Below are positions 1 through 64,000 of a stretch of DNA of 64,000 nt, in pieces. The notes beneath the pieces were generated by a model that was given only the letters and a program-made list of their open reading frames with translations, was not told the origin of the DNA and searched no databases. The stretch lies in assembly GCA_965248835.1 (NCBI GenBank), contig CBDFLJ010000001.1:1280001-1344000 (forward strand). The letters run 5' to 3'. The DNA is from Alphaproteobacteria bacterium. GTDB lineage: Bacteria > Pseudomonadota > Alphaproteobacteria > MPNO01. Position 1 is the stretch's first letter. Every line of letters starts with the position of its first letter. The position numbers and the translations under genes were made by a program.

Positions 1-94
1 GAAAGCGGGCGCGCCGGGCGCCGGCCGGACCCTGACCGGCCGGGCGGTAGCCGCCCGATCCCCATCGAACCAACCCGGAGGTCGCCCCACCGAC

Positions 95-616
95 ATGTTG
101 CGAAAAACGGCATTGACGATCGCGGTCCTCGCCGGCGCCGTGCTGGCTGCCGGCGCCGCCCTTGCCGAGCCCAAGCGTATCGGCGGCTCTGAAGTCTGGG
201 GTGCCTTCGAGAGCGGCAAAGGCAAGCAACGGATCTGCTTCGTCCACGGCCTGCCGCAGAGCAGCCGCGGCAAGTATAAGAAGCGCGGTGAGGTCTATAT
301 CCAGGTCGCCCACCGCCCGGCCGAGGATGTGCACGACGAGGTGAGCGTGACCGCGGGCTATACCTACAAGCCCGCCAGCGCGGTCGCCATCGACATCGAC
401 GGCCAGAAGTTCTCGATGTTCACCGATCGCGGGACCGCCTGGATAAAGAGCGCCGAGGAGGACCGCAAGCTCGTGCGCGCCCTGATCAAGGGCAGGCGCA
501 TGGTGGTGCGCGGCCGCTCGAGCCGCAACACGCTGACCACCGACACCTATGCGCTCAACGGCTTCACCGCGGCCTATCGCCGGGCGAGCCGGGCGTGCAA
601 CGTGCCCATCTCCTGA
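95..616 (+). CDS. Invasion-associated locus B (IalB)-family exported protein
   Basis: Signal peptide; two Cys; C-terminal [13 protein letters not shown] pattern; sits directly upstream of rlmN as usual in Alphaproteobacteria. Confidence 0.75.
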
Positions 617-617
617 G

Positions 618-1760
618 TTGTCGACGGCAACCACCGGCGCGGCGTTGCACGCGGCCGCCGACGGGCGGCGCGATCTGCTCGGGCTGAGCCGGGCCGAGCT
701 TGCCCAGGCCCTGGCCGAGCTCGATCTGCCGGCTTTCCGCGCCAAGCAGATCTGGCACTGGATCTACCATCGCGGCGCCACCGCGTTCGAGGAGATGACC
801 ACGCTCGCCAAGCCGCTGCACGTGCGGCTGGGCGAAATGTTCTTCATCTCGCGCCCGGCGGTTGTGAGCGAGCAGACCTCGGTGGACCGCACCCGGAAAT
901 GGCTGGTCGGCTTCGAGGACGCCAGGCAGGCCGAGACCGTCTTCATCCCCGAGGACGACCGCGGCGCGCTGTGCGTGTCCTCTCAGGTCGGCTGCACCCT
1001 CGCCTGCTCGTTCTGCTACACCGGGACGCAGCCCTTGGTGCGCAATCTGAGCGCGGCGGAGATCGTCGGCCAGGTCATGCTGGCGCGCGATTCCTGCGGC
1101 GAATGGCCGAGCCCGGACGGCGGGCGGCTGTTGTCCAACATCGTCCTGATGGGGATGGGCGAGCCGCTCTACAACTACGACAACGTCGCCAAGGCAGTGC
1201 GCATCTTCCTCGACGAGGAAGGGATCGCGATCAGCCGGCGGCGGATCACATTGTCGACCGCCGGCGTGGTGCCGCGGATCGCCGATGTCGGACGCGACCT
1301 CGGCGTCCGGCTGGCGATCTCCCTGCATGCGGTCGAGGATGGGCTGCGCGACGTTCTGGTGCCGATCAACAAACGCTATCCGATCGCCGAGCTGCTGCGC
1401 GCCTGCCGCGACTATCCCGATTCCCGCAACGCAAGGCGGATCACCTTCGAGTACGTGATGCTCGACGGCGTCAACGACTCCCCGGCCGATGCGCGGGCCC
1501 TGGTCGCGCTGCTCAAGGGGATCCCGTCCAAGGTGAACCTGATCCCGTTCAACCCGTGGCCGGGCGCGCCCTATGAGTGCTCGTCCGGGGCGGCGATCGC
1601 CCGGTTTGCCGAGATCCTGAACCGTGCCGGGCTCGCCGCGCCGGTGCGCGCCCCGCGGGGCCGCGACATCATGGCCGCTTGCGGCCAGCTCAAGTCGGCG
1701 AGCCTGCGCGCCCGCCGCCGGCCCGCCGGCGCGGTCCGGGAACGAACGGCGACGGCCTAA
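618..1760 (+). CDS. rlmN: 23S rRNA m2A2503 / tRNA radical-SAM methyltransferase RlmN
   Basis: CTLACSFC (CxxxCxxC), MGMGEP and AACGQL motifs; start set to in-frame TTG at 618 (ORF track starts at 549). Confidence 0.95.
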
Positions 1761-2725
1761 AGCTTCAACAGAGTCTCCGCGTTGCCGTGGAGGATCTTGT
1801 TCCGGTCTTCGGTGGCCAGCGGAATGGTCTCCATCCACGTGGTGGCGGCGAGGTTGGATGCGAACGGGTAGTCGACCGAGAAGATGATCCGGTCCGCGCC
1901 CATCTCCATGACGCTGCACAGCAGCGCGGTGTCGGAGAAATTGCCGCTGGTCGTGATCCAGAAATGCTCGCAGAACGCATCGCGGAAGGAGGCGAGCGGG
2001 GATTGGCTGCGCGACAGCGCCTCGTCGATGCGGACCAGCAGAAAGGGCAGCCCTTCGCCCAGATGCCCCAAGATGATCTTGAGGCCGGGATAGGCATCGA
2101 GCACCCCGCTGAGCACGATCCGGATGCCGGCGGTCGCGGTCTCCACCGTGAACCCCCAGGCCGCGGTCAACAGCCCCGGGAACGCCTCGATATAGTCCTT
2201 GTAATAGGCCTGGATGACGTCCTCGTGCGGGATCGACGGGTGGATGTAGAGCGGCACGTCGAGCGCCGCGGCGCGCTCGAAGATCGGCCAGAACCGTTTC
2301 TCGTCGAGGAACGCGGTGCCCCCGGTCAGCCCGTGGACCATCGCCCCCTTGAAGCCGAGCTTGCTCACGCAGCGCTCCAGCTCGTCCGCCGAGGCGGCCG
2401 GATCCGCCGTCGGCAGCGCGGCGAAGCCCTGGAACCGGTCCGGGTTGGCGCTCACCGTCTCGTGCAGCCGGTCGTTGACGATGCGCGCCATGCGGACTCC
2501 GGTCTCGGCATCGAGCTTCTGCAGCGAGGGCGCGCCGTGCGAGAGCACCTGCAGGTCGATGCCCGCTTCGTCCATCTCCTTCAGCCGCAGCGCGCCGAGA
2601 TCGCTCAGGCGCTCGCTGATCTGCGGCGGCGTGCGCACGTCTCGGCCGGTGAACAGCTCCGGCAGGTCGGGGTCGAAATAGTGCTCCTCGATCGCGATGA
2701 CCTTCGATCCGTCCCTGGTCGCCAT
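1757..2725 (-). CDS. Amidohydrolase_2 family metal-dependent decarboxylase (dihydroxybenzoate decarboxylase-like)
   Basis: IAIEEH, LYIHP, ILGHLGE and FSVDYPF motifs. Confidence 0.85.
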
Positions 2726-2772
2726 CTTCGTCTCCCTGAATTCCGATCTCTAGGCAACCGATCGCGCGCGCG

Positions 2773-3180
2773 TCAGTTCCAGCGCTCGGGGGTCCGCGTG
2801 TCCTCTTCCGGCGGCGGGCGGCCCTGGGTCGGGCCGGACTGATGGTGGATCATCTTCCACAGCCGGCCGTCGCGAATGAACATGTTGGTTGCCAGCAGGA
2901 ACTGGCCCTCCAACTCCTCGTAACATATCACCACGCCAAGATCGTCCTTGGCGTGGGCGACTGCTTCATGGCACTTGATGTCGGGCGAGTGCGGGTTGCC
3001 GATGATCGCCGCCCAGCTCCGCATCACCTCCTCGCGGCCGGTGAGCAGGTCCCATCCCGGGTGCATGCACACGATCGGCTCCCGGTCGCCCCAGATCGCA
3101 TCCATCGCCTGGGCGTCGCGGTCGGCAAACGCGCGGTAGAACGCTTCGTTGGCGAACAGCAATGCGTCGATGTCGGACAT
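2773..3180 (-). CDS. SnoaL/NTF2-like protein
   Basis: ANEAFYRAF...CMHPGW...WKMIHHQSGP; start set to ATG 3180. Confidence 0.8.
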   Translation of the reverse strand: MSDIDALLFANEAFYRAFADRDAQAMDAIWGDREPIVCMHPGWDLLTGREEVMRSWAAIIGNPHSPDIKCHEAVAHAKDDLGVVICYEELEGQFLLATNMFIRDGRLWKMIHHQSGPTQGRPPPEEDTRTPERWN

Positions 3181-3362
3181 CGTCCTTTCCCAGCCCGGCG
3201 CAAGACGACCACAAGCCAACCGGTTTGGCAATCGCACCTGCGCCGCGGCACCGCGGTTGACCCGTCCCGGACAGCCCCATACCATCGCCGCGTCGAAAGA
3301 GCGGCTCGCCGCAACCGCCAGACCGCGCCGGCCCACGGCGTGCAGGCAAGGGAGGACAACCC

Positions 3363-4367
3363 ATGAAGACCGGATCGCTCGCCGTGCTCGCCGCCGGCCT
3401 CGCGCTCGCCGCGCCGTTCGCGGCCGCGGCCCAGGACAAGGTCAACCTCAGGTTCCTGACCGCCTGGGACGACCGCTACGAGGGCACCAAGTTCATCGCC
3501 TACCGCTATGGCGATATGGTCAAGGAGGCCTCCAAAGGCCGCATCACGATGTCCTTCAGCGGCCCCGAGGTGGTGAAGTTCAAGCAGCAGCTCCAGCCGA
3601 CATCGCGCGGGGTCTTCGACATCAACCTGTCGGTGGCGCCCTACTATTTCGGCACGACCAGCGTGCTGATGGCCTATTTCGCGATGCCGGCGGACACCGA
3701 GCTGTGGCGTGAGAAGGGCTACTGGCAGTTCGCCGACAAGGAGCTCAACCGCTTCAACCTGACGATGCTGGCGCACCCGCTGGGCGGCTCCAGCGACGAT
3801 GTCTTCCACATGCTGCTCAAGGAGCCGGTCAAGCCCGTCGCCAAGCCGCTGGCCGGCCGCAAGCTTCGCGGCAACATCTTCTACAAGCCGATCATCGAGC
3901 CGCTCGGCGGGTCGATCGTCACGCTCTCGGGCGGCGAGATCTACAGCGCCCTGCAGAAGGGGGTGGTCGAAGGGGCGGCCTGGCCGGTGCTGGGGGCGGT
4001 GAACTTCAAGTGGTACGAGGTCACCCGATACATGACCCGCCCGCGCTTCGGCGCCTCGCCCTACCAAGTCTACATGAACACCGACCGGCTCAACAAGCTG
4101 AGCCGCGACGACCGGGCGCTGCTCCTCAAGGTCGGGCGCGCGCTCGAGCAGGAGACCCCCGGCGTGTTCGACCGGGCGACCAGCGAGGAGATCCGCAAGC
4201 TCAAGGAATTCGGCATCAAGGAGACCCATCTGGACCCCAAGGTCGCTGAAGACCTCGCCAAGGGCTGGAAGATCGGCGTCTGGGACCTCGCCCGGGCCAA
4301 CAAGAGCTCCAAGGCGCGCGGGCAGATGCTCTACGAGATGGCCAAGGCGAACGGCCACGCGCCTTAG
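3363..4367 (+). CDS. dctP: TRAP transporter substrate-binding protein (DctP family)
   Basis: Signal peptide; GRKLR and EIYSALQKGVVEG motifs; GGAGG RBS. Confidence 0.85.
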   Translation: MKTGSLAVLAAGLALAAPFAAAAQDKVNLRFLTAWDDRYEGTKFIAYRYGDMVKEASKGRITMSFSGPEVVKFKQQLQPTSRGVFDINLSVAPYYFGTTSVLMAYFAMPADTELWREKGYWQFADKELNRFNLTMLAHPLGGSSDDVFHMLLKEPVKPVAKPLAGRKLRGNIFYKPIIEPLGGSIVTLSGGEIYSALQKGVVEGAAWPVLGAVNFKWYEVTRYMTRPRFGASPYQVYMNTDRLNKLSRDDRALLLKVGRALEQETPGVFDRATSEEIRKLKEFGIKETHLDPKVAEDLAKGWKIGVWDLARANKSSKARGQMLYEMAKANGHAP

Positions 4368-4411
4368 GGCGGCCGCGCGCGGCGTCCGGACGACGCGCCG
4401 GCGCCGGCGGG

Positions 4412-4936
4412 ATGCGGCCGGTCGTCCTTTTGTGCCGTCTGCACGACGGCCTTTCGGACCTCGGCTATATCGTCGGGGCGCTGGGGCTCGCCTCGATGGC
4501 GGCGATCTACTGCTATGAGGTGCTGACCCGCTACTTCCTCAACCTCGCCACCGACTGGGCGAACGATACCTTTTCCAACGTGCTGTGCGTGACCCTGTTC
4601 GCGATGGTGCCGCACGCCACCCGCAGGGGCCAGCACATCGCCATCACCCTCCTGCCAGAGATCTGGCCGCGGCTCGCCCCGGCGCTCCGGCTGTTCACCG
4701 CCGTTCTCGGGACCGTGATGTGCCTGTTCGCCGGCTGGATGAGCCTCGAGGAGAACATCCGCCAGATCACCATGGAGATCGTCACCCCGCAGAACTATCC
4801 GGTCCCGCAATGGTGGATGTCGGTCTTCATCACCTACGGCTTCGCCGGCGCCGCGCTCTATTTCCTGCGCGGCCTGTTCCCGCACCCGGCGCTTGCGCCG
4901 GTGTCGTGGATCACGCCCCGCCAGGCGGCGGCCTGA
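4412..4936 (+). CDS. dctQ: TRAP transporter small permease
   Basis: About four hydrophobic segments; HIAITLL motif; lies between dctP and dctM. Confidence 0.85.
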   Translation: MRPVVLLCRLHDGLSDLGYIVGALGLASMAAIYCYEVLTRYFLNLATDWANDTFSNVLCVTLFAMVPHATRRGQHIAITLLPEIWPRLAPALRLFTAVLGTVMCLFAGWMSLEENIRQITMEIVTPQNYPVPQWWMSVFITYGFAGAALYFLRGLFPHPALAPVSWITPRQAAA

Positions 4937-4945
4937 GGTCCGGCG

Positions 4946-6253
4946 ATGGAATGGTGGGCCATCCTGACGATCGGCATCGTGGTCCTGGTCGCGTTGTTCC
5001 TGACCAGCGCGCCGATCTTCCTCGCATTCCTGATAATCATCCTCTCCGGCGTGGTGTTCTCCTTCGGCGATGCCGCCTTCGGCATGGTGGTCAACTCGAT
5101 GTACGACACCGGCACCACGGCCGCGCTGGGGACCGTGCCGCTGTTCATCCTGCTGGGCGAGATCCTGTTCCGGTCGGGCAGCATGGAGGTGCTGCTCGAT
5201 TCGATCGACAAGCTGGTCGGCAGGCTGCGCGGGCGGGGCTATGTGCTGTCGATCTCTCTGTCGACGGTGCTCGGCGCCCTGTCCGGCTCGGGCATCGCGG
5301 TCGCGGCCATGCTCGGCCGCTCGCTGCTGCCGATGATGCGCGGGCGCGGCTATGACACCAAGCTGTCGATCGGCACCATCCTCGCCGGGGCGTGCCTGGC
5401 GCCGATCATCCCGCCCAGCATCCTTGCGATCATCGTCGGCACGCTCGCCGACGTCTCGATCGCCGCGCTCCTGATCGCCGGCGTCCTGCCGGGCCTGATG
5501 CTCGCCGGGCTGTTCATGGCAGCGTGCATCATCAAGGTCCGCATCAATCCCGCGCTCGCCCCGGTGGAGGAGAATGTCGAGACGGTCAATCTCCTGGGCA
5601 AGCTCAAGGCGCTCGCCGGGCTGCTGCCGTTCTCGATCATCATCTTCATGGTCATGGGCCTGATCATGCTGGGCGTGGCGACGCCCTCGGAATCGGCCGC
5701 AACCGGGGTGCTGGGCGCGATCCTGACGGCGGCCTATTACCGCCGGCTGAGCTTCCGGATGCTGTACGAGGCGGTCGGCGAGGCGGCGCTGCTCGCCTCG
5801 GTGATCCTGCTGATCCTAGCCAGCGCGGTGATGTTCACCCAGCTTCTCGCGTTTACCGGCGCGACCCGGGCGCTGACCGAGGTCGTCACCAACATGGACG
5901 TTCCGGCGTGGCTGATGTTCTTCCTGATGATGTTGCTGCCGTTCATCCTGTGCATGTTCATCGACCAGCTCGGGCTGATGCTCGTGATCATCCCGATCTA
6001 TCTGCCGATCATCAAGGTCTTCGAATTCGACCCGGTGTGGTTCTGGCTCCTGTTCCTGCTCAACATCACCCTGGGCGCCATCACGCCGCCCTTCGGCTAC
6101 GTGATGTTCGCCGTCAAGGCCGCCGCCCCGGACGTGCCGATGGGCGAGATCTTCAACGCCTCGTGGCTGTTCGTGTTGCTGACGCTCCTGGGCATGGTCC
6201 TGATGGCCGTCTTCCCCGGCATCGTCACCACCCTGCCCAACGCCGTCCAGTAG
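4946..6253 (+). CDS. dctM: TRAP transporter large permease
   Basis: Highly hydrophobic; LAPIIPPS, ATPSESAA and GAITPPFG motifs. Confidence 0.9.
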   Translation: MEWWAILTIGIVVLVALFLTSAPIFLAFLIIILSGVVFSFGDAAFGMVVNSMYDTGTTAALGTVPLFILLGEILFRSGSMEVLLDSIDKLVGRLRGRGYVLSISLSTVLGALSGSGIAVAAMLGRSLLPMMRGRGYDTKLSIGTILAGACLAPIIPPSILAIIVGTLADVSIAALLIAGVLPGLMLAGLFMAACIIKVRINPALAPVEENVETVNLLGKLKALAGLLPFSIIIFMVMGLIMLGVATPSESAATGVLGAILTAAYYRRLSFRMLYEAVGEAALLASVILLILASAVMFTQLLAFTGATRALTEVVTNMDVPAWLMFFLMMLLPFILCMFIDQLGLMLVIIPIYLPIIKVFEFDPVWFWLLFLLNITLGAITPPFGYVMFAVKAAAPDVPMGEIFNASWLFVLLTLLGMVLMAVFPGIVTTLPNAVQ

Positions 6254-6326
6254 GCCCGGTTTCGAGCACAGGCGCGGCCGGTTCGGGGCTTGCTCCGTCG
6301 ATCCGCAAAGGCCGGGCGGCGCAATT

Positions 6327-6571
6327 GGTCTTTGGCGCCTGAATTGGATACACCCGCTTATAGAAGGAAACGGTAGACCGGCGCGCGCGGCATGTTACTT
6401 TCTTCTGTGCGCTCGTTCCGGGGCAATCCCGAGCGGATAAGTGACAGGCGAGCCGGACACGAAGCCGCGCTGGCGGCGGCAGATCGCGCTTGGGATGCAG
6501 GCGGCCTCGATTTCACGGACCTGGAGGACGATCTCGCAACCCTGCTGACGGCGCAGTTGGAAGACGGTTGA
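6327..6571 (+). pseudogene. Fic-domain gene remnant (truncated, frameshifted)
   Basis: Reads GLWRLNWIHPLIEGNGRPARAACYFLLC (degenerate HPFxEGNGRxxR). A second frame continues PERISDRR...AALAAADRAWDAGGLDFTDLEDDLATLLTAQLEDG*. No 5' part is visible. Confidence 0.7.
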
Positions 6572-6621
6572 CCGCCGCACCGGGGTTCTAGGGCCTGGAT
6601 TCGACAGCGGGAGGACAGGAC

Positions 6622-8106
6622 ATGTGGCGCCCGCCGCAGCGTATCAAGTGGTCGTCCGATCCGGGAAGCTGGCCGGGCCGCGTCGAGGCGGCGGGCGCGC
6701 TTCTGTTCCAGCCGATCGCGGTCGGGCCGACGATGCTGGAGACCCGCACCTGGGTGCCGGCGATGGTGCCCTGGCGGGCGACCGCAGACGGCGAGGTCAC
6801 GCCGGAAGTGCTCGGCTGGTACGACCGCTTCGCCCGCGGCCGGCCCGGCGCGATCGTGGTCGAGGCGACCGGTATCCGCGACATCCCGAGCGGGCCGCTG
6901 CTCAGGATCGGCGATGACCGGTTCCTGCCCGGCCTCAGGACCCTCGTGGAGACCGTCCGCAGGTCCTCGGGCGGGCACACCAGGCTCTATATCCAGCTCC
7001 TCGATTTCCTGGCGATCCGCCGCCGCCCCGACCCGGAGCGCTATTTTTCCCGGTTCCTCAGGATCACCGACCGCCACCGCGAAGCGCTCGGTGCCCAGGG
7101 CTGGGCGGAGGATCGGGTGCGCGCGCATCTGGCCGGGCTCGACGATGCGGCGCTGGAGGCGGTTCTCGATGCGCGCGAGCTGGAGGCGCTGCGCCAGGGA
7201 TACCGCGAACGGGTCACCGACCTGGACCTGCCCCACATCCGCGACCTGCCGGCGGTGCTGCCCGATCTGTTCGCCGCAGCCGGGGCAAGGGCGCGCGCGG
7301 CCGGCTTCGACGGGATCGAGCTGCACTACGCCCACGCCTACACGATGTCCCAGTTCCTGTCGCGGCTGAACGACCGGCAGGACGGCTATGGCGGCGCACG
7401 CGGGAACCGGCTCCGGCTGCCGCTGGAGGTCTATCGCCGGGTGCGCGAGGCCGTCGGCGCCGATTATGTCGTCGGTTGCCGCTACCTCGCCGAGGATTGC
7501 GTGGACGGCGGCAACACGGAAGAGGATGCGGCCTGGTTCGGCGCCGCATTCGCCGAGGCCGGGTTCGATTTCCTGTCGCTGTCGCGCGGCGGCCGGTTCG
7601 AGGATGCGCTGCAGCCGGCGGTCGGCGCCGCGGCCTATCCCTATACCGGGCCGAGCGGCTACGAATGCATGCCGCAATTCGTTTCCGACGAGACCGGCCC
7701 GTTCGGCCGCAACGTGCCGGCCGCATCGGCGGTGCGCGCCGCGGTCCGTGCCGCCGGGTACACCACGCCGGTGGTGGTCACCGGCGGCATCCACGGCTTC
7801 GAGCAGGCTGAAGGGCTGCTCGCCGACGGCAAGGCCGACATCATCGGCTTCGCCCGTCAGAGCCTCGCCGACCCCGACTGGTTCCTCAAGGTCCGGCTAG
7901 GGCGCGGTGAGGAGGTGGTGGTGTGCGAGTACACCAACTACTGCGAGGCGCTCGATCAGAAGCACGTGCCGGTGACCTGCAAGCTGTGGGACCGCAAGGA
8001 CAGGGACGAACCCGGTGTCCTGACGACTCCCGACGGCAAGCGCCGCCTCACCGCGCCCGTGTGGGAGCCCGGCCTCGACATCGACGCGGCACTCGCCGCG
8101 GAATAG
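6622..8106 (+). CDS. NADH:flavin oxidoreductase (old yellow enzyme family)
   Basis: AGFDGIELHYAHAY, RQDGYGG and GFARQSLADPDW motifs; C-terminal Cys cluster CEYTNYC. Confidence 0.85.
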   Translation: MWRPPQRIKWSSDPGSWPGRVEAAGALLFQPIAVGPTMLETRTWVPAMVPWRATADGEVTPEVLGWYDRFARGRPGAIVVEATGIRDIPSGPLLRIGDDRFLPGLRTLVETVRRSSGGHTRLYIQLLDFLAIRRRPDPERYFSRFLRITDRHREALGAQGWAEDRVRAHLAGLDDAALEAVLDARELEALRQGYRERVTDLDLPHIRDLPAVLPDLFAAAGARARAAGFDGIELHYAHAYTMSQFLSRLNDRQDGYGGARGNRLRLPLEVYRRVREAVGADYVVGCRYLAEDCVDGGNTEEDAAWFGAAFAEAGFDFLSLSRGGRFEDALQPAVGAAAYPYTGPSGYECMPQFVSDETGPFGRNVPAASAVRAAVRAAGYTTPVVVTGGIHGFEQAEGLLADGKADIIGFARQSLADPDWFLKVRLGRGEEVVVCEYTNYCEALDQKHVPVTCKLWDRKDRDEPGVLTTPDGKRRLTAPVWEPGLDIDAALAAE

Positions 8107-8120
8107 CTGCGCGACGATCG

Positions 8121-9398
8121 CTACTCCGCAGCCTCGGCGGGCGGCCTTTCGCCGACCGCGCCGCTGTCCCAGATCCGCTCGACATCCTCGGCCTGGTAGC
8201 CGAGCACCTCGCGGAGGACCTCCGCGGTGTGCTCGCCGAGCAGCGGCGAGCGGGTCACGACCGCGGGCGAGGCCGACAGCTTGACCGGACAACCGACCGA
8301 TATGTAGGGGCCGCGCTCGGGGTGATCGACCTCGACGATGGTGCCGGTCTCGCGCAGGCTCGGCTCCTCGGCGATCTCCTTCATCGACAGGATCGGGCCG
8401 ACCGGGATATCGAGCCGGTTGCAGATCTCCATGACCTCGAACTTGGTCTTGGTCTTGGTCCAGTCCTCGATCGTATCGAAGACCTCGTTGAGCTGCGGCA
8501 GCCGCGCCTTCGGCGTGGCGTAGTCGGGGTGCTCCTTCCACGCCGGCTTGCCGATCAGGTCGCAGATCTTCTCCCAGACCGCCGCCTGGGTAATGAAATA
8601 GGTGTAGGCGTCGTCGTCTTCCTCCCAGCCCTTGCACTTGAGGATGCGGCCGGGCTGGCCGCCGCCGGAATCGTTGGCCGCCCGCGGGGTCGCATCCTTG
8701 AAGGGGATGCCCTGGCCGTATTGCGAATATTCGGTCAGCGGGCCCACCTCCAGCCGCTGCTGGTCGCGCAGCTTGACCCGGCAAAGGTTGATCACCCCGT
8801 CCTGCATCGCGGCCTGGACCCGCTGTCCCTTGCCTGACCGCTCGCGGTGGAACAGCGCGGTGACGATCCCCAGCGCGAGATTCAGCCCGGTGCCGCTGTC
8901 GCCGATCTGGGCGCCGGTGACCATCGGCACGTTGTCGAGGAAGCCGGTCGTCGATGCCGCCCCGCCGGCGCACTGGGCGACGTTCTCGTAGACCTTGCAG
9001 TCCGCGTACGGTCCGGGTCCGAAGCCCTTGACCGAGGCCATGATCATGCGCGGGTTGAGCTTCTGCACCTGCTCCCAGCCGAAGCCCATGCGCTCCATCG
9101 CGCCCGGGGCGAAGTTCTCCACCATCACGTCGCATTGCCTGATCAGGCGCGTCAGCACCTCCTTGCCCGTCTCGTTCTTGGTGTTCAGCGTGATCGAGCG
9201 CTTGTTGTGGTTCAGCATGGTGAAGTACAGGCTGTCGACGCCTTGGATGTCGACAAGCTGGCCGCGCGTCGGATCGCCTGAGCCCGGTCGTTCGACCTTG
9301 ATCACGTCGGCGCCGAACCAGGCCAGCAATTGCGTGCAGGTCGGTCCGGACTGGACGTGGGTGAAGTCGAGAATCCTGATACCCTTGAGTGCTTCCAT
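8121..9398 (-). CDS. frc: Formyl-CoA transferase (family III CoA-transferase)
   Basis: [34 protein letters not shown], catalytic IGDSGTG and SGGGQPG loop. Confidence 0.92.
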
Positions 9399-9418
9399 CT
9401 ACCGGATCTCCCGAGCGC

Positions 9419-11170
9419 TTACTTGTACATGGTCTGGGCTTTGGTCCCCGGCGCGTACTCGTTGGGGTCCACCCAGACGTTGAGGACGGCGCATTTGCCG
9501 GTCTTGGCGATCGCCTCGCGCGCGCGGCGCAGCGCCGGGCCGATCTCGGCGGCCTCGCGGACCTCCTCGCCGTAGCCGCCGATCATCTTGCCGAACATCG
9601 AGAACGCGACGTCGCCGAGCTTGTTGCCCACGCTGCCGCGCTGGGCGCCGTACTTGGCGATCTGGCCGTAGCGGATCTGGTTCATCGCCGAGTTGTTGCC
9701 GATCACGGCGAGGTAGGGCGCGCCGAACCGCTGGGCCGTTTCCATGTCGAAGGCGGTCATGCCGAACGAGCCGTCGCCATACAGGCACATGACCTCCTTT
9801 TCGGGATGGGCGAGCTTGGCCGCCATGGCGAACCCGGTGCCGACGCCGAGCGATCCGAGCGCGCCGGGGTCCATCCACTGGCCGGGCTTGCGCGGCCGGA
9901 CCGCCTGGGCCGAGATCGTCACGATGTCGCCGCCGTCGCCGATATAGATCGTGTCCTCGCCGAGGAACGCGTTGATCTCATAGGCCAGGCGGTAAGGATG
10001 GATCGGGTTGTCGTCGCTCTTGAACATCGGCATGAGCTTGTCGAGCTTCGCCGCTTCGATCCGGCGCAGCGCGTCCATCCACGCGCGCCGCTGCTTGCGT
10101 GCGCCCTTGTCGATCCGCCCCGATGCCGCCTGCGCCACCGCTGCCAGGATCGCGCCCGGATCGCCGGCCAGCCCGAGCGCGATGTCCCGGTTCTTGCCGA
10201 CGGTGGCATAGCTCTGGTCGATCTGCACCAGGGTGGCCGCCTTGGAGATCCGCCGTCCGTAGCCCATCCGGAAGTCGAACGGCGTGCCGACGATCAGGAT
10301 GACGTCGGCGTCCTTGAAGGCATCCGACCGGGTCCGGTCGAAATGGTGCGGATCACCTTCCGGCAGCATGCCGCGGGAGGCGCCGTTCATGTAGGCCGGG
10401 ATGTCGAGCGCGCGCACGAATTCGATCGCCGATTCGTGGCCGCCGCTCGCCCAGACCTGCTGGCCGAACAGCACTGCCGGCCGCTCCGAGGCGACAAGGA
10501 TGTCGGCCAGCCGCTCGATATCGGCCGGATCGCCGATCGACCGGGTCGAGGCGCGGTAGCTTCCGGGTTCGGGGATCCGCGCACGCTCCAGCGGGATCTC
10601 CGCATCGAGGACGTCGCGGGGGATCTCCAGATAGGCCGGGCCGTAGGCGCCGTTGAAGCATTCCCGGGCGGCCATCGAGACCATGTCGGCGACCCGCTCG
10701 GTCGAGAAGACGCCCGAGGCGAACTTGGTGATCGGCGTCATCATGTCGACATGGGGCAGGTCCTGCAGCGATCCCTGCTTGTGCTGGGCGAGCGAGCTCT
10801 GCCCGCCGATATGCAGGATCGGGCTTTCCGAGCGGAACGCGGTGGCGATGCCGGTCACCGCATTGGTGCAGCCGGGCCCCGCCGTGGTGACGACGCAGCC
10901 GAGCTTGCCGGTCTGGCGCGCATAGCCGTCGGCGGCGTGCGCGGCGGTCTGCTCGTGGCGGACGTCGACGATGCGGATGCCCTCGTCGATGCAGCCGTCG
11001 TAGATGTCGATGATGTGACCGCCGCACAGGGTGAAGATCGTATCCACCCCCTCGTTCCTGAGCGCCTTGGCGACAAGATGGCCGCCGGAGATGACATCCG
11101 CATCCCGGCTCTTCTGCGCCAACGTGTCATGTGCGGTCGACGAGGTCCTGTCTTGTTCCTTCACGCTCAC
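9419..11170 (-). CDS. TPP-dependent enzyme, 2-hydroxyacyl-CoA lyase / oxalyl-CoA decarboxylase-like
   Basis: VRHEQTAAHAADG; GDGSFG...NN TPP motif; co-oriented and adjacent to frc. Confidence 0.8.
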   Translation of the reverse strand: MSVKEQDRTSSTAHDTLAQKSRDADVISGGHLVAKALRNEGVDTIFTLCGGHIIDIYDGCIDEGIRIVDVRHEQTAAHAADGYARQTGKLGCVVTTAGPGCTNAVTGIATAFRSESPILHIGGQSSLAQHKQGSLQDLPHVDMMTPITKFASGVFSTERVADMVSMAARECFNGAYGPAYLEIPRDVLDAEIPLERARIPEPGSYRASTRSIGDPADIERLADILVASERPAVLFGQQVWASGGHESAIEFVRALDIPAYMNGASRGMLPEGDPHHFDRTRSDAFKDADVILIVGTPFDFRMGYGRRISKAATLVQIDQSYATVGKNRDIALGLAGDPGAILAAVAQAASGRIDKGARKQRRAWMDALRRIEAAKLDKLMPMFKSDDNPIHPYRLAYEINAFLGEDTIYIGDGGDIVTISAQAVRPRKPGQWMDPGALGSLGVGTGFAMAAKLAHPEKEVMCLYGDGSFGMTAFDMETAQRFGAPYLAVIGNNSAMNQIRYGQIAKYGAQRGSVGNKLGDVAFSMFGKMIGGYGEEVREAAEIGPALRRAREAIAKTGKCAVLNVWVDPNEYAPGTKAQTMYK

Positions 11171-11173
11171 TTT

Positions 11174-11938
11174 CTATCTCCCGCCCTGTCCGATCGGGAT
11201 CCCGGTCTGGGAGCCCGATGGTTCCGAAAAATCGTCCCAGCTCTGCCGGACATGCTCGTAAAGCCCCATCGTGTGCTCGCGCACCTGCGCGGCCGCGAGA
11301 TCCGCATCCCGCATCGCGATCGCCTCGATGATGCGCCCGTGGTCGAGGACCGACCGGCCGGCGCGGTCGGACTCGCGCATCGCCCGGCTGCGGACGGCGC
11401 GGACATGGACGAACAGCCCGTCGGCGATGTCCTTCAGCATGGCGCATCCGCCGAGCTCGAGGATGCCCTGGTGAAACCTGATGTTGGTCTCGGCGTACTC
11501 GTCGACGCGGGTCCTGGCCTCGTCGGTCTCGAACGCTGCGGCGAGGCGCCGCAGCGAGCGGATCTGCGCATCGCTCGCCCGTTCGGCCGCAAGCCGCGCC
11601 GCCATGCTCTCCAGCGCGGCCCAGACCGTGATCATCTCCAGGATCTCCTCGCGGGTCTTGCGGATGATGAACACGCCTCTGCGCGGCACGATCTCGACCA
11701 GCCCCTCCTGGGCGAGCCGCGCGACCGCTTCCCTGACGGGCGTGCGCGAGATGCCGAGCTGATCGGCCAGCGTTCGCTCGTCGAGGCGGAGATCGGTCGC
11801 CTCGTCGTAGATCCGCGCCGCCAGGATCGCCCGGCGCAGCTCGGCGTAGACGTGATCCTTCAGGCTGAAGCTCTGCGCGACCGGCTCCAGTGTCACCGCG
11901 TTCGAGACGGCCTCGCCGGCATCGGCGGTCGCAACCAT
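11174..11938 (-). CDS. GntR (FadR/FCD) family transcriptional regulator
   Basis: ERTLADQLGISRTPVREA HTH followed by an FCD domain with NIRFH and DH. Confidence 0.9.
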   Translation of the reverse strand: MVATADAGEAVSNAVTLEPVAQSFSLKDHVYAELRRAILAARIYDEATDLRLDERTLADQLGISRTPVREAVARLAQEGLVEIVPRRGVFIIRKTREEILEMITVWAALESMAARLAAERASDAQIRSLRRLAAAFETDEARTRVDEYAETNIRFHQGILELGGCAMLKDIADGLFVHVRAVRSRAMRESDRAGRSVLDHGRIIEAIAMRDADLAAAQVREHTMGLYEHVRQSWDDFSEPSGSQTGIPIGQGGR

Positions 11939-11980
11939 TCAGCCCACCCGTTCCGCGGCATGGTAATCCCTACTGGGATC

Positions 11981-12009
11981 TGGTATACCACATGCCAGGG
12001 AGTGTGCAA
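11981..12009 (-). promoter_or_regulatory. Putative sigma70 promoter (TTGCAC-16-TATACC) overlapped by palindrome TGGTATACCA, a candidate GntR operator
   Basis: Perfect palindrome at 11981-11990 overlapping the -10 element, upstream of gntR-TPP-frc. Confidence 0.6.
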
Positions 12010-12076
12010 CCCTTTTCGGTCGTCTCGGCCGGTCGAGACGACCGCAGGTCCGGGCGGTCGGAAATCGGCTTGGCGG

Positions 12077-12478
12077 CTACTTCAGCTCCTCGCCGGCGAT
12101 GGCGCCCTCGAGGAACTTGTTGGGCTTGAGGAACATGCTTAGCACCAGCGCACCGTTGGGCGCGGTCGCGTAGTGGCGGTTGCCGGCCGGCCGCCAGACA
12201 TAGTTGCCCGCGGTCACCTCGCCCTCGTCGTCGCGGATGCTGCCTTCGAGGACGAAGGTCTGCTCGAGATCGATATGCTCGTGCATCGGCAGGACCGCGC
12301 CCGGCGCCCACTTGAACAGCGCGGTCAGCAGGCCGGTCTCGGGGTCCTCGACCAGGACCTTCATCTCCACGCCCTCGCACTGGGTCGGCTTCCACGGGAT
12401 GTCCTCGACATCGACATAGCGCGAATCCAGCGGGCCGAGCGCGGCCTCTTGCTTGAGCAGCGGCGTCGAAGCGGCCAT
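12077..12478 (-). CDS. Cupin (ChrR-like cupin domain) protein
   Basis: PMHEH..EQTFVLEG and RPAGNRH cupin motifs. Confidence 0.8.
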   Translation of the reverse strand: MAASTPLLKQEAALGPLDSRYVDVEDIPWKPTQCEGVEMKVLVEDPETGLLTALFKWAPGAVLPMHEHIDLEQTFVLEGSIRDDEGEVTAGNYVWRPAGNRHYATAPNGALVLSMFLKPNKFLEGAIAGEELK

Positions 12479-12630
12479 GGCCTACCTCCTCGTTGGATGG
12501 GCAGCCACTGTATCGGCGCGTGCGGCGGCTCACAAGCGCGTGTCCCCGCCTGTCCGGGACATCGCCGCGCCATTGCCGGGGCCGCGTGATAGAATGCCAG
12601 CGGGGCGGTCGGCAGCGGAAAGCGAGCGCG

Positions 12631-14706
12631 ATGACATCGTGGATGGTGGGGATCGATACCGGCGGGACGTTCACCGATCTGATCGCGTTCAACGCCGAGA
12701 CCGGCGAGCGCCGCGCGGCCAAGGTCCCTTCGGTCCCCGAGGATCCGTCCACGGCGGTGATCGATGCGCTGGGCGAGATGTTCGAGTCCGGAATCGCGCC
12801 GGGCGAGGTCGGTTTCCTGGTCCATGGCACCACGGTGGGCACCAACACGCTGATCGAGGAGACCGGCGCGCGGGCCGGGCTATTGATCACCGAGGGCTTC
12901 CGGGCGGTCTATGAGGCGCGCGGCTGGTCGCAGCCCGACCCCGACGATCTGCTGGACCCGTTCTACCGCAAGCCGACGCTGCTGGTGCCGCAGTCCCGCA
13001 CCGCCGAGGTGACCGAGCGGCTCGACTACGAGGGCAAGGTGCTCGCCCCGTTGGACGAGGCGAGCGTCCGCGCCGCGGTCGCAGCCTTGCAGAAACAGCG
13101 CATCGACTCGCTCGCGGTCTGCTTCCTGTTCAGCTTCGCAAACCCCGCGCACGAGCGCCGGGTGGCCGAGATCGTCGCCGAGGAGGCGCCGTGTTGGCGG
13201 GTCTCGCTGTCCTCGGACGTCCTGCCGACGATCCGCGAATACCCGCGCCTGTCGACCACCGCGATCGATGCCTATGTCGGTCCGATGGTCCAGACCTATC
13301 TGCTGAGGCTCGGCGAGCGGATCGCGGCCGCCGGCATCGACACCCCACAGCTCTTCCTGATGCAGTCCCATGGCGGGCTGATGCGGGTCAATCTCGGCGC
13401 CCGCTTCCCCAACCAGACCCTGCTGTCCGGGCCCGCCGCGGGCGTCGTCTCCGGGCGTGCGCTCGGTGCGCTGGTCGGGCGTGACAACGTCGTGACCTTC
13501 GACATGGGCGGGACCAGCACCGACATCAGCGTCATCGCCGACGGCCGGATCGAGGAGACCGACTCCGGCCGGATCGCCGGCCAGGACATCGGCACGCCGA
13601 TGCTCTCGGTCGCGACCCTGGGCGCGGGCGGCGGCACGATCGCCCATATCGGCCGGGACGGGCTGATGAAGGTCGGCCCGCGCAGCGCCGGCGCCCAGCC
13701 CGGACCGGCTTGCTACGGCCGCGGCGGCGAGGATCCGACGGTCACCGACGCGAACCTGATCCTGGGTGCGCTCGGCACCGGCAGCACGCTGGGCGGACGC
13801 ATGAGCATGGACCCCGCGCTCGCCCGCGCCGCAATCGCGGCCAGGCTCGCCGAGCCGCTGGGGCTGGATGTCGTCCAGGCCGCATCCGGCATCATCCGGA
13901 TCGTCAACTCCAACATGGCCGTCGATCTCAGGCTCGCCTTCCAGCGCCGCGGCGCCGATCCGCGCAACTTCTCGCTGATCGCCTTCGGCGGCGCCGGCCC
14001 GCTGCACGCCGCAGCGCTTGCCCGCGACCTCGGCATCCCGAGCGTCATCGTCCCGCCGGCGCCCGGGCTCAACAGCGCGCTGGGACTGCTCCAGACCGAC
14101 GTCCGGCACATCTATGTCAAGTCGTCCGTCGGCCTGCTGGGCGGCTTCCCGGTCGGGCGCATGGAAGCCGCGTTCGGCGAGCTCGAGGAACGCGCGCTCG
14201 CCGATGCGCGGGAAGAGGGCTTCGCTGCCGAGCACGTCCGGCTGCGCCGCCAGATCGACATGCGCTACCTGCACCAGGGCTACCAGCTCGCCGTCGATTG
14301 CCTCGGCCGGCCGGTGGCCGAGGACGAGAAGACGGCGTTGAAGGAGCGCTTCGATGCGCTGCACCAGCAGGTCTACGGCGCGTCTGCGCCCGAGGAGGAC
14401 GCCGAGGTGGTCACCTTCCGTGCGATCGCCGAGATCACGGTCCCCAAGCTGGTGCTGCCCGAGATCGCGGCCGCGGACGGCGATGCCGACACCGCGCTGA
14501 CCGACGAGCGTGAGCTCTACGACCTGGACTCCGGCCGCTTCGTGCCGGTGCGCATCTACGACCGCGCGCGCTTGCGCGCCGGCCACCGGATCGCCGGCGC
14601 GGCGGTGATCGAGCAGTTCGATTCCACCACGCTCGTGCTGCCCGGCCAGGCCGCGACGGTCGAGGCCCACGGGAACCTGATCATCGATACCGGAGAAAGT
14701 CCATGA
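12631..14706 (+). CDS. Hydantoinase A / 5-oxoprolinase subunit (ATP-dependent lactamase family)
   Basis: GIDTGGTFTD, SGPAAG, DMGGTSTD and GAGGG motifs; start set to ATG 12631. Confidence 0.9.
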   Translation: MTSWMVGIDTGGTFTDLIAFNAETGERRAAKVPSVPEDPSTAVIDALGEMFESGIAPGEVGFLVHGTTVGTNTLIEETGARAGLLITEGFRAVYEARGWSQPDPDDLLDPFYRKPTLLVPQSRTAEVTERLDYEGKVLAPLDEASVRAAVAALQKQRIDSLAVCFLFSFANPAHERRVAEIVAEEAPCWRVSLSSDVLPTIREYPRLSTTAIDAYVGPMVQTYLLRLGERIAAAGIDTPQLFLMQSHGGLMRVNLGARFPNQTLLSGPAAGVVSGRALGALVGRDNVVTFDMGGTSTDISVIADGRIEETDSGRIAGQDIGTPMLSVATLGAGGGTIAHIGRDGLMKVGPRSAGAQPGPACYGRGGEDPTVTDANLILGALGTGSTLGGRMSMDPALARAAIAARLAEPLGLDVVQAASGIIRIVNSNMAVDLRLAFQRRGADPRNFSLIAFGGAGPLHAAALARDLGIPSVIVPPAPGLNSALGLLQTDVRHIYVKSSVGLLGGFPVGRMEAAFGELEERALADAREEGFAAEHVRLRRQIDMRYLHQGYQLAVDCLGRPVAEDEKTALKERFDALHQQVYGASAPEEDAEVVTFRAIAEITVPKLVLPEIAAADGDADTALTDERELYDLDSGRFVPVRIYDRARLRAGHRIAGAAVIEQFDSTTLVLPGQAATVEAHGNLIIDTGESP

Positions 14707-16421
14707 GCCTCGATCCGATCACCGCCGAGGTCGTGCTCAGCCGGCTGCGCGAGACCACCGAGGCGATGGCGCACGCGCTGTTCCACAGCGGCTATTCGCC
14801 GATCCTGCGCGAATCCCAGGACGGCACCGCCGGGCTCACCGACGGCAGCGGGCGGGTGATCATGGTCGGCGGCGGGCTGCAATACCATTCGCTGCTGTAC
14901 AGCAAGTCGATCGGCAGCATTTTCGAACGCTACCCCGCCGAATCGATGCGCGAGGGCGACACCTTCATCTGCAACGACCCCTACAAGGCCGGCAACAGCC
15001 ATGTCCCCGATATCGTCGTGGCGACGCCGGCCTTCCATGACGGCAATATCGTCGCCTTCGGCGTCAGCGTCGCCCACAAGGCCGATGTCGGCGGGCTGGT
15101 GCCGGGTTCCTCGGGCGCGGCGGCGCGCGAGATCTTCCACGACGGGCTGTTGCTGCCGCCGGTCCGGATGTGGACCGCAGACGGCGTCAACCCGGAGGTC
15201 GAGGCGATCATCCGCAACAACAGTCGGGCGCCGGAGATGGTCATCGGCGACCTGCGCGGCCAGGCCGGCGCGACTCGGCTCGGTGCGGCGCGCGCGGTCG
15301 CGCTGTGCGAGACCTTTGGCGTGGAGATTTTCACCGAGACCATGGCGACGCTGATCGAGCGCACCGCCGCGCGGGTGCGCGCCGAGGTCGCCGCCTGGCC
15401 CGACGGCAGCGCCGAGGCGGAAGGCTTCCTCGACCACGACGGCGTCGACACCTCGCGCCGGGTCCGCATCCATGTCCACGCGACCAAGACCGGCGCCCGG
15501 CTCCGGCTCGATTTCAGCCAAACCGATCCGCAGGCCTACAGCCCGGTCAACCTGCCCCAGCCGACCGCCCAGGCGGTCTCGATGCAGGCGGTGATCGCAG
15601 CGTCCGATCCGACCATCCCGATGAACTCGGGCGCCTTCGATGCGGTCGACTTCGCCATCCCGCCGGGCCGGCTGATCAGCCCGCAGTTCCCGGCCTCGGT
15701 CAACCACTACTTCCCGACGGCGCACCTGACCTACAATGTGGTCCTGGCCGCGCTGGGCAAGCTCAACCCGGCCCGCGCCGTTGCGCCCTCGGGGCTCGGC
15801 AGCGGGGCGATCGCGGTGGGCTACCCCATGGGGCGCGCCGGCAAGCCGACCGTCCAGTACGAGATCCTGATCACCTCGCTCGGCGGAACCAGCCAGGGCG
15901 ACGGCGCTTCGGTGGTGCTGGCGATGAACCATTTCGCCCCCGGAACGCCGGTCGAGATCATCGAGACCGAGTACCCCGTCCGGGTCAAGAAGTTCGACAT
16001 GTGGCAGGACAGCGCCGGCGCCGGCAAGCAGCGCGGCGGGATCGGCTTCGACCGGGAATACGAGTTCCTGACCGCGTGCACGCTGACGGTTCGCTCGTCC
16101 AACCAGAAGGAGGCCGCCTGGGGGCTGTTCGGCGGCGGCAGCCCACCGCCGTCCAAGACCTCGATCACCCTGCCCGACGGCGCGCGCGAGGATATGGGCG
16201 TGCTCGAGACCAGGGCGATCGAGCCCGGATCGGTGCTGCGCCTGGCGCGCAGCGGCGGCGGCGGATACGGCGACCCGCACGACCGGCCGGCCGAGCGCGT
16301 GCACGCCGACGTCGCCGACGGCTATGTCTCGCGCGCCGCCGCGGCCAGGCTTTACGGCGTGGTCCTCGACGCGGACGGGGCGTTGGACGACGACGGCACC
16401 CGGCGTCTGCGAAACCGCTGA
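14703..16421 (+). CDS. Hydantoinase B / oxoprolinase subunit
   Basis: YSPILRE, NDPYKAGNSHVPD, HKADVGG and GGGGYGDP motifs; ATGA overlap with the A subunit. Confidence 0.9.
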   Translation: MSLDPITAEVVLSRLRETTEAMAHALFHSGYSPILRESQDGTAGLTDGSGRVIMVGGGLQYHSLLYSKSIGSIFERYPAESMREGDTFICNDPYKAGNSHVPDIVVATPAFHDGNIVAFGVSVAHKADVGGLVPGSSGAAAREIFHDGLLLPPVRMWTADGVNPEVEAIIRNNSRAPEMVIGDLRGQAGATRLGAARAVALCETFGVEIFTETMATLIERTAARVRAEVAAWPDGSAEAEGFLDHDGVDTSRRVRIHVHATKTGARLRLDFSQTDPQAYSPVNLPQPTAQAVSMQAVIAASDPTIPMNSGAFDAVDFAIPPGRLISPQFPASVNHYFPTAHLTYNVVLAALGKLNPARAVAPSGLGSGAIAVGYPMGRAGKPTVQYEILITSLGGTSQGDGASVVLAMNHFAPGTPVEIIETEYPVRVKKFDMWQDSAGAGKQRGGIGFDREYEFLTACTLTVRSSNQKEAAWGLFGGGSPPPSKTSITLPDGAREDMGVLETRAIEPGSVLRLARSGGGGYGDPHDRPAERVHADVADGYVSRAAAARLYGVVLDADGALDDDGTRRLRNR

Positions 16422-16440
16422 CCGACGCCCGGCGGACGGG

Positions 16441-17406
16441 TCAACGCGGCGCCAGCACCGCCCGCGCATGGGCGGCCGACTGCCGTGCGCCCTGGACCGC
16501 GCGGTCGATGCCGCCGAGCATGAACATGAACCCGTGGATGGTCGAATCGATCACCCGGTAGTGCGCCGCAACGCCCGCCGCCGCGAGCCGTTGGACGAAG
16601 GCCGCGTTGTCGTCGCGCCTCGGGTCGAACCCGGCGGTCATCAGCCAGGTCGGCGGCAGGATCGAGACGTCCGCCAGCCGCATCGGCGCGATCAGCGGGT
16701 TGTCCAGCTCCGCTATGTCGTTGAGGTAGTGGCCCATCGACCATTTCATCAGCCCGGCGGTCAGAAAATACCCCTCCGACAGCGTCCGCATGGACTCGGT
16801 CTGCGGGCCGCCGGCGGTGCCGGGATACCACAGGAGCTGGTAGGCGATCGGCGGTCCGCCGCGGGCGTGGGCGAGCTGGCAGACCGCGATCGCGAGCGTG
16901 CCGCCCGAGGAGTCGCCGCCGACCGCGATGCGGGCCGCATCAGCGCCCAACGCCGCGGCGTTCTCGGCCGCCCAGCAGGTCGCGGCGTAGCAGTCCTCGT
17001 GGGCCGCCGGGAACTTGTGCTCGGGCGCCCGGCGGTAGCCGACCGAAAGCATCATGCAGCCCGACTCCGCGGCCATCAGCCGGCACAAGCTGTCATGGGT
17101 GCCGAGGCTGCCGAAGACGTAGCCGCCGGCATGGAAGAAGACGATCAGCGGCAACCCGCCGGGCGGGGCCGGGCCTCCGGCGCGGTAGAGCCGGGCCTGG
17201 ATGCTCCCGCCATCGGGCCCGGGGATCGCGAAGTCCTCGATCGCGCCGACGGCGGGCTTGGGATCGAGGTCCCACTTGCCGACGAAGGCCTCGATATGGG
17301 TGCGCGCCTCATCGGGCGTCATGTCGGCGATCGGCCGGACGCTCGGGCCTTCGAGGTCGGCAAGCACGCGCGCGGTCTGGGGATCGAGCGTGCGCTCAGC
17401 TTTCAT
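16441..17406 (-). CDS. Alpha/beta hydrolase (HSL-family esterase)
   Basis: HAGGY oxyanion motif, GDSSGG nucleophile, FDPRRDD and IHGF; start set to ATG 17406. Confidence 0.85.
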   Translation of the reverse strand: MKAERTLDPQTARVLADLEGPSVRPIADMTPDEARTHIEAFVGKWDLDPKPAVGAIEDFAIPGPDGGSIQARLYRAGGPAPPGGLPLIVFFHAGGYVFGSLGTHDSLCRLMAAESGCMMLSVGYRRAPEHKFPAAHEDCYAATCWAAENAAALGADAARIAVGGDSSGGTLAIAVCQLAHARGGPPIAYQLLWYPGTAGGPQTESMRTLSEGYFLTAGLMKWSMGHYLNDIAELDNPLIAPMRLADVSILPPTWLMTAGFDPRRDDNAAFVQRLAAAGVAAHYRVIDSTIHGFMFMLGGIDRAVQGARQSAAHARAVLAPR

Positions 17407-17812
17407 CGCCGCCCTCCTTCGGCGCGAGGAACCCGCCGATCGTCTCCTCGGTGTGGAAATCCGGCTGCTCGTAATAGTGCGGCCCGTCATAGATCTCGAT
17501 CAGGATCGAGCGCTCGCGGGCCAGCGTCGGGCCGTGCGGGTTGTCCTTGGGGTTGGAATAGAACGCGCCCGGGCCCAGCACGATGTTCGAATCGGTGTAT
17601 TCGTACGCGCCGGAGATGCAGTACATGAACTGGTTGGACGCATGCGCGTGCCTTGTGGGGACGGCGCCGCCGGCCTCGAAGTCGAGGACGGCGATGCTGG
17701 CGCCGGTCTCCGGGTTCTTCCACAGGAAATACTGGCGGAAGCCGTAGTCGGGAAATTCCACCCATCCGTCCTCGTCGAGCCGGGTGGTGTCGATGACGAT
17801 CTCTTTGGTCAC
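17396..17812 (-). CDS. Cupin-domain protein
   Basis: RHAHASNQFMYCISG and NPKDNPHGP motifs; start set to GTG 17812. Confidence 0.75.
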   Translation of the reverse strand: MTKEIVIDTTRLDEDGWVEFPDYGFRQYFLWKNPETGASIAVLDFEAGGAVPTRHAHASNQFMYCISGAYEYTDSNIVLGPGAFYSNPKDNPHGPTLARERSILIEIYDGPHYYEQPDFHTEETIGGFLAPKEGGDES

Positions 17813-17892
17813 TTGCCCCTCCGCTGTCTGGTGCGGCGTCGGGATTGGCAACGCCCCGCCGCTTGGGGGATAGTCTCGCACGCGGAGGGATT

Positions 17893-18615
17893 ATGCCCGA
17901 AATCCTCGATGAGGCGGTTTGCGAAAACCTGCTGCGGGTCGGCGTCTCCACACTGACGACCTGCTTGTTCAAGCGCGGCTTCCGCAGCCGGCTGATCGCC
18001 GGCGCGCTGCCGATCAACGCCGATGCGGCCGCGATGGCCGGCCCCGCCTTCACGCTGCGCTTCATCCCCGCGCGCGAGGACATCGACACGATCCAGGCCT
18101 ATGCCGCGGACACCCATGTCCATCGCCGGGCGATGGAGGAATGCCCGACCGGCCATGTCCTGGTCATCGATGCCGGCGGCAGCACCGCCGCCGCCTCGGC
18201 CGGCGACATCATGATGGGCCGGCTGAAGGCGCGCGGCGCGGTCGGCGCGGTGACCGACGGCGGGTTTCGCGACACCGCGGACATCGCCGCGCTGGGCTTC
18301 CCGGTCTTCCATCGCGCGCCGGCGCCGCCGTCGAGCCCGATCGCGCTTCACCCCGCCGACCTGAACCTGCCGATCGGCTGCGGCGGTGTGGCGGTCTATC
18401 CGGGCGACATCGTCGTCGGCGACCGCGAAGGGGTGGTCGTCATCCCCGCCGGGCTGGCTGTTGAGGTTGCCGCCGAAGCCGTCGCGATGACCGAATACGA
18501 GGCCTTCGCAGCCGCGAAGGTCGCCGAGGGAAGGTCGATCTACGGGCTCTACCCGGCCGGCGAGGCCGCCCTCGCCGAATTCGCCCTGTGGCGCAAACCC
18601 GCCCGCAAGCCCTGA
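17893..18615 (+). CDS. RraA-family / HMG aldolase-like protein (island integration target)
   Basis: AGPAFTLRFIPARED, GDIM, DGGFRD and PGDIVVGDREGVVVIP motifs; RBS GGAGGG before ATG 17893. Confidence 0.85.
   Translation: MPEILDEAVCENLLRVGVSTLTTCLFKRGFRSRLIAGALPINADAAAMAGPAFTLRFIPAREDIDTIQAYAADTHVHRRAMEECPTGHVLVIDAGGSTAAASAGDIMMGRLKARGAVGAVTDGGFRDTADIAALGFPVFHRAPAPPSSPIALHPADLNLPIGCGGVAVYPGDIVVGDREGVVVIPAGLAVEVAAEAVAMTEYEAFAAAKVAEGRSIYGLYPAGEAALAEFALWRKPARKP
18575..18598 (+). repeat. Direct repeat copy 1 (attL-like) CCGAATTCGCCCTGTGGCGCAAAC
   Basis: Identical 24-mer at 29286-29309; lies within the last codons of the RraA-family gene. Confidence 0.85.
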
Positions 18616-18731
18616 TCCGCCGCTCGGCCGCCTCAGCCGCACCCGCACCGCGGTGGACACCTTTCTGTTCTGCGTAGGCCGTTTGCGGCCGCCGTGCACG
18701 CGCCGACCAGCCGTCCGCTCGGCGGATAAAG

Positions 18732-20810
18732 CTAAGTGTTCATCCGCAAGTCTTCTAGGAACTCCGACGCCGGCTCCACGCCGGTCACCAGAAGGTGGTC
18801 CCGGGCGCGTGTGCAGGCCACATAGAGAAGGTACCGCTCGGTCTCGTAGGTATCCGTAAGGTCGGCTTCGTCGGCAATGCTCTCGATCCTGGATTGCAAC
18901 GGCAGTATCTCGTCGTCGCACGCCGCGACTGCGACGGCGCGGAACTCCAGGCCCTTGGCGAGGTGCATCGTCCCGACCGCGACGCTGCCGGATACGGAGT
19001 CCGAGCGTTCGTCCAATGCGGCCATGGACATCCCGGCGGCGCGGACGGCCTTGCCGGCCCGCTCAATCTCGGCCTCGGACCGCACGAACACGCCGATCTC
19101 ATGCGGCAGGCAGCCGTCATCCCGCCGCGCGGCGAGCCACTCGGCGATCACCGCACACTCCTCATCCGGCGATTCGAGAATTCTGACGCTCGGCTCTGGT
19201 CCGTTGAACACCGAGACCGTGCCGCCGCGCCGCTCAGCGATGCCGTCGACGTCGGCGAGCTCGCTTGGCAGAAGTCGATCTGCCTGTCGTCGGATCTGAT
19301 GGGAGGTCCGGTAGTTGATGCGCAAAGTATGGGAGCGCCCGCGCACGTCCACGCCCAACGCCCGCCACGAGAACGGCGTCTGGAAGATTCGTTGGCCCAA
19401 ATCGCCGGCGAAGAACAGACAGCCGGACCGGTCGCTCCCAAGGGCCGCGAGAAAGCGGAGCTCCGGCACGCCGATGTCCTGCGCTTCGTCGATGACGCAG
19501 AAATCGAAAGGCGGATGCTGCGCCGCCGCGAAGTGCCGTTCCAGGCGGCGGAACAGGCCGGGCTCGGTGAGGAGGCCCTGGTCGTCGAGGGCGGCGCGCA
19601 GCTTGGAAAAGATCGACCAGAGCACGGCGCGCTGCGGTTCGGCCAGGCGCGTCTTTCGGCCGAGCCGCGCGACGTCGCGATAGTCTTCCCAGCTCTCAAG
19701 CTGCCAAGCGTCGACGACTTTGCTCCATTCCGTCCAGAGGAAGGGTGGGCTGAACCTATGCCATTCCACGTCCGCCGCCACCCGGGCGAGCAGCTCTCGG
19801 ACCTGATCGTCGGCCGCCAGATTAGGTCGGCCGAAATTCACTTCGTAGAGGCGGCGGCCGATCCCGCTCATCGAGTGCACTTCGAGGCGTTCGCCGATGT
19901 TTGGCTGGTTGCCGATCAGGCGTCTCAGCTTCACGCGCAACGCATTCGCGAGCGGATCGGAAAAGGTGGCGAGGAGAACCCGCGCGTCTGGATGCACCTG
20001 GGCGAGGTGGACGGCCCGATGAAGGGCGACGATCGTCTTTCCGGTGCCCGCCGATCCCGAGACCCGGGCCGCGCCGCCGAAGTCGCGCTCGACGATCCGG
20101 CGCTGCGCCGGGTGAAGGAAGACGGTCCACTTCTCCCACGGATAGTCGAGCGCGCGTTCCAGCTCTTCCGCATTCGCCATAACGCGGAATCGGCGTTGCG
20201 CGTCCGGATGGGCGAACGGGTCCGCGTCGGCGCCCGCTTGCAACGGCCGATCCGGAACGCCGCCTGTTGCAAGCTCCAGCAGCGCCTCGGCCGCCTCAGC
20301 CGGCAGGCGGTCGGTGATGTCGAAGAGGGTGTCTTCGGTGGCCTGCTTTACGTCATCGAGCCATTCCGAGGGCACTCCGTAGTCCAACAGCTCGTCATCG
20401 GTGACCTGTGGGAACAATAGGGGCTTTTGCGGTACAGGATCGGCGGCCTCCACGGGCCTTGGAATTCTGATCTCCTCAACCGTCTCCCGCACTTCGATGA
20501 GCTGGGCAGCGCCGGTTGTCGGATGCCGCTCGATCTTGCGCCGTTCGGTCCAGCGGTAGGCGTCGTCGTGATGGTCGACGTAGCACAGGAGGAGGCTTGA
20601 CGCGGTCCGATGAACGATCAGCCGGATGTCCCGGTTCACGCGAACCGACCAGAAATTCGGGTCTCTGGCGCGATCGACCTTATGGAACTGCAAGCCCGGA
20701 TTTGCGGGATCGAGCTGAAGGTCGAAGGCCGTGGTCTTGGCCGCCTTCTGTTCCTGTCCCGTCAGCTTGGTGAGGCTGTCGGTGAAGGTATCGGCAATGC
20801 GGAATTCCAT
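18732..20810 (-). CDS. UvrD/Rep-like SF1 helicase with an N-terminal RelE-like domain
   Basis: GSAGTGKT, DEAQD, NYRT, TMHLAKGLEF and LYVACTRAR motifs; N-terminus ...GLQFHKV...FWSVRVNRDIRLIV...HHDDAY; start set to ATG 20810. Confidence 0.85.
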   Translation of the reverse strand: MEFRIADTFTDSLTKLTGQEQKAAKTTAFDLQLDPANPGLQFHKVDRARDPNFWSVRVNRDIRLIVHRTASSLLLCYVDHHDDAYRWTERRKIERHPTTGAAQLIEVRETVEEIRIPRPVEAADPVPQKPLLFPQVTDDELLDYGVPSEWLDDVKQATEDTLFDITDRLPAEAAEALLELATGGVPDRPLQAGADADPFAHPDAQRRFRVMANAEELERALDYPWEKWTVFLHPAQRRIVERDFGGAARVSGSAGTGKTIVALHRAVHLAQVHPDARVLLATFSDPLANALRVKLRRLIGNQPNIGERLEVHSMSGIGRRLYEVNFGRPNLAADDQVRELLARVAADVEWHRFSPPFLWTEWSKVVDAWQLESWEDYRDVARLGRKTRLAEPQRAVLWSIFSKLRAALDDQGLLTEPGLFRRLERHFAAAQHPPFDFCVIDEAQDIGVPELRFLAALGSDRSGCLFFAGDLGQRIFQTPFSWRALGVDVRGRSHTLRINYRTSHQIRRQADRLLPSELADVDGIAERRGGTVSVFNGPEPSVRILESPDEECAVIAEWLAARRDDGCLPHEIGVFVRSEAEIERAGKAVRAAGMSMAALDERSDSVSGSVAVGTMHLAKGLEFRAVAVAACDDEILPLQSRIESIADEADLTDTYETERYLLYVACTRARDHLLVTGVEPASEFLEDLRMNT

Positions 20811-20826
20811 TTCGACGATGCCGGCT

Positions 20827-21420
20827 TCACCGTTTTCGCGTTCCGTCGGCCCGCGGTGGGTGACCTTGGCCGGACCGCCAGCCGTCCGGAATCCGAGGCG
20901 GCAGGTCGATGCGGGACAAGTCCAACTCGTAGTCGGCGTAGAACGCCGGCAGCCGGCCGTGCTCCACCGCGCCCAGCATGGCGACGAACCAGCCGGCATA
21001 GGCATAGTCCATGCCGATGCCCTCGTAAGCCAGCCGCGTGAAACGATCGATAAACATCTGCGCCAACTTTCGCGGGCTTTTGCGCGGCGCATCCGCCCAA
21101 TCGAAGAAACAGGCGCGCTCGGCGGAACTGTAGCGGACCGTCTCTCCAAAGCATTCCCGAACCGACCATCCATCGCGACCGATGTTGCTGGCAGGCGTGA
21201 CGATGCAGCGCCAATGAACGCCCGACGGAGACCAGCCGGGCGATATCCGAATTCCCTGATGGCCCAACTTGTGCAGCTCGTGGATCATGGTGAGAAACCG
21301 GCGAACATGTCCGAGTGTACGTCGAACGGTTGAACTGCTTTCCCAGTCGATTGCCGGTTCGAAACGCGCCAACGGTGCGGCATTTGGCCCGTCGCCGGCG
21401 GCCCCGCTTGCCCGACCCAT
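20827..21420 (-). CDS. Hypothetical protein (197 aa) between mod and the helicase
   Basis: Fills the gap in-operon; Trp/Tyr-rich protein-like composition (MIHELHKLGHQGIRISPGWSPSGVHWRC...YAYAGWF); start set to ATG 21420. Confidence 0.65.
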   Translation of the reverse strand: MGRASGAAGDGPNAAPLARFEPAIDWESSSTVRRTLGHVRRFLTMIHELHKLGHQGIRISPGWSPSGVHWRCIVTPASNIGRDGWSVRECFGETVRYSSAERACFFDWADAPRKSPRKLAQMFIDRFTRLAYEGIGMDYAYAGWFVAMLGAVEHGRLPAFYADYELDLSRIDLPPRIPDGWRSGQGHPPRADGTRKR

Positions 21421-21446
21421 CGTCTCAATCCCTTGCTGTGTCTGCC

Positions 21447-24251
21447 TTAGACTCGGAACACCTTCATAACCTCGTCGCCGAGGTGGTTGATGACCTTGAC
21501 GGCGATGCGGCCGGATTGCGGGCGGTCGAAGGGGCGGGAGGTGTCGCTGTTGAGCGTCGCCCAGGCGTCCGCGTCGATCTCGGCCTTTAATGTGGTCTTG
21601 AGCGACTTGTAGGGATCGTTCGCGCCGAGGAAATAGGCGTGGCGGACGAAGAAGCTCTCTTCGTTGTAGTCGGTGTCGATGAACCAGCAGGCGATGCCGT
21701 CGGCGCCGTCGCTCCGCACCTCGCCGGTGTTGGGGTGGAAGACGTCGACACCGTTGATCTTCACCCGGATCTTTCCGTCGTCGGCATCCAGGATGTCGAT
21801 ATCGGGCTCGCCGAAGATGACGAACAGATTGCCCTTGCCGGTGTTCTTGAGATCGCCGGCCATGTGCAGATCGGCGTTCATGCGCGCCTTGAGGACCGGA
21901 ATGCGGCCGAGCTTCTCGAACTCGGCGGAGTGGGCGTCGTAGCTGAAGGCGCAGGCGATCAGCACGTCGAAGCCGGCATCGGCGGCCTCGCGCGCTGCGG
22001 CGACGAGGTCCGGGCGCGAGACCGTGCCGAACTCGGGGCCGACGAAGACCGCGGCGCGGCGCTCGATGCCGGTATCCCCATCGCCCTCCACGTATCGCCC
22101 ATCTGCGCAGACGTAGTCGCCGGGCCAAGGCGCAAGCGCGGAGAAGGCGATGCGGTCTTCCTTGTGCGCCTGCTGCACGCCGGCCAGGGCCAGGTGCTCC
22201 AGGACCATGGCGGCGAAGTCCTGCGACTCGCCGTATCCGAGCTTCTTGTCGGCGAGCTGACTGAAGATCTCGTCGTTCTCGTCGACAGCCAGCATCCGGT
22301 GGGGCGCCAGGCTCTCGACCGTGAACGGGCCGGCGACGCGGATGCGGGAATTGTCGCTATACGGCTTGTCGTAGAGATACTCGTAATCGGCCTTGGCGGC
22401 GATGGAGGCGTCGATCTCCTTCTGGCGGGCGATGCGCGCCGCCCACCAATCGCGATGAGCCTCTTTCGCCTCGCCCGCCCAATCTTCTGCCGCGTCGCGT
22501 GGAATCTGCCACTCCTCCCAGCTCTCTCCGAGCGCCGCATTGAGCCGCGCGCGGAGCGGTTCCAGCGTTTCCTGGTGCTTCTCCCAGATCACGTCGATCT
22601 CGGCGTTGTTGGCGATGGACTTCAACGTGACATGCGGCACCCTCTCGTAGACAAAGCCTTGCCTGATATCGCCGTGTGTCGGCGCCTCGGACGGCGCCCT
22701 GCGACTGATCCCAGCTTCCTTCCGCTGACCCTCCGGGCTGTCGGCCAGCAAATACCACGGATAGCGCGCGCCCATGACGCGGGCGCGGGCGAGCGCAAGG
22801 GCGACGCGGGACGTGTCGATGGTGATCCAGCGCCGGCCCCAGTGTTCGGCGGCATAGGCGGTTGTGCCAGATCCGCAGGTGGGGTCGAGGACGAGATCAC
22901 CAGGATCGGTGGTCATCAGCATGCAGCGCTCAACGATTTTCGAGTTAGTTTGAACTACGAAAATCTTGTCGTCTGTGAAGTTGCCAGTTCCAGTATCCGT
23001 CCAGATATTGCCATGAACGCCTGCGTCAAAGTCACTATGGTACCGAACATATCGGATCGAGTTTTCTGCACCGTGTATTCGGCCAGCTTTCAGTAGCCTG
23101 TCCATTCCGGTGGGATAATTGGCCTTCCAGTGAGAATTCTTATCCCAAGCATCGTAGGACCTCCCACGAAATAAGAACGGTTGTCGCACTTTGGCTCGTC
23201 CCTGTGAAATAATATTGTCTGGATTGTAAGGCGTGGCACCTTCCGGGATCGCCGCTTGCCCTCTTTTTTCGGCAGCAGTGACACCCCGGCAAGTGGAGTC
23301 CCCAAGCATTAGCCACCGGGCATTGCCATCACCGAGCCTGAATTCTTTACGATAAAGAGGAGATCGCGATTTTCCCCTGGTTTTGTCCTTCATATACCAA
23401 AGAACAAAGTCAGAAACATTGCCCAGGTATTCGGTCTGAAATCCTGTTGTTGTTTGGATTGAAATGAGGCTTGTGAAGTTGTCTTCACCAAACACTTCGT
23501 CCATCAGCGCCCGTACGCGGTGGACGTTCTCATCTCCGATCTGCACAAAAACTGAGCCGCTCTCCGTCAGCAAATCCCGCGCTACCGTGAGACGATCCCG
23601 CAGATACGTCAGATACGAGTGAATCCCATCCCGCCACGTGTCACGGAACGCCTTCACCTGCTCCGGTTCCCGCGTAATGTGCGCGGCGTTGCCGTCCTTC
23701 ACGTCCCGACTGGTCGTCGACCACTGGAAGTTCGAGTTGAACTTTATGCCGTAGGGCGGGTCGATATAGATGCACTGGACCTTGCCGCGCAGGCCCTCGC
23801 GCTCGGCCAGGCTCGCCATCACCTGCAAGCTGTCGCCCAGGATCATCCGGTTCGACCAGTTGGCGTCGTGTTGATAGAACTCGGTTTTGGCGTCCTCGCT
23901 AGGCAGGCCGTTGAAATCGTCGAACAAAGCCGGCGGCTCGGGCGCGTCCTGCTCCGCCCGCGCTTTCGACTCCTTCAGCAGGTCGTCGATCAGCACCTTG
24001 GGGTGAACTTTCTCCTGGATGTAGAGCGGCGGAGCCTGGACCACGAGGTCGGACCAGTCCCGCACGTCCTTGCCGCGCCAGACGAGCTGCGGGTCGAGAT
24101 CGCGGTTGCGGCGCTCATAAGCGACCTGAATCGGCGCTTTGTCTTCATCCGGCAGGACCGAGTGATACTCTGCCGTCGGGATGTTGCGCCGCGACGCTTC
24201 GTCGTGAACGAGTGTCTCGACGGATTTGGGTTTTCTGGGCGTTCGCGCCAT
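21447..24251 (-). CDS. mod: Type III RM adenine methyltransferase (Mod)
   Basis: IDPPYGIKFNSN catalytic motif, central variable region, then LDPTCGSGTT SAM-binding motif (beta order). Confidence 0.9.
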   Translation of the reverse strand: MARTPRKPKSVETLVHDEASRRNIPTAEYHSVLPDEDKAPIQVAYERRNRDLDPQLVWRGKDVRDWSDLVVQAPPLYIQEKVHPKVLIDDLLKESKARAEQDAPEPPALFDDFNGLPSEDAKTEFYQHDANWSNRMILGDSLQVMASLAEREGLRGKVQCIYIDPPYGIKFNSNFQWSTTSRDVKDGNAAHITREPEQVKAFRDTWRDGIHSYLTYLRDRLTVARDLLTESGSVFVQIGDENVHRVRALMDEVFGEDNFTSLISIQTTTGFQTEYLGNVSDFVLWYMKDKTRGKSRSPLYRKEFRLGDGNARWLMLGDSTCRGVTAAEKRGQAAIPEGATPYNPDNIISQGRAKVRQPFLFRGRSYDAWDKNSHWKANYPTGMDRLLKAGRIHGAENSIRYVRYHSDFDAGVHGNIWTDTGTGNFTDDKIFVVQTNSKIVERCMLMTTDPGDLVLDPTCGSGTTAYAAEHWGRRWITIDTSRVALALARARVMGARYPWYLLADSPEGQRKEAGISRRAPSEAPTHGDIRQGFVYERVPHVTLKSIANNAEIDVIWEKHQETLEPLRARLNAALGESWEEWQIPRDAAEDWAGEAKEAHRDWWAARIARQKEIDASIAAKADYEYLYDKPYSDNSRIRVAGPFTVESLAPHRMLAVDENDEIFSQLADKKLGYGESQDFAAMVLEHLALAGVQQAHKEDRIAFSALAPWPGDYVCADGRYVEGDGDTGIERRAAVFVGPEFGTVSRPDLVAAAREAADAGFDVLIACAFSYDAHSAEFEKLGRIPVLKARMNADLHMAGDLKNTGKGNLFVIFGEPDIDILDADDGKIRVKINGVDVFHPNTGEVRSDGADGIACWFIDTDYNEESFFVRHAYFLGANDPYKSLKTTLKAEIDADAWATLNSDTSRPFDRPQSGRIAVKVINHLGDEVMKVFRV

Positions 24252-24273
24252 GGATCAGCGCCTCGTTTCTGGC

Positions 24274-24479
24274 CTACAGTTCGGATTCATGGATGTCCGC
24301 CAGCTTCATGAGATACCTCTGCAAGCCGCGCTTGAGCAACGCGCTGCCGTGGACCGGTACCGAAATGCGAATATCCGACCCCACTTTCGCGTAGATACGG
24401 TGACTGCCCCGCGTGCGCATCAGTTCCAGCCTCGCGCTTCCAGCACGCGACAAAATCGTTTTCCGCTGACCGTTTTCAC
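24274..24479 (-). pseudogene. hicA: HicA toxin, frameshifted
   Basis: GTG start overlaps the hicB stop; reads MKTVSGKRFCRVLEARGWN*. The adjacent frame continues ELMRTRGSHRIYAK...ISVPVHG (HicA GSH motif), consistent with a 1-nt deletion. Confidence 0.75.
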
Positions 24480-24682
24480 ACGGCGATCTCGACCACCCTG
24501 CCGGCACCCGACGTGCCAACCTCGACGACATCCACCGAGAGGCACCCCTCGACCGCCTCATAGAGGTTTCTCAGCAGTTCCTCGAACGATTCTCCCTGCG
24601 TCGCGCATCCGGGGATAGCCGGCACTTCGGCCCAATACCCCCCTTCTTCCGCCTCGTGAACGACCACCTTCAATTTCATCAT
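24476..24682 (-). CDS. hicB: HicB-family antitoxin (short form)
   Basis: EEGGYWAEVPAIPGCATQGESFEE..N..EAV motif; GGAGGAG RBS. Confidence 0.85.
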   Translation of the reverse strand: MMKLKVVVHEAEEGGYWAEVPAIPGCATQGESFEELLRNLYEAVEGCLSVDVVEVGTSGAGRVVEIAV

Positions 24683-24714
24683 CTCCTCCTGGTTCGGGTG
24701 TGCAGCGCCACGGA

Positions 24715-24923
24715 TCAACCGGCCCTGGTCGAGCGCAGGGGCAGCGCTTCGGTCTCCAGCGTCGACAGATCGAGGCGCCGTGACGCATGGTCGATATCGA
24801 AGCCGACCACGTCGGCGTCGAGGTCGACGTTCGGCCCGTCCGAGACTTCCGCGTTTCCGCACCCGGCCCGGCCTTGAACTCGACATAGAGGCTGTCGGTG
24901 TCGGGATAGTAATGCAGTTTCAT
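24715..24923 (-). pseudogene. DUF2283-family antitoxin-like gene, frameshifted
   Basis: MKLHYYPDTDSLYVEFK in one frame, EVSDGPNVDLDADVVGFDIDHASRRLDLSTLETEALP in another. Confidence 0.7.
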
Positions 24924-25023
24924 GATCGCTTCTTGCGAAAATCTTGAACGGTGGCGAGACCAACCGCACTCTGCGAAAGTTTCATCGGTGTCGTGATGCC
25001 TTTCTTCGTCATCGACGTTCCTC

Positions 25024-25395
25024 TTACGCGCTCGCAGAATAAGCCACCCCCAAGTCGTCCGCGACCCGCCTCAATCGCCGATCCCGTGTCCAGAGCGTCG
25101 TGCCGTCTCGACTGAGCACTGAACAGATGAGATGTGCATCGACAAAACCTATCCCGCGCCCCATCAGCTTCCTTGAATCGATCATCGATAGAACCTTTGC
25201 ATGGTCCAATTCTCCGATGGCAGGCAGGGCGTTCAATCTTCGTAAGAGGTCCACCCGCTTGGGTAGATTTCCGCAGGCAAGCTCGCCGATGATCATCGCG
25301 TGCGTCAGCACGTCGCCGGCATGCAGGAGCTTGGGAAGTTCGGAGTCCGCGCTGCGCAAATGGTCGATCCACACCGAAGTGTCCACAAGGATCAT
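25024..25395 (-). CDS. vapC: PIN-domain VapC toxin
   Basis: MILVDTSVWIDHLR, IGELACG, GIGFVDAHL and LWTRDRRL, with four acidic PIN residues present; ATGA overlap with the res stop. Confidence 0.9.
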   Translation of the reverse strand: MILVDTSVWIDHLRSADSELPKLLHAGDVLTHAMIIGELACGNLPKRVDLLRRLNALPAIGELDHAKVLSMIDSRKLMGRGIGFVDAHLICSVLSRDGTTLWTRDRRLRRVADDLGVAYSASA

Positions 25396-28300
25396 TCCGT
25401 GATTTCACTCTGTCGGCGTGGGATATATTCGAGATTCGGGGCGCTGCCGCCGGCCTGGGCCAGCCACTCGGCTGCATCGAGTTCGGCCGTCGAGCGGAAG
25501 CGTTCGATAATACCGTCAAATTCAGCTTCTACCTTGGCCGCGAAGTCGTGTTCCATGGCGTAGACGTCTCGGAACTCGGCAAAAGCCCAGCGCCCGTACG
25601 CACCGAGCCGATTCACGCCGGGCACCCAGTAGGTGTCCATGGTTGCTTTCTTGTCTTTCGCGTCCTCGCCTCGATACCCCTTGATCTCGACGATCAGGTG
25701 CAGCGGGTCGTCGTCCCCGTGCCCATCGTCCACCAGCACGATGAAATCCGGGATGTAGGTGTGCGCCGAGGAACCGTGGCGGTAGGGCACCTCCAGGCCG
25801 AGACCCTGGTTCTTGACATAGGCATGAACCCGGGGGTGCGCTTCGGCGACGCGGCAGAACTCCGCTTCCCAGTCGCCGTCGCAGACCACCCAGTTGACGT
25901 GGCAGCGGCGTGGGTCGGTTTCCCAAAGTGTCTTCTTCGAGGTCGTGAAGCGGACATGGATCGTTGAGCCGGCCGGGTTGTAGGGGTCGAGAACGGCCTT
26001 GACCGGACGTTCGTCCACATGCGCCTCGACGATGCCGTTCGTGATGCGCTCGCAGGCCATGTCGGCGAGTTCCTGATATATGAGCTGCGCCGGGTAGGTC
26101 CCGCCCTTGCAGACGAGATGGTTGTCCAGCCATCGGCGCGTGATCCGCTTGAGCTGGCCGAAGAGGAAGAGCTTCGGCTCCTCGCCGGGATCTCGCCACT
26201 TCGTCTCTATCAGTCTTTTCGTGAGATGAAACAGGAGCGTCGAGACACGCAAGTCACCGAGGTGTTCGAGGCTCAAATTCACTCCCTCTCCGATGATTCC
26301 TTCGTTGCGGGTGATCGAAGGGCCGACGATCTCCGGGGTGAGCTCCAAGGTCGAATCGTCGTCGAACCTGGCCTGTAGGCGCTTCTCGGGCAACTCGATG
26401 CGGTAACCCGCGACACGCGGGAAGTGGATCTCGCATGCGTCGCGGTCCGGGCTCATTGCCTTGACCTGCACGATCGGGCGCGGCGGCTGCGGCGGTGCGA
26501 CGACCGGCTTGGCCGTGAAGTCGAACGGGATGCCGAGCACGTCGGCATATTCCACGTCCATGCGGCCTTCTTCGTTCAGGTCGTAGGATTGCCGCCGCAG
26601 CGCCCGGCCGACCACCTGCTCACAGAGAAGTTGCGTGCCGAAGGCGCGCACGCCAAGGACATGGGTGACGGTGTTAGCATCCCAGCCTTCCGTCAGCATC
26701 GAAACTGAGACGACGCAGCGGGTTGCACCGCCGAGCCTGCCCACCTTGCCGACGGTGTTCATCACCTCGCGCAGCAGATCCTGGTCGGACAGGTTCTCGG
26801 CCTGTTGGCGGTCGCCCGTGCGCTCGACGATCTCGCGGCGGAAGCGGTCGATCTCGTCCACGGCCATGCTGCGGAAGTTCCTGTCGAGAGCCTGCCCGGA
26901 TTCGAGCTGCTCGCTGTCGATGAGCAGAGTGTGCGGGCGGGCGAGCGGATTGCCGTGCTCGTCGAAGTTCCGGAACAGTTCGAGGCGGCCGCTCTCCAAG
27001 GTCGTGGAACCGTCGGGGTTCTCGCGGACGAAGCCGGAGATGTAGTCGTAGACCACCTTCGACGTCGACGTGTTGTTGCACACCACAATGAAGCAGGGCG
27101 GGACATCGATGTCCGCGTCTTTCCACAACTCGAACGTCTTCGCGTAATGCCCGTAGAGGGCTTCCATCGCCGTCTGGAGCGTGATCGGGATCTTGAGGGG
27201 GTCGAGGTTGGGTGCCTTGCCGCGACCCTTCTTCGGCATCTCCTTGCCGATGTGATCCCACAGGTTCCGAAATTTCGGCATGTCGCCGCCCGGGATATTG
27301 TCGGCTACCGGCACTCGGGGCAGCTTGACGATCCCGCATTCGATCGCGTCCATTAGCGAGAAATCGCACATGGTCCAGGGGAACAGCGTTCCTTCGGCGT
27401 AGCCCGAACCGCGCAGGAAGAACGGCGTCGCCGAGAGATCGATCACACGATTGAGGCCGAGCTTCCGGCCGACCGCCTCCAGCCCTGATATCCAGAGCCG
27501 GGCCGCTTCCCGGTTCTTCTCGGCTTCCTTGCGGTCGTCGCCTTTCAGGTCCCCTTCGTCGTCCTCCCCCGGTTTCTCGCGGTAGCAATGATGCGCCTCG
27601 TCGTTCAGCACCATGACGTTCTTCATGCCCATAAGCTCGGGCATGACGCGCTGGAGCATCTGCCCGGTGGTCTCCACCGAGCTCAGCTCGGGACCTCTTC
27701 CTTGGAGAAGGGCGCGGCCTCCCTTCGAGACGGACATCGTCTCCCTGGGCTTGAAGGCGTGGAAGTTGGTGATGACGATCTTCGCCCGGTCCAGATCGCC
27801 CAGCATGTCGTCGGGAACCAGTTCCCGACTCTTGTAGTAGCTGTCCGGATCGTTGGGTTGCAGCACGCGGAGCCGGTCGCGGATCGTGAGCCCCGGGGTC
27901 ACTACGAGGAAGCCGCGCGTAAATCTTCGGCTGTTGGGACGGCGGACCGCATTGATCGTCTGCCAGGCGATCAGCATCGCCATGACGGTGGTCTTGCCGG
28001 TGCCGGTGGCGAGCTTCAGCGCCAGCCGGGCGAGATCCGGGTTCGCCTGCGCGTTCGCCGCACCCAGATGTTCGAGAAACCGCTTTCCGGCAGCTCCCAG
28101 ATTGGGCGCGACCTCGGTCAGCCAGATCACGGTCTCCACGGCTTCGACCTGGCAGAAGAAGGGGCGGAAACTGTTGAATTCGTGATGGCGCCAGTGCCGG
28201 AGCAAACGGGCTGTCTCGGGCGTCACCCGCCACTGGGCGGGATCCGGCAGCGCCCGCCAATCATCGACCGCGTGGCGCACGCTGTTGATGATCTCCATCA

Positions 28301-28532
28301 AATCGTATTGCTGGCTCTCGGTGGCGAGCTTCTGTGCGGCCTCGTCGAAGACCAGCTCGCGCTGGTTCCGTTTACGCTTTTTCGGCTTCGGGATCGGCGT
28401 GATGAACGCGACGCGGCGACGCCGATCGAGGATCTGGTTCGTAGGCTGGCCGATTTCATCGAGTTCCCAATGGCGTGATGGATACTCGTAGGGTGAATTG
28501 AGGATCGGGCGGTCAAAGAAGCTTTCCGTCAT
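25392..28532 (-). CDS. res: Type III restriction endonuclease subunit (Res) with a VapB-like C-terminal tail
   Basis: Walker A ATGTGKT, NDEAHHCY, EGWD and QVVGRALR motifs; PD-(D/E)xK nuclease PDFIV...VEIKG; start set to ATG 28532. Confidence 0.9.
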   Translation of the reverse strand: MTESFFDRPILNSPYEYPSRHWELDEIGQPTNQILDRRRRVAFITPIPKPKKRKRNQRELVFDEAAQKLATESQQYDLMEIINSVRHAVDDWRALPDPAQWRVTPETARLLRHWRHHEFNSFRPFFCQVEAVETVIWLTEVAPNLGAAGKRFLEHLGAANAQANPDLARLALKLATGTGKTTVMAMLIAWQTINAVRRPNSRRFTRGFLVVTPGLTIRDRLRVLQPNDPDSYYKSRELVPDDMLGDLDRAKIVITNFHAFKPRETMSVSKGGRALLQGRGPELSSVETTGQMLQRVMPELMGMKNVMVLNDEAHHCYREKPGEDDEGDLKGDDRKEAEKNREAARLWISGLEAVGRKLGLNRVIDLSATPFFLRGSGYAEGTLFPWTMCDFSLMDAIECGIVKLPRVPVADNIPGGDMPKFRNLWDHIGKEMPKKGRGKAPNLDPLKIPITLQTAMEALYGHYAKTFELWKDADIDVPPCFIVVCNNTSTSKVVYDYISGFVRENPDGSTTLESGRLELFRNFDEHGNPLARPHTLLIDSEQLESGQALDRNFRSMAVDEIDRFRREIVERTGDRQQAENLSDQDLLREVMNTVGKVGRLGGATRCVVSVSMLTEGWDANTVTHVLGVRAFGTQLLCEQVVGRALRRQSYDLNEEGRMDVEYADVLGIPFDFTAKPVVAPPQPPRPIVQVKAMSPDRDACEIHFPRVAGYRIELPEKRLQARFDDDSTLELTPEIVGPSITRNEGIIGEGVNLSLEHLGDLRVSTLLFHLTKRLIETKWRDPGEEPKLFLFGQLKRITRRWLDNHLVCKGGTYPAQLIYQELADMACERITNGIVEAHVDERPVKAVLDPYNPAGSTIHVRFTTSKKTLWETDPRRCHVNWVVCDGDWEAEFCRVAEAHPRVHAYVKNQGLGLEVPYRHGSSAHTYIPDFIVLVDDGHGDDDPLHLIVEIKGYRGEDAKDKKATMDTYWVPGVNRLGAYGRWAFAEFRDVYAMEHDFAAKVEAEFDGIIERFRSTAELDAAEWLAQAGGSAPNLEYIPRRQSEITE

Positions 28533-28554
28533 TTCCGCAATCTCCAATCCTCCA

Positions 28555-28845
28555 TCACGCCGCTGGCGAAAGCCGCTCGATCTTGATCCGGTTCGCCTTC
28601 TTCATCGCCTGCGCCGGCTCGTAGGTCGATTGAAGACGGTATCAGGTCTCTGCGCCGCCGCCGAACGCCCTGTCGAGGCGGATCGCCATCTCGGGTGAGA
28701 TACCGGAACGGCAATTCACGATATCCGAAAGCTGCTTGCGGCTGATACCCAGCCTGCGTGCCGCCTCCGTCACGCTGAGCCCTAGCGGCTCCAGACAATC
28801 GTGACGAACGGACAGGCCCCGATGGAGTGGGTTCTTCATCGGCAT
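28555..28845 (-). pseudogene. higA: HigA antitoxin with a premature stop
   Basis: [20 protein letters not shown] and ISPEMAIRL; TGA at 28642-28644 at the usual Trp position, then YRLQSTYEPAQAMKKANRIKIERLSPAA*. Confidence 0.8.
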
Positions 28846-28857
28846 GTCCCAATCCCC

Positions 28858-28998
28858 CTAATGATAGTCAATCAGGCCCACATCCCTGACATCCCGTCTC
28901 TCGAAGCGGAGGATGATGCGCCAGTTGCCAGACACCCTGACCGCCCGATAACCCGCCGGATCGCCGTTCAACGGGTGTAATTCGAAACCGGGCAGGTC
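28858..28998 (-). pseudogene. higB: HigB toxin 3' fragment
   Basis: DLPGFELHPLNGDPAGYRAVRVSGNWRIILRF...IDYH*; N-terminal half missing. Confidence 0.8.
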
Positions 28999-29018
28999 AC
29001 AAACCGAAACGGTGATTG

Positions 29019-29260
29019 TCACCTAGCGACTTCGGCGATCCTGCTTGCGATCCGATTGGGGGCGGACTTGACGGGATCGTTGGCGAGATGGGCATAGCGG
29101 GCAGTGGTCTGGACCTGGGTGTGCCCGAGCGGCTTCCCGATCATTGCTAGGCCTTCGCCGACCGGCAGTCCGTCGTTGGCGAAGCTGTGGTGAAGATCAT
29201 AGATGCGCAGGTCCTCGAACCCCGCGCGCTCGAATGCGCCGCCAGGCGTATTGCAGATCG
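29019..29260 (-). pseudogene. Tyrosine integrase C-terminal remnant
   Basis: EDLRIYDLHHSFAN...IGKPLGHTQVQTTARYAHL, a degenerate HxLRH box with LGH and the catalytic Tyr. Confidence 0.85.
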
Positions 29261-29285
29261 GTACGATGACTTCCGGGCTTACGGC

Positions 29286-29309
29286 CCGAATTCGCCCTGT
29301 GGCGCAAAC
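29286..29309 (+). repeat. Direct repeat copy 2 (attR-like)
   Basis: Identical to 18575-18598. Confidence 0.85.
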
Positions 29310-29437
29310 GCGCTAGGCTGTCTGCGTGACAGGTCTCGCGCGCCGAAATCCGTCGGGTGAACGCGGACGACCGACCTGGGCGCGGATTTGCTAGTCTTCG
29401 GAACCTCGAAACGGTCGGCATCCAGGGAGGCCCGGAC

Positions 29438-30109
29438 ATGGAGGCTTACGTATATGGCGAGAAACGCAGCTTGCCTGAGGGGTTCGGCGAGTTCGCCGAC
29501 CGGGGCAAAAGCGCGGTCGTGTCGATCGACATGCACCAGAGCCACCTCGCCGACACCCCGGACTGTCCGTGCCCGGCGCCGCGCGCACGCGCGATCATCG
29601 GCCCGATCGACCGGTTCCATGTCGAGGCCAGGCGTCTGCAGGTGCCGGTCATCCATGTCCGGACCGTGCTGCGCGAGGGCGGGATCGACGACGTGCGCGG
29701 CGGCCGCGCCGCCTGGCGGCTGGTCTTTCCGCTGTTCGTCGGCGAGATCCCCAACGCCGATGCGCACGCCATCGCCGGCAGCCGCTGGACCGCGTTCGAA
29801 ACTGCCGTCGCGCCCGGCGATCACATCGTGGAGACCAAGAAGCGGCTGTCGGTCTTCTACCCGACCGACCTCGACTTCCTGCTGCGCAACATCGGTGTGC
29901 GCACCGTCGCGCTCAACGGCGGGTTCACCGATTGCTGCGTGCTGAACGCGGCGTTTGACGCCAGCAACCACGACTACCGCGTCGTCGTGCTGCGCGATCT
30001 GGTGCGCGGCACCAACCCGGAGATGGAGGACGCCGCGCTCAAGATGGTCTCGCTCCATACCGGCCTGGTGATGGACTCCGAAGACCTGCTGGCGGCGTGG
30101 CAGAATTGA
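29438..30109 (+). CDS. Isochorismatase-family cysteine hydrolase
   Basis: SIDMH, KKRLSVF and GGFTDCCV (Asp-Lys-Cys triad); GGAGG RBS before ATG 29438. Confidence 0.85.
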   Translation: MEAYVYGEKRSLPEGFGEFADRGKSAVVSIDMHQSHLADTPDCPCPAPRARAIIGPIDRFHVEARRLQVPVIHVRTVLREGGIDDVRGGRAAWRLVFPLFVGEIPNADAHAIAGSRWTAFETAVAPGDHIVETKKRLSVFYPTDLDFLLRNIGVRTVALNGGFTDCCVLNAAFDASNHDYRVVVLRDLVRGTNPEMEDAALKMVSLHTGLVMDSEDLLAAWQN

Positions 30110-30149
30110 CCCGACAGGCGGGCCGCCATATCGTGCCTTGCCGCATGGG

Positions 30150-30163
30150 ATGGGATCTCCCAT
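30150..30163. promoter_or_regulatory. Inverted repeat ATGGGA-TC-TCCCAT, a candidate operator upstream of the hydantoinase/Cox operon
   Basis: Dyad in the short intergenic region, downstream of TTGCCG at 30138. Confidence 0.35.
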
Positions 30164-30196
30164 AGCGGGTAAGAGCCTTCGGGGACCGGTTCAACC

Positions 30197-32239
30197 ATGC
30201 CGCTTCGCGTCGCCATAGACACCGGCGGGACCTTCACCGACGTGATCGCACTCGATGAGGCGACCGGCGGCCAGTTCGCCATCAAGACCCCCAGCACACC
30301 GTCCGATCCGAGCCTCGGCCTGCTCAACGGAATCGACGAGGTGCTGAGCGCGGCGGGCGGCGCGCCGGGCGATATCAGCCAGATCCTGCACGGCACGACG
30401 ACGGCGACCAACGCGGTTCTGGAGCACAGGTTCGAGGGGTTGGGCCTGCTGGTCACCGCGGGCTTCCGCCACATGATCGAGATCGCCCGCCAGTCGGTGC
30501 CCGACGGCTACGGCAACTCGTTCTTCTGGGTAAAGCCGCGCCGGCTGGTGCCGCTCCATCTGGTGCGTGAGGTGACCGGCCGGCAGCGCCATGACGGCAG
30601 CGAGCATGTGCCGCTGGATCCCGCCAGCGTGGTCGAGGCGGTCGACGAGCTGGCCGCGCTCGGCGTCAGCCGGCTCGCGGTCTGCCTGCTGCACGCCTAC
30701 GCCAACCCGGCCCACGAGCGGGACGTCGGTGCCCTGATCGCCGAGCGGCATCCCGAAATCCATGTCTCGCTGTCCTCGGTCGTGCTGCCCGAATACCGCG
30801 AGTACGAGCGGGCGATGACCACGCTGATCGACGTGATGGTCAAGCCCTATTGCAAGACCTATCTGGCCCATGCCGAGCGCCGCATCGCCGAACGCTCGGG
30901 CGAGGTCCCGTTCCTGATCATGCAATCCAACGGCGGCATCGTCTCCAGCCAGACCGCCGGCGAGAAGCCGGTCACGATGCTGGTCTCCGGCCCCGCCGGC
31001 GGGGTGCTGGGCGCGACCCACATGGCGCGGCTGGCTGGTTACGAGAACATTCTGACGCTGGACGTCGGCGGCACCTCGACCGATGTCTCGCTGGTCCAGG
31101 ACCTGACCCCGCAGCTCACCAGCGCCTCGCTGATCGAGAGCTATCCGGTCAAGTGCCCGATGCTTGACATCGAGACCGTGGGCACCGGCGGCGGCTCGCT
31201 CGCCTGGATCGACGGCTACGGCGCGCTCAAGGTCGGCCCGCAAAGCGCGGGCGCCGATCCGGGGCCGATCTGCTACCGCCGCGGCGGCACCCGGCCGACG
31301 GTGACCGATGCCGGGCTGGTGCTCGGCCGGCTGCCCGATGCGCTGATCGGCGGCGGCCTCGTGCTCGAGGCCGCCGCGGCGCGCGCGGCCTATGAGAGTC
31401 TGGGCGAGACCCTCGGCCTGCCCGCCGAAGAGGCCGCTGCGGGCGTGCTCGAGATCGCCTCCGCCAACCAGGTGCACGGCATCCGCCGGGTCACGACGGC
31501 CCGCGGGCTCGACCCGGGCGACTACGCGATGGTCGCCTTCGGCGGCGCCGGCGGGCTGTTCGCCGCCGAGGTCTGCGATTTTCTCGGCATCACCACTGCG
31601 GTGGTGCCGCCCAACCCGGGCAACCTGTCGGCGTTCGGGCTGCATGTCTGCGACGTCAAGCGCGACTATGTGCGGACCTGCGTACGCCAGCAGTCGCGCC
31701 ACGATGCGGCCGAGCTCGAGGCGCTGTGGCAGACGCTCGAGGACGCCGGCCGGGCCGAGATCATGGCCGAAGGGGTCGCCGCCGCGGCGATCGCGCTGCG
31801 GCGCAGTGCCGATGTCCGCTATGTCGGCGAGGGCCACGAGGTGCCGGTGCCCATCCCCGACGGCGGCGACGCGGTGGCCGCGATGTGGCGGGAATTCCAC
31901 GGCGTGCACCTGCGCACCTTCGGCTTCCATTACGAGGGCCGCCAGGACGTCGAGGTCGTCAGCCTCCGGGTCCAGGCGACCGGCCGGGTCCACCGTCCGG
32001 AAATCCGGCCGATCGAGGCGAAGGACGGCGAGGCCCAGCCGATCGCAAGGCGGCCGGTCTATTGGCGCGGCGCGGGGTGGGTCGACTGCGCGATCTGGCG
32101 GCGCGAAGACCCGTCGATCGGCGCGGCCGTCGCCGGGCCGGCGATCATCGAGGAATACGGCGCGACCATCGTCGTGCCGGAGACCTGGCGGTCACGGACC
32201 GACCGCTACGGGAATCTCATCCTGGAGAAGCTCCCATGA
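30197..32239 (+). CDS. Hydantoinase A / oxoprolinase subunit
   Basis: IDTGGTFTD, SGPAGG, DVGGTSTD and GTGGGS motifs. Confidence 0.9.
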   Translation: MPLRVAIDTGGTFTDVIALDEATGGQFAIKTPSTPSDPSLGLLNGIDEVLSAAGGAPGDISQILHGTTTATNAVLEHRFEGLGLLVTAGFRHMIEIARQSVPDGYGNSFFWVKPRRLVPLHLVREVTGRQRHDGSEHVPLDPASVVEAVDELAALGVSRLAVCLLHAYANPAHERDVGALIAERHPEIHVSLSSVVLPEYREYERAMTTLIDVMVKPYCKTYLAHAERRIAERSGEVPFLIMQSNGGIVSSQTAGEKPVTMLVSGPAGGVLGATHMARLAGYENILTLDVGGTSTDVSLVQDLTPQLTSASLIESYPVKCPMLDIETVGTGGGSLAWIDGYGALKVGPQSAGADPGPICYRRGGTRPTVTDAGLVLGRLPDALIGGGLVLEAAAARAAYESLGETLGLPAEEAAAGVLEIASANQVHGIRRVTTARGLDPGDYAMVAFGGAGGLFAAEVCDFLGITTAVVPPNPGNLSAFGLHVCDVKRDYVRTCVRQQSRHDAAELEALWQTLEDAGRAEIMAEGVAAAAIALRRSADVRYVGEGHEVPVPIPDGGDAVAAMWREFHGVHLRTFGFHYEGRQDVEVVSLRVQATGRVHRPEIRPIEAKDGEAQPIARRPVYWRGAGWVDCAIWRREDPSIGAAVAGPAIIEEYGATIVVPETWRSRTDRYGNLILEKLP

Positions 32240-34140
32240 GCAGGACTCGAACGCTCGGGCCGATCGAGCTCGAGATCATCACCGGGACCATCCGCTCGGC
32301 GGAGCTCGAGATCGAGGCGGCGGTCGAACGCACCGCGCGCTCGCCGATGATCCGCGACCAGCACGACTACCGGGTCGCGCTGTTCGACGCCAAGGGGCGC
32401 AAGCTCACCGGGCGGTCCTATTCGGCGCTGGTCGAGCCGGTGTTCGAGTATTTCGAGCCCGACGACATCCACCCGGGCGATGTCTTCTTCTGGAACGATC
32501 CCTACAACTCTTCCGGCGGGATCGGCCATATCCCGGACTTGTGCAGCACTTTGCCGATCTTCCACGACGGAAGGCTGATCGGCTTCTCCCAGGTCTTCGG
32601 CCACCACGACGATGTCGGCGGCTCGGTGCCCGGCAGCCTGCCGGTCCATGCCGAGGACATGTGGACCGAGGGGCTGGTGATCCCGCCGATCAAGCTCTAC
32701 GAGCGCGGCGTCGTCAACGAGGCCGCGTTCAGGATCATCGTGCGCAACTCGCGCCTGTCCGAGCATCTGCGCGGCGACCTCGATGCCGAGATCGGCGCTG
32801 CGCGGCTGGGCTCCAACCGGGTCGTCGCGCTGGCCGAGCGCTATGGCGCTGATACGCTGGAGGCCGCTTTCGATGCGATGATCGCGAACTGCGCGGAGAC
32901 CATCCGCCGCGAGCTCCTGCCGCGCATCCGGGACGGGGTCTACGCCTGGGAGGACTATATCGAGAACGACGGCGTCGATGCTCCGAAGCTGCATGCCATG
33001 CGGGTGACGATGACCAAGACCGCCGACAAGATCGTGCTCGACTTCACTGGCACCAGTGCCGAGGCCAAGGGGCCGATCAACTGGCCGATCGACTATTCGG
33101 ACGGCAAGTTCGTGCGCAAGTGGATGGGCCCGGTGCTGCGCTCGCTCGCCAGCTCGCCCGAGCGCGCGGCCGAGATCGACATGAACGAGGGCGTGCTCGA
33201 GGTCATCGACGTCAAGTTCCCCGGCAAGGGCACGCTGGTCACGCCCACCTTCGGCAAGGCGACCGGCATGCGGTTCTTCATCCTGCTGCGCTCGCTCGGC
33301 ATCTTCGCCGCGCTGTTGTCCAAGGCGACCGGCGGGCAGATGCCGGCCGATCACGAGACCATCCGCATCTGGGGCCTGCACGGCGGCAAGTCGGGCGATG
33401 ACTTCTTCCTGTTCCGCGAGGTGCTGGGCGGCGGCGGGCCCGGCCGGCCGTGGGCCGACGGCTCGGACGTGGTCCACATCGTGCCCAACTCGCGCAACCT
33501 GCCGGCGGAGTTCTCCGAGACCCGCTACCCGGTGATGGTCGAGAAGCTCGGGCTGGCGCAGGATTCCGGCGGTGCCGGGCTGCGCCGCGGCGGCTTCGGC
33601 TACGACAAGCGGATCAGGGTGCTGCAGCCCTGCCGGCTGCTGTCGAACGCCGACCGCGCGCTGGTCAACACCTATGGCGTCAACGGCGGCAAGCCGGGCT
33701 CGACCTATGCGATCGCCGTCGAGGCGCCTGACGGCGCGGTCAACGACCTGGCCGGCATGGTCGACAATATCGAGGTCGCCGCCGGATCGGTGGTGCGCAT
33801 CCGGACCACCGGCGGCGGCGGCTGGGGCGATCCGCTGAGCCGCGAGGCCGCGCTCGTCGCCTACGACGTCCATTGCGGCCTGGTCTCCGAGGACGCCGCG
33901 CGTGCCGATTACGGCGTGGCGGTCGTGCGCGACGGCCCGCGGGTCGCGGTCGATGAGGCCGCGACCGCCGCCCTGCGCTCGCAGCTCCGCGCCAGGCGCG
34001 GCGCACTTGCGATGTTCGACCGCGGTGCGTACGCGGCTGCCGCGCGCGCCCGCGATGGACTCGACCGGCCGGACGGCTGGGAGGACCCGGACGCGGGTTG
34101 GTGGGCCGTACCGGTTGCCGAGGCCGAGGCCGCTGAATGA
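32236..34140 (+). CDS. Hydantoinase B / oxoprolinase subunit
   Basis: RSPMIRD, NDPY...GHIPD, HHDDVGG and GGGGWGDP motifs; ATG 32236 overlaps the A stop. Confidence 0.9.
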   Translation: MSRTRTLGPIELEIITGTIRSAELEIEAAVERTARSPMIRDQHDYRVALFDAKGRKLTGRSYSALVEPVFEYFEPDDIHPGDVFFWNDPYNSSGGIGHIPDLCSTLPIFHDGRLIGFSQVFGHHDDVGGSVPGSLPVHAEDMWTEGLVIPPIKLYERGVVNEAAFRIIVRNSRLSEHLRGDLDAEIGAARLGSNRVVALAERYGADTLEAAFDAMIANCAETIRRELLPRIRDGVYAWEDYIENDGVDAPKLHAMRVTMTKTADKIVLDFTGTSAEAKGPINWPIDYSDGKFVRKWMGPVLRSLASSPERAAEIDMNEGVLEVIDVKFPGKGTLVTPTFGKATGMRFFILLRSLGIFAALLSKATGGQMPADHETIRIWGLHGGKSGDDFFLFREVLGGGGPGRPWADGSDVVHIVPNSRNLPAEFSETRYPVMVEKLGLAQDSGGAGLRRGGFGYDKRIRVLQPCRLLSNADRALVNTYGVNGGKPGSTYAIAVEAPDGAVNDLAGMVDNIEVAAGSVVRIRTTGGGGWGDPLSREAALVAYDVHCGLVSEDAARADYGVAVVRDGPRVAVDEAATAALRSQLRARRGALAMFDRGAYAAAARARDGLDRPDGWEDPDAGWWAVPVAEAEAAE

Positions 34141-35003
34141 AGCCGGCGCTGTTCGACTACCTCGCTCCGGAGACGGTGGCCGAAGCGGTCGCAGCCCTTG
34201 CGGCCGAACCGAACGCCCGCCCGCTGGCCGGCGGCCAGAGCCTGATCCCCACCATGAATTTCCGGCTGGCGAGCCCCGCCATGCTGGTCGACCTCCGCAA
34301 GATCGCCGGCCTGCGCGGGATCACCGTGGCCGGGCGGGAAATCCGCGTCGGGGCGATGACCCGCCACCGCGATCTCGAGACCCATCTCGGCGCCAACCGG
34401 GCCAACCCGCTGATCGCCGAGGTGATGGCCAACGTCGCCCACATCGCGATCCGCAACCGCGGCACGGTCGGCGGCAGTATCGCGCATGCCGATTCCGCGG
34501 CCGAACTGCCCTGCATGCTGGTCGCGACCGGCGGGGCGGTGCGCGCGACCGGCCCGGACGGCGAGCGGACGGTGGCCGCCGACGGGTTGTTCAGCTTCCA
34601 CATGACCACCACGCTCGAACAGGCCGAGCTGCTGACCGAGGTCAGCATCCCGGTGCTGCCGCCGGCGACCGGATATGCGTTCGAGGAATTCGCCAGGCGC
34701 CGCGGCGACTACGCGCTGGCCGGCGTGTGCGCGCTGATCACCCTGGGTGAGGGCGGGGTCTGCACCGAGGCCCGGCTCGCCGGGTGCGGCATCGGCTCCC
34801 GGCCGGTCCGGCTTGCCGCGGCCGAAGACGCGCTGCGCGGCAAGCCGGTCGGCGAAGCTGCGCTCGAAGCCGCGGGCGAGGCCGCCAAGGAATACGTGAC
34901 CGCGCCCGGCGACCTGCAGGCGAGCGAGGCCTATCGCAAGGACCTGCTGGCCGCCCTGGTTCGCCGCACCGCGGCGCGTGCGGCGGTGCGGGCCGGGGGT
35001 TGA
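34137..35003 (+). CDS. Molybdenum hydroxylase FAD subunit (CoxM/CutM-like)
   Basis: AGGQSL and IRNRGTVGGS motifs. Confidence 0.9.
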   Translation: MKPALFDYLAPETVAEAVAALAAEPNARPLAGGQSLIPTMNFRLASPAMLVDLRKIAGLRGITVAGREIRVGAMTRHRDLETHLGANRANPLIAEVMANVAHIAIRNRGTVGGSIAHADSAAELPCMLVATGGAVRATGPDGERTVAADGLFSFHMTTTLEQAELLTEVSIPVLPPATGYAFEEFARRRGDYALAGVCALITLGEGGVCTEARLAGCGIGSRPVRLAAAEDALRGKPVGEAALEAAGEAAKEYVTAPGDLQASEAYRKDLLAALVRRTAARAAVRAGG

Positions 35004-35007
35004 GCCG

Positions 35008-35544
35008 ATGGCGAAGTCCGTTCGCGACAAGCCGATCCCGTCGGCCTCGTCCGATCCCAGGCACCAGGTCACCGTGACCGTCAACGGCCAGACGGTGACC
35101 CGGGCGGTCAGCCCGCGCATGCTGCTGTCCGACTTCATCCGCCACGAGCTCGGGCTGACCGGCACCCATGTCGGCTGCGAGCACGGTGTCTGCGGCTGCT
35201 GCACGGTGATTATCGACGGCCGCGCCGGACGGTCGTGCCTGACGTTCGCGGTCCAGGCCGACGGTGCGGCGCTGCGCACCATCGAGGGCGTGGCCGCCCC
35301 CGACGGCACGCTGCACCCCTTGCAGCAGGCGTTCATGGAATGCCACGCGCTGCAATGCGGCTACTGCACGCCGGGCTTCGTGATGGCGATCCTGAGCTAT
35401 CTGGAGGAGACGCCTGCGCCGGATCTGTCCGAGGCGGCGATCCGCGAGGTGCTGGCCGGCAATCTGTGCCGCTGCACCGGCTACAAGAACATCGTCAAGG
35501 CGTTCCGCCGCGGGGTCGAGCTGATCGGCGCCCGCCCGGGCTGA
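35008..35544 (+). CDS. Molybdenum hydroxylase 2x[2Fe-2S] subunit (CoxS-like)
   Basis: GCEHGVCGCC, QCGYCTPG and NLCRCTGY motifs. Confidence 0.92.
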   Translation: MAKSVRDKPIPSASSDPRHQVTVTVNGQTVTRAVSPRMLLSDFIRHELGLTGTHVGCEHGVCGCCTVIIDGRAGRSCLTFAVQADGAALRTIEGVAAPDGTLHPLQQAFMECHALQCGYCTPGFVMAILSYLEETPAPDLSEAAIREVLAGNLCRCTGYKNIVKAFRRGVELIGARPG

Positions 35545-35557
35545 GGGAAGCGATACG

Positions 35558-37957
35558 ATGTCGACAAGACAGTTCGGCGAGCCGGTCCAGCGCAACGCCG
35601 ACCCGGCGCTGCTCAAGGGCGAGGGCACGTTCATCGACGACATCGCGCTGCCCGGCGCCCTGCACGCAGCCTTCGTCCGCAGCGCCCACGCACGGGCGCG
35701 GATAAGGTCGATCGACACCGCCGCCGCGCAGGCGCTGCCCGATGTGGTCGCGGTCTATACCGCCGAAGATCTCGGCGCGCTCGATGTCGTGCTGCCGATG
35801 CTGATCCCCCATCCCTGCATCACCGGCGGCGGCAAGACCCAGCGGCCGCTGGCGCGCGATGACGTCTTCTATGTCGGCCAATGCATCGCCATGGTGGTCG
35901 CACTCGACCGCTACACCGCCGAGGACGCCTGCGGGCTGGTCGTGGTCGACTACGAGCCGCTGCCGGTCGAGCTCGACCTGGAGAAGGCGGTCGCGGGCGG
36001 GGCGCCGCTTGTCCATGAGGATATCCCCGACAACATCGCCGCCCACTTCGTCCAGCAATCGGGCAACGCCGAGGAGGCCTTCGCCAGGGCCGAGCACGTC
36101 ACCACGCTCAAGGTCCGGATCGAGCGCTCGACCGCCGCGCCCATGGAGTGCCGAGCCATCGCCGCGCGCTGGGACGCGGTCTCGGGCGATCTCACGGTCT
36201 GGGACTCGACCCAGGCGACCATCTCGGTGCGCGGCGGGCTCGCCTCGTTGTTCGGGATCGACGAGGACAAGGTCCGGGTCGTCGCGCCCAATGTCGGCGG
36301 CGGGTTCGGCCAGAAGATCATGATGTTCCACCCCGACGAGATCGTCGTGCCCTATGCCGCGATGCAGCTCGGCCGGCCGGTGAAATATATCGAGGACCGG
36401 GTCGAGAACTTCATCGGCGCCTCACAGGAGCGTGCGCAGATCCATGAGATCTCGCTTGCGGCCCTGAAGGACGGCACGGTCCTGGGCCTGCGCGATTCCT
36501 TTCTCCACGATACCGGCGCCTTCATCCCTTACGGCATCGCGGTTGCCCAGGTTGCCTCGACCTCGATCGCCGGCCCCTACCGGATCCCCGACATCTGGAT
36601 CGCGTTCACCGCCGTCTACACGCCCTGCGTCCAGGTCACGCCCTATCGCGGCTGCGGCCGGCCGCAGGCCTGTTTCGCGATCGAGCGCGCGATGGATCAG
36701 CTCGCCGACGAGCTCGGGATCGACCGGGCCGAGATCCGGCGGCGCAATTTCATCGCTCCGGATCAGTTCCCCTACAAGCGCGAAGGGCTGCTGTTCGCCG
36801 ACGGGCTGGCGGTCAACTACGATTCGGGCGAGTACGCCAAGGCGCTCGATCTGATCGCCGAGACCATCGATCTCGAGGCCTTCCGCGCCGAGCAGGAACG
36901 CGCGCGCGCAGCCGGGCGCTATCTCGGCTTCGGGCTCGGCTTCTATGTCGAGGGCACCGGGCTCGGCCCTTACGAGGGCGGCCGCGTCAAGGTCCACCCG
37001 ATCACCGGAAAAGTCTATGTCAACACCGGCCTGACCAGCCAGGGTCAGGGCCATGAGACCGTCTTCGCCCAGATCGTCGCCGACCAGGTGGGCTGCGCGG
37101 TGACCGACGTGATCTTCGTGGAGGGCGACACCCAGGCCTACGAATGGGGCGTGGCGACATTTGCCAGCCGGGCCGCGGTGGTCAGCGGCAACGCGATCCA
37201 CAAGGCGGCCGTCATGGCGCGCGGACAGATCATCGAGGCCGCTTCCAACATGCTGGAGGCCGATCCGGCATCGATCGAGTTGCGCGACGGCGCCGCGTGG
37301 ATCATCGGCGGCAACCGCTCGGTCACCTTGGCGACCATCGCGACCGCATCGAACCCCCTGCGCTATGCCTTCAACGAGGCCTCCCAGGCCGCGACCCAGT
37401 TCGCGCCGGCCTCCAGGCACGACGGCCCGCCTCTGGCCGAGGGCAGCCATCCGGGGATCGAGGCGACCGCCTATTTCAGCCCCAGCCACGCGACATGGGC
37501 CTACGGCGTGCATGCCGCGATCATCGCGTTCGACGCCCAGACGTGCGCGATGGACATCAAGCGCTATGTCTGCATCCACGACTGCGGCAACATGATCAAC
37601 CCGATGATCGTCGACGGCCAGGTGATGGGCGGCATCGGCCAGGGCATCGGCGGCGCGTTCTACGAGCGCTGCGCGTTCGATGAGAACGGCACGCCGCTGG
37701 CGGCCAACTTCATGGATTTCCTGATGCCCTACGCGACCGAGGTGCCCAATGCCGAAATCCTCCACATGCAGACGCCCTCGCCGCTCAACCCTCTGGGCAT
37801 CAAGGGGGTGGGCGAGGCCGGCACCATCCCGGTCGCCCAGGTCGTGGCCTCGGCGATGGAGGATGCGTTCGCGCCCTTGGGCATCGCCCCGGTCCGGGAA
37901 TCGCCGATGTCGCCCAACATGATCCACGCGCTGCTCGCCGAGGCGCGCGGCGGCTGA
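35558..37957 (+). CDS. Xanthine dehydrogenase-family molybdopterin-binding subunit (CoxL-like)
   Basis: VGGGFGQK, PYRGCGR, QGQGHET, FASR and KGVGEAG motifs. Confidence 0.9.
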   Translation: MSTRQFGEPVQRNADPALLKGEGTFIDDIALPGALHAAFVRSAHARARIRSIDTAAAQALPDVVAVYTAEDLGALDVVLPMLIPHPCITGGGKTQRPLARDDVFYVGQCIAMVVALDRYTAEDACGLVVVDYEPLPVELDLEKAVAGGAPLVHEDIPDNIAAHFVQQSGNAEEAFARAEHVTTLKVRIERSTAAPMECRAIAARWDAVSGDLTVWDSTQATISVRGGLASLFGIDEDKVRVVAPNVGGGFGQKIMMFHPDEIVVPYAAMQLGRPVKYIEDRVENFIGASQERAQIHEISLAALKDGTVLGLRDSFLHDTGAFIPYGIAVAQVASTSIAGPYRIPDIWIAFTAVYTPCVQVTPYRGCGRPQACFAIERAMDQLADELGIDRAEIRRRNFIAPDQFPYKREGLLFADGLAVNYDSGEYAKALDLIAETIDLEAFRAEQERARAAGRYLGFGLGFYVEGTGLGPYEGGRVKVHPITGKVYVNTGLTSQGQGHETVFAQIVADQVGCAVTDVIFVEGDTQAYEWGVATFASRAAVVSGNAIHKAAVMARGQIIEAASNMLEADPASIELRDGAAWIIGGNRSVTLATIATASNPLRYAFNEASQAATQFAPASRHDGPPLAEGSHPGIEATAYFSPSHATWAYGVHAAIIAFDAQTCAMDIKRYVCIHDCGNMINPMIVDGQVMGGIGQGIGGAFYERCAFDENGTPLAANFMDFLMPYATEVPNAEILHMQTPSPLNPLGIKGVGEAGTIPVAQVVASAMEDAFAPLGIAPVRESPMSPNMIHALLAEARGG

Positions 37958-37958
37958 G

Positions 37959-38738
37959 ATGGAGGTCCGCCTCGCGCACATGACCTATGACGAGGTCCGC
38001 GAGGCGATCGCGGCAAAGAAACTGGTCATCGTGCCGACCGGGGCCACCGAGTCCCACGGCCCCCATATGCCGTGCGATACCGACACCCACCAGGCCGACT
38101 ACATGGCCGTCGCGCTGGCCCGGCGGGTCGACGCGGTGGTCGCGCCCGCGATCCCCTATGCGGTGTCGAAAACCTTCGAGCATTTCCCGGGCACGATCTC
38201 GCTGTCGATCCCGACCTATCAGGAACTGGTCTACGAGGTCGGCGCGGCGCTGATCAGGCAGGGTTTCGCCGACCTCCTGATCCTCAACGGCAACCGCCCC
38301 AACGGGACCTCGAACGACGCCGTGGCGCGCCGGCTGATCGACGATCTGGACCGCGACTTCGACTTCCAGGTCACCGCGGTGAGCTACTGGGAGCCGGGCG
38401 CGGCGGCCGTCAACGCGCTGCGCAAATCGGCGGTCGGCGGCATGGGCCACGGCGGGGAGTTCGAGACCTCATTCCAGCTCGCCACACGCCCCGAGCTGGT
38501 CAAGATGGACCGGATCGAGGGTATCCATACCCCGCTGGTCGGCTGGGACCTCGTCGCCCCGGTCGAGCCCTCGCGCACCTACCGCCGCCGCCCGAACCCG
38601 GCCAGCAACCATGCCTCGATCTTCGGCGACCCGCATGCCGCATCCGCCGAGCAGGGCCGGGCGCTGGTTGCCGCCGCCATCGACGCCCTGGTCGAGATGA
38701 TCCGCAACCTGCGCCCTGCCTACGAGGAGCGGCAATAG
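37959..38738 (+). CDS. Creatininase-family amidohydrolase
   Basis: GATESHGPHMP..TD, FPGTIS, LNGNRPN and HGGEFETS motifs. Confidence 0.85.
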   Translation: MEVRLAHMTYDEVREAIAAKKLVIVPTGATESHGPHMPCDTDTHQADYMAVALARRVDAVVAPAIPYAVSKTFEHFPGTISLSIPTYQELVYEVGAALIRQGFADLLILNGNRPNGTSNDAVARRLIDDLDRDFDFQVTAVSYWEPGAAAVNALRKSAVGGMGHGGEFETSFQLATRPELVKMDRIEGIHTPLVGWDLVAPVEPSRTYRRRPNPASNHASIFGDPHAASAEQGRALVAAAIDALVEMIRNLRPAYEERQ

Positions 38739-38805
38739 CGCTGCCGGCAGGGCGATCGCCCCGCGCGACGGGGCACGGCCCGACAACGGGCCGCGAGGAC
38801 TCCGT

Positions 38806-38834
38806 TTGACAGCTCCGCAGAGCTTTTCTACGGT
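38806..38834 (+). promoter_or_regulatory. Putative sigma70 promoter TTGACA-17-TACGGT for the ABC transporter genes
   Basis: Consensus -35 and 17-bp spacer, about 80 bp upstream of the BMP gene. Confidence 0.55.
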
Positions 38835-38916
38835 TCGGTCTCCGAACATGACACCGCGAAGCGGGAAGCGGATGAGCGGGGTGCGGGCGCGGCCCGGAAA
38901 AGGGGGAGACAGGGAT

Positions 38917-40002
38917 ATGATGTTCAGGACAGTTCTGGCCGGGGCCGCCGCGATGGCGCTGGCGCTCGGTGCGGCCGGCACCGCCGGGGCCGCCTTCAAG
39001 CTCAAGGGCGAGCCGCGGGTTGCCTTCGTCTACTTCAACGTCAAGAACGACGGCGGCTGGACCCAGGCGATCGACGAGGCCCGTGTCAGGGTCGAGAACA
39101 AGCTCGGCTGGAAGATCCCCTATGCCGAGAAGGTGCCTGAGAAATCCTCGGCCATCCGCCCCGTGGTCGAGCGCTTCATCCGCCGCGGCTTCAACATCAT
39201 CAACGGCTCGGCCTTCGGCTATTCGGACACCTTCAAGGAGCTCGCCAAGGAGTATCCCGAGGTTGCCTTCGTCAACCCGGCCGGCATCACCAACGGGGTG
39301 AACCTGCAGTCCTATTACGGCCGCACCTATGAGAGCCAGTATCTGTGCGGCATGGTCGCCGGCGCGATGACCAAATCGAACAAGCTCGGCTTCGTTGCCG
39401 CCCACCCGCTGGGGCTGGTGACCTGGACGGTCAACGCCTTCGCGCTCGGCGCCCAGGCGGTCAACCCCAAGGCGACGCTCAACGTGGTCTATACCGGCTC
39501 GTGGTACGACCCGGTCAAGGAACGCGCGACCGCGCTTGCCCTGATCGAGCGCGGCATCGACGTGATCGGCCAACATGTCGACACCCCGGCGGTCCAGGTC
39601 GCGGCCCAGGAGAAGGGCGTCTGGGGGACCGGCCACCACCGCGACATGAGCGAGTTCGCGCCTAAGGCGACGCTGTGCTCCTCGGTCTGGGTGTGGGATC
39701 GCTTCCTGATCCCGCTCTACAAGGAGATCTCCGGCGGTGCCTGGAAGACCAAGCCCTATGGCGAGTTCGTCGGCCTCAAGCACGGCGGTGCCGACATCGC
39801 GTGCTGCAACGCAATCGTGCCCAAACAGGTGGTCGACAAGGTCATGGCCGCGCGCCAGAAGATCGTCGACGGCTGGCACGTCTATACCGGCCCGATCCAG
39901 GACAATGCGGGCAAGACGGTCATCCCGGCCGGCAAGACGCCGAGCGACGCCGATCTGTGGGGCATGAAGTATCTCGTCAAGGGCGTCATCGGCCAGCTCT
40001 GA
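38917..40002 (+). CDS. BMP-family (purine/nucleoside-type) ABC substrate-binding protein
   Basis: Signal peptide; DGGWTQA, NAFALGA and GSWYDP motifs; start set to ATG 38917. Confidence 0.85.
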   Translation: MMFRTVLAGAAAMALALGAAGTAGAAFKLKGEPRVAFVYFNVKNDGGWTQAIDEARVRVENKLGWKIPYAEKVPEKSSAIRPVVERFIRRGFNIINGSAFGYSDTFKELAKEYPEVAFVNPAGITNGVNLQSYYGRTYESQYLCGMVAGAMTKSNKLGFVAAHPLGLVTWTVNAFALGAQAVNPKATLNVVYTGSWYDPVKERATALALIERGIDVIGQHVDTPAVQVAAQEKGVWGTGHHRDMSEFAPKATLCSSVWVWDRFLIPLYKEISGGAWKTKPYGEFVGLKHGGADIACCNAIVPKQVVDKVMAARQKIVDGWHVYTGPIQDNAGKTVIPAGKTPSDADLWGMKYLVKGVIGQL

Positions 40003-40093
40003 GCCGCCGCCCGGACGACACCCGACCCGTGCCCGGCCGGAATCCTTCCGGCCGGGCTGTGCCCCTGCGCCGCCGCTCGATGGAGCATCACCG

Positions 40094-41590
40094 ATGACCG
40101 TCGCGCTCGACCTGAGCGGGGTCACCAAGGATTTCGACGGGCTCAAGGCGCTGGACGAGGCGTGGTTCAGGCTGGAATACGGCGAGGTCCACGCGCTCCT
40201 GGGCGAGAACGGCGCCGGCAAGTCCTCGCTGATGAACGTCGCCTGCGGGCTCTACCTGCCCGATGAGGGCCGTATCGCGCTCGACGGCGCCGCGGTCGCG
40301 ATCGAAGGCCCGGCCCATGCACGCGCGCTCGGCATCGGCATGGTGCACCAGCATTTCAAGCTGGTCCGGCCGTTCACCGTTGCCGAGAACGTGATGCTCG
40401 CGAACCCCGCACCGGGGTCCTGGTCGCGCGGGATCGAGCGGATTGCCGGCCAGATCCGCCGCTACGGCGAGGATCTCGGCTTCCCGCTCGACCCGCACGC
40501 CCGCATCGATGCGATCTCGGTGGCCGAGCAGCAACGGGTCGAGATCATCAAGGTGCTGATTGGCGGGGCGCGTATCCTGATCCTCGATGAGCCGACGGCA
40601 GTGCTGACCGACGAGCAGGCCGACCGCCTGCTGAGCCTGGTGCGCGACATCGCCCGCCAGGGCTCGGCGGTGGTGCTGATCACCCACAAGCTGCGCGAGG
40701 TGCACGCGTTCGCCGACCGGGTGACGATCATGCGTGGCGGGCGCACGGTCGCCGCCGAGACCCCGGCCGCGCTGTCGAGCGAGCGGATGACCGAACTCAT
40801 GGTCGGCTCCGCGCCCCGCGACGACGCTCCGCGGGCCGGCCATGTCGGCGGCGTGCGCCTGGCGATCGCGGCTCTCGAAGCCGCCAACGCCGACGGCCCG
40901 CCGACGCTGGCCGGCGTCAGCCTTTCGGTCCGCGGCGGCGAGATCTACGGCATTGCCGGCGTCGGCGGCAATGGCCAGACCGAGCTCGCCGAGATCCTGC
41001 TCGGGGTCCGCCGCGCCTCGGCCGGCGGAATCGCGCTCGACGGGGTCGAGATCGGCCGCGCTCATCCGCGCCGCCGCCGCCGCGCGGGGCTGGCCAGCAT
41101 CCCCGCCGACCGCTACGTCCTGGGGCTCGCCGCCGATCTGACGGTGAGCGAGAACTACGCCCTGTCCGGCCTGGAGGCAGGCAGGTATGGCCGCTTGTGG
41201 GTCTCCGGCACCGCGATGGCCGAGGATACCGCAGCGGCGATCGAGGCCTTCGAGATCCAGGGCGCAGCCCCGCCCACCCGCTCGCGCCTGCTGTCGGGCG
41301 GCAACGCGCAGAAGCTGGTGCTGGCGCGCGAACTGTCGGGCGACGCCGGCGTGCTGGTCGCCCATTCGCCCACCCGCGGTCTCGACGTGCGCGCGTGTGC
41401 GGCGGTCCACGCTCATCTGCGCCGGGCGCGCGATTCCGGGGCCGCGGTGCTCCTGATCAGCGAAGACCTTGACGAGGTGCTCGACCTGTCCGACCGCATC
41501 GGCGTGCTGAACCGCGGGCGAATCGTCGGCGCGTTCGACCGGCCCGCCGACCGCCAGGCCGTCGGCCGGCTGATGGTCGATCATGCCTGA
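40094..41590 (+). CDS. ABC transporter ATP-binding protein (double NBD, CUT2-type)
   Basis: GENGAGKS, LDEPT and LSGGNAQK motifs. Confidence 0.92.
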   Translation: MTVALDLSGVTKDFDGLKALDEAWFRLEYGEVHALLGENGAGKSSLMNVACGLYLPDEGRIALDGAAVAIEGPAHARALGIGMVHQHFKLVRPFTVAENVMLANPAPGSWSRGIERIAGQIRRYGEDLGFPLDPHARIDAISVAEQQRVEIIKVLIGGARILILDEPTAVLTDEQADRLLSLVRDIARQGSAVVLITHKLREVHAFADRVTIMRGGRTVAAETPAALSSERMTELMVGSAPRDDAPRAGHVGGVRLAIAALEAANADGPPTLAGVSLSVRGGEIYGIAGVGGNGQTELAEILLGVRRASAGGIALDGVEIGRAHPRRRRRAGLASIPADRYVLGLAADLTVSENYALSGLEAGRYGRLWVSGTAMAEDTAAAIEAFEIQGAAPPTRSRLLSGGNAQKLVLARELSGDAGVLVAHSPTRGLDVRACAAVHAHLRRARDSGAAVLLISEDLDEVLDLSDRIGVLNRGRIVGAFDRPADRQAVGRLMVDHA

Positions 41591-42677
41591 GCTCGCGCTG
41601 ACCGCCCGGCCCCGCCGCCGCCATTTCGGCCGGCTCGGCCTCGATGTGCGCCAGTCGATCGGGCGCACCCGCCATGCCGGCTTCATCGCGCTGTCGCTGG
41701 CGATCGGGCTCGGCATTTCCGTCGCGATCCTGGTGGTCGCCGGTGTCGAGCCGGCCAATATCTTCGAAGAGTTCGTCGTGCTGACCTTCTTCGACCGGCT
41801 GGGGCTTTCGAGCGTCCTGATCGAGTGCAGCCCGCTGATCCTGGTCGGGCTCAGCGCGGCGGTCGCCTTCCGGGTGAATTTCTGGAACATCGGGATCGAG
41901 GGTCAGTTCTTCTTCGGCGCCATCGGAGCGACGATCATTGCGATCTTCGATGTCGGCCCGCCGTCGATGCGGATCGGGCTGATGCTGGTCCTGGCGCTCG
42001 CCGGCGGGTTTGTCTGGATCGTTCCGCCGGCCGTGCTGAAGATCAGGCTCGGCGTCAACGAGGTGATCTCGACTCTGCTGCTGAACTATGTCGCCTATCT
42101 GTTCGTCCTCAACCAGGTCTATGGCGCCTGGCAGGACGAGCGCGAGCGCTTCCCCCATTCCGAGTCCTTCGACGTCGTCGAGCGGCTGCCCCTGATCGGC
42201 TGGGAGAAGGTCCATATCGGGCTGGTCTTCAGCGTGGTCGCGGTCGCCCTGGTCTGGTGGGTGATGGAAAAGAGCCGACTCGGCGTCTATATGCGCTTCG
42301 TCGGCGCCAACCCGGCGATGGCGCTGGCCGCGGGGATACCGGTGGCGCTGACCGTCTTCCTCGCGGTCGGGCTGTCGGGGATGCTGTCGGGCGCCGCCGG
42401 GTTCGTCATGGCCGCTGCCCAGGAGCACCGGCTGACCGGGACGATGGCCGCAGGCTACGGCTTCTCCGGAATCATGATTGCCTTTCTTGCCCGTAACAAC
42501 CCCGCCGCGGTCCTGGTGGTGGCCTTCCTGATCGGCGGGCTCTATGCCGCCGGCCAGAGCGTGAAGGTCTTCTACAGCCTGCCTCAGGCCCTGGTGTCGC
42601 TGATCCAGGCGATCATCGTCATGTGCGTGGCGGCCTCGGACTTCCTGGTGCGCTACCGGGTGCGCTGGGTGCGATAG
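41583..42677 (+). CDS. ABC transporter permease
   Basis: WNIGIEGQ, NEVISTLLLN and GYGFSGI motifs. Confidence 0.88.
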   Translation: MPELALTARPRRRHFGRLGLDVRQSIGRTRHAGFIALSLAIGLGISVAILVVAGVEPANIFEEFVVLTFFDRLGLSSVLIECSPLILVGLSAAVAFRVNFWNIGIEGQFFFGAIGATIIAIFDVGPPSMRIGLMLVLALAGGFVWIVPPAVLKIRLGVNEVISTLLLNYVAYLFVLNQVYGAWQDERERFPHSESFDVVERLPLIGWEKVHIGLVFSVVAVALVWWVMEKSRLGVYMRFVGANPAMALAAGIPVALTVFLAVGLSGMLSGAAGFVMAAAQEHRLTGTMAAGYGFSGIMIAFLARNNPAAVLVVAFLIGGLYAAGQSVKVFYSLPQALVSLIQAIIVMCVAASDFLVRYRVRWVR

Positions 42678-42686
42678 GGGGCGAGC

Positions 42687-43610
42687 ATGGACTTCATCGC
42701 CAACTGGCTCGCCTTCACCCCGGTGTTCGCCACACCGCTGATCCTCGCCACGCTGGGGCTGATCATCAACGAGCGCGCCGGCGTGATCAATCTCGGTGCT
42801 GAAGGGCTGATGCTGTGCGGCGCGCTGACCGGCGTCGCGGCCTATGTCGAGCTCGGCCAGTCGACGTTCGTCAGCATGGCCGCCTCAGGCGTCGCGGGCT
42901 TCGTTGTCGCCGCCCTGTTCGCTTTCCTGGTGGTCGTGCTCCGGGCCGATCAGGTGGTAACCGGCATCACCATCGTCTTCTTCGGCGTCGGGCTGACCGG
43001 CCTCATCGGGCTCAAATGGAACGACAAGGCGATCGCCGGCTTCCAGAAGCTCGACCTCGGCGTGCTGTCGGACATCCCCTTTCTCGGCAAGGTCTTCTTC
43101 GCCCAGGACGCGATGGTCTACCTGACGATACCGATCATCGGCGGCGTGTGGTGGTTTCTATTCCGCACCAGGACCGGGCTCAACCTGCGTGCGGTGGGCG
43201 AGAACCCGCAGGCGGCGGACGCTGCGGGCATCGGGGTCGACCTCTACCGGTTCTGCGCGGTCACCGCCGGCGGCGTGCTGTGCGGCATGGCGGGCGGCTA
43301 TCTGGCGCTCGCGGCAGCCAAGATCTGGGTCAACGAGATGACCCATGGGCGCGGCTGGATCGCGATCGCGCTGGTGATCTTCGCCCGCTGGATGCCCGGC
43401 CGGGCGGTGTTCGGCGCGCTGTTGTTCGGCGGCATCGAGGCGCTGATCCCGCGCATCTTCGCCGCCGGCTGGCCGGTGCCGCAATATTTCCTGCAGATGA
43501 CCCCGTTTCTTGCGACCCTGGCGGTCCTGGTCTATGCCGGCCTCCGGCGTTCGCGCTCCGACGCCCCGGGCGCGCTGGGCCTGCCCTATGTCCGCGAGGA
43601 CCGCCGGTGA
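42687..43610 (+). CDS. ABC transporter permease
   Basis: ERAGVINLGAEG, LRAVGENP and GRGWIAIA motifs. Confidence 0.88.
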   Translation: MDFIANWLAFTPVFATPLILATLGLIINERAGVINLGAEGLMLCGALTGVAAYVELGQSTFVSMAASGVAGFVVAALFAFLVVVLRADQVVTGITIVFFGVGLTGLIGLKWNDKAIAGFQKLDLGVLSDIPFLGKVFFAQDAMVYLTIPIIGGVWWFLFRTRTGLNLRAVGENPQAADAAGIGVDLYRFCAVTAGGVLCGMAGGYLALAAAKIWVNEMTHGRGWIAIALVIFARWMPGRAVFGALLFGGIEALIPRIFAAGWPVPQYFLQMTPFLATLAVLVYAGLRRSRSDAPGALGLPYVREDRR

Positions 43611-43640
43611 GGACTGCCGGCGGTCTGCCTGCGTCCGGGT

Positions 43641-44045
43641 TCAGTCGAACATCGCCACGCAGTCGATCTCGACATTGACCCCGGCCCGGTGCGGCGTGCC
43701 GCCGATGCAGGTCCGGGTGACCTTCTCGCCGTCCATGAAGGCGGTGAAGGCGGCGTTGAACCGCTGGAAGTCCGCGGTATCGCGCAGGCAGACCCGCATA
43801 TTCACGACGTTGGCCATCGTTGCCCCCGCGGTCTCCAGGACGCTCTGGAGGTTGGCGAGCGTCTGGCGGGTCTGCGCCTCGATGTCGCCCGAGACCACCT
43901 CGCGGGTCTGCGGATCGAGCGGGCCCTGGCCGGAGACGAACAGCATGTTTGCGAACCTGACGGCCTGGGCGAGCGGGGATGGCGTGGATTTGTCGGAGAA
44001 CCCCGTGGTCGGCGCGCTCGCCGAGGTGAGGATCTGTTTGGGCAC
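43641..44045 (-). CDS. RidA/YjgF-family deaminase
   Basis: LFVSGQGP, QTRQTLANL, RTCI and VEIDCVA motifs; start set to GTG 44045. Confidence 0.85.
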   Translation of the reverse strand: MPKQILTSASAPTTGFSDKSTPSPLAQAVRFANMLFVSGQGPLDPQTREVVSGDIEAQTRQTLANLQSVLETAGATMANVVNMRVCLRDTADFQRFNAAFTAFMDGEKVTRTCIGGTPHRAGVNVEIDCVAMFD

Positions 44046-44074
44046 CGGTCGGTCTCCTTGCCTTTGCGCGCGGT

Positions 44075-44584
44075 TCAGGGGGCCGGCATCACGTTGCCGC
44101 AGGACGCGCACGTGCGCGCCGCCTCGGACTCGAAGAACCGGGCATAGGCCTTGGAGACCGGATCGAGCGCGTAGTCCTCGACCACGAAGTCGATCTCGTG
44201 CAGCAGGTCGTCGCATTCGGGACAGAACCACTGAAATAGGTCGATCTCGCCCGGAGTCCGCTGGCGCTCCATGACCAGCAGGAACGCATCGGGCGCAAAG
44301 CGCGGCGAATGGGGCACGCCAGCGGCGGTGTAGATCGCCGAGCCTTGCTTGAGGACCGAGACGTCCTCCCTGCCCTCGGGCGTGCGGTAATGGAGGTTCA
44401 TCTCGCCCCGGATCATGTACATGACCTCATCGGAGGGATTGATATGGAACTCGCTGCGGTATTCCCGGCCGCGGGCGATGAAGGCCAGCGTGTCGGGCCG
44501 CTGCCACAGGACCCGGACCCGTTGGCCGGTCTCGGCCAGGTCGTCGGCAATCGCGTTCAGATCGGCAATCGGCATCGGCAGCAT
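44075..44584 (-). CDS. 3-hydroxyanthranilate 3,4-dioxygenase-like cupin
   Basis: RSEFHINPSDE, VPHSPR and ERQR motifs; two CxxC (CPEC, CASC) forming a rubredoxin-like site. Confidence 0.8.
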   Translation of the reverse strand: MLPMPIADLNAIADDLAETGQRVRVLWQRPDTLAFIARGREYRSEFHINPSDEVMYMIRGEMNLHYRTPEGREDVSVLKQGSAIYTAAGVPHSPRFAPDAFLLVMERQRTPGEIDLFQWFCPECDDLLHEIDFVVEDYALDPVSKAYARFFESEAARTCASCGNVMPAP

Positions 44585-44716
44585 CGCGGCCTCCTTCCTT
44601 GCTGATCGGGCGACTATTGCACAACCGCGCCCGCCGCGCCCAAGGTTTGATTTGCCGCGGGCGGGAAATCCCGCCAAGCTTGGCCGGAGACCGACCGAGG
44701 AATGGCGAGATATGAA

Positions 44717-45238
44717 ATGACGCGGCTTTCACACAGGGACCGCTCCGAGGTCCCCGGGCTCGAGGTGCACTTCGACGCCGTCGAGGACCGGATGGGCTTC
44801 CTGCCCAATTCCCAGCTCGTGATGGCCCACAAGCCGCTTCTGGTCGAGGCGTTCGCGGCGATGCGCGAGGCGGTCTATGACGCCGACGGCGCGACGCCCC
44901 AGGCCCTGCTGTCGCTGGCGGGCGCGGTTGCCAGCATGGCTGCCGGCTGCCGTTACTGCACCGCGCACTCGGCCTCGAACGCGGCCAGGCGCGCGGTGCC
45001 CGACGACAAGCTCGCCGATCTGTGGACCTACGAGACCAGCAGCCATTTCACCGAGGCCGAGCGCGCCGCGCTTCGCTTCGCCCAGGCCGCCGTGTTCTGG
45101 TACGGGTTCTTGAACCGGTTCAACGATTCGCTGGCCACGACATTGGAAGACGAGCCGCACGGATTCGCCGGACGAACGCTCGCCCGGAGCGGCTGGACGG
45201 CGGGCAAGCACGATCGTGCCGCGGCCGATGCCGGCTGA
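44717..45238 (+). CDS. Carboxymuconolactone decarboxylase/AhpD-family protein (possibly internally deleted)
   Basis: MGFLPNS, GCRYCTAH and GFLNRFND motifs. Confidence 0.7.
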   Translation: MTRLSHRDRSEVPGLEVHFDAVEDRMGFLPNSQLVMAHKPLLVEAFAAMREAVYDADGATPQALLSLAGAVASMAAGCRYCTAHSASNAARRAVPDDKLADLWTYETSSHFTEAERAALRFAQAAVFWYGFLNRFNDSLATTLEDEPHGFAGRTLARSGWTAGKHDRAAADAG

Positions 45239-45250
45239 AGAGGCGCGCAG

Positions 45251-46300
45251 ATGAAATTCGGTATGTTCGGCGGCGCCACCGCCCGCGGCCAGAGTGCGGA
45301 CGCAGCCGCGCGCTGGTCCGGGGGCGCGGATCGCTACAGGATGGCGGCCTCCGACGACAGCCATGCCTACGACCAGTTCGTCGCCGCGATCCAGGAGGCC
45401 GAGGCGCTGGGCTATCACTCGATCTTTCTGGTCGAACACCATTTCACCGGGGTGGCCCAGGTCTCCGCGTCACTCAACCTGCTGACGTTCCTGGCCGCCA
45501 AGACCGCAACGATCCGGTTGGGGACCGCGGTGGTCGTCGTGCCCTGGCACAACCCGGTCCTGCTTGCCGAGCAGGCCGCGACCGTCGACGTGCTGTCGGC
45601 CGGGCGGCTCGATTTCGGCGTCGGCAAGGGCTACCGGCCGAACGAGTTCCACGGCTTCTGCGTCCCGCTGGAGGAGGCCAGTGAGCGGTTCGAGGAATCG
45701 ATGGGCCTGATCCGCAAGGCCTTCGTCTGCGAGGAGAGGTTCACCTGGCATTCCAGGCGCTGGAACTTCGAGGACATCGTCGTCGAGCCGCCGCCGGTGC
45801 AGCGGCCGCACCCGCCGCTATGGCTGGCCGCCGGGCGCCCGGACTCGCTGCGCAAGGCGGCCGAGGACGGCTATTCGCTGCTGCTCGACCAGTTCGCGAC
45901 CCTCGAGGTAGCGCTCGAGCGTTTCTATATCTACCGCGACGCGGTCGAGGCCGCGGGCCGGGAGTTCGATCCGATGACGGTCGCCGTCGCGCGCGCGGTC
46001 GACATCATCGACAGCGAGGATGAGCGCGAAGATGCGATCGCCCGGCGGATGAACGCGCTGGAGCGGATGAACAGGCTCGCGCGGACCGAGGACGGCAGCT
46101 ATGTCTCGTCGATGGCATCGGACCCCGACCTGCGCAAGGCGGCCGAGCGCGGCACCCTGATCGGCACGCCCGATGAGATCGTCGAGCGCATCCGCCAGCT
46201 CGGCAACGGCGGCATCGAATACATCCTGCTGGCCGGCATCCAGTCCTACCCGCAGATGATGCGCCGCTTCGCGAGCGAGGTGATGCCGGCCTTCGCCTGA
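45251..46300 (+). CDS. LLM-class flavin-dependent oxidoreductase
   Basis: VEHHF, IRLGTAV, GRLDFGVGKGYR and PVQRPHPP motifs. Confidence 0.88.
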   Translation: MKFGMFGGATARGQSADAAARWSGGADRYRMAASDDSHAYDQFVAAIQEAEALGYHSIFLVEHHFTGVAQVSASLNLLTFLAAKTATIRLGTAVVVVPWHNPVLLAEQAATVDVLSAGRLDFGVGKGYRPNEFHGFCVPLEEASERFEESMGLIRKAFVCEERFTWHSRRWNFEDIVVEPPPVQRPHPPLWLAAGRPDSLRKAAEDGYSLLLDQFATLEVALERFYIYRDAVEAAGREFDPMTVAVARAVDIIDSEDEREDAIARRMNALERMNRLARTEDGSYVSSMASDPDLRKAAERGTLIGTPDEIVERIRQLGNGGIEYILLAGIQSYPQMMRRFASEVMPAFA

Positions 46301-46332
46301 ACGATGACGTGCAACACAGCCGAGGACGAGCG

Positions 46333-46548
46333 ATGAAGTTCCGCATCGAATACTGCGTGGCCTGAAACTACGAGCCCCGCGCCCTCCGTGCGAGGGAACG
46401 GCTCCGGGCGAAGGGCGCCGAGGCGGAGATCGCCGCCGGCGCCCGCGGCGCGTTCGAGATCACCCGCGAAGGGGAGCTGGCGTTCTCCAAGCTCGCCACC
46501 GGCCGCTTCCCCGCCGACGAGGAGGTCGACGCCCTGGTCTCCTTCTAG
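46333..46548 (+). CDS. SelW/Rdx-family selenoprotein (CxxU; in-frame TGA at 46363-46365)
   Basis: MKFRIEYCVAUNYEPRA...GARGAFEIT...FSKLATGRFP..EEV (71 aa), the Rdx signature on both sides of the TGA; GAGG RBS; bSECIS-like hairpin. Confidence 0.85.
46372..46404 (+). promoter_or_regulatory. Putative bacterial SECIS element
   Basis: GAGCC/GGCTC lower stem, CCCTC/GAGGG upper stem, loop CGTGC starting 22 nt after the UGA with G in loop position 2. Confidence 0.65.
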
Positions 46549-46641
46549 GCCCGGCGGCTCCGGCTTGCCCTGGCGCGCGCTTTCCGAGCGCGGGCCTTGG
46601 CGGTAGTCTCCCCGTCCATGGTCAACCGGGGAGAGGACGGT

Positions 46642-47412
46642 ATGGGCGGGTTGCTCGAGGGGCACCGTGCGGTCGTGACCGGCGGCGGATCGGGGATCGG
46701 GCGCGCCATCGCGGCCGGCTATGCCGAGCACGGCGCGGAGATCGTCATTCTCGATGCGAATGTCGAGGCGGCCGATGCGGTCTGCCGGCAGATCGTCGAA
46801 GCCGGCCACGCAGCCCGCAGCATCGCGCTCGACGTCGCCGACCGCCAGAAGTGTGCCAGCGTCGCCCGGCAGGTCTCCGAGACCGTCGGCGACATCTCGA
46901 TCCTGGTGAACAACGCCGGGATCAACCGCCGCACCCCGTTCACCGGCGATCGGCCGACCGTCGCCCGGGACTGGGACGACATCATGGCCGTCAACCTCAA
47001 CGGCATGTTCAACGTCACCCACGCCTTCGTCGATCAGCTCCGGGCGCGGCGCGGCCGAGTGGTCAATATCGGCTCCATCCAGTCCTTCGTCCACGTGCGC
47101 ACGCCGAACTCGCTGGCCTACACGACTTCCAAGCACGGCGTGCTGGGCTTCACCCGCGCACTCGCCGCCGAGCTCGGCAAGGACGGCGTGCGGGTCAACG
47201 CCATCGGGCCCGGGCTGATCGAGACGCCGCTCAACGCGCAGGCGCGCGCCAACAACCCGGAGCTCATCGAGGTCTTCCTCGACCACACGCCGCTGCGGCG
47301 CACCGGGAAGCCCGAAGACATCGTAGGCCCGGCGCTCTTCCTCGCCTCGGACCTGTCCGGATACGTCACCGGCGGCATCGTGATGGCCGACGGCGGCTAC
47401 AGATCGATCTGA
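46642..47412 (+). CDS. SDR-family oxidoreductase
   Basis: TGGGSGIG, NNAG and YTTSK motifs; start set to ATG 46642. Confidence 0.9.
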   Translation: MGGLLEGHRAVVTGGGSGIGRAIAAGYAEHGAEIVILDANVEAADAVCRQIVEAGHAARSIALDVADRQKCASVARQVSETVGDISILVNNAGINRRTPFTGDRPTVARDWDDIMAVNLNGMFNVTHAFVDQLRARRGRVVNIGSIQSFVHVRTPNSLAYTTSKHGVLGFTRALAAELGKDGVRVNAIGPGLIETPLNAQARANNPELIEVFLDHTPLRRTGKPEDIVGPALFLASDLSGYVTGGIVMADGGYRSI

Positions 47413-47419
47413 GGCAACC

Positions 47420-47554
47420 GCTCCCGTTCGCGGCGAGCATGGGCGGGTCGTCATGGCGGCGGTCGAGATAGTCCAGGATCGCCGGGGAATCACAGAGCAC
47501 CTGCCCGTCATCGGTGATCGGGCAGAGGATCCTGCCCAGCGGGTCGACCTCGGC
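47420..47554 (-). pseudogene. Glutathione S-transferase N-terminal domain remnant
   Basis: VDPLGRILCPITDDGQVLCDSPAILDYLD resembles the GST-N consensus NPLGxIPxLxxDDGxxLxDSxxIxxYLD; no complete ORF. Confidence 0.55.
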
Positions 47555-47601
47555 CCGCTGCCAAATCCCGTGCCGGCCACCAATTATGGTAAGCTGGCGC
47601 A

Positions 47602-48423
47602 ATGTGGTCGAATGTCGTCGATCTTAGGAACTTCTACCGTTCGAAGATGGGCCGGGTCGCCCGGCGGGTGATCCGCGACCATGTGCGGGCCCATTGGACC
47701 GACGTCGCCGGCATGAACGTCCTGGGCGTGGGGTATGCGACCCCCTATCTGGGCGCGTTCCGCGGCGAGGCGGCGCGCGTGATCTCGGTGATGCCGGCGC
47801 GCCAGGGAGTCCTCCGCTGGCCGGTCGATGCGCCCAACCTGACCACGCTCGCCGAGGAGGCGGAGCTTCCGCTGCCCGACATGTCGATGGACCGGGTGCT
47901 GCTGGTTCATGCCCTGGAGTCTTCGGAGCAGCTCCGGTCGATGATGCGCGAGATCTGGCGGGTGATGGCCGACGGCGCGCGCCTGCTGGTGGTGGTGCCC
48001 AACCGGACCGGCATCTGGGCGCGGCTCGACCGCACCCCCTTCGGACATGGCCATCCCTATACCAACTCGCAGATTTCGACGCTTCTGCGCGATACGATGT
48101 TCGATCCGTTGGCCGCGCAATTCGGGCTGTTCATGCCGCCCAGCCGGCGCCGCGTTCTGATTGCATCGGCACCCGCGCTGGAGCGTATCGGCGGCCGCTG
48201 GTTCCCGCGCCTGGGCGGCGTCCTGTTCGTCGAGGCGGCCAAGCAGATCCACGCCGTCACGCCGGTGACCGCGACCGCGCCGCGCCGCCGGGCACGGGCG
48301 GTGGCGTCCGGCGCTGAAGCGATTCGTTCGATCCACCGGCAGCATCTTGCGCCCGGCCGTGTCCGCGCCGCCGGCCCGCACCGTCATCATCACCGGGTTG
48401 GGGACGATCCCCGGACCGGGTGA
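47602..48423 (+). CDS. Class I SAM-dependent methyltransferase (YafS-like)
   Basis: LGVGYATPYL, DRVLLVHALE and PNRTGIWAR..TPFGHG motifs. Confidence 0.8.
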   Translation: MWSNVVDLRNFYRSKMGRVARRVIRDHVRAHWTDVAGMNVLGVGYATPYLGAFRGEAARVISVMPARQGVLRWPVDAPNLTTLAEEAELPLPDMSMDRVLLVHALESSEQLRSMMREIWRVMADGARLLVVVPNRTGIWARLDRTPFGHGHPYTNSQISTLLRDTMFDPLAAQFGLFMPPSRRRVLIASAPALERIGGRWFPRLGGVLFVEAAKQIHAVTPVTATAPRRRARAVASGAEAIRSIHRQHLAPGRVRAAGPHRHHHRVGDDPRTG

Positions 48424-48429
48424 GGCCTT

Positions 48430-49035
48430 CTATCCGGCCCTGGGCCGCAGCAGAAAGATTCCCTGCTCGCTCCGCAGGTTGGCGAAGGGGCCGATCCTGG
48501 CCAGCTCGCTCGAGCGGCCCTTGCGGTTCAGCGAGACCGCGCGCTCGACCTCCAGATCGAGCTCCGCGCACAGCTCCAAGAAGTCGAGGATGGTGCACAG
48601 GTGGATGTTGGGCGTGTCGTACCAGCGATCGCCATTCTCCCCGATCGCCGGCATCCGCCCGCCGACCAGCAATCGCCAGCGGATCCTCAGGTGCCCGAAA
48701 TTGGTGAACGAGACGATCGCCCGGCCGGCGATGCGCACGAGCTGGCGCAGCAACCCGCGCGGTGCGTGGGTGGCCTGCAGCGTCTGGCTCAGCACCGCGT
48801 AGTCGAACGCCCCGTCGGGATAGTCCGCCAGGTCGGTGTCGGCATCGCCTTGCACCACCGATAGGCCGTGGCTCACGCAGGCGTTCACCCCCTCCTGGCT
48901 GAGCTCGATCCCGCGCGCGTCGATCCCCTTGACGTGGACCAGATGATCGAGCAGCGCGCCGTCGCCGCAGCCGATGTCGAGCACCCGCGAGTCCGGGGTG
49001 ATCATCTCGGCGATCACCTGAAGGTCGCGCCGCAT
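48430..49035 (-). CDS. metW: Methionine biosynthesis protein MetW
   Basis: RVLDIGCGDG, LSQTLQA and WYDTPNIHLCT motifs; start overlaps the metX stop. Confidence 0.92.
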   Translation of the reverse strand: MRRDLQVIAEMITPDSRVLDIGCGDGALLDHLVHVKGIDARGIELSQEGVNACVSHGLSVVQGDADTDLADYPDGAFDYAVLSQTLQATHAPRGLLRQLVRIAGRAIVSFTNFGHLRIRWRLLVGGRMPAIGENGDRWYDTPNIHLCTILDFLELCAELDLEVERAVSLNRKGRSSELARIGPFANLRSEQGIFLLRPRAG

Positions 49036-50198
49036 CACCGGCTGGCAAGGCCCCGGTGCTCGGCTGCGCCGTCGAGGAAGCCCGACAAGGTCGCCTGGAA
49101 CACCGGCTCGTCCAGCAGGAACGCGTCGTGTCCCTTGTCGCTCTCGACCTCCACGAAGCTGACATTGGCGGCCACCGCATTCAGCGCGCGCACCACGTCG
49201 CGGCTCTCGCTGGTCGGGAACAGCCAGTCGCTGGTGAAGGATATGACGCAGAACCTGACGGTCGAGTCGGTGAACGCCTTGGCCAGCACCCCGCCATGCT
49301 CGCGCGCCAGGTCGAAATAGTCCATCGCCCGGGTGATGTAGAGATAGGAGTTCGCATCGAACCGCTCGACGAAGCTGCTGCCCTGGTGGCGCAGATAGCT
49401 CTCGACCTGGAAGTCGGCCTCGAAGCCGAAGCTCAGCGCATCGCGCCCCTGCAGCCGGCGGCCGAACTTGCGGTGCAGCGCCGCCTCGGACAGGTAGGTG
49501 ATGTGCGCGGCCATGCGGGCCACCGCCAGGCCCCGCGTCGGCGTCTTGCGGTGCTGCAGATAGGCGCCGTTGCACCAGTCGGGGTCGGCGATGATCGCCT
49601 GGCGGCCGACCTCGTGCAGCGCGATGTTCTGGGCGGAATGGCGCGCCGCGCAGGCGATCGGCACCGCAGCGAACACGCGGTGGGGATAGCGTGCGGCCCA
49701 TTCCAGCACCTGCATCCCGCCCATCGAGCCGCCGATGACGCAGAACAACGTCTGGATGTCCAGATGGTCGAGCAGCCGGGCCTGGGCGCGGACCATGTCG
49801 GAGACCGTGATGAACGGGAAATCGATGCCGTAGGGCGTGCCGGTCTCAGGGTTGACGTCCATCGGGCCGGTGGTGCCCATGCAGCCGCCGAGCACGTTGG
49901 CGCAGATCACCAAATAGCGGTCGGTATCGAGCACCTTGCCCGGTCCGACCATGGTGTCCCACCAGCCAGGCTTGCCGGTGATCGGGTGCGGGTCGGCGAC
50001 GAACTGGTCGCCGCTGAGTGCATGACAGACCAGGATCGCGTTGGAGCGCTCGGGATTCAACGTCCCATAAGTCTGGTAGGCGACCGTGAACGGCCCGAGC
50101 TCAACGCCGCAATCCAGGCGCAACGGTTTCTCGGTCGCAAGGCGGACATGCGCGCCGGGCAATTCGGATCCGGCAACGGACACACTCTGATTGTACAC
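49035..50198 (-). CDS. metX: Homoserine O-acyltransferase MetX
   Basis: [20 protein letters not shown] and GHDAFLL motifs; start uncertain (GTG 50198 chosen). Confidence 0.92.
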
Positions 50199-50251
50199 CG
50201 GCAGGCTCTTCCCCGTTCTGACCAACGCTCCCCGAAACGTCGTTGGGCTCG

Positions 50252-50281
50252 ATTGTAACCAAAGCCGCGTCTGGTTATAAG
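50252..50281. promoter_or_regulatory. Symmetric overlapping divergent promoters (TTGTAA-17-TATAAG on +; TTATAA-17-TACAAT on -)
   Basis: AT-rich inverted repeat TTGTAACCA/TGGTTATAA between metX and chorismate mutase. Confidence 0.45.
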
Positions 50282-50359
50282 TCGCAAGGATGGCACAGTG
50301 TTTCCCGGGCGGAAACCGTGCCGCGCAGTTTCGCAGGGGTAAGGGAGCGACCGGTCGCG

Positions 50360-51259
50360 ATGGTCGAGGCCACGGAGTCGCTTGGGCAGGTGCGTGAGCA
50401 CATCGACATGCTCGACGACCGGATCCACGATCTGATCATGGAGCGCACCTCGCTGGTCCAATCGGTGATCCGGGCGAAGGCGGACGACCGCGCGCCGGCC
50501 TACCGGCCGGGGCGCGAGGCCCGCATCCTCCGCCGGCTGGTCGGACGCCACCAGGGCCGGTTTCCGCTGCTTTCGCTGATCCATCTGTGGCGCGAGATCA
50601 TCGCCGCCTCGCTCGGGCTCCAGGGCGGATTCGCGGTGGCGGTGCACGCCGGCGAAGGCACCGGCGACTACCGCGGCCTCGCGCGCGACCATTTCGGCGC
50701 AGCGACGCCGATCACGCTGCACCGGACCCATGCCGGGGTGGTCAACGCGGTCACCGGGGGCAGCGCCGCCGCCGGCATCCTGCCGTTCCCGAACGAGGGC
50801 CAGGCCGAGCCGTGGTGGCCGCGTCTGCTGCATGCCGGCGGCCCCTCGATCGTCGCCAGGCTTCCCTTCGCACCCCTGCCGGCGCACTCCGCGGAGACCG
50901 ACAATGCTTTGGTCGTCGCGATGAGCAGGCCCGAGCCGTCCGGTGACGACCGCAGCTTCGTTGCGCTGCGGACCGGCTCGGCGAGCAGCCGGACACGGGT
51001 CAACGATGCCTTCAAGACGCTCTCGCTCGAGCCGACCATGATGCTGTCCCTGGACGAGACCGCCGACGATCCGGAGGCGTCGCTGTTCCTGGTCGAGCTC
51101 GACGCCTTCATCGAGCCCGAGGATTCGCGCATCGCCGCCCTGCTTGCCGATCTCGACGGATCGGCGCCTGGGATCCGGGTGCTCGGCGCCTATGCCAGGC
51201 CGTTCACTCGGGCTGAGCCCAACGAGGGGTCGCCCGCCCGCGGTGCGGGGCTTCCGTGA
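50360..51259 (+). CDS. Chorismate mutase with a C-terminal PDT-like region (alphaproteobacterial type)
   Basis: [25 protein letters not shown] and ARDHFG motifs; ends VLGAYARP; upstream of hisC-tyrC. Confidence 0.85.
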
Positions 51260-52344
51260 GCGGGCCAGCGCCCCGGCCCGGCATCCTCGACATCGCGCCC
51301 TACGTTCCAGGCGAGTCCAGCATCCCGGGCCGGAGCGAGGTCATCAAGCTGTCCTCGAATGAGGGCGCGCTGGGGCCGAGCCTCGCCGCGCTCGCCGCCT
51401 ACCACGAGGCGGCCGGGGACATCCACCGCTATCCCGACGGCAATGCGACCGCCCTGCGCGCGGCGATCGGGGCGCGTTACGGGCTCGATCCGGACCGGAT
51501 CGTTTGCGGCACGGGCTCGGACGAGCTGCTTTATCTGCTGGCCAGGGCCTATGCCGGGCCGGGCGACAGGATCCTCACCCACGCCCATGCCTTCGTGATG
51601 TACCGGCTGATCGCCCATTCGGTCGGCGCGCAGAGCGTCGAGGCGCCGGAGAGGGCGCTGACCGCAGACGTCGATGCGTTGCTCGCCCATGCCGGGCCCG
51701 GGACGCGCATCGTTTATATCGCCAACCCCAACAACCCGACCGGGACGTTCATCGACGCCGACGGCCTCGCCCGGCTGCGCGCCGGCCTGCCCGCGGACAC
51801 GCTGCTGGTGATCGATTCGGCCTATGCCGAATACGTCACCCGCAACGACTACGCTGCCGGCGAGGCGCTGGTCGATGCCGGCGAAAACGTGGTCATGACC
51901 CGGACCTTCTCCAAGATCTACGCCCTGGGCGGGGTGCGGCTGGGCTGGGCCTATTGTCCGCCGGCGATCGCCGATGTGCTGAACCGGCTGCGTCCGCCGT
52001 TCAATGTCGCCAGCCCGGCCCAGGCTGCCGGCATCGCCGCCGTCGAGGACACCGCCTTCATCGCCAGGTCGCGGGACCACAACGCGGTCTGGCTGCCCTG
52101 GATCACCGAGCGGGTTCATGCCGCGGGCCTGAAGACCACGCCCAGCATCGCCAATTTCATCCTGGTCGAGTTCCCTGAAACGCCCGGCCGCAACGTCGAG
52201 GCGGCGCTGCGCTTCCTCACCGGCCGCGGCATCATCCCGCGCCGGGTGGACGGCAACCGGCTGCCTCACCACCTGAGGATCACCATCGGCACGGAGGTCG
52301 AGATGCGCGCCCTGGCCGATGCGGTCGACGCGTTCGCGGCCTGA
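51256..52344 (+). CDS. hisC: Histidinol-phosphate aminotransferase
   Basis: KLSSNE, NPNNPTG, DSAY and RTFSKIYALGGVRLG (PLP Lys) motifs. Confidence 0.93.
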   Translation: MSGPAPRPGILDIAPYVPGESSIPGRSEVIKLSSNEGALGPSLAALAAYHEAAGDIHRYPDGNATALRAAIGARYGLDPDRIVCGTGSDELLYLLARAYAGPGDRILTHAHAFVMYRLIAHSVGAQSVEAPERALTADVDALLAHAGPGTRIVYIANPNNPTGTFIDADGLARLRAGLPADTLLVIDSAYAEYVTRNDYAAGEALVDAGENVVMTRTFSKIYALGGVRLGWAYCPPAIADVLNRLRPPFNVASPAQAAGIAAVEDTAFIARSRDHNAVWLPWITERVHAAGLKTTPSIANFILVEFPETPGRNVEAALRFLTGRGIIPRRVDGNRLPHHLRITIGTEVEMRALADAVDAFAA

Positions 52345-52347
52345 GAA

Positions 52348-53259
52348 ATGACCCAGGACGTGCTGTTCCGGCGGATCGCGCTGATCGGAATCGGACTGAT
52401 CGGCTCCTCGCTCGCCCGGGTGGTCAAGCGCGACGGCCTTGCCGGCCATGTCGTGGCGTGCGCCCGCACCGCGGCCACCTTGGAGGCCGCGACCCGGCTG
52501 GGGATCGCCGATTCCACCACCCACGATCCCGCCGAGGCCGCAAGCGGTGCGGACCTGGTGATCCTCTGCACACCGATCGGCAGCTATGGCGCGATCGCCA
52601 AGGCGATGGCGCCGAAGCTCGCGCCCGGGGCGATCGTCTCCGACGTCGGCTCGGTCAAGGGCGCGGCCATCGATGCGGTGCGCCCGCATCTGCCGGCAGG
52701 CGTCCACCTGGTGCCCGGCCACCCGATCGCCGGCACCGAGAACTCGGGGCCCGATGCGGGCTTCGACACTCTGTTCGAAGGCCGCTGGTTCTTGATCACA
52801 CCGCCCGAGGGCACCGACCCGGACGCGGTCGAGCGCGTGGCCGCGCTGTGGCGCCGCGCGGGCAGCCAGATCGCGGTGATGGATGCCGGCCACCACGACC
52901 ACGTGCTGGCGATCACCTCGCACATCCCGCACCTGATCGCCTATACCATCGTCGGCACCGCGACCGATCTCGAAGACCACCTGAAGGCCGAGGTGATCAA
53001 GTTCTCCGCCGCCGGATTTAGGGACTTCACGCGGATCGCGGCCTCCGACCCGGTGATGTGGCGCGATGTCTTCCTCAACAACCGGGAGGCGGTGCTGGAG
53101 ATGCTGGGCCGGTTCACCGAGGACCTCTCGGCCCTGCAACGCGCGGTCCGCATCGGCGACGGCGCGACGCTGGAAGCGCTGTTCACCAGGACGCGCGAGA
53201 TCCGCCGCGGCGTCGTGGCAGCCCAGCAGCACATCCCGCCTGCGCCGGAGGAGAAATAG
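52348..53259 (+). CDS. tyrC: Cyclohexadienyl (prephenate/arogenate) dehydrogenase
   Basis: GIGLIGSS, DVGSVK, GHPIAGTE, SHIPH and GFRDFTRIA motifs. Confidence 0.9.
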   Translation: MTQDVLFRRIALIGIGLIGSSLARVVKRDGLAGHVVACARTAATLEAATRLGIADSTTHDPAEAASGADLVILCTPIGSYGAIAKAMAPKLAPGAIVSDVGSVKGAAIDAVRPHLPAGVHLVPGHPIAGTENSGPDAGFDTLFEGRWFLITPPEGTDPDAVERVAALWRRAGSQIAVMDAGHHDHVLAITSHIPHLIAYTIVGTATDLEDHLKAEVIKFSAAGFRDFTRIAASDPVMWRDVFLNNREAVLEMLGRFTEDLSALQRAVRIGDGATLEALFTRTREIRRGVVAAQQHIPPAPEEK

Positions 53260-53298
53260 CCCGGCGCCTTCCGACAAGCTTCAGATGAGGGCATACCG

Positions 53299-54192
53299 AT
53301 GAGCGCCGGCGGGCGGACGCCGTTATGGGTTGCTGCGACTCCGGGGGTGTTCGTGCTGCTCTGGGCGTCGGGCTTCCCGATCACCCGGCTGGGGCTCGCC
53401 TACGCCGAGCCGTTCACGCTGCTGGCCTTGCGCTCGGTGCTCAACGTCCTGCTGGTGCTGGCGATCCTGCCGTTCGTGTCCGTCCGCTGGCCGGCGACCT
53501 GGCGCGAGGCGGGCCACATCGCTGTCTCCGGGTTCCTGCTGCAATCGGCCTATCTCGGCTGCATCTTCGTCAGCCTGGGCGAAGGGGTCTCGCAGGGTGC
53601 GGTCGCGCTGATCGCCGGCATGCAGCCGATCCTGACGGCGATCCTGGTCGGTCACTTGCTGGGCGAGCGGATCGTAAGGCTGCAATGGATCGGCTTCCTG
53701 CTCGGCTTCGGCGGGCTCGCCTGCGTGATGATCGAGCGAATCCAGTTCGGCACCGGAACGACGCTCGGCTACTGCGCGGCCGCCGCCACGCCGGTGCTGA
53801 TCACCGCGGCCTCGCTCTACCAGAAACGGTTCTGCTCCGGCATGGACCTGCGCAGCGGGATGATCATCCAGCACTCCACGGTGTTTGTGACCAACGGCCT
53901 CCTCGCGCTCCTGCTCGAGACCCGCACGGTCATCGTCTCGGTCGAGCTCGCGTTTGTGCTGCTGTGGCTGGTGCTCTTCCTGTCGGTCTCGGCCAACAAC
54001 CTCTACTACGTCATGTTGCGGCGCGGCGCGGCAGGCCGGGTCTCGAGCTTGTTCTACCTCACGCCGCCGGCCGCGGTCGTGTTGGGCTACCTCACCTTTG
54101 GCGAGACCTTCGGGGCGACGGCGCTGGCCGGATTCGCCGTGGCTGCGCTCGGGGTCGCGCTGGTAACCCGATCGGGCGGCGGCACCCCATGA
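53299..54192 (+). CDS. DMT/EamA-family transporter
   Basis: Polytopic; EPFTLL..R, QPILT and SSLFYLTPP motifs. Confidence 0.85.
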   Translation: MSAGGRTPLWVAATPGVFVLLWASGFPITRLGLAYAEPFTLLALRSVLNVLLVLAILPFVSVRWPATWREAGHIAVSGFLLQSAYLGCIFVSLGEGVSQGAVALIAGMQPILTAILVGHLLGERIVRLQWIGFLLGFGGLACVMIERIQFGTGTTLGYCAAAATPVLITAASLYQKRFCSGMDLRSGMIIQHSTVFVTNGLLALLLETRTVIVSVELAFVLLWLVLFLSVSANNLYYVMLRRGAAGRVSSLFYLTPPAAVVLGYLTFGETFGATALAGFAVAALGVALVTRSGGGTP

Positions 54193-55055
54193 CCGGCCAT
54201 CGCCTGTTTCTGGCCGCATCCCCGCTGATCTTCGCGCTGACCTGGAGCACCGGGAACATTTTCGCCAAGCTCGGCATCCCCTATGTCGAGCCGCTGACGT
54301 TCCTCGTGCTGCGTTTCTCCTTCGCTACCCTGATCCTCGCTTCCATCGCCTGGATCGCGCGTGCGCCGTGGCCCCGGACGTTCGGCGAGGCGGGCCATAT
54401 CGTCGTGGCCGGCTTTCTGTTTCATGCCGGCTACCTGTGGTCGGTGTTCGTCGCCGTCGACGAGGGCGTGGCGACCGGCACGCTGGCGCTGATGGCCGGG
54501 CTGCAGCCGCTGCTGACCGCGCTGGTCGTCGGTCGGGCGCTGGGCGAGCGGGTCGGGTACCGTCAATGGCTTGGACTGTTGCTGGGCTTCGTCGGGGTCG
54601 CCATGGTGGTCTGGCGCAAGGTCGCGATCGCCGAGGGCACCGATTTCGGCATGGTGCTCGGCATGACCGGGATGGTCTCGCTGACCGCCGGCGCGATCTA
54701 CCAGAAGCGGTTCTGCGCGGACATGGACCTCCGCAGCGGCACGGCGCTGCAGCAGGCGATGAACGCGCTGGCGACGCTGGGCCTGGTCCTGCTGCTCGAG
54801 ACCAGGACGATCGAATGGACGGGTGAGCTCGTGCTCTCGATCGGCTGGCTGGTGATCGTGCTCACCGTCGGCGCCTATAATCTGCTCTTCTACCTGCTGC
54901 GGCTCGGCCAGGCCTCGCGCGTGGCGAGCCTGTTCTACCTCACCCCTCCGGTGACCGCGGTGATGGGCTATTTCATGTTCGGCGAGACCATGGGCGGGCT
55001 GGCGCTGGTCGGCATGGCGCTGGCGGTGCTGGGCTTCGCGCTGGCCTCGCGATGA
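54189..55055 (+). CDS. DMT/EamA-family transporter (paralog)
   Basis: ATG 54189 overlaps the previous stop; EPLTFL..R, QPLLT and ASLFYLTPP motifs. Confidence 0.85.
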   Translation: MTGHRLFLAASPLIFALTWSTGNIFAKLGIPYVEPLTFLVLRFSFATLILASIAWIARAPWPRTFGEAGHIVVAGFLFHAGYLWSVFVAVDEGVATGTLALMAGLQPLLTALVVGRALGERVGYRQWLGLLLGFVGVAMVVWRKVAIAEGTDFGMVLGMTGMVSLTAGAIYQKRFCADMDLRSGTALQQAMNALATLGLVLLLETRTIEWTGELVLSIGWLVIVLTVGAYNLLFYLLRLGQASRVASLFYLTPPVTAVMGYFMFGETMGGLALVGMALAVLGFALASR

Positions 55056-55585
55056 AGATCCGCTTCGAAGGAAGCGGCGAGGTCTGGGTGTTCGCCTACG
55101 GCTCCCTGATGTGGGACCCGGGCTTCGCCTTCGCCGAGGCGGCAAAGGCGCGGCTGTGGGGCTATCACCGCGCGTTCTGCGTGGACTCGCTGGTCTACCG
55201 CGGCACGCCCGAGGCACCGGGCCTGGTGCTGGGGCTCGACCGCGGCGGCTCGTGCACCGGCATCGCCTATCGGATCGCCGCTACCGACCGCTACGCGGCC
55301 GCGTCCTACCTCGCCCGGCGCGAGCTCGCCGAGGATATCTATTTCTGCCGCCGGGCCGCGCTCGGGATCGGTGCCGGCCGCGTGCGCGGCTATGCCTTCG
55401 TGGTCGACCGCAGCAATCCGTTCTATGCAAGCCCGCTCAGTATCGAGGACCAGGCCGCACGGATCGCGGTCTGCCGCGGCGCGCGCGGCACCAACCTCGA
55501 CTACCTTCTGGAAACCGCCGCCCACCTCGCCGATCTCGGGATCGCCGACCGCGCCGTCGATGCGCTGCTCGCCCGTCTCCGCTAG
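55052..55585 (+). CDS. chaC: ChaC-family gamma-glutamylcyclotransferase
   Basis: WVFAYGSLMW, RGTPEAPGLVLGLD, RRE and G..G.N.DYL motifs. Confidence 0.88.
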   Translation: MKIRFEGSGEVWVFAYGSLMWDPGFAFAEAAKARLWGYHRAFCVDSLVYRGTPEAPGLVLGLDRGGSCTGIAYRIAATDRYAAASYLARRELAEDIYFCRRAALGIGAGRVRGYAFVVDRSNPFYASPLSIEDQAARIAVCRGARGTNLDYLLETAAHLADLGIADRAVDALLARLR

Positions 55586-55612
55586 GATGGGGCGATGACG
55601 GGGAGGCCGGAT

Positions 55613-57328
55613 ATGTCCGAACAAGGGCGCGGGCATTACGACTACATCATCATCGGCGGCGGCTCGGCCGGTTGCGTGCTGGCGAGCCGGTTGAGCGAGG
55701 CCTCGGCCGTCCGGGTGCTGCTGATCGAGGCCGGCGAGGACTTTCCGCCCGGCACCGAACCGGCCGGACTGCGCGATACCTTCGCCGGCGCCGCCCACGG
55801 CAATGACCGCTTCGTCTGGTCGGGCCTTGCCGCGACCTTCGAGCCAAAGCCGGGCAACGCTCCCGACGAGCGCCCGCGTCGGCGCTACATCCAGGGCCGG
55901 GTCATGGGCGGCGGCTCATCGGTCAACGGCATGGTCTCCAACCGCGGGCTGCCGAGCGACTACGCCGACTGGGTCGCGCGCGGCGCCGAAGGCTGGGCGT
56001 GGCAGGACGTGCTGCCCTACTTCAAGAAGCTGGAAACCGATATCGACCGCGACGGGACGCTCCACGGCGCGGACGGGCCGGTGCGGATCAGCCGCATCCC
56101 CGAGGCCCAATGGCCCGGCTTTTCCGCCGCCTTCATCGATGCCGCCGAGGCCGAGGGATTCCGCAACCTCGAAGACCAGAACGCCGCCTTCGAGGACGGT
56201 TATTTCCCGATTGCCGCCTGCACCGACGACGACCGGCGGATCTCGACCGCAACCGCCTATCTGACCCCCGAAGTCCGCGCCCGGCCAAATCTCACCATCC
56301 AGCCGCTGACGCTGGTCGAACGTCTGCTGTTCGACGGCCGCGCGGTGACCGGCGTCAAAGTGCATACCGAGGCCGGCGTCGAGGAAATCCGCGCCGGTGA
56401 GGTGGTGGTGTGTGCCGGCGCGCTCCACTCGCCGCCCCTGCTGCTGCGCTCGGGGGTGGGCCCGGCGGCCGAGCTGGCCGCGCTCGGCATCCCGGTCGTC
56501 CATGACCTGCCCGGCGTCGGCAAGCACCTGATGGAGCATCCCGGCGTCAATTTCGGGGCCACCATGAAACCCGGTGCGCGGCTGCGGGCCGGGCTGCGCC
56601 GACCGTTCTACGCCGGGCTGCGCTATTCGTCCGGGCTGGCGGGCTGTCCGGACGGCGATATGTATCTGATCCCGACGAACAAGTCGGCCTGGCATGCGGT
56701 CGGCGACCGGCTCGCGCTGATCATGCTGTGGGTCAACAAGTCCTATTCAACCGGCGAGGTCCGTCTGTCTTCGGCCGATTGGCGCGCCGAACCGGTGGTC
56801 GATTTCAACATGTGCTCGGACGAGCGCGACCTGGTCCGTCTGGTTGCGGGCACCCGGCTGATGGCCAGGCTCGCCGCCCATCCGGCCATCGCCGGGGCGG
56901 CCCATGAGGTGTTCCCGGTCAGCTATGGCGAGCGTGCGCGCCGGGTCGCGGTGTTCAGCCGCTCCAACCAGCTTCAGACCTGGATCGGCGCCCGGCTGAT
57001 GGATGCCGCGGGACCGATCCGGCGCTGGCTGTGCCGCACGCTGATCGCCGACGGCCCGACGGTCGCGGATCTGCTGGCCGACGAGCCCACACTGGTTGGC
57101 TGGGTGAAGCAGGCCGTCCTCGGCCACTGGCACGCCTCGTGCACCTGCCGCATGGGCGCGGCCGAAGATCCCGGCGCGGTGACCGATCCGGCCGGTCGGG
57201 TCCACGGGGTCGCCGGGCTCCGTGTGTGCGATGCCTCGATCATGCCGGCGGTGCCGTGCGCCAACACCAATATCCCGACGATTATGATCGGCGAGAAGAT
57301 CGCCGCTTCCATCCTGGCCGAAGCCTGA
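55613..57328 (+). CDS. GMC-family oxidoreductase
   Basis: GGGSAG, GGGSSVNG, WHASCTCRMG and ANTN motifs. Confidence 0.9.
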   Translation: MSEQGRGHYDYIIIGGGSAGCVLASRLSEASAVRVLLIEAGEDFPPGTEPAGLRDTFAGAAHGNDRFVWSGLAATFEPKPGNAPDERPRRRYIQGRVMGGGSSVNGMVSNRGLPSDYADWVARGAEGWAWQDVLPYFKKLETDIDRDGTLHGADGPVRISRIPEAQWPGFSAAFIDAAEAEGFRNLEDQNAAFEDGYFPIAACTDDDRRISTATAYLTPEVRARPNLTIQPLTLVERLLFDGRAVTGVKVHTEAGVEEIRAGEVVVCAGALHSPPLLLRSGVGPAAELAALGIPVVHDLPGVGKHLMEHPGVNFGATMKPGARLRAGLRRPFYAGLRYSSGLAGCPDGDMYLIPTNKSAWHAVGDRLALIMLWVNKSYSTGEVRLSSADWRAEPVVDFNMCSDERDLVRLVAGTRLMARLAAHPAIAGAAHEVFPVSYGERARRVAVFSRSNQLQTWIGARLMDAAGPIRRWLCRTLIADGPTVADLLADEPTLVGWVKQAVLGHWHASCTCRMGAAEDPGAVTDPAGRVHGVAGLRVCDASIMPAVPCANTNIPTIMIGEKIAASILAEA

Positions 57329-57347
57329 GCGCAGACGGAGAAAGCCG

Positions 57348-58193
57348 ATGAAGCTGATCAGCTACCGCCACCAGGGACGGGAAAGCTTCGGCGTCGTCAG
57401 GGACGGCGGGATCGTCGACATGACGGCGCGGCTGGACGGCGACTTCGCCGCGCTCAAGGACGCGATCGCCGGTCTCGGCCTGTCGCGGATCGAGGCGGCG
57501 GCAAAGGCCGCACCCGATATCGGCCTCGACGACGTCGAATGCATGTTCCCGATCACGACCCCGGAAAAGATCTTCTGCATCGGGCGCAACTACCGCGCCT
57601 ATCACGAGGTGCTGGAGGACGGCGGCCCGGAATGGCCGAGTGTTTTCGCCCGCTTCGCCTCCAGCTTCGCGGCCCACGGCGAGCCGATCCTCAAGCCCGC
57701 GGCTTCCGAGGAGCTCGACTTCGAGGGCGAGCTCGGCGCGATCATCGGCAAGCCCGGCCGCCATATCCCGAAAGAAGCCGCCTTCGACTACATCGCCGGC
57801 TATACCATCATCAACGAGGGCTCGGTCCGCGAATGGCAGCTTCGCGGTACCCAGAACTGCCCCGGCAAGAACTTCTATCGTTCCGGTGCGATCGGGCCGT
57901 GGATGGTCACCGCCGACGAGATCGCCGATACCACGGCACTCAGGATCATCACCCGGGTCGACGGCGAGGTCCGCCAGGACGGCGGCACCGACATGATGAT
58001 CTTCGACATCCCCTATCTGATCGCCCATATCTCCACCTTCACCTGGCTCGAACCCGGCGACATGATCGCGACCGGCAGCCCCGGCGGCTCGGCCATCGAG
58101 GATGACGAGCCGCGCTGGCTCCGCGCGGGCCAGGAGATCGCAGTCGAGATCGCGCCCATCGGCACGCTGAGGAACCCGATCCGCGACGAATAG
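57348..58193 (+). CDS. Fumarylacetoacetate hydrolase-family protein
   Basis: CIGRNY, LDFEGEL, GKNF and PGDMIATGSPGG motifs. Confidence 0.9.
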   Translation: MKLISYRHQGRESFGVVRDGGIVDMTARLDGDFAALKDAIAGLGLSRIEAAAKAAPDIGLDDVECMFPITTPEKIFCIGRNYRAYHEVLEDGGPEWPSVFARFASSFAAHGEPILKPAASEELDFEGELGAIIGKPGRHIPKEAAFDYIAGYTIINEGSVREWQLRGTQNCPGKNFYRSGAIGPWMVTADEIADTTALRIITRVDGEVRQDGGTDMMIFDIPYLIAHISTFTWLEPGDMIATGSPGGSAIEDDEPRWLRAGQEIAVEIAPIGTLRNPIRDE

Positions 58194-58203
58194 AGGCGGC
58201 ACG

Positions 58204-59226
58204 ATGTTCCTCAAGGATTGCTGGTATGTCGCGGCGTGGGACCACGAGGTCGCCGAGACGCCGCTCGCCCGGACGATCCTGGGCGAACCTGTGGTGCTGT
58301 ATCGCGCGCCCGACGGGACCGCGCTCGCGCTCGAAGACCGGTGCTGCCACCGCGCCCTGCCGCTTTCCCTGGGCACGCAAGTCGGCGATGGGCTGCAATG
58401 CGCCTATCACGGGCTTACCTTCGATCGTACCGGGGCGTGCGTCGCGGTGCCGGGACAGACGCGGGTCCCGCCCGGTGCCGGAGTCCGCGCCTATCCGCTG
58501 GTCGAGCGCTGGCGCTGGCTGTGGATCTGGATGGGCGATCTCGGCCGCGCCGATCCCGCCTTGATTCCGAACTGGTGGTGGCTCGATCATCCGGACTGGG
58601 AACTGGTCAAGGGCAAGCACCTCCACATCGCCTGCCATTACGAGCTGATCACCGACAACCTGCTCGACCTGTCGCATCTGGCCTATGTGCATCTGGCGAC
58701 CATCGGCACCGGCTCGATCACCGCGTTCCCCATCACCACCGAGCGCGAGGACGATCTGGTGCGCATGACGCGCTGGATCCTCGACCGGCCGCCGCCGCCG
58801 CTGTTCAAGACCGTCGGCGGCTTCGAGGGCACCGTCGACCGCTGGCAGATCGTCGAGACCCGCGCGCCATGCCATACGCTCATCTATGCCGGCGCCATCG
58901 CCGCCGGGACCATCGATCCCGTTCGGGGCGAGCCGGCCGGCGGCATCCACATCCGCAACGTCAACGCACCGACGCCGGAGACCGAGACCTCGACCTTCTA
59001 TTTCTACGGCCACGCGCGCGACTTCGCGGTGGGCGAGGAGGCGGTCTCGGCGACCATGTTCGAGCAGTTCGCCAGGACGTTCGACGAGGATGTCGAGATC
59101 CTCGAGGCACAGCAGGCCTCGCTTGTGCGCGACCCCGAAAGACCGCTCATCGACATCAACGTCGATGCACCGGGGCTGGCCGCACGCCGCATGCTGCGGG
59201 CGCGCCTCGAAGCCGAGCGCGGCTAA
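58204..59226 (+). CDS. Rieske non-heme iron oxygenase alpha subunit (VanA-like)
   Basis: CCHR...CAYHG Rieske motif; DNLLDLSHLAYVH iron site. Confidence 0.9.
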   Translation: MFLKDCWYVAAWDHEVAETPLARTILGEPVVLYRAPDGTALALEDRCCHRALPLSLGTQVGDGLQCAYHGLTFDRTGACVAVPGQTRVPPGAGVRAYPLVERWRWLWIWMGDLGRADPALIPNWWWLDHPDWELVKGKHLHIACHYELITDNLLDLSHLAYVHLATIGTGSITAFPITTEREDDLVRMTRWILDRPPPPLFKTVGGFEGTVDRWQIVETRAPCHTLIYAGAIAAGTIDPVRGEPAGGIHIRNVNAPTPETETSTFYFYGHARDFAVGEEAVSATMFEQFARTFDEDVEILEAQQASLVRDPERPLIDINVDAPGLAARRMLRARLEAERG

Positions 59227-59284
59227 AGCCTGTTCCGAACAAGCGCGAAGAGCCAATGATTTTCACTATGGAAGATTAAACGTC

Positions 59285-59313
59285 TTGACATGGCTCGGCG
59301 GCCTGTGCACGAT
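59285..59313 (+). promoter_or_regulatory. Putative sigma70 promoter TTGACA-17-CACGAT with extended TG and an AT-rich upstream region
   Basis: Consensus -35 at 59285-59290; no + strand CDS follows. Confidence 0.6.
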
Positions 59314-59319
59314 AGGTTG

Positions 59320-59635
59320 ACCGGGCCGTTGCGACCCGCGCGGCGGTCCGGGAGCGAAATCGGCTGGGAGGGTGCGACGCACATGGATCCGCCTGACGAG
59401 TTGCGCAGGCCCCGCGGCCCAGCGGGGCCACGGCCCGGCTGAGAGCTCGGTCCCGAGCCGGAAGGGCCGGTAAGCGACATAGATCGTCTCTCCACGGGTG
59501 AGCGGTGCGTGGGCCTGTACCGTGTCCGTGATGAAACGTCCGTCGAGCACGTCGGACGACGGCCCAAGAGGCCAATCAAAAGTGATCGACGAGCGGTCGG
59601 TCCCGCACCCCGCCGGCATCAAGCCGGCGGGGTTT
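59320..59635 (+). ncRNA. Putative structured non-coding RNA, family not recognised
   Basis: Own promoter; closing helix GGGCCGTTG (59323-31) / CGACGGCCC (59557-65); several internal hairpins; terminal hairpin; lies between convergent genes. Confidence 0.5.
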
Positions 59636-59636
59636 C
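59607..59636 (+). terminator. Intrinsic terminator-like hairpin
   Basis: ACCCCGCCGGC-ATCAA-GCCGGCGGGGT followed by a short T run. Confidence 0.55.
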
Positions 59637-59709
59637 GCGTCCCGGCGAATCGCCGCGCGGCGTCACTGCCGATCTGCGCTTCGCTTCGCCCCGCGTGACG
59701 GGGCGGCGG

Positions 59710-60555
59710 TCAGGATCGGTTGAGGGTGTCCAGAAACTCCGCCACCACGGCGGCGGTCTCGGCCGGCTTTTCGACGAACGGAATGTGGCCGCCGTCGGGG
59801 ATCTCCGCGTAGCGCGCGTCGGGGACCGCATCGGCGATCTTTCGTGAGAACGAGGCCGGGATAAAGTCGTCGTTGTCTCCGGTCACGACCAGGGTCGGGG
59901 TACGCACCGCGCGCAGCCGTTCGGTATAGAGCGGCTCGGGCGCTTGACCGGGCAACCGGCCGCCCCAGCGGAGGATCGAATCGAGGAAGGCGGTGTAGAG
60001 TTCGGGCGAATTCGCGAGCACGCCTTCCTGGTTCGCCCGCATGATGGCGAGCCCTTCCTCGGTCTCCATGAACGCGCGGGTCATGGTCGACAGGCCCATG
60101 AAATCGGCCAGCTCCTCGCCCATGCCGAGCTTGGCGATCAGCTTCTTGCGCAGCGAGAAATTCATCTCCATCGCCCGGTCGAGCTCGGAGAACCCGCCGA
60201 TCACGATCATCCCGCGCACCAGGTCCGGGTGGCGGACGGCCATCGCCTGGGCGACGCATCCGCCGAGCGAGGAGCCCAGCACGTCGACGCTGTCCCAACC
60301 GAGGCGGCGGGCCAGCGCTGCGAAGTCATCGGCCCACAGCTCGGCCGTGTAGGTGACGGTCTCCGGATCGTCCTTGCGCGACTGGCCGACGCCGCGCGGA
60401 TCGGTCAGCACCGTCGCCGCATGGCCGCGCAGCAGCGGCTCGCCCAGCCGGTAGTAGCGGTGGTCGAGCCCGAGACCCGGGAACAGCATCAGCGGATGGC
60501 CCGCGCCCTGGACCTGGTACCAGAGCCTGGTGCCATTGACCTCTTCGTATGCCAT
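59710..60555 (-). CDS. Alpha/beta fold hydrolase
   Basis: DPRGVGQS, GSSLGG, GDNDD and GGHIP motifs. Confidence 0.88.
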   Translation of the reverse strand: MAYEEVNGTRLWYQVQGAGHPLMLFPGLGLDHRYYRLGEPLLRGHAATVLTDPRGVGQSRKDDPETVTYTAELWADDFAALARRLGWDSVDVLGSSLGGCVAQAMAVRHPDLVRGMIVIGGFSELDRAMEMNFSLRKKLIAKLGMGEELADFMGLSTMTRAFMETEEGLAIMRANQEGVLANSPELYTAFLDSILRWGGRLPGQAPEPLYTERLRAVRTPTLVVTGDNDDFIPASFSRKIADAVPDARYAEIPDGGHIPFVEKPAETAAVVAEFLDTLNRS

Positions 60556-60580
60556 GGCGGTCCCGTCTCCCGTAAGGCGT

Positions 60581-61219
60581 TCAGTGCGTAGCCGCAGCGG
60601 CCAGGATCTTGATACCCAGCGGTGCGGACTTGCCGCCGTTGGTCGGCGAGGTGTCCGCTGGACAGGCCGAAATCGCGGCCAGCACGTCCATCTCGGCCAA
60701 CAGGTCGATATGGTCGTCCGGCCCTACCGCGGTCGGCAGGATGCGAAAGCTGCCCTGCGCGTCGAGCTCGACATTCATGAAGACGTTGAAGACGTCCATC
60801 ACCTCATCGCCGCTCAGCCCGAAGGGGGCGAGCGCCTCGCTGAGGTTCTCCTGGCACGAGCGGTGGTCGGTGAGGTTGTCGCGGCGCTCGTACAGCCTGG
60901 TCGAGCAGCGCCCGCCCATGTTGCCCCAGTGGTTGGCGCAGGTATCTGCAACCACCGTCAGCATCACGTTCTCGCGCGGCGGTTTGGAGTAGAAATGCTT
61001 GAAGGACTTCGCCGTCCCGGTGCCGCAGATAACGTTGGTCGCCCAGCTCTGGCCGACATGGAACCATTCGCGGTGGTCGTTGGCGTTGTAGAAGACGCAA
61101 TCGCCGACCTGTCCGCCGGCGACCTGATGGATGCGCAGGATCGTACCCTTCTCGACCACCAGCGCCCGTCCCTGGCGCGCAGGGATGACGAACTCGGACA
61201 GGACCGTGCCCGCTTCCAT
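60581..61219 (-). CDS. Urea carboxylase-associated family (DUF1989) protein
   Basis: GGQVGD, HRSCQENL, FNVFMNV and AISACP motifs. Confidence 0.8.
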   Translation of the reverse strand: MEAGTVLSEFVIPARQGRALVVEKGTILRIHQVAGGQVGDCVFYNANDHREWFHVGQSWATNVICGTGTAKSFKHFYSKPPRENVMLTVVADTCANHWGNMGGRCSTRLYERRDNLTDHRSCQENLSEALAPFGLSGDEVMDVFNVFMNVELDAQGSFRILPTAVGPDDHIDLLAEMDVLAAISACPADTSPTNGGKSAPLGIKILAAAATH

Positions 61220-61222
61220 CGT

Positions 61223-61624
61223 CTAGTCCTTGCGCTTGATCGTCCACGGGTGCTCGGAGACGTCGAAGACGACGCCGTCGGGGTCCTTGAACTTGGTCTC
61301 GGCCTCGACGCCCGGGTAGTCGCCGGGAAGCTCCATGAAGAACGTCCCGCCGGCCGATGCGATCCGCGCGGCGGTGGCGTCCTTGTCCTCGACCACCATG
61401 CCGAAATGGTGCAGCCCCGCCCAGTCGGGGCCGTTGACCCCCCCTATGGTCCCTTCGGGGAAGTGCAGCAGCGTCAGGTTCATCAGCCCGTCAGACAGCA
61501 TGATCGCATTGCCGATCGGGCTTTCGGCCTCGGCAACGCGGTCGAGCCCGAAGACGTTTTCGTAAAAGACGGCAGACTTTTCGAGGTCGGGCACCTGCAT
61601 CGCGATGTGGCGCAGCTTGGCCAT
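61223..61624 (-). CDS. VOC/glyoxalase-family protein
   Basis: LRHIA, FYENVFG, GLHHFG and DPDG motifs; start set to ATG 61624. Confidence 0.85.
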   Translation of the reverse strand: MAKLRHIAMQVPDLEKSAVFYENVFGLDRVAEAESPIGNAIMLSDGLMNLTLLHFPEGTIGGVNGPDWAGLHHFGMVVEDKDATAARIASAGGTFFMELPGDYPGVEAETKFKDPDGVVFDVSEHPWTIKRKD

Positions 61625-61701
61625 GGTCCGGCTCCCAAAGGATCGGCTTTGATGCCATTGTGACCGCGCCAATCGAGCCTGTCCATCGAAGGCGCAAGAC
61701 G

Positions 61702-62868
61702 GTGCGAATTCTCGAAATCAGGGAAAAGACCATCCCGGTCGCGGCTGCGATGAGCAATGCCGCGATCGGCTTCGACGAGATGACCGCATCGGCGGTCGCG
61801 GTCTTCACCGATGCGGTCGTCGGCGGTGCGCGCGTTATCGGCTACGGCCTGGACTCGATCGGCCGCTACGGCCATGGCGGACTGTTGCGCGAGCGTTTCA
61901 TCCCGCGGCTGATGACCGCCGAAGAGGCCGAGATCTGCGATCCGGCCACCGGGATCATCGATCCGATGCGCTGCTGGCCGATCATGATGACCAATGAGAA
62001 GCAGGGCGGCCACGGCGAGCGGTCAGCGGCCGTGGGCGTGCTCGACGCCGCGCTCTGGGACGCCGCCGCCAAGGCCGCCGGCCTGCCGCTCCATGGGCTG
62101 CTCGCCGAGCGCTTCAACGGCGGCCGCAACGCCGAGTCGATCGCGGTCTATGCGGCGGGCGGCCACTACCGCCCTGACGGCGGCAACGAAGCTCTGGCGG
62201 CGGAGGTCCGCCGCTACGCCGGCCTCGGCTACCGAACGGTCAAGATCAAGATCGGCGCCGCACCGCTGGCCGCGGACCGCGTCCGCATCGAGGCCGCGCT
62301 CGCCGCGCTGCCGCCGGGCGGGCGGCTCGCGGTCGATGCCAATGCGGTCTTCGACCGCGAAACCGCGCTCGCCTGGGCCGCGGCGCTTGCCGATTACGAC
62401 CTTGCGTGGCTGGAGGAGCCCGGCGACCCGCTCGATTTCGCGCTAATGGAGGCCCTGGCCGCGTCCTATCCGGGGCCGTTGGCGACTGGCGAGAACCTGT
62501 TCTCGGCCGCGGACGCACGCAACCTCGTGCGCTACGCCGGGATGCGGCCCGACCGGGATCTGCTCCAGTTCGACGTCTCGTTGAGCTACGGCATCGCCGA
62601 ATATCTGCGCATCGTCGCGGTCCTCGAGGCCGCCGGCTGGCCGCGGACGCGGCTGGTCCCGCACGCCGGGCACCTGTTCGCGGCCAACGTCGTCGCCGGG
62701 CTCGGACTCGGCGGCCATGAGACGGCGCCCGACCCGGGCCTGGTCTTCGGCGGTTTCCCCGACGGCTGGCGCCTGGCCGACGGCCGGCTGAGCCTGGACG
62801 ACGCGCCCGGCGTCGGCTTCGAAGCCAAGGCCAACACCTTCGCGATCCTGGAGGCGCTCGCGCCGTAA
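61702..62868 (+). CDS. Mandelate racemase/enolase superfamily enzyme (D-tartrate dehydratase-like)
   Basis: KIKIG, VDAN, EEP, ATGENLFS and GGHGERS motifs; start set to GTG 61702. Confidence 0.8.
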   Translation: MRILEIREKTIPVAAAMSNAAIGFDEMTASAVAVFTDAVVGGARVIGYGLDSIGRYGHGGLLRERFIPRLMTAEEAEICDPATGIIDPMRCWPIMMTNEKQGGHGERSAAVGVLDAALWDAAAKAAGLPLHGLLAERFNGGRNAESIAVYAAGGHYRPDGGNEALAAEVRRYAGLGYRTVKIKIGAAPLAADRVRIEAALAALPPGGRLAVDANAVFDRETALAWAAALADYDLAWLEEPGDPLDFALMEALAASYPGPLATGENLFSAADARNLVRYAGMRPDRDLLQFDVSLSYGIAEYLRIVAVLEAAGWPRTRLVPHAGHLFAANVVAGLGLGGHETAPDPGLVFGGFPDGWRLADGRLSLDDAPGVGFEAKANTFAILEALAP

Positions 62869-62936
62869 CCCGGGCCTTGCCGAATCCGGCGGCGTGGCTA
62901 GAGTGTCAGTCCACGAACCACAAGGGGAGGCCGGCA

Positions 62937-63803
62937 GTGAAGGCGCCGCGATTCGCCTATGTCAGGGCGGAGAGCCTCGATCAGGTTCTCGCGCTGCTCG
63001 CCGAGCACGGCGATGACGCCCGCATTCTCGCGGGCGGCCAGAGCCTGATGCCCACGCTCAACATGCGGCTGTCGCAGCCGAAGCTCCTGATCGACATCAA
63101 CCGGCTGGATGCGCTCGCCGGGATCGCGCTCGAGGGCGGAGAGGTCCGCATCGGCGCGCTGACCCGGCATTCGGCGGTCCTGGACTCGCCGGTCGTCGCC
63201 GAGCACCTGCCGCTGATCGCCGAGGCGATGACCCATGTCGCCCATGTCGCGATCCGCAACCGCGGCACCTTCGGCGGCTCGATTGCGCTCGCCGACCCGG
63301 CGGCCGAGCTGCCTGCCTGCGCGGTCGCACTCGGTGCGTCCTTTGTGCTGGCGCGCGTGGGGGGGCAGCGCACCGTCGAGGCCCGGTCCTTCTTCAAGGG
63401 TCTCTACGAGACCGACCGGGCGGATGACGAAATCCTCATCGAGGCGCGCATTCCGGCCCTGGGCGCCGGCTATGCCTCCTCGTTCATGGAGCTCGCCCGC
63501 CGCCACGGCGATTTCGCGCTCGCCGGGGTGTGCTGCCACGCCAAGATCGACGGCGCCAGCCTGAGCGATCTGCGCCTGGCCTATTTCGGCAGCGAGGACC
63601 GGCCGCGCTTTGCCGATTCGGCCGTCGCCGCGGCCGAGGGCAAGGTCTGGTCCGAGGACGTCAAGGCGGAGGTGGCCGAGGCGCTCGGCAACGATCTCGA
63701 TCCGATCGGCAATTTCCATGCCTCGGCGGCCACGCGGCTGCATCTCGCCAAGGTGCTGACCGGCCGCGCGCTGGACCGGCTGGTCGCACAGAACCAGGGC
63801 TAG
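62937..63803 (+). CDS. Molybdenum hydroxylase FAD subunit (CoxM-like)
   Basis: AGGQSL and IRNRGTFGGS motifs; GGAGG RBS before GTG 62937. Confidence 0.9.
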   Translation: MKAPRFAYVRAESLDQVLALLAEHGDDARILAGGQSLMPTLNMRLSQPKLLIDINRLDALAGIALEGGEVRIGALTRHSAVLDSPVVAEHLPLIAEAMTHVAHVAIRNRGTFGGSIALADPAAELPACAVALGASFVLARVGGQRTVEARSFFKGLYETDRADDEILIEARIPALGAGYASSFMELARRHGDFALAGVCCHAKIDGASLSDLRLAYFGSEDRPRFADSAVAAAEGKVWSEDVKAEVAEALGNDLDPIGNFHASAATRLHLAKVLTGRALDRLVAQNQG

Positions 63804-63808
63804 GACCG

Positions 63809-64000
63809 ATGGAAGAGCATGTCGACATAACCACCACCGTCAACGGCGAGACCGTGAGCCGCCGGGTCGAGGCGCGCCAGCACCTGGTCGACTTCCTGCG
63901 GCTCGAGCTCGGCCTGACGGGCTCACATCTGGGCTGCGAGCACGGCGTGTGCGGCGCCTGCACGGTGCGGGTGGACGGCACCATCGTCCGCGGCTGCCTG
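63809..64000 (+). CDS. [2Fe-2S] subunit (CoxS-like), truncated by the window end
   Basis: MEEHVDITTTVNGE...GCEHGVCGACTV. Confidence 0.85.
   Translation, partial: MEEHVDITTTVNGETVSRRVEARQHLVDFLRLELGLTGSHLGCEHGVCGACTVRVDGTIVRGCL

Follow-up and report, generated by a model that had tools for sequence, protein, structure and literature searches.

A type III-like restriction endonuclease with a VapB-like C-terminal tail followed by vapC: a probable tethered antitoxin within a restriction-modification locus

What neutralizes a VapC toxin whose gene lies inside a restriction-modification (RM) locus with no antitoxin gene beside it, and what might such an arrangement do for the locus? The question is raised by the window analyzed here, the whole stretch of 64,000 nucleotides from an alphaproteobacterial genome. 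On its minus strand, res (25392..28547) encodes a 1051-aa protein that represents a full-length BPTD_3080 family restriction endonuclease (NF046055; 1346.8 bits, cut-off 800; model positions 1-969 of 970); it includes a ResIII helicase region (PF04851, above cut-off, E=6e-8) and a C-terminal nuclease domain whose PF19778 match of 17.7 bits falls under the cut-off of 23.4. The listed start codon of res is TTG; judging from homologs 1045-1046 aa long, the true start may be an ATG five codons downstream. Next on the same strand is vapC (25024..25395), followed by mod (21447..24251), encoding a 934-aa type III-like DNA methyltransferase (PF01555, E=6e-30; PADLOC MTase_III PDLC03632, 1371 bits, full length), and by the third operon gene (18732..21173), for an 813-aa UvrD-like helicase (NERD+UvrD, or GajB-like, in PADLOC). 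The vapC gene therefore sits between res and mod, inside the RM locus. Of 82 related loci, 71 have Mod downstream of Res and 11 gave no Mod match, and a homolog of the UvrD-like helicase follows Mod in the 12 loci whose flank extends that far.

The toxin gene is intact. Its 123-aa product, beginning with MILVDTSVWIDHLR, is a PIN domain protein (PF01850, E=7e-10) in which D5, E38, D86 and D105 are present and invariant in a comparison with 16 homologs, in agreement with the preliminary description of this DNA, which had the acidic PIN residues retained. Against the NCBIfam VapC model NF047959 it scores 28.6 bits, with a cut-off of 80, and is best called PIN/VapC-like rather than that equivalog. 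A PDB search with VapC as a single sequence gave no match, and a profile recovered the toxins of Mycobacterium tuberculosis VapBC11 (VapC11, 6a7v, E=7e-5) and VapBC15 (VapC15, 4chg, E=3e-4), which by this profile are the closest solved relatives, though distant ones. No homology to PrrC or RloC is apparent, Pfam giving the PIN domain only and PADLOC nothing. The stop codon of res (TGA, 25392-25394) overlaps the start codon of vapC (ATG, 25393-25395), so that the minus strand reads ATGA at 25392..25395 (TCAT on the plus strand).

Remnants of other toxin-antitoxin (TA) modules surround the pair. Between vapC and mod (24274..24969, minus strand) we found a DUF2283 gene split over two frames (24558..24923 and 24715..24969), judged by eye against the intact DUF2283 of loci L002 and L015, together with a short HicB-like ORF within 24476..24886 and a HicA-like ORF (24274..24561) whose match is confined to profile positions 14-58 of 58, the N-terminal part being missing. 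Upstream of res, at 28642..29022 on the minus strand, a HigA-like HTH ORF (28642..28845) is accompanied by a truncated HigB-like ORF (28858..29022; profile positions 49-91 of 91 only). The earlier claim that every other TA toxin in the region is broken thus stands for these two flanking modules, HicA-like and HigB-like, which are the ones that the check covered.

The C-terminus of Res provides a probable answer to the missing antitoxin. The NF046055 match covers residues 11-1005, and residues 1006-1051 (25395..25532, minus strand), ending in AELDAAEWLAQAGGSAPNLEYIPRRQSEITE, lie outside the model. As had been read from the ORFs, Res runs on past its nuclease part into this tail, up to the stop that overlaps vapC. 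The extension is an addition to Res, since about two-thirds of its close homologs end roughly 30 aa earlier and have no tail. Within it, residues 1022-1048 (ELDAAEWLAQAGGSAPNLEYIPRRQSE; 25404..25484, minus strand) are homologous to the toxin-binding C-terminus of VapB antitoxins of family PF09957. Such a VapB lies directly upstream of 17 of 19 VapC homologs in other genomes, and these free VapBs end in ...ESARRLA.LGGS.P.L...PRR; the motif that the preliminary description had given is therefore genuine. We built an HMM from 15 free VapBs gathered through VapC homology alone and compared it with all 76,062 six-frame ORFs of the genome (at least 30 aa). The Res tail was the sole match (E=0.0016, next best E=0.66), HMM positions 37-63 of 66 aligning to Res 1022-1048. 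No free vapB of this family is thus present among these ORFs, and what was grafted onto Res is limited to the C-terminal part of VapB, the N-terminal PF09957 domain being missing; on both points the first reading was correct. The tails of Res and the C-termini of free VapBs align without gaps, with invariant L, G, P, R and R, the two arginines being Res residues 1044 and 1045. Among 1.84 billion proteins, a profile of the tail retrieved 1280 (E<=0.001); the 150 that score best are all small (31-173 aa), and in 8 of 10 sampled matches a PF09957 domain stands immediately ahead of the motif.

It might be argued that the tail is not a working antitoxin, but a non-binding relic, or that a free peptide made from an internal start plays this part. 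In line with this, neither Pfam nor NCBIfam gave a match to the last 60 aa of Res, the match in the genome-wide search is modest (E=0.0016, a 19-bit domain), and an in-frame Met (...YAMEHDF...) lies about 50 codons before the res stop. However, the missing Pfam match is explained by the model itself, PF09957 spanning VapB residues 1-46 only and ending where the tail homology starts, and the Met also occurs in untailed homologs, and so is not specific to the tailed form. The free VapBs have no NCBIfam match either. A word-index search with the 50-aa tail returned no candidate sharing three 5-residue words, which reflects a limit of the method and is not evidence, and a PF09957 VapB of this type, used as query against PDB sequences, retrieved nothing, not even VapB11 or VapB15. 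The complex model, the co-occurrence of tail and toxin and the purifying selection described below all favor the tail itself, and we regard a tail without antitoxin function as very unlikely.

In solved VapBC complexes, the C-terminus of VapB covers the active site of VapC. In the predicted complex of tail and VapC, the tail is placed over the active site with an ipSAE of 0.84 (runs 0.84, 0.86 and 0.81), while the best of three controls reached 0.00; binding, as foreseen from the motif, is thus favored by the prediction. The partner pLDDT is at least 67, and contacts agree in at least 89%. The ipSAE mark was reached by 58 of 80 solved complexes and by 2 of 110 mismatched pairs, a calibration that is rough here since our own alignments were supplied. 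The modeled interface joins VapC residues 6-7, 38-39, 85-86 and 105 to Res residues 1016-1045. By this prediction, which we consider very probable, the helix of the tail (1022-1031) packs on VapC and the GGSAP...PRR segment crosses the acidic active site, blocking the RNase. Taken together, sequence homology and structure prediction suggest that Res is probably the tethered antitoxin of a VapBC module in the slot between res and mod.

An error of assembly could in principle produce such a fusion. Two contigs probably from the source sample (X1 and X2) match 25167-25707 and 25167-25641 with zero differences, and contigs from two other studies, X5 (749 nt) and X7 (732 nt), both about 87% identical, extend over 24882-25631 and 24882-25614, their sole indel lying at 25001, outside vapC. 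These independent contigs bridge the junction and the same arrangement is found at two metagenome loci (L101 and L102), which rules out an assembly artefact.

Nor is the fusion restricted to this genome. Of the 120 best Res homologs, 38 match the VapB HMM at their extreme C-terminus (E<=0.01), which rules out a one-off accidental fusion. In a separate count, tail labels were assigned by regular expression and four were corrected by eye: P0001 and P0037 became tailed, P0025 and P0072 degenerate. The labeled count and the Res tree omit nine of the 120 that fall below 950 aa. In JGI metagenomes, a scan for the pattern LEYIPRR[QR][SG], which used alignment A3 and is biased to tails containing LEYIPRR, gave 11 confirmed loci, two with tailed Res and nine with free VapB, and in all of them a VapC-type ORF comes next, starting 3 nt before the stop. 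The two with tailed Res are L101 and L102, which are near-identical to each other; the same stop/start overlap as in the window is seen in both, and also in most free vapB-vapC pairs. Further examples of a tailed Res followed by vapC, asked for by the preliminary description, do therefore exist. In viral contigs the single pattern match was not confirmed. Among plasmids, 31 records contain the Res C-terminus; 30 of the matches end by residue 119 of the 150-residue query, before the tail homology, and that to plasmid H13 (36.7% identity) reaches residue 128, short of the PRR end of the motif.

Does the tail depend on its toxin? Gene context for an intact tail of this type comes from the window, L101, L102 and L023, the other tailed homologs (about 38) being protein records. 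A tail shared with Res homologs that lack vapC had been named as evidence against the proposal; this was found in one case only, L023, which has an intact tail and no VapC of this family, adjacent or elsewhere in its genome, the tail otherwise pairing with vapC in L101 and L102. We read the orphan tail of L023 as a relic of toxin loss, and it indicates that a tail can persist without its toxin. Between the window and L101, the tail (pN 0.21, pS 0.83) and vapC (pN 0.23, pS 0.58) are both, by these values, under purifying selection. For the tail, the toxicity of VapC alone suffices as a cause; the selection gives no sign of a higher-level role.

These data invite a neutral explanation, in which the fusion is the product of an accidental deletion, performs ordinary TA neutralization with no added RM function, and is kept since tail loss is lethal while vapC is intact, decaying once vapC is lost. 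Several observations fit it: L001 combines a degenerate tail with a genome that lacks vapC; P0019, P0028 and P0057 have degenerate tails, known from the sequence alone; the P0040 tail continues directly into ...LGVAYS, the last residues of VapC, which by its sequence is a vapC deletion; and L023 retains an orphan tail. In the Res tree (a midpoint-rooted FastTree, with no monophyly test), tailed proteins are dispersed among clades that have no tail, a pattern compatible with repeated loss or with cassette exchange. Yet the fusion outlasts a divergence at which synonymous sites are saturated, is present in about one-third of the closest Res homologs, and has arisen again with a second type of tail and toxin, and probably with a third (see below). 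Moreover, even an accidental fusion renders res un-losable, which is itself an addiction effect. A purely neutral origin and maintenance is, in our judgment, improbable.

The second fusion was found at L063 and L066, where Res ends in a different antitoxin-type tail (...KELLAAAPLEGIDLARQRDFPRDVEF) and a different PIN toxin lies downstream; the PIN of L066 is split, a decay that the neutral explanation would also accommodate. An antitoxin at L113, upstream of a homolog of this PIN, ends in ...LKALLASAPLEGIDLTRPRDFGRDVDL, a close match to the L063/L066 tail. By these comparisons antitoxin tails have been fused to Res at least twice independently, and a third tail-and-toxin type on Res, in the pair P0101 and P0106, is probably present. 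The gap between res and mod is a slot for toxin and defense cargo: 82 slot ORFs include PIN (6), Bro-N (6), Fic (3), HepT (2) with MNT (2), Schlafen/AlbA_2 (2), NYN (2), AbiEii-like (1) and GmrSD (1), and many of the cargo genes begin 3 nt before the res stop. A free TA pair occupies the slot in L023, L006 and L011.

With regard to the origin of the fusion, we put forward that a vapB-vapC pair formerly lay directly behind res, and that an in-frame deletion would have eliminated both the stop codon of res and the part of vapB for the DNA-binding PF09957 domain. Res would thereby have gained the C-terminal, toxin-binding peptide of VapB, with the native vapB-vapC ATGA junction retained. A σ70-type consensus scan of 24200-29200, with a consensus that may not fit this host, found no promoter-like site and, between res and vapC, no terminator-like site. 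Given its weak Shine-Dalgarno sequence and the lack of a promoter-like site of its own, vapC is probably made by coupling to res translation, which would limit output to one VapC per Res at most. Loss or truncation of Res, by frameshift or nonsense mutation in the 3.1-kb gene, by deletion or by loss of the island, would also lose the antidote, and VapC outliving the tail would arrest the cell. The likeliest effect is therefore a putative addiction of the cell to intact res and to the RM operon, to which we assign slightly less than an even chance. RM systems are, according to Kobayashi, reportedly addiction modules in their own right. RM alone cannot, however, enforce the retention of res, since R loss is otherwise harmless. 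Addiction requires that VapC be longer-lived than the tail, and a large, stable Res may be a stable antitoxin, which runs counter to it. Coupled translation, if vapC depends on it, would also mean that a premature res stop lowers new VapC synthesis and weakens the policing.

In an alternative scenario, VapC is held latent on Res and would be freed when a phage attacks the restriction enzyme, the RNase then aborting the infection; the triggers envisaged are an anti-restriction protein, proteolysis, or a halt of host synthesis during which the tail turns over. In favor of it, the toxin gene belongs to an RM operon and its product is the predicted binding partner of the tail, the remaining slot cargo is typical of defense and abortive-infection accessory genes, and PrrC and PARIS are termed "RM guardian systems" in the literature (PMC12707154). 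Also, at least two independent tail fusions took place although an unfused TA pair, such as those that occupy the slot in L023, L006 and L011, would already stabilize the locus; linking the toxin to Res itself may therefore be advantageous. Opportunity nevertheless explains repeated fusion equally, cargo that starts 3 nt before the res stop being easily fused by small in-frame deletions. Both the trigger and the displacement or degradation of the tail on infection are hypothetical, so that guarding makes one assumption more than addiction. We consider this scenario possible but doubtful, and rank addiction, putative as both are, somewhat above it. A wider form of the same idea is equally tentative: the C-terminus of Res, a widely transferred family, might be a docking site for exchangeable cassettes of antitoxin tail and toxin, a putative modular guard layer on type III-like systems, in which a phage that disables or degrades Res or starves its supply would free an RNase and have its infection aborted.

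Under either reading, addiction or guard, the tail represents a physical link between RM and TA systems, a connection open to testing. Restriction genes could in this way be shielded from truncating mutations that otherwise disarm RM at no cost, and an RM "guardian" could originate by mere deletion. The tail, of about 30 residues, would amount to a minimal and portable VapC-inhibiting peptide. For annotation, "orphan" VapC toxins warrant a check for short antitoxin tails on large neighboring proteins, which domain libraries overlook because the Pfam VapB model ends before the motif.

The arrangement of a tailed Res with vapC was not described in the full-text literature searched, including passages of PMC12707154, PMC10865869 and PMC2701414, and several known systems share parts of it. 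In VapBC systems of the PF09957 type (VapB_antitoxin, formerly DUF2191), the four acidic PIN residues, the ...RLA.LGGS.P.L...PRR antitoxin motif and the ATGA overlap are the same, and the toxin-binding C-terminal region of the antitoxin is likewise present here by homology, its binding being predicted. In contrast, the window has neither a separate antitoxin gene nor the DNA-binding, autoregulatory N-terminal domain, and it is a 1051-aa restriction endonuclease that carries the toxin-binding peptide at its C-terminus. PrrC of the type IC EcoprrI locus, an "RM guardian" (PMC12707154), is also an RNA-cleaving toxin in an RM operon, with latency through the RM enzyme, as proposed here. PrrC does not, however, belong to the PIN proteins, and what holds it is the assembled type I enzyme, with no grafted antitoxin peptide. 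The T4 Stp peptide is its established activator, whereas the trigger here is hypothetical; moreover, the RM system of the window is type III-like (Res, Mod and helicase) rather than type IC. The fused or cis-acting TA proteins CapRel and EzeT resemble Res in that the antitoxin function is a domain of a larger polypeptide. There, toxin and antitoxin form one chain, whereas here the toxin is separate and the antitoxin peptide sits on an unrelated enzyme. RM systems have also been treated as addiction modules in which gene loss is punished by the surviving toxic activity (Mruk and Kobayashi, PMC3874152). In its classical form, the penalty falls on cells that lose the methyltransferase; in the present locus it would come from a second toxin and fall on those in which the restriction subunit is lost or truncated. 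The parts are thus familiar and the difference lies in their wiring: a defense enzyme would take on the role of antidote through the toxin-binding peptide of an antitoxin alone.

The restriction gene res (25392..28547, minus strand; a 1051-aa ORF) is directly followed by vapC (25024..25395, minus strand), an ORF of 123 aa. The plus strand reads TCAT and the minus strand ATGA at 25392-25395, so the Res stop TGA overlaps the vapC ATG, as the preliminary description had stated. Res is a full-length member of the NCBIfam "BPTD_3080 family restriction endonuclease" (NF046055; 1346.8 bits versus a cut-off of 800), the model spanning residues 11-1005 and leaving the final 46 outside. Pfam finds the ResIII helicase region of Res, with the nuclease domain slightly under the cut-off. 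VapC has a PIN domain (PF01850, E=7e-10), and the four acidic residues that are invariant in an alignment with 15 homologues (D5, E38, D86 and D105) are all kept, in agreement with the first reading of the toxin as intact. Beyond vapC lie small cargo-gene remnants (24274-24969, minus), a type III-like methyltransferase gene, mod (21447..24251, minus; PADLOC MTase_III, 1371 bits), and a UvrD-like helicase gene (18732..21173, minus; PADLOC NERD+UvrD / GajB-like). A UvrD-like helicase also follows Mod in 12 related loci whose flank is long enough (L010, L019, L024, L026, L028, L044, L049, L059, L061, L063, L068 and L069), so the RM system may be a three-gene Res-Mod-helicase unit. The assembly consists of 2 contigs, with completeness listed at 100% and contamination at 9.51%, and the genome may thus be metagenome-assembled and hold some foreign sequence.

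Comparison of Res with its close homologues, as the preliminary description had proposed, indicates that the final ~30 aa are extra. Residues 780-1051 were searched against 5.8 billion proteins and the best 120 matches kept (69-95% identity over this region); their C-termini fall in two main groups. Untailed proteins (~1013-1025 aa) end shortly past the conserved ...GRWAFAEF...F..MI.. region, and tailed ones (~1034-1055 aa) continue with AA.WLA.AGGS.P.LEYIPRRRSE. Among the 111 of these proteins with at least 950 aa, pattern-based labels gave 39 tailed, 3 degenerate and 2 with a third tail type; four corrections by eye changed this to 41, 5 and 2, with 63 untailed, the tailed proportion being inflated because the sample was ranked by similarity to a tail-containing query. 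Judging from these alignments, the tail is an addition to the family core, yet frequent in the nearest relatives. Species-representative genomes contain at least 581 Res loci; of the 80 best, L023 alone has the first, VapB-like tail type. In a midpoint-rooted FastTree phylogeny of tail-trimmed Res proteins, tailed sequences appear scattered across much of the topology, interleaved with untailed clades, and the third tail type nests within a first-type tailed clade. Such a pattern would be consistent with an early gain and recurrent losses, or with the exchange of 3' ends together with cargo. Res proteins 70-81% identical to that of the window are found in genomes bearing the labels of many phyla (Pseudomonadota, Chloroflexota, Acidobacteriota, Planctomycetota, Nitrospirota, Verrucomicrobiota, Actinomycetota and others; loci L001-L080); such a spread suggests that this RM family has been transferred horizontally on a large scale.

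The VapB motif was approached from the toxin side, by collecting VapC homologues at E<=1e-10 and the ORF upstream of each. Such homologues are present in 19/401 genomes of the same phylum, the window's own included. At 17 of 19 other loci, the ORF whose end meets the vapC start encodes a protein of 62-69 aa with the pattern MRTT.NLDD...L.ALVERESARRLA.LGGS.P.LE..PRR, and all five sampled are PF09957 VapB_antitoxin proteins, of which the Pfam model spans residues 1-46 only. The C-terminal motif that the preliminary description gave for VapBs preceding VapC is therefore real. A Pfam scan of the Res tail gave no match, because the tail corresponds to the part of VapB beyond these residues. We then used an HMM of 15 free VapBs, gathered via the toxin and with a G-G-[STK]-x-P...R motif demanded at extraction, against the window's genome translated in six frames (76,062 ORFs, minimum length 30 aa). 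The single match above the inclusion threshold is the Res ORF (E=0.0016; HMM positions 37-63 of 66 on Res 1022-1048), the second-best ORF scoring E=0.66. Two earlier propositions are hereby upheld: only the C-terminal part of VapB aligns with Res, and no free VapB of this family was found among those ORFs. The same HMM matches 38/120 Res homologues (E<=0.01), in each case at the very C-terminal end (HMM positions about 29-65), and free VapB C-termini and Res tails align gap-free with L, G, P, R and R invariant. Searched against 1.84 billion proteins, a 34-position profile of this alignment retrieved 1280 (E<=0.001); the top 150 range from 31 to 173 aa, with the motif mostly at or near the C-terminal end, and 8/10 sampled matches are PF09957 proteins with the domain immediately before the motif.

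Tailed Res genes followed by vapC, sought in other genomes at the suggestion of the preliminary description, were found in metagenomes. A JGI scan with the peptide pattern LEYIPRR[QR][SG], which is biased to one motif form, gave 28 matches, of which 11 were confirmed. Two of these (L101 and L102, near-identical to each other) are tailed Res genes in which a VapC of 123 aa starts 3 nt before the Res stop; it is ~62% identical to that of the window and shares its ending ...GVAYSASA, and Mod begins 517 nt past the Res stop. The other nine are free VapBs of 63-81 aa, amounting to five distinct sequences since L103-L107 are two variants and L110 equals L111; each is followed, with the same overlap, by a VapC-type ORF, which in one case is truncated where the contig stops. 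Two further studies (sequencing runs X5 and X7) contributed contigs of 749 and 732 nt, ~87% identical, that span from beyond vapC across the junction into res, with a sole indel at 25001, outside the genes. Together with the layout of L101 and L102, they rule out an assembly artefact at the junction. Between the window and L101, pS and pN are 0.83 and 0.21 in the tail (42 codons), 0.58 and 0.23 in vapC, and 0.69 and 0.16 in the 200 Res codons upstream of the tail. With non-synonymous change this low at saturated synonymous sites, the tail and the toxin have long been kept under purifying selection. Beside this result stands the scenario of a non-functional tail, or of a separately translated mini-antitoxin, which we consider very improbable.

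Complexes were predicted for VapC (16-row alignment) with Res 1000-1051 (cut from a 27-row Res alignment). Three runs gave ipSAE values of 0.84, 0.86 and 0.81 versus 0.00 in all three controls, with partner pLDDT of at least 67 and at least 89% of contacts common to the runs; in calibration 58/80 solved complexes and 2/110 mismatched pairs reach the mark, a rough guide here as own alignments were used. The confident interface comprises Res residues 1016-1045 and VapC residues 6-7, 10, 12-16, 20-27, 38-46, 49-58, 81-86 and 105, and so includes positions at or next to the four acidic active-site residues (VapC 6-7, 38-46, 81-86 and 105). The modelling envisaged in the preliminary description thus predicts that the tail covers the VapC active site. 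The VapC profile matches the solved VapC11 (6a7v) and VapC15 (4chg), and a PDB sequence search found no solved relative of this VapB type; part of the ipSAE may reflect likeness to known structures, since related VapBC complexes have been solved.

We regard as established the anatomy, the tail homology, the recurrence with vapC, the intact toxin, the lack of a free antitoxin and the purifying selection. No promoter-like site for vapC was found in 24200-29200 with a σ70-type consensus, which may not fit this organism, and by eye its Shine-Dalgarno is weak; on these grounds vapC would be made by translational coupling to res. Res would then be the only antidote to VapC and would vanish whenever res is truncated by mutation, deleted or lost; should VapC outlast the tail, such cells would be arrested. 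Intact res, and the operon with it, might in consequence be addictive, a reading we tentatively adopt.

The Res proteins of L063 and L066 end in a different extension, ...YEKLDFKELLAAAPLEGIDLARQRDFPRDVEF (= LLAAAPLEGIDLARQRDFPRDVEF), and a different PIN protein (PF01850, E=6e-15; L063:7013-7572, L066:6992-7579) starts 3 nt before the Res stop, its gene being split over two frames in L066. Homologues of the L063 PIN occur in 64/301 genomes, and in the 30 loci fetched the antitoxins upstream carry various N-terminal domains. The L113 antitoxin has the ending ...SRPDLKALLASAPLEGIDLTRPRDFGRDVDL, which is almost that of the L063 Res; several others of these loci share a looser motif, an ...LL..[MS]P... 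stretch, then acidic residues and a late arginine, L117 and L121 being among those lacking it. L023 (7055-7936) has an intact, strongly VapB-like Res tail (...ESARRLALLGGSEPQIEPIPRR...) that is not followed by vapC. An antitoxin-PIN pair of another kind is located 141 nt further downstream, and a search of that genome (E<=1e-5) found no member of this VapC family. Among the few tailed Res genes whose neighbouring sequence was available, L023 is the single case in which an intact tail lacks vapC, as the preliminary description had raised as a concern; we read it as a relic of toxin loss. The ending of two further Res proteins, P0101 and P0106 (...GKLRVGHKLTRDEMNER), resembles the C-terminus of the downstream antitoxin of L023 (...GKVRIGRKPTREEMNAR; local score 66; L023:7303-7524, with a DUF6364 match under the cut-off) and is a probable third tail type. 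Given this and the second type with its own PIN, the sequences indicate that a toxin-binding tail was grafted onto this Res more than once. L001 has a degenerate tail and no vapC behind Res, nor was a VapC of this family found in its genome. In the Res protein P0040 the tail passes straight into ...LGVAYSPGD, the last residues of VapC, as if the toxin gene had undergone an in-frame deletion. Alongside such remnants, a neutral ratchet may be proposed for Res as tethered antitoxin, an unlikely reading in our estimate.

Of 82 related loci, 71 have Mod on the strand of Res and downstream of it; the other 11 have no Mod match, mostly from short flank. The distance between res and mod is 0-2839 nt (<=154 nt in 24 loci, >=320 nt in 47), and many cargo genes begin 3 nt before the Res stop. 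The 47 long gaps contain 82 plus-strand ORFs with a length of 60 aa or more, among which Pfam found PIN and Bro-N (6 ORFs each), DUF1016 (YhcG) and DUF2283 (4 each), ORF6N and Fic (3 each), HepT with nucleotidyltransferase (MNT; 2 each), NYN and Schlafen/AlbA_2 (2 each), and HicA, "Unstab_antitox", AbiEii-like ATPase and GmrSD (1 each). The res-mod space of this RM family (24252-25391 in the window) is a cargo slot. A simple route to the fusion would be the arrival of a vapBC pair behind res and a subsequent in-frame deletion, by which the native ATGA junction would be retained. The window's slot also holds a frameshifted DUF2283 split over two frames, a short HicB-like ORF and a HicA-like ORF without profile positions 1-13 (24274-24969). 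In the upstream flank (28642-29144, minus) a HigB-like ORF without profile positions 1-48 lies beside an intact HigA-like HTH, and a 41-aa ORF (29019..29144) with no Pfam match resembles, by eye, the end of a tyrosine recombinase. A guard function, with the same chemistry as addiction, would have VapC fire upon phage attack on Res. In its favour are the slot's defence-like cargo and the recurrence of fusions to Res itself; we hold it possible but doubtful.

By sequence, the parts belong to known families: BPTD_3080 for Res, PIN/VapC for the toxin and, for the tail, PF09957 VapB (its C-terminus). The components are known, and no account of a restriction subunit with an antitoxin tail was found in those portions of the full-text literature that the search covered; the family name BPTD_3080 found no mention in the full texts searched. 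Type II TA modules are defined by a separate antitoxin with a DNA-binding domain, which the window system lacks. According to the available excerpts of PMC12707154, PrrC-EcoprrI has an RNA-cutting toxin inside an RM locus under the control of the enzyme. A putative RNA-cutting toxin within an RM locus is likewise present here, whereas its control by the enzyme, through the tail, is predicted, and VapC has no homology to PrrC. Fused toxin-antitoxins such as CapRel, as far as the accessible parts of the sources describe them, resemble the Res-VapC arrangement; there toxin and antitoxin share one chain, whereas in the window they are separate proteins.
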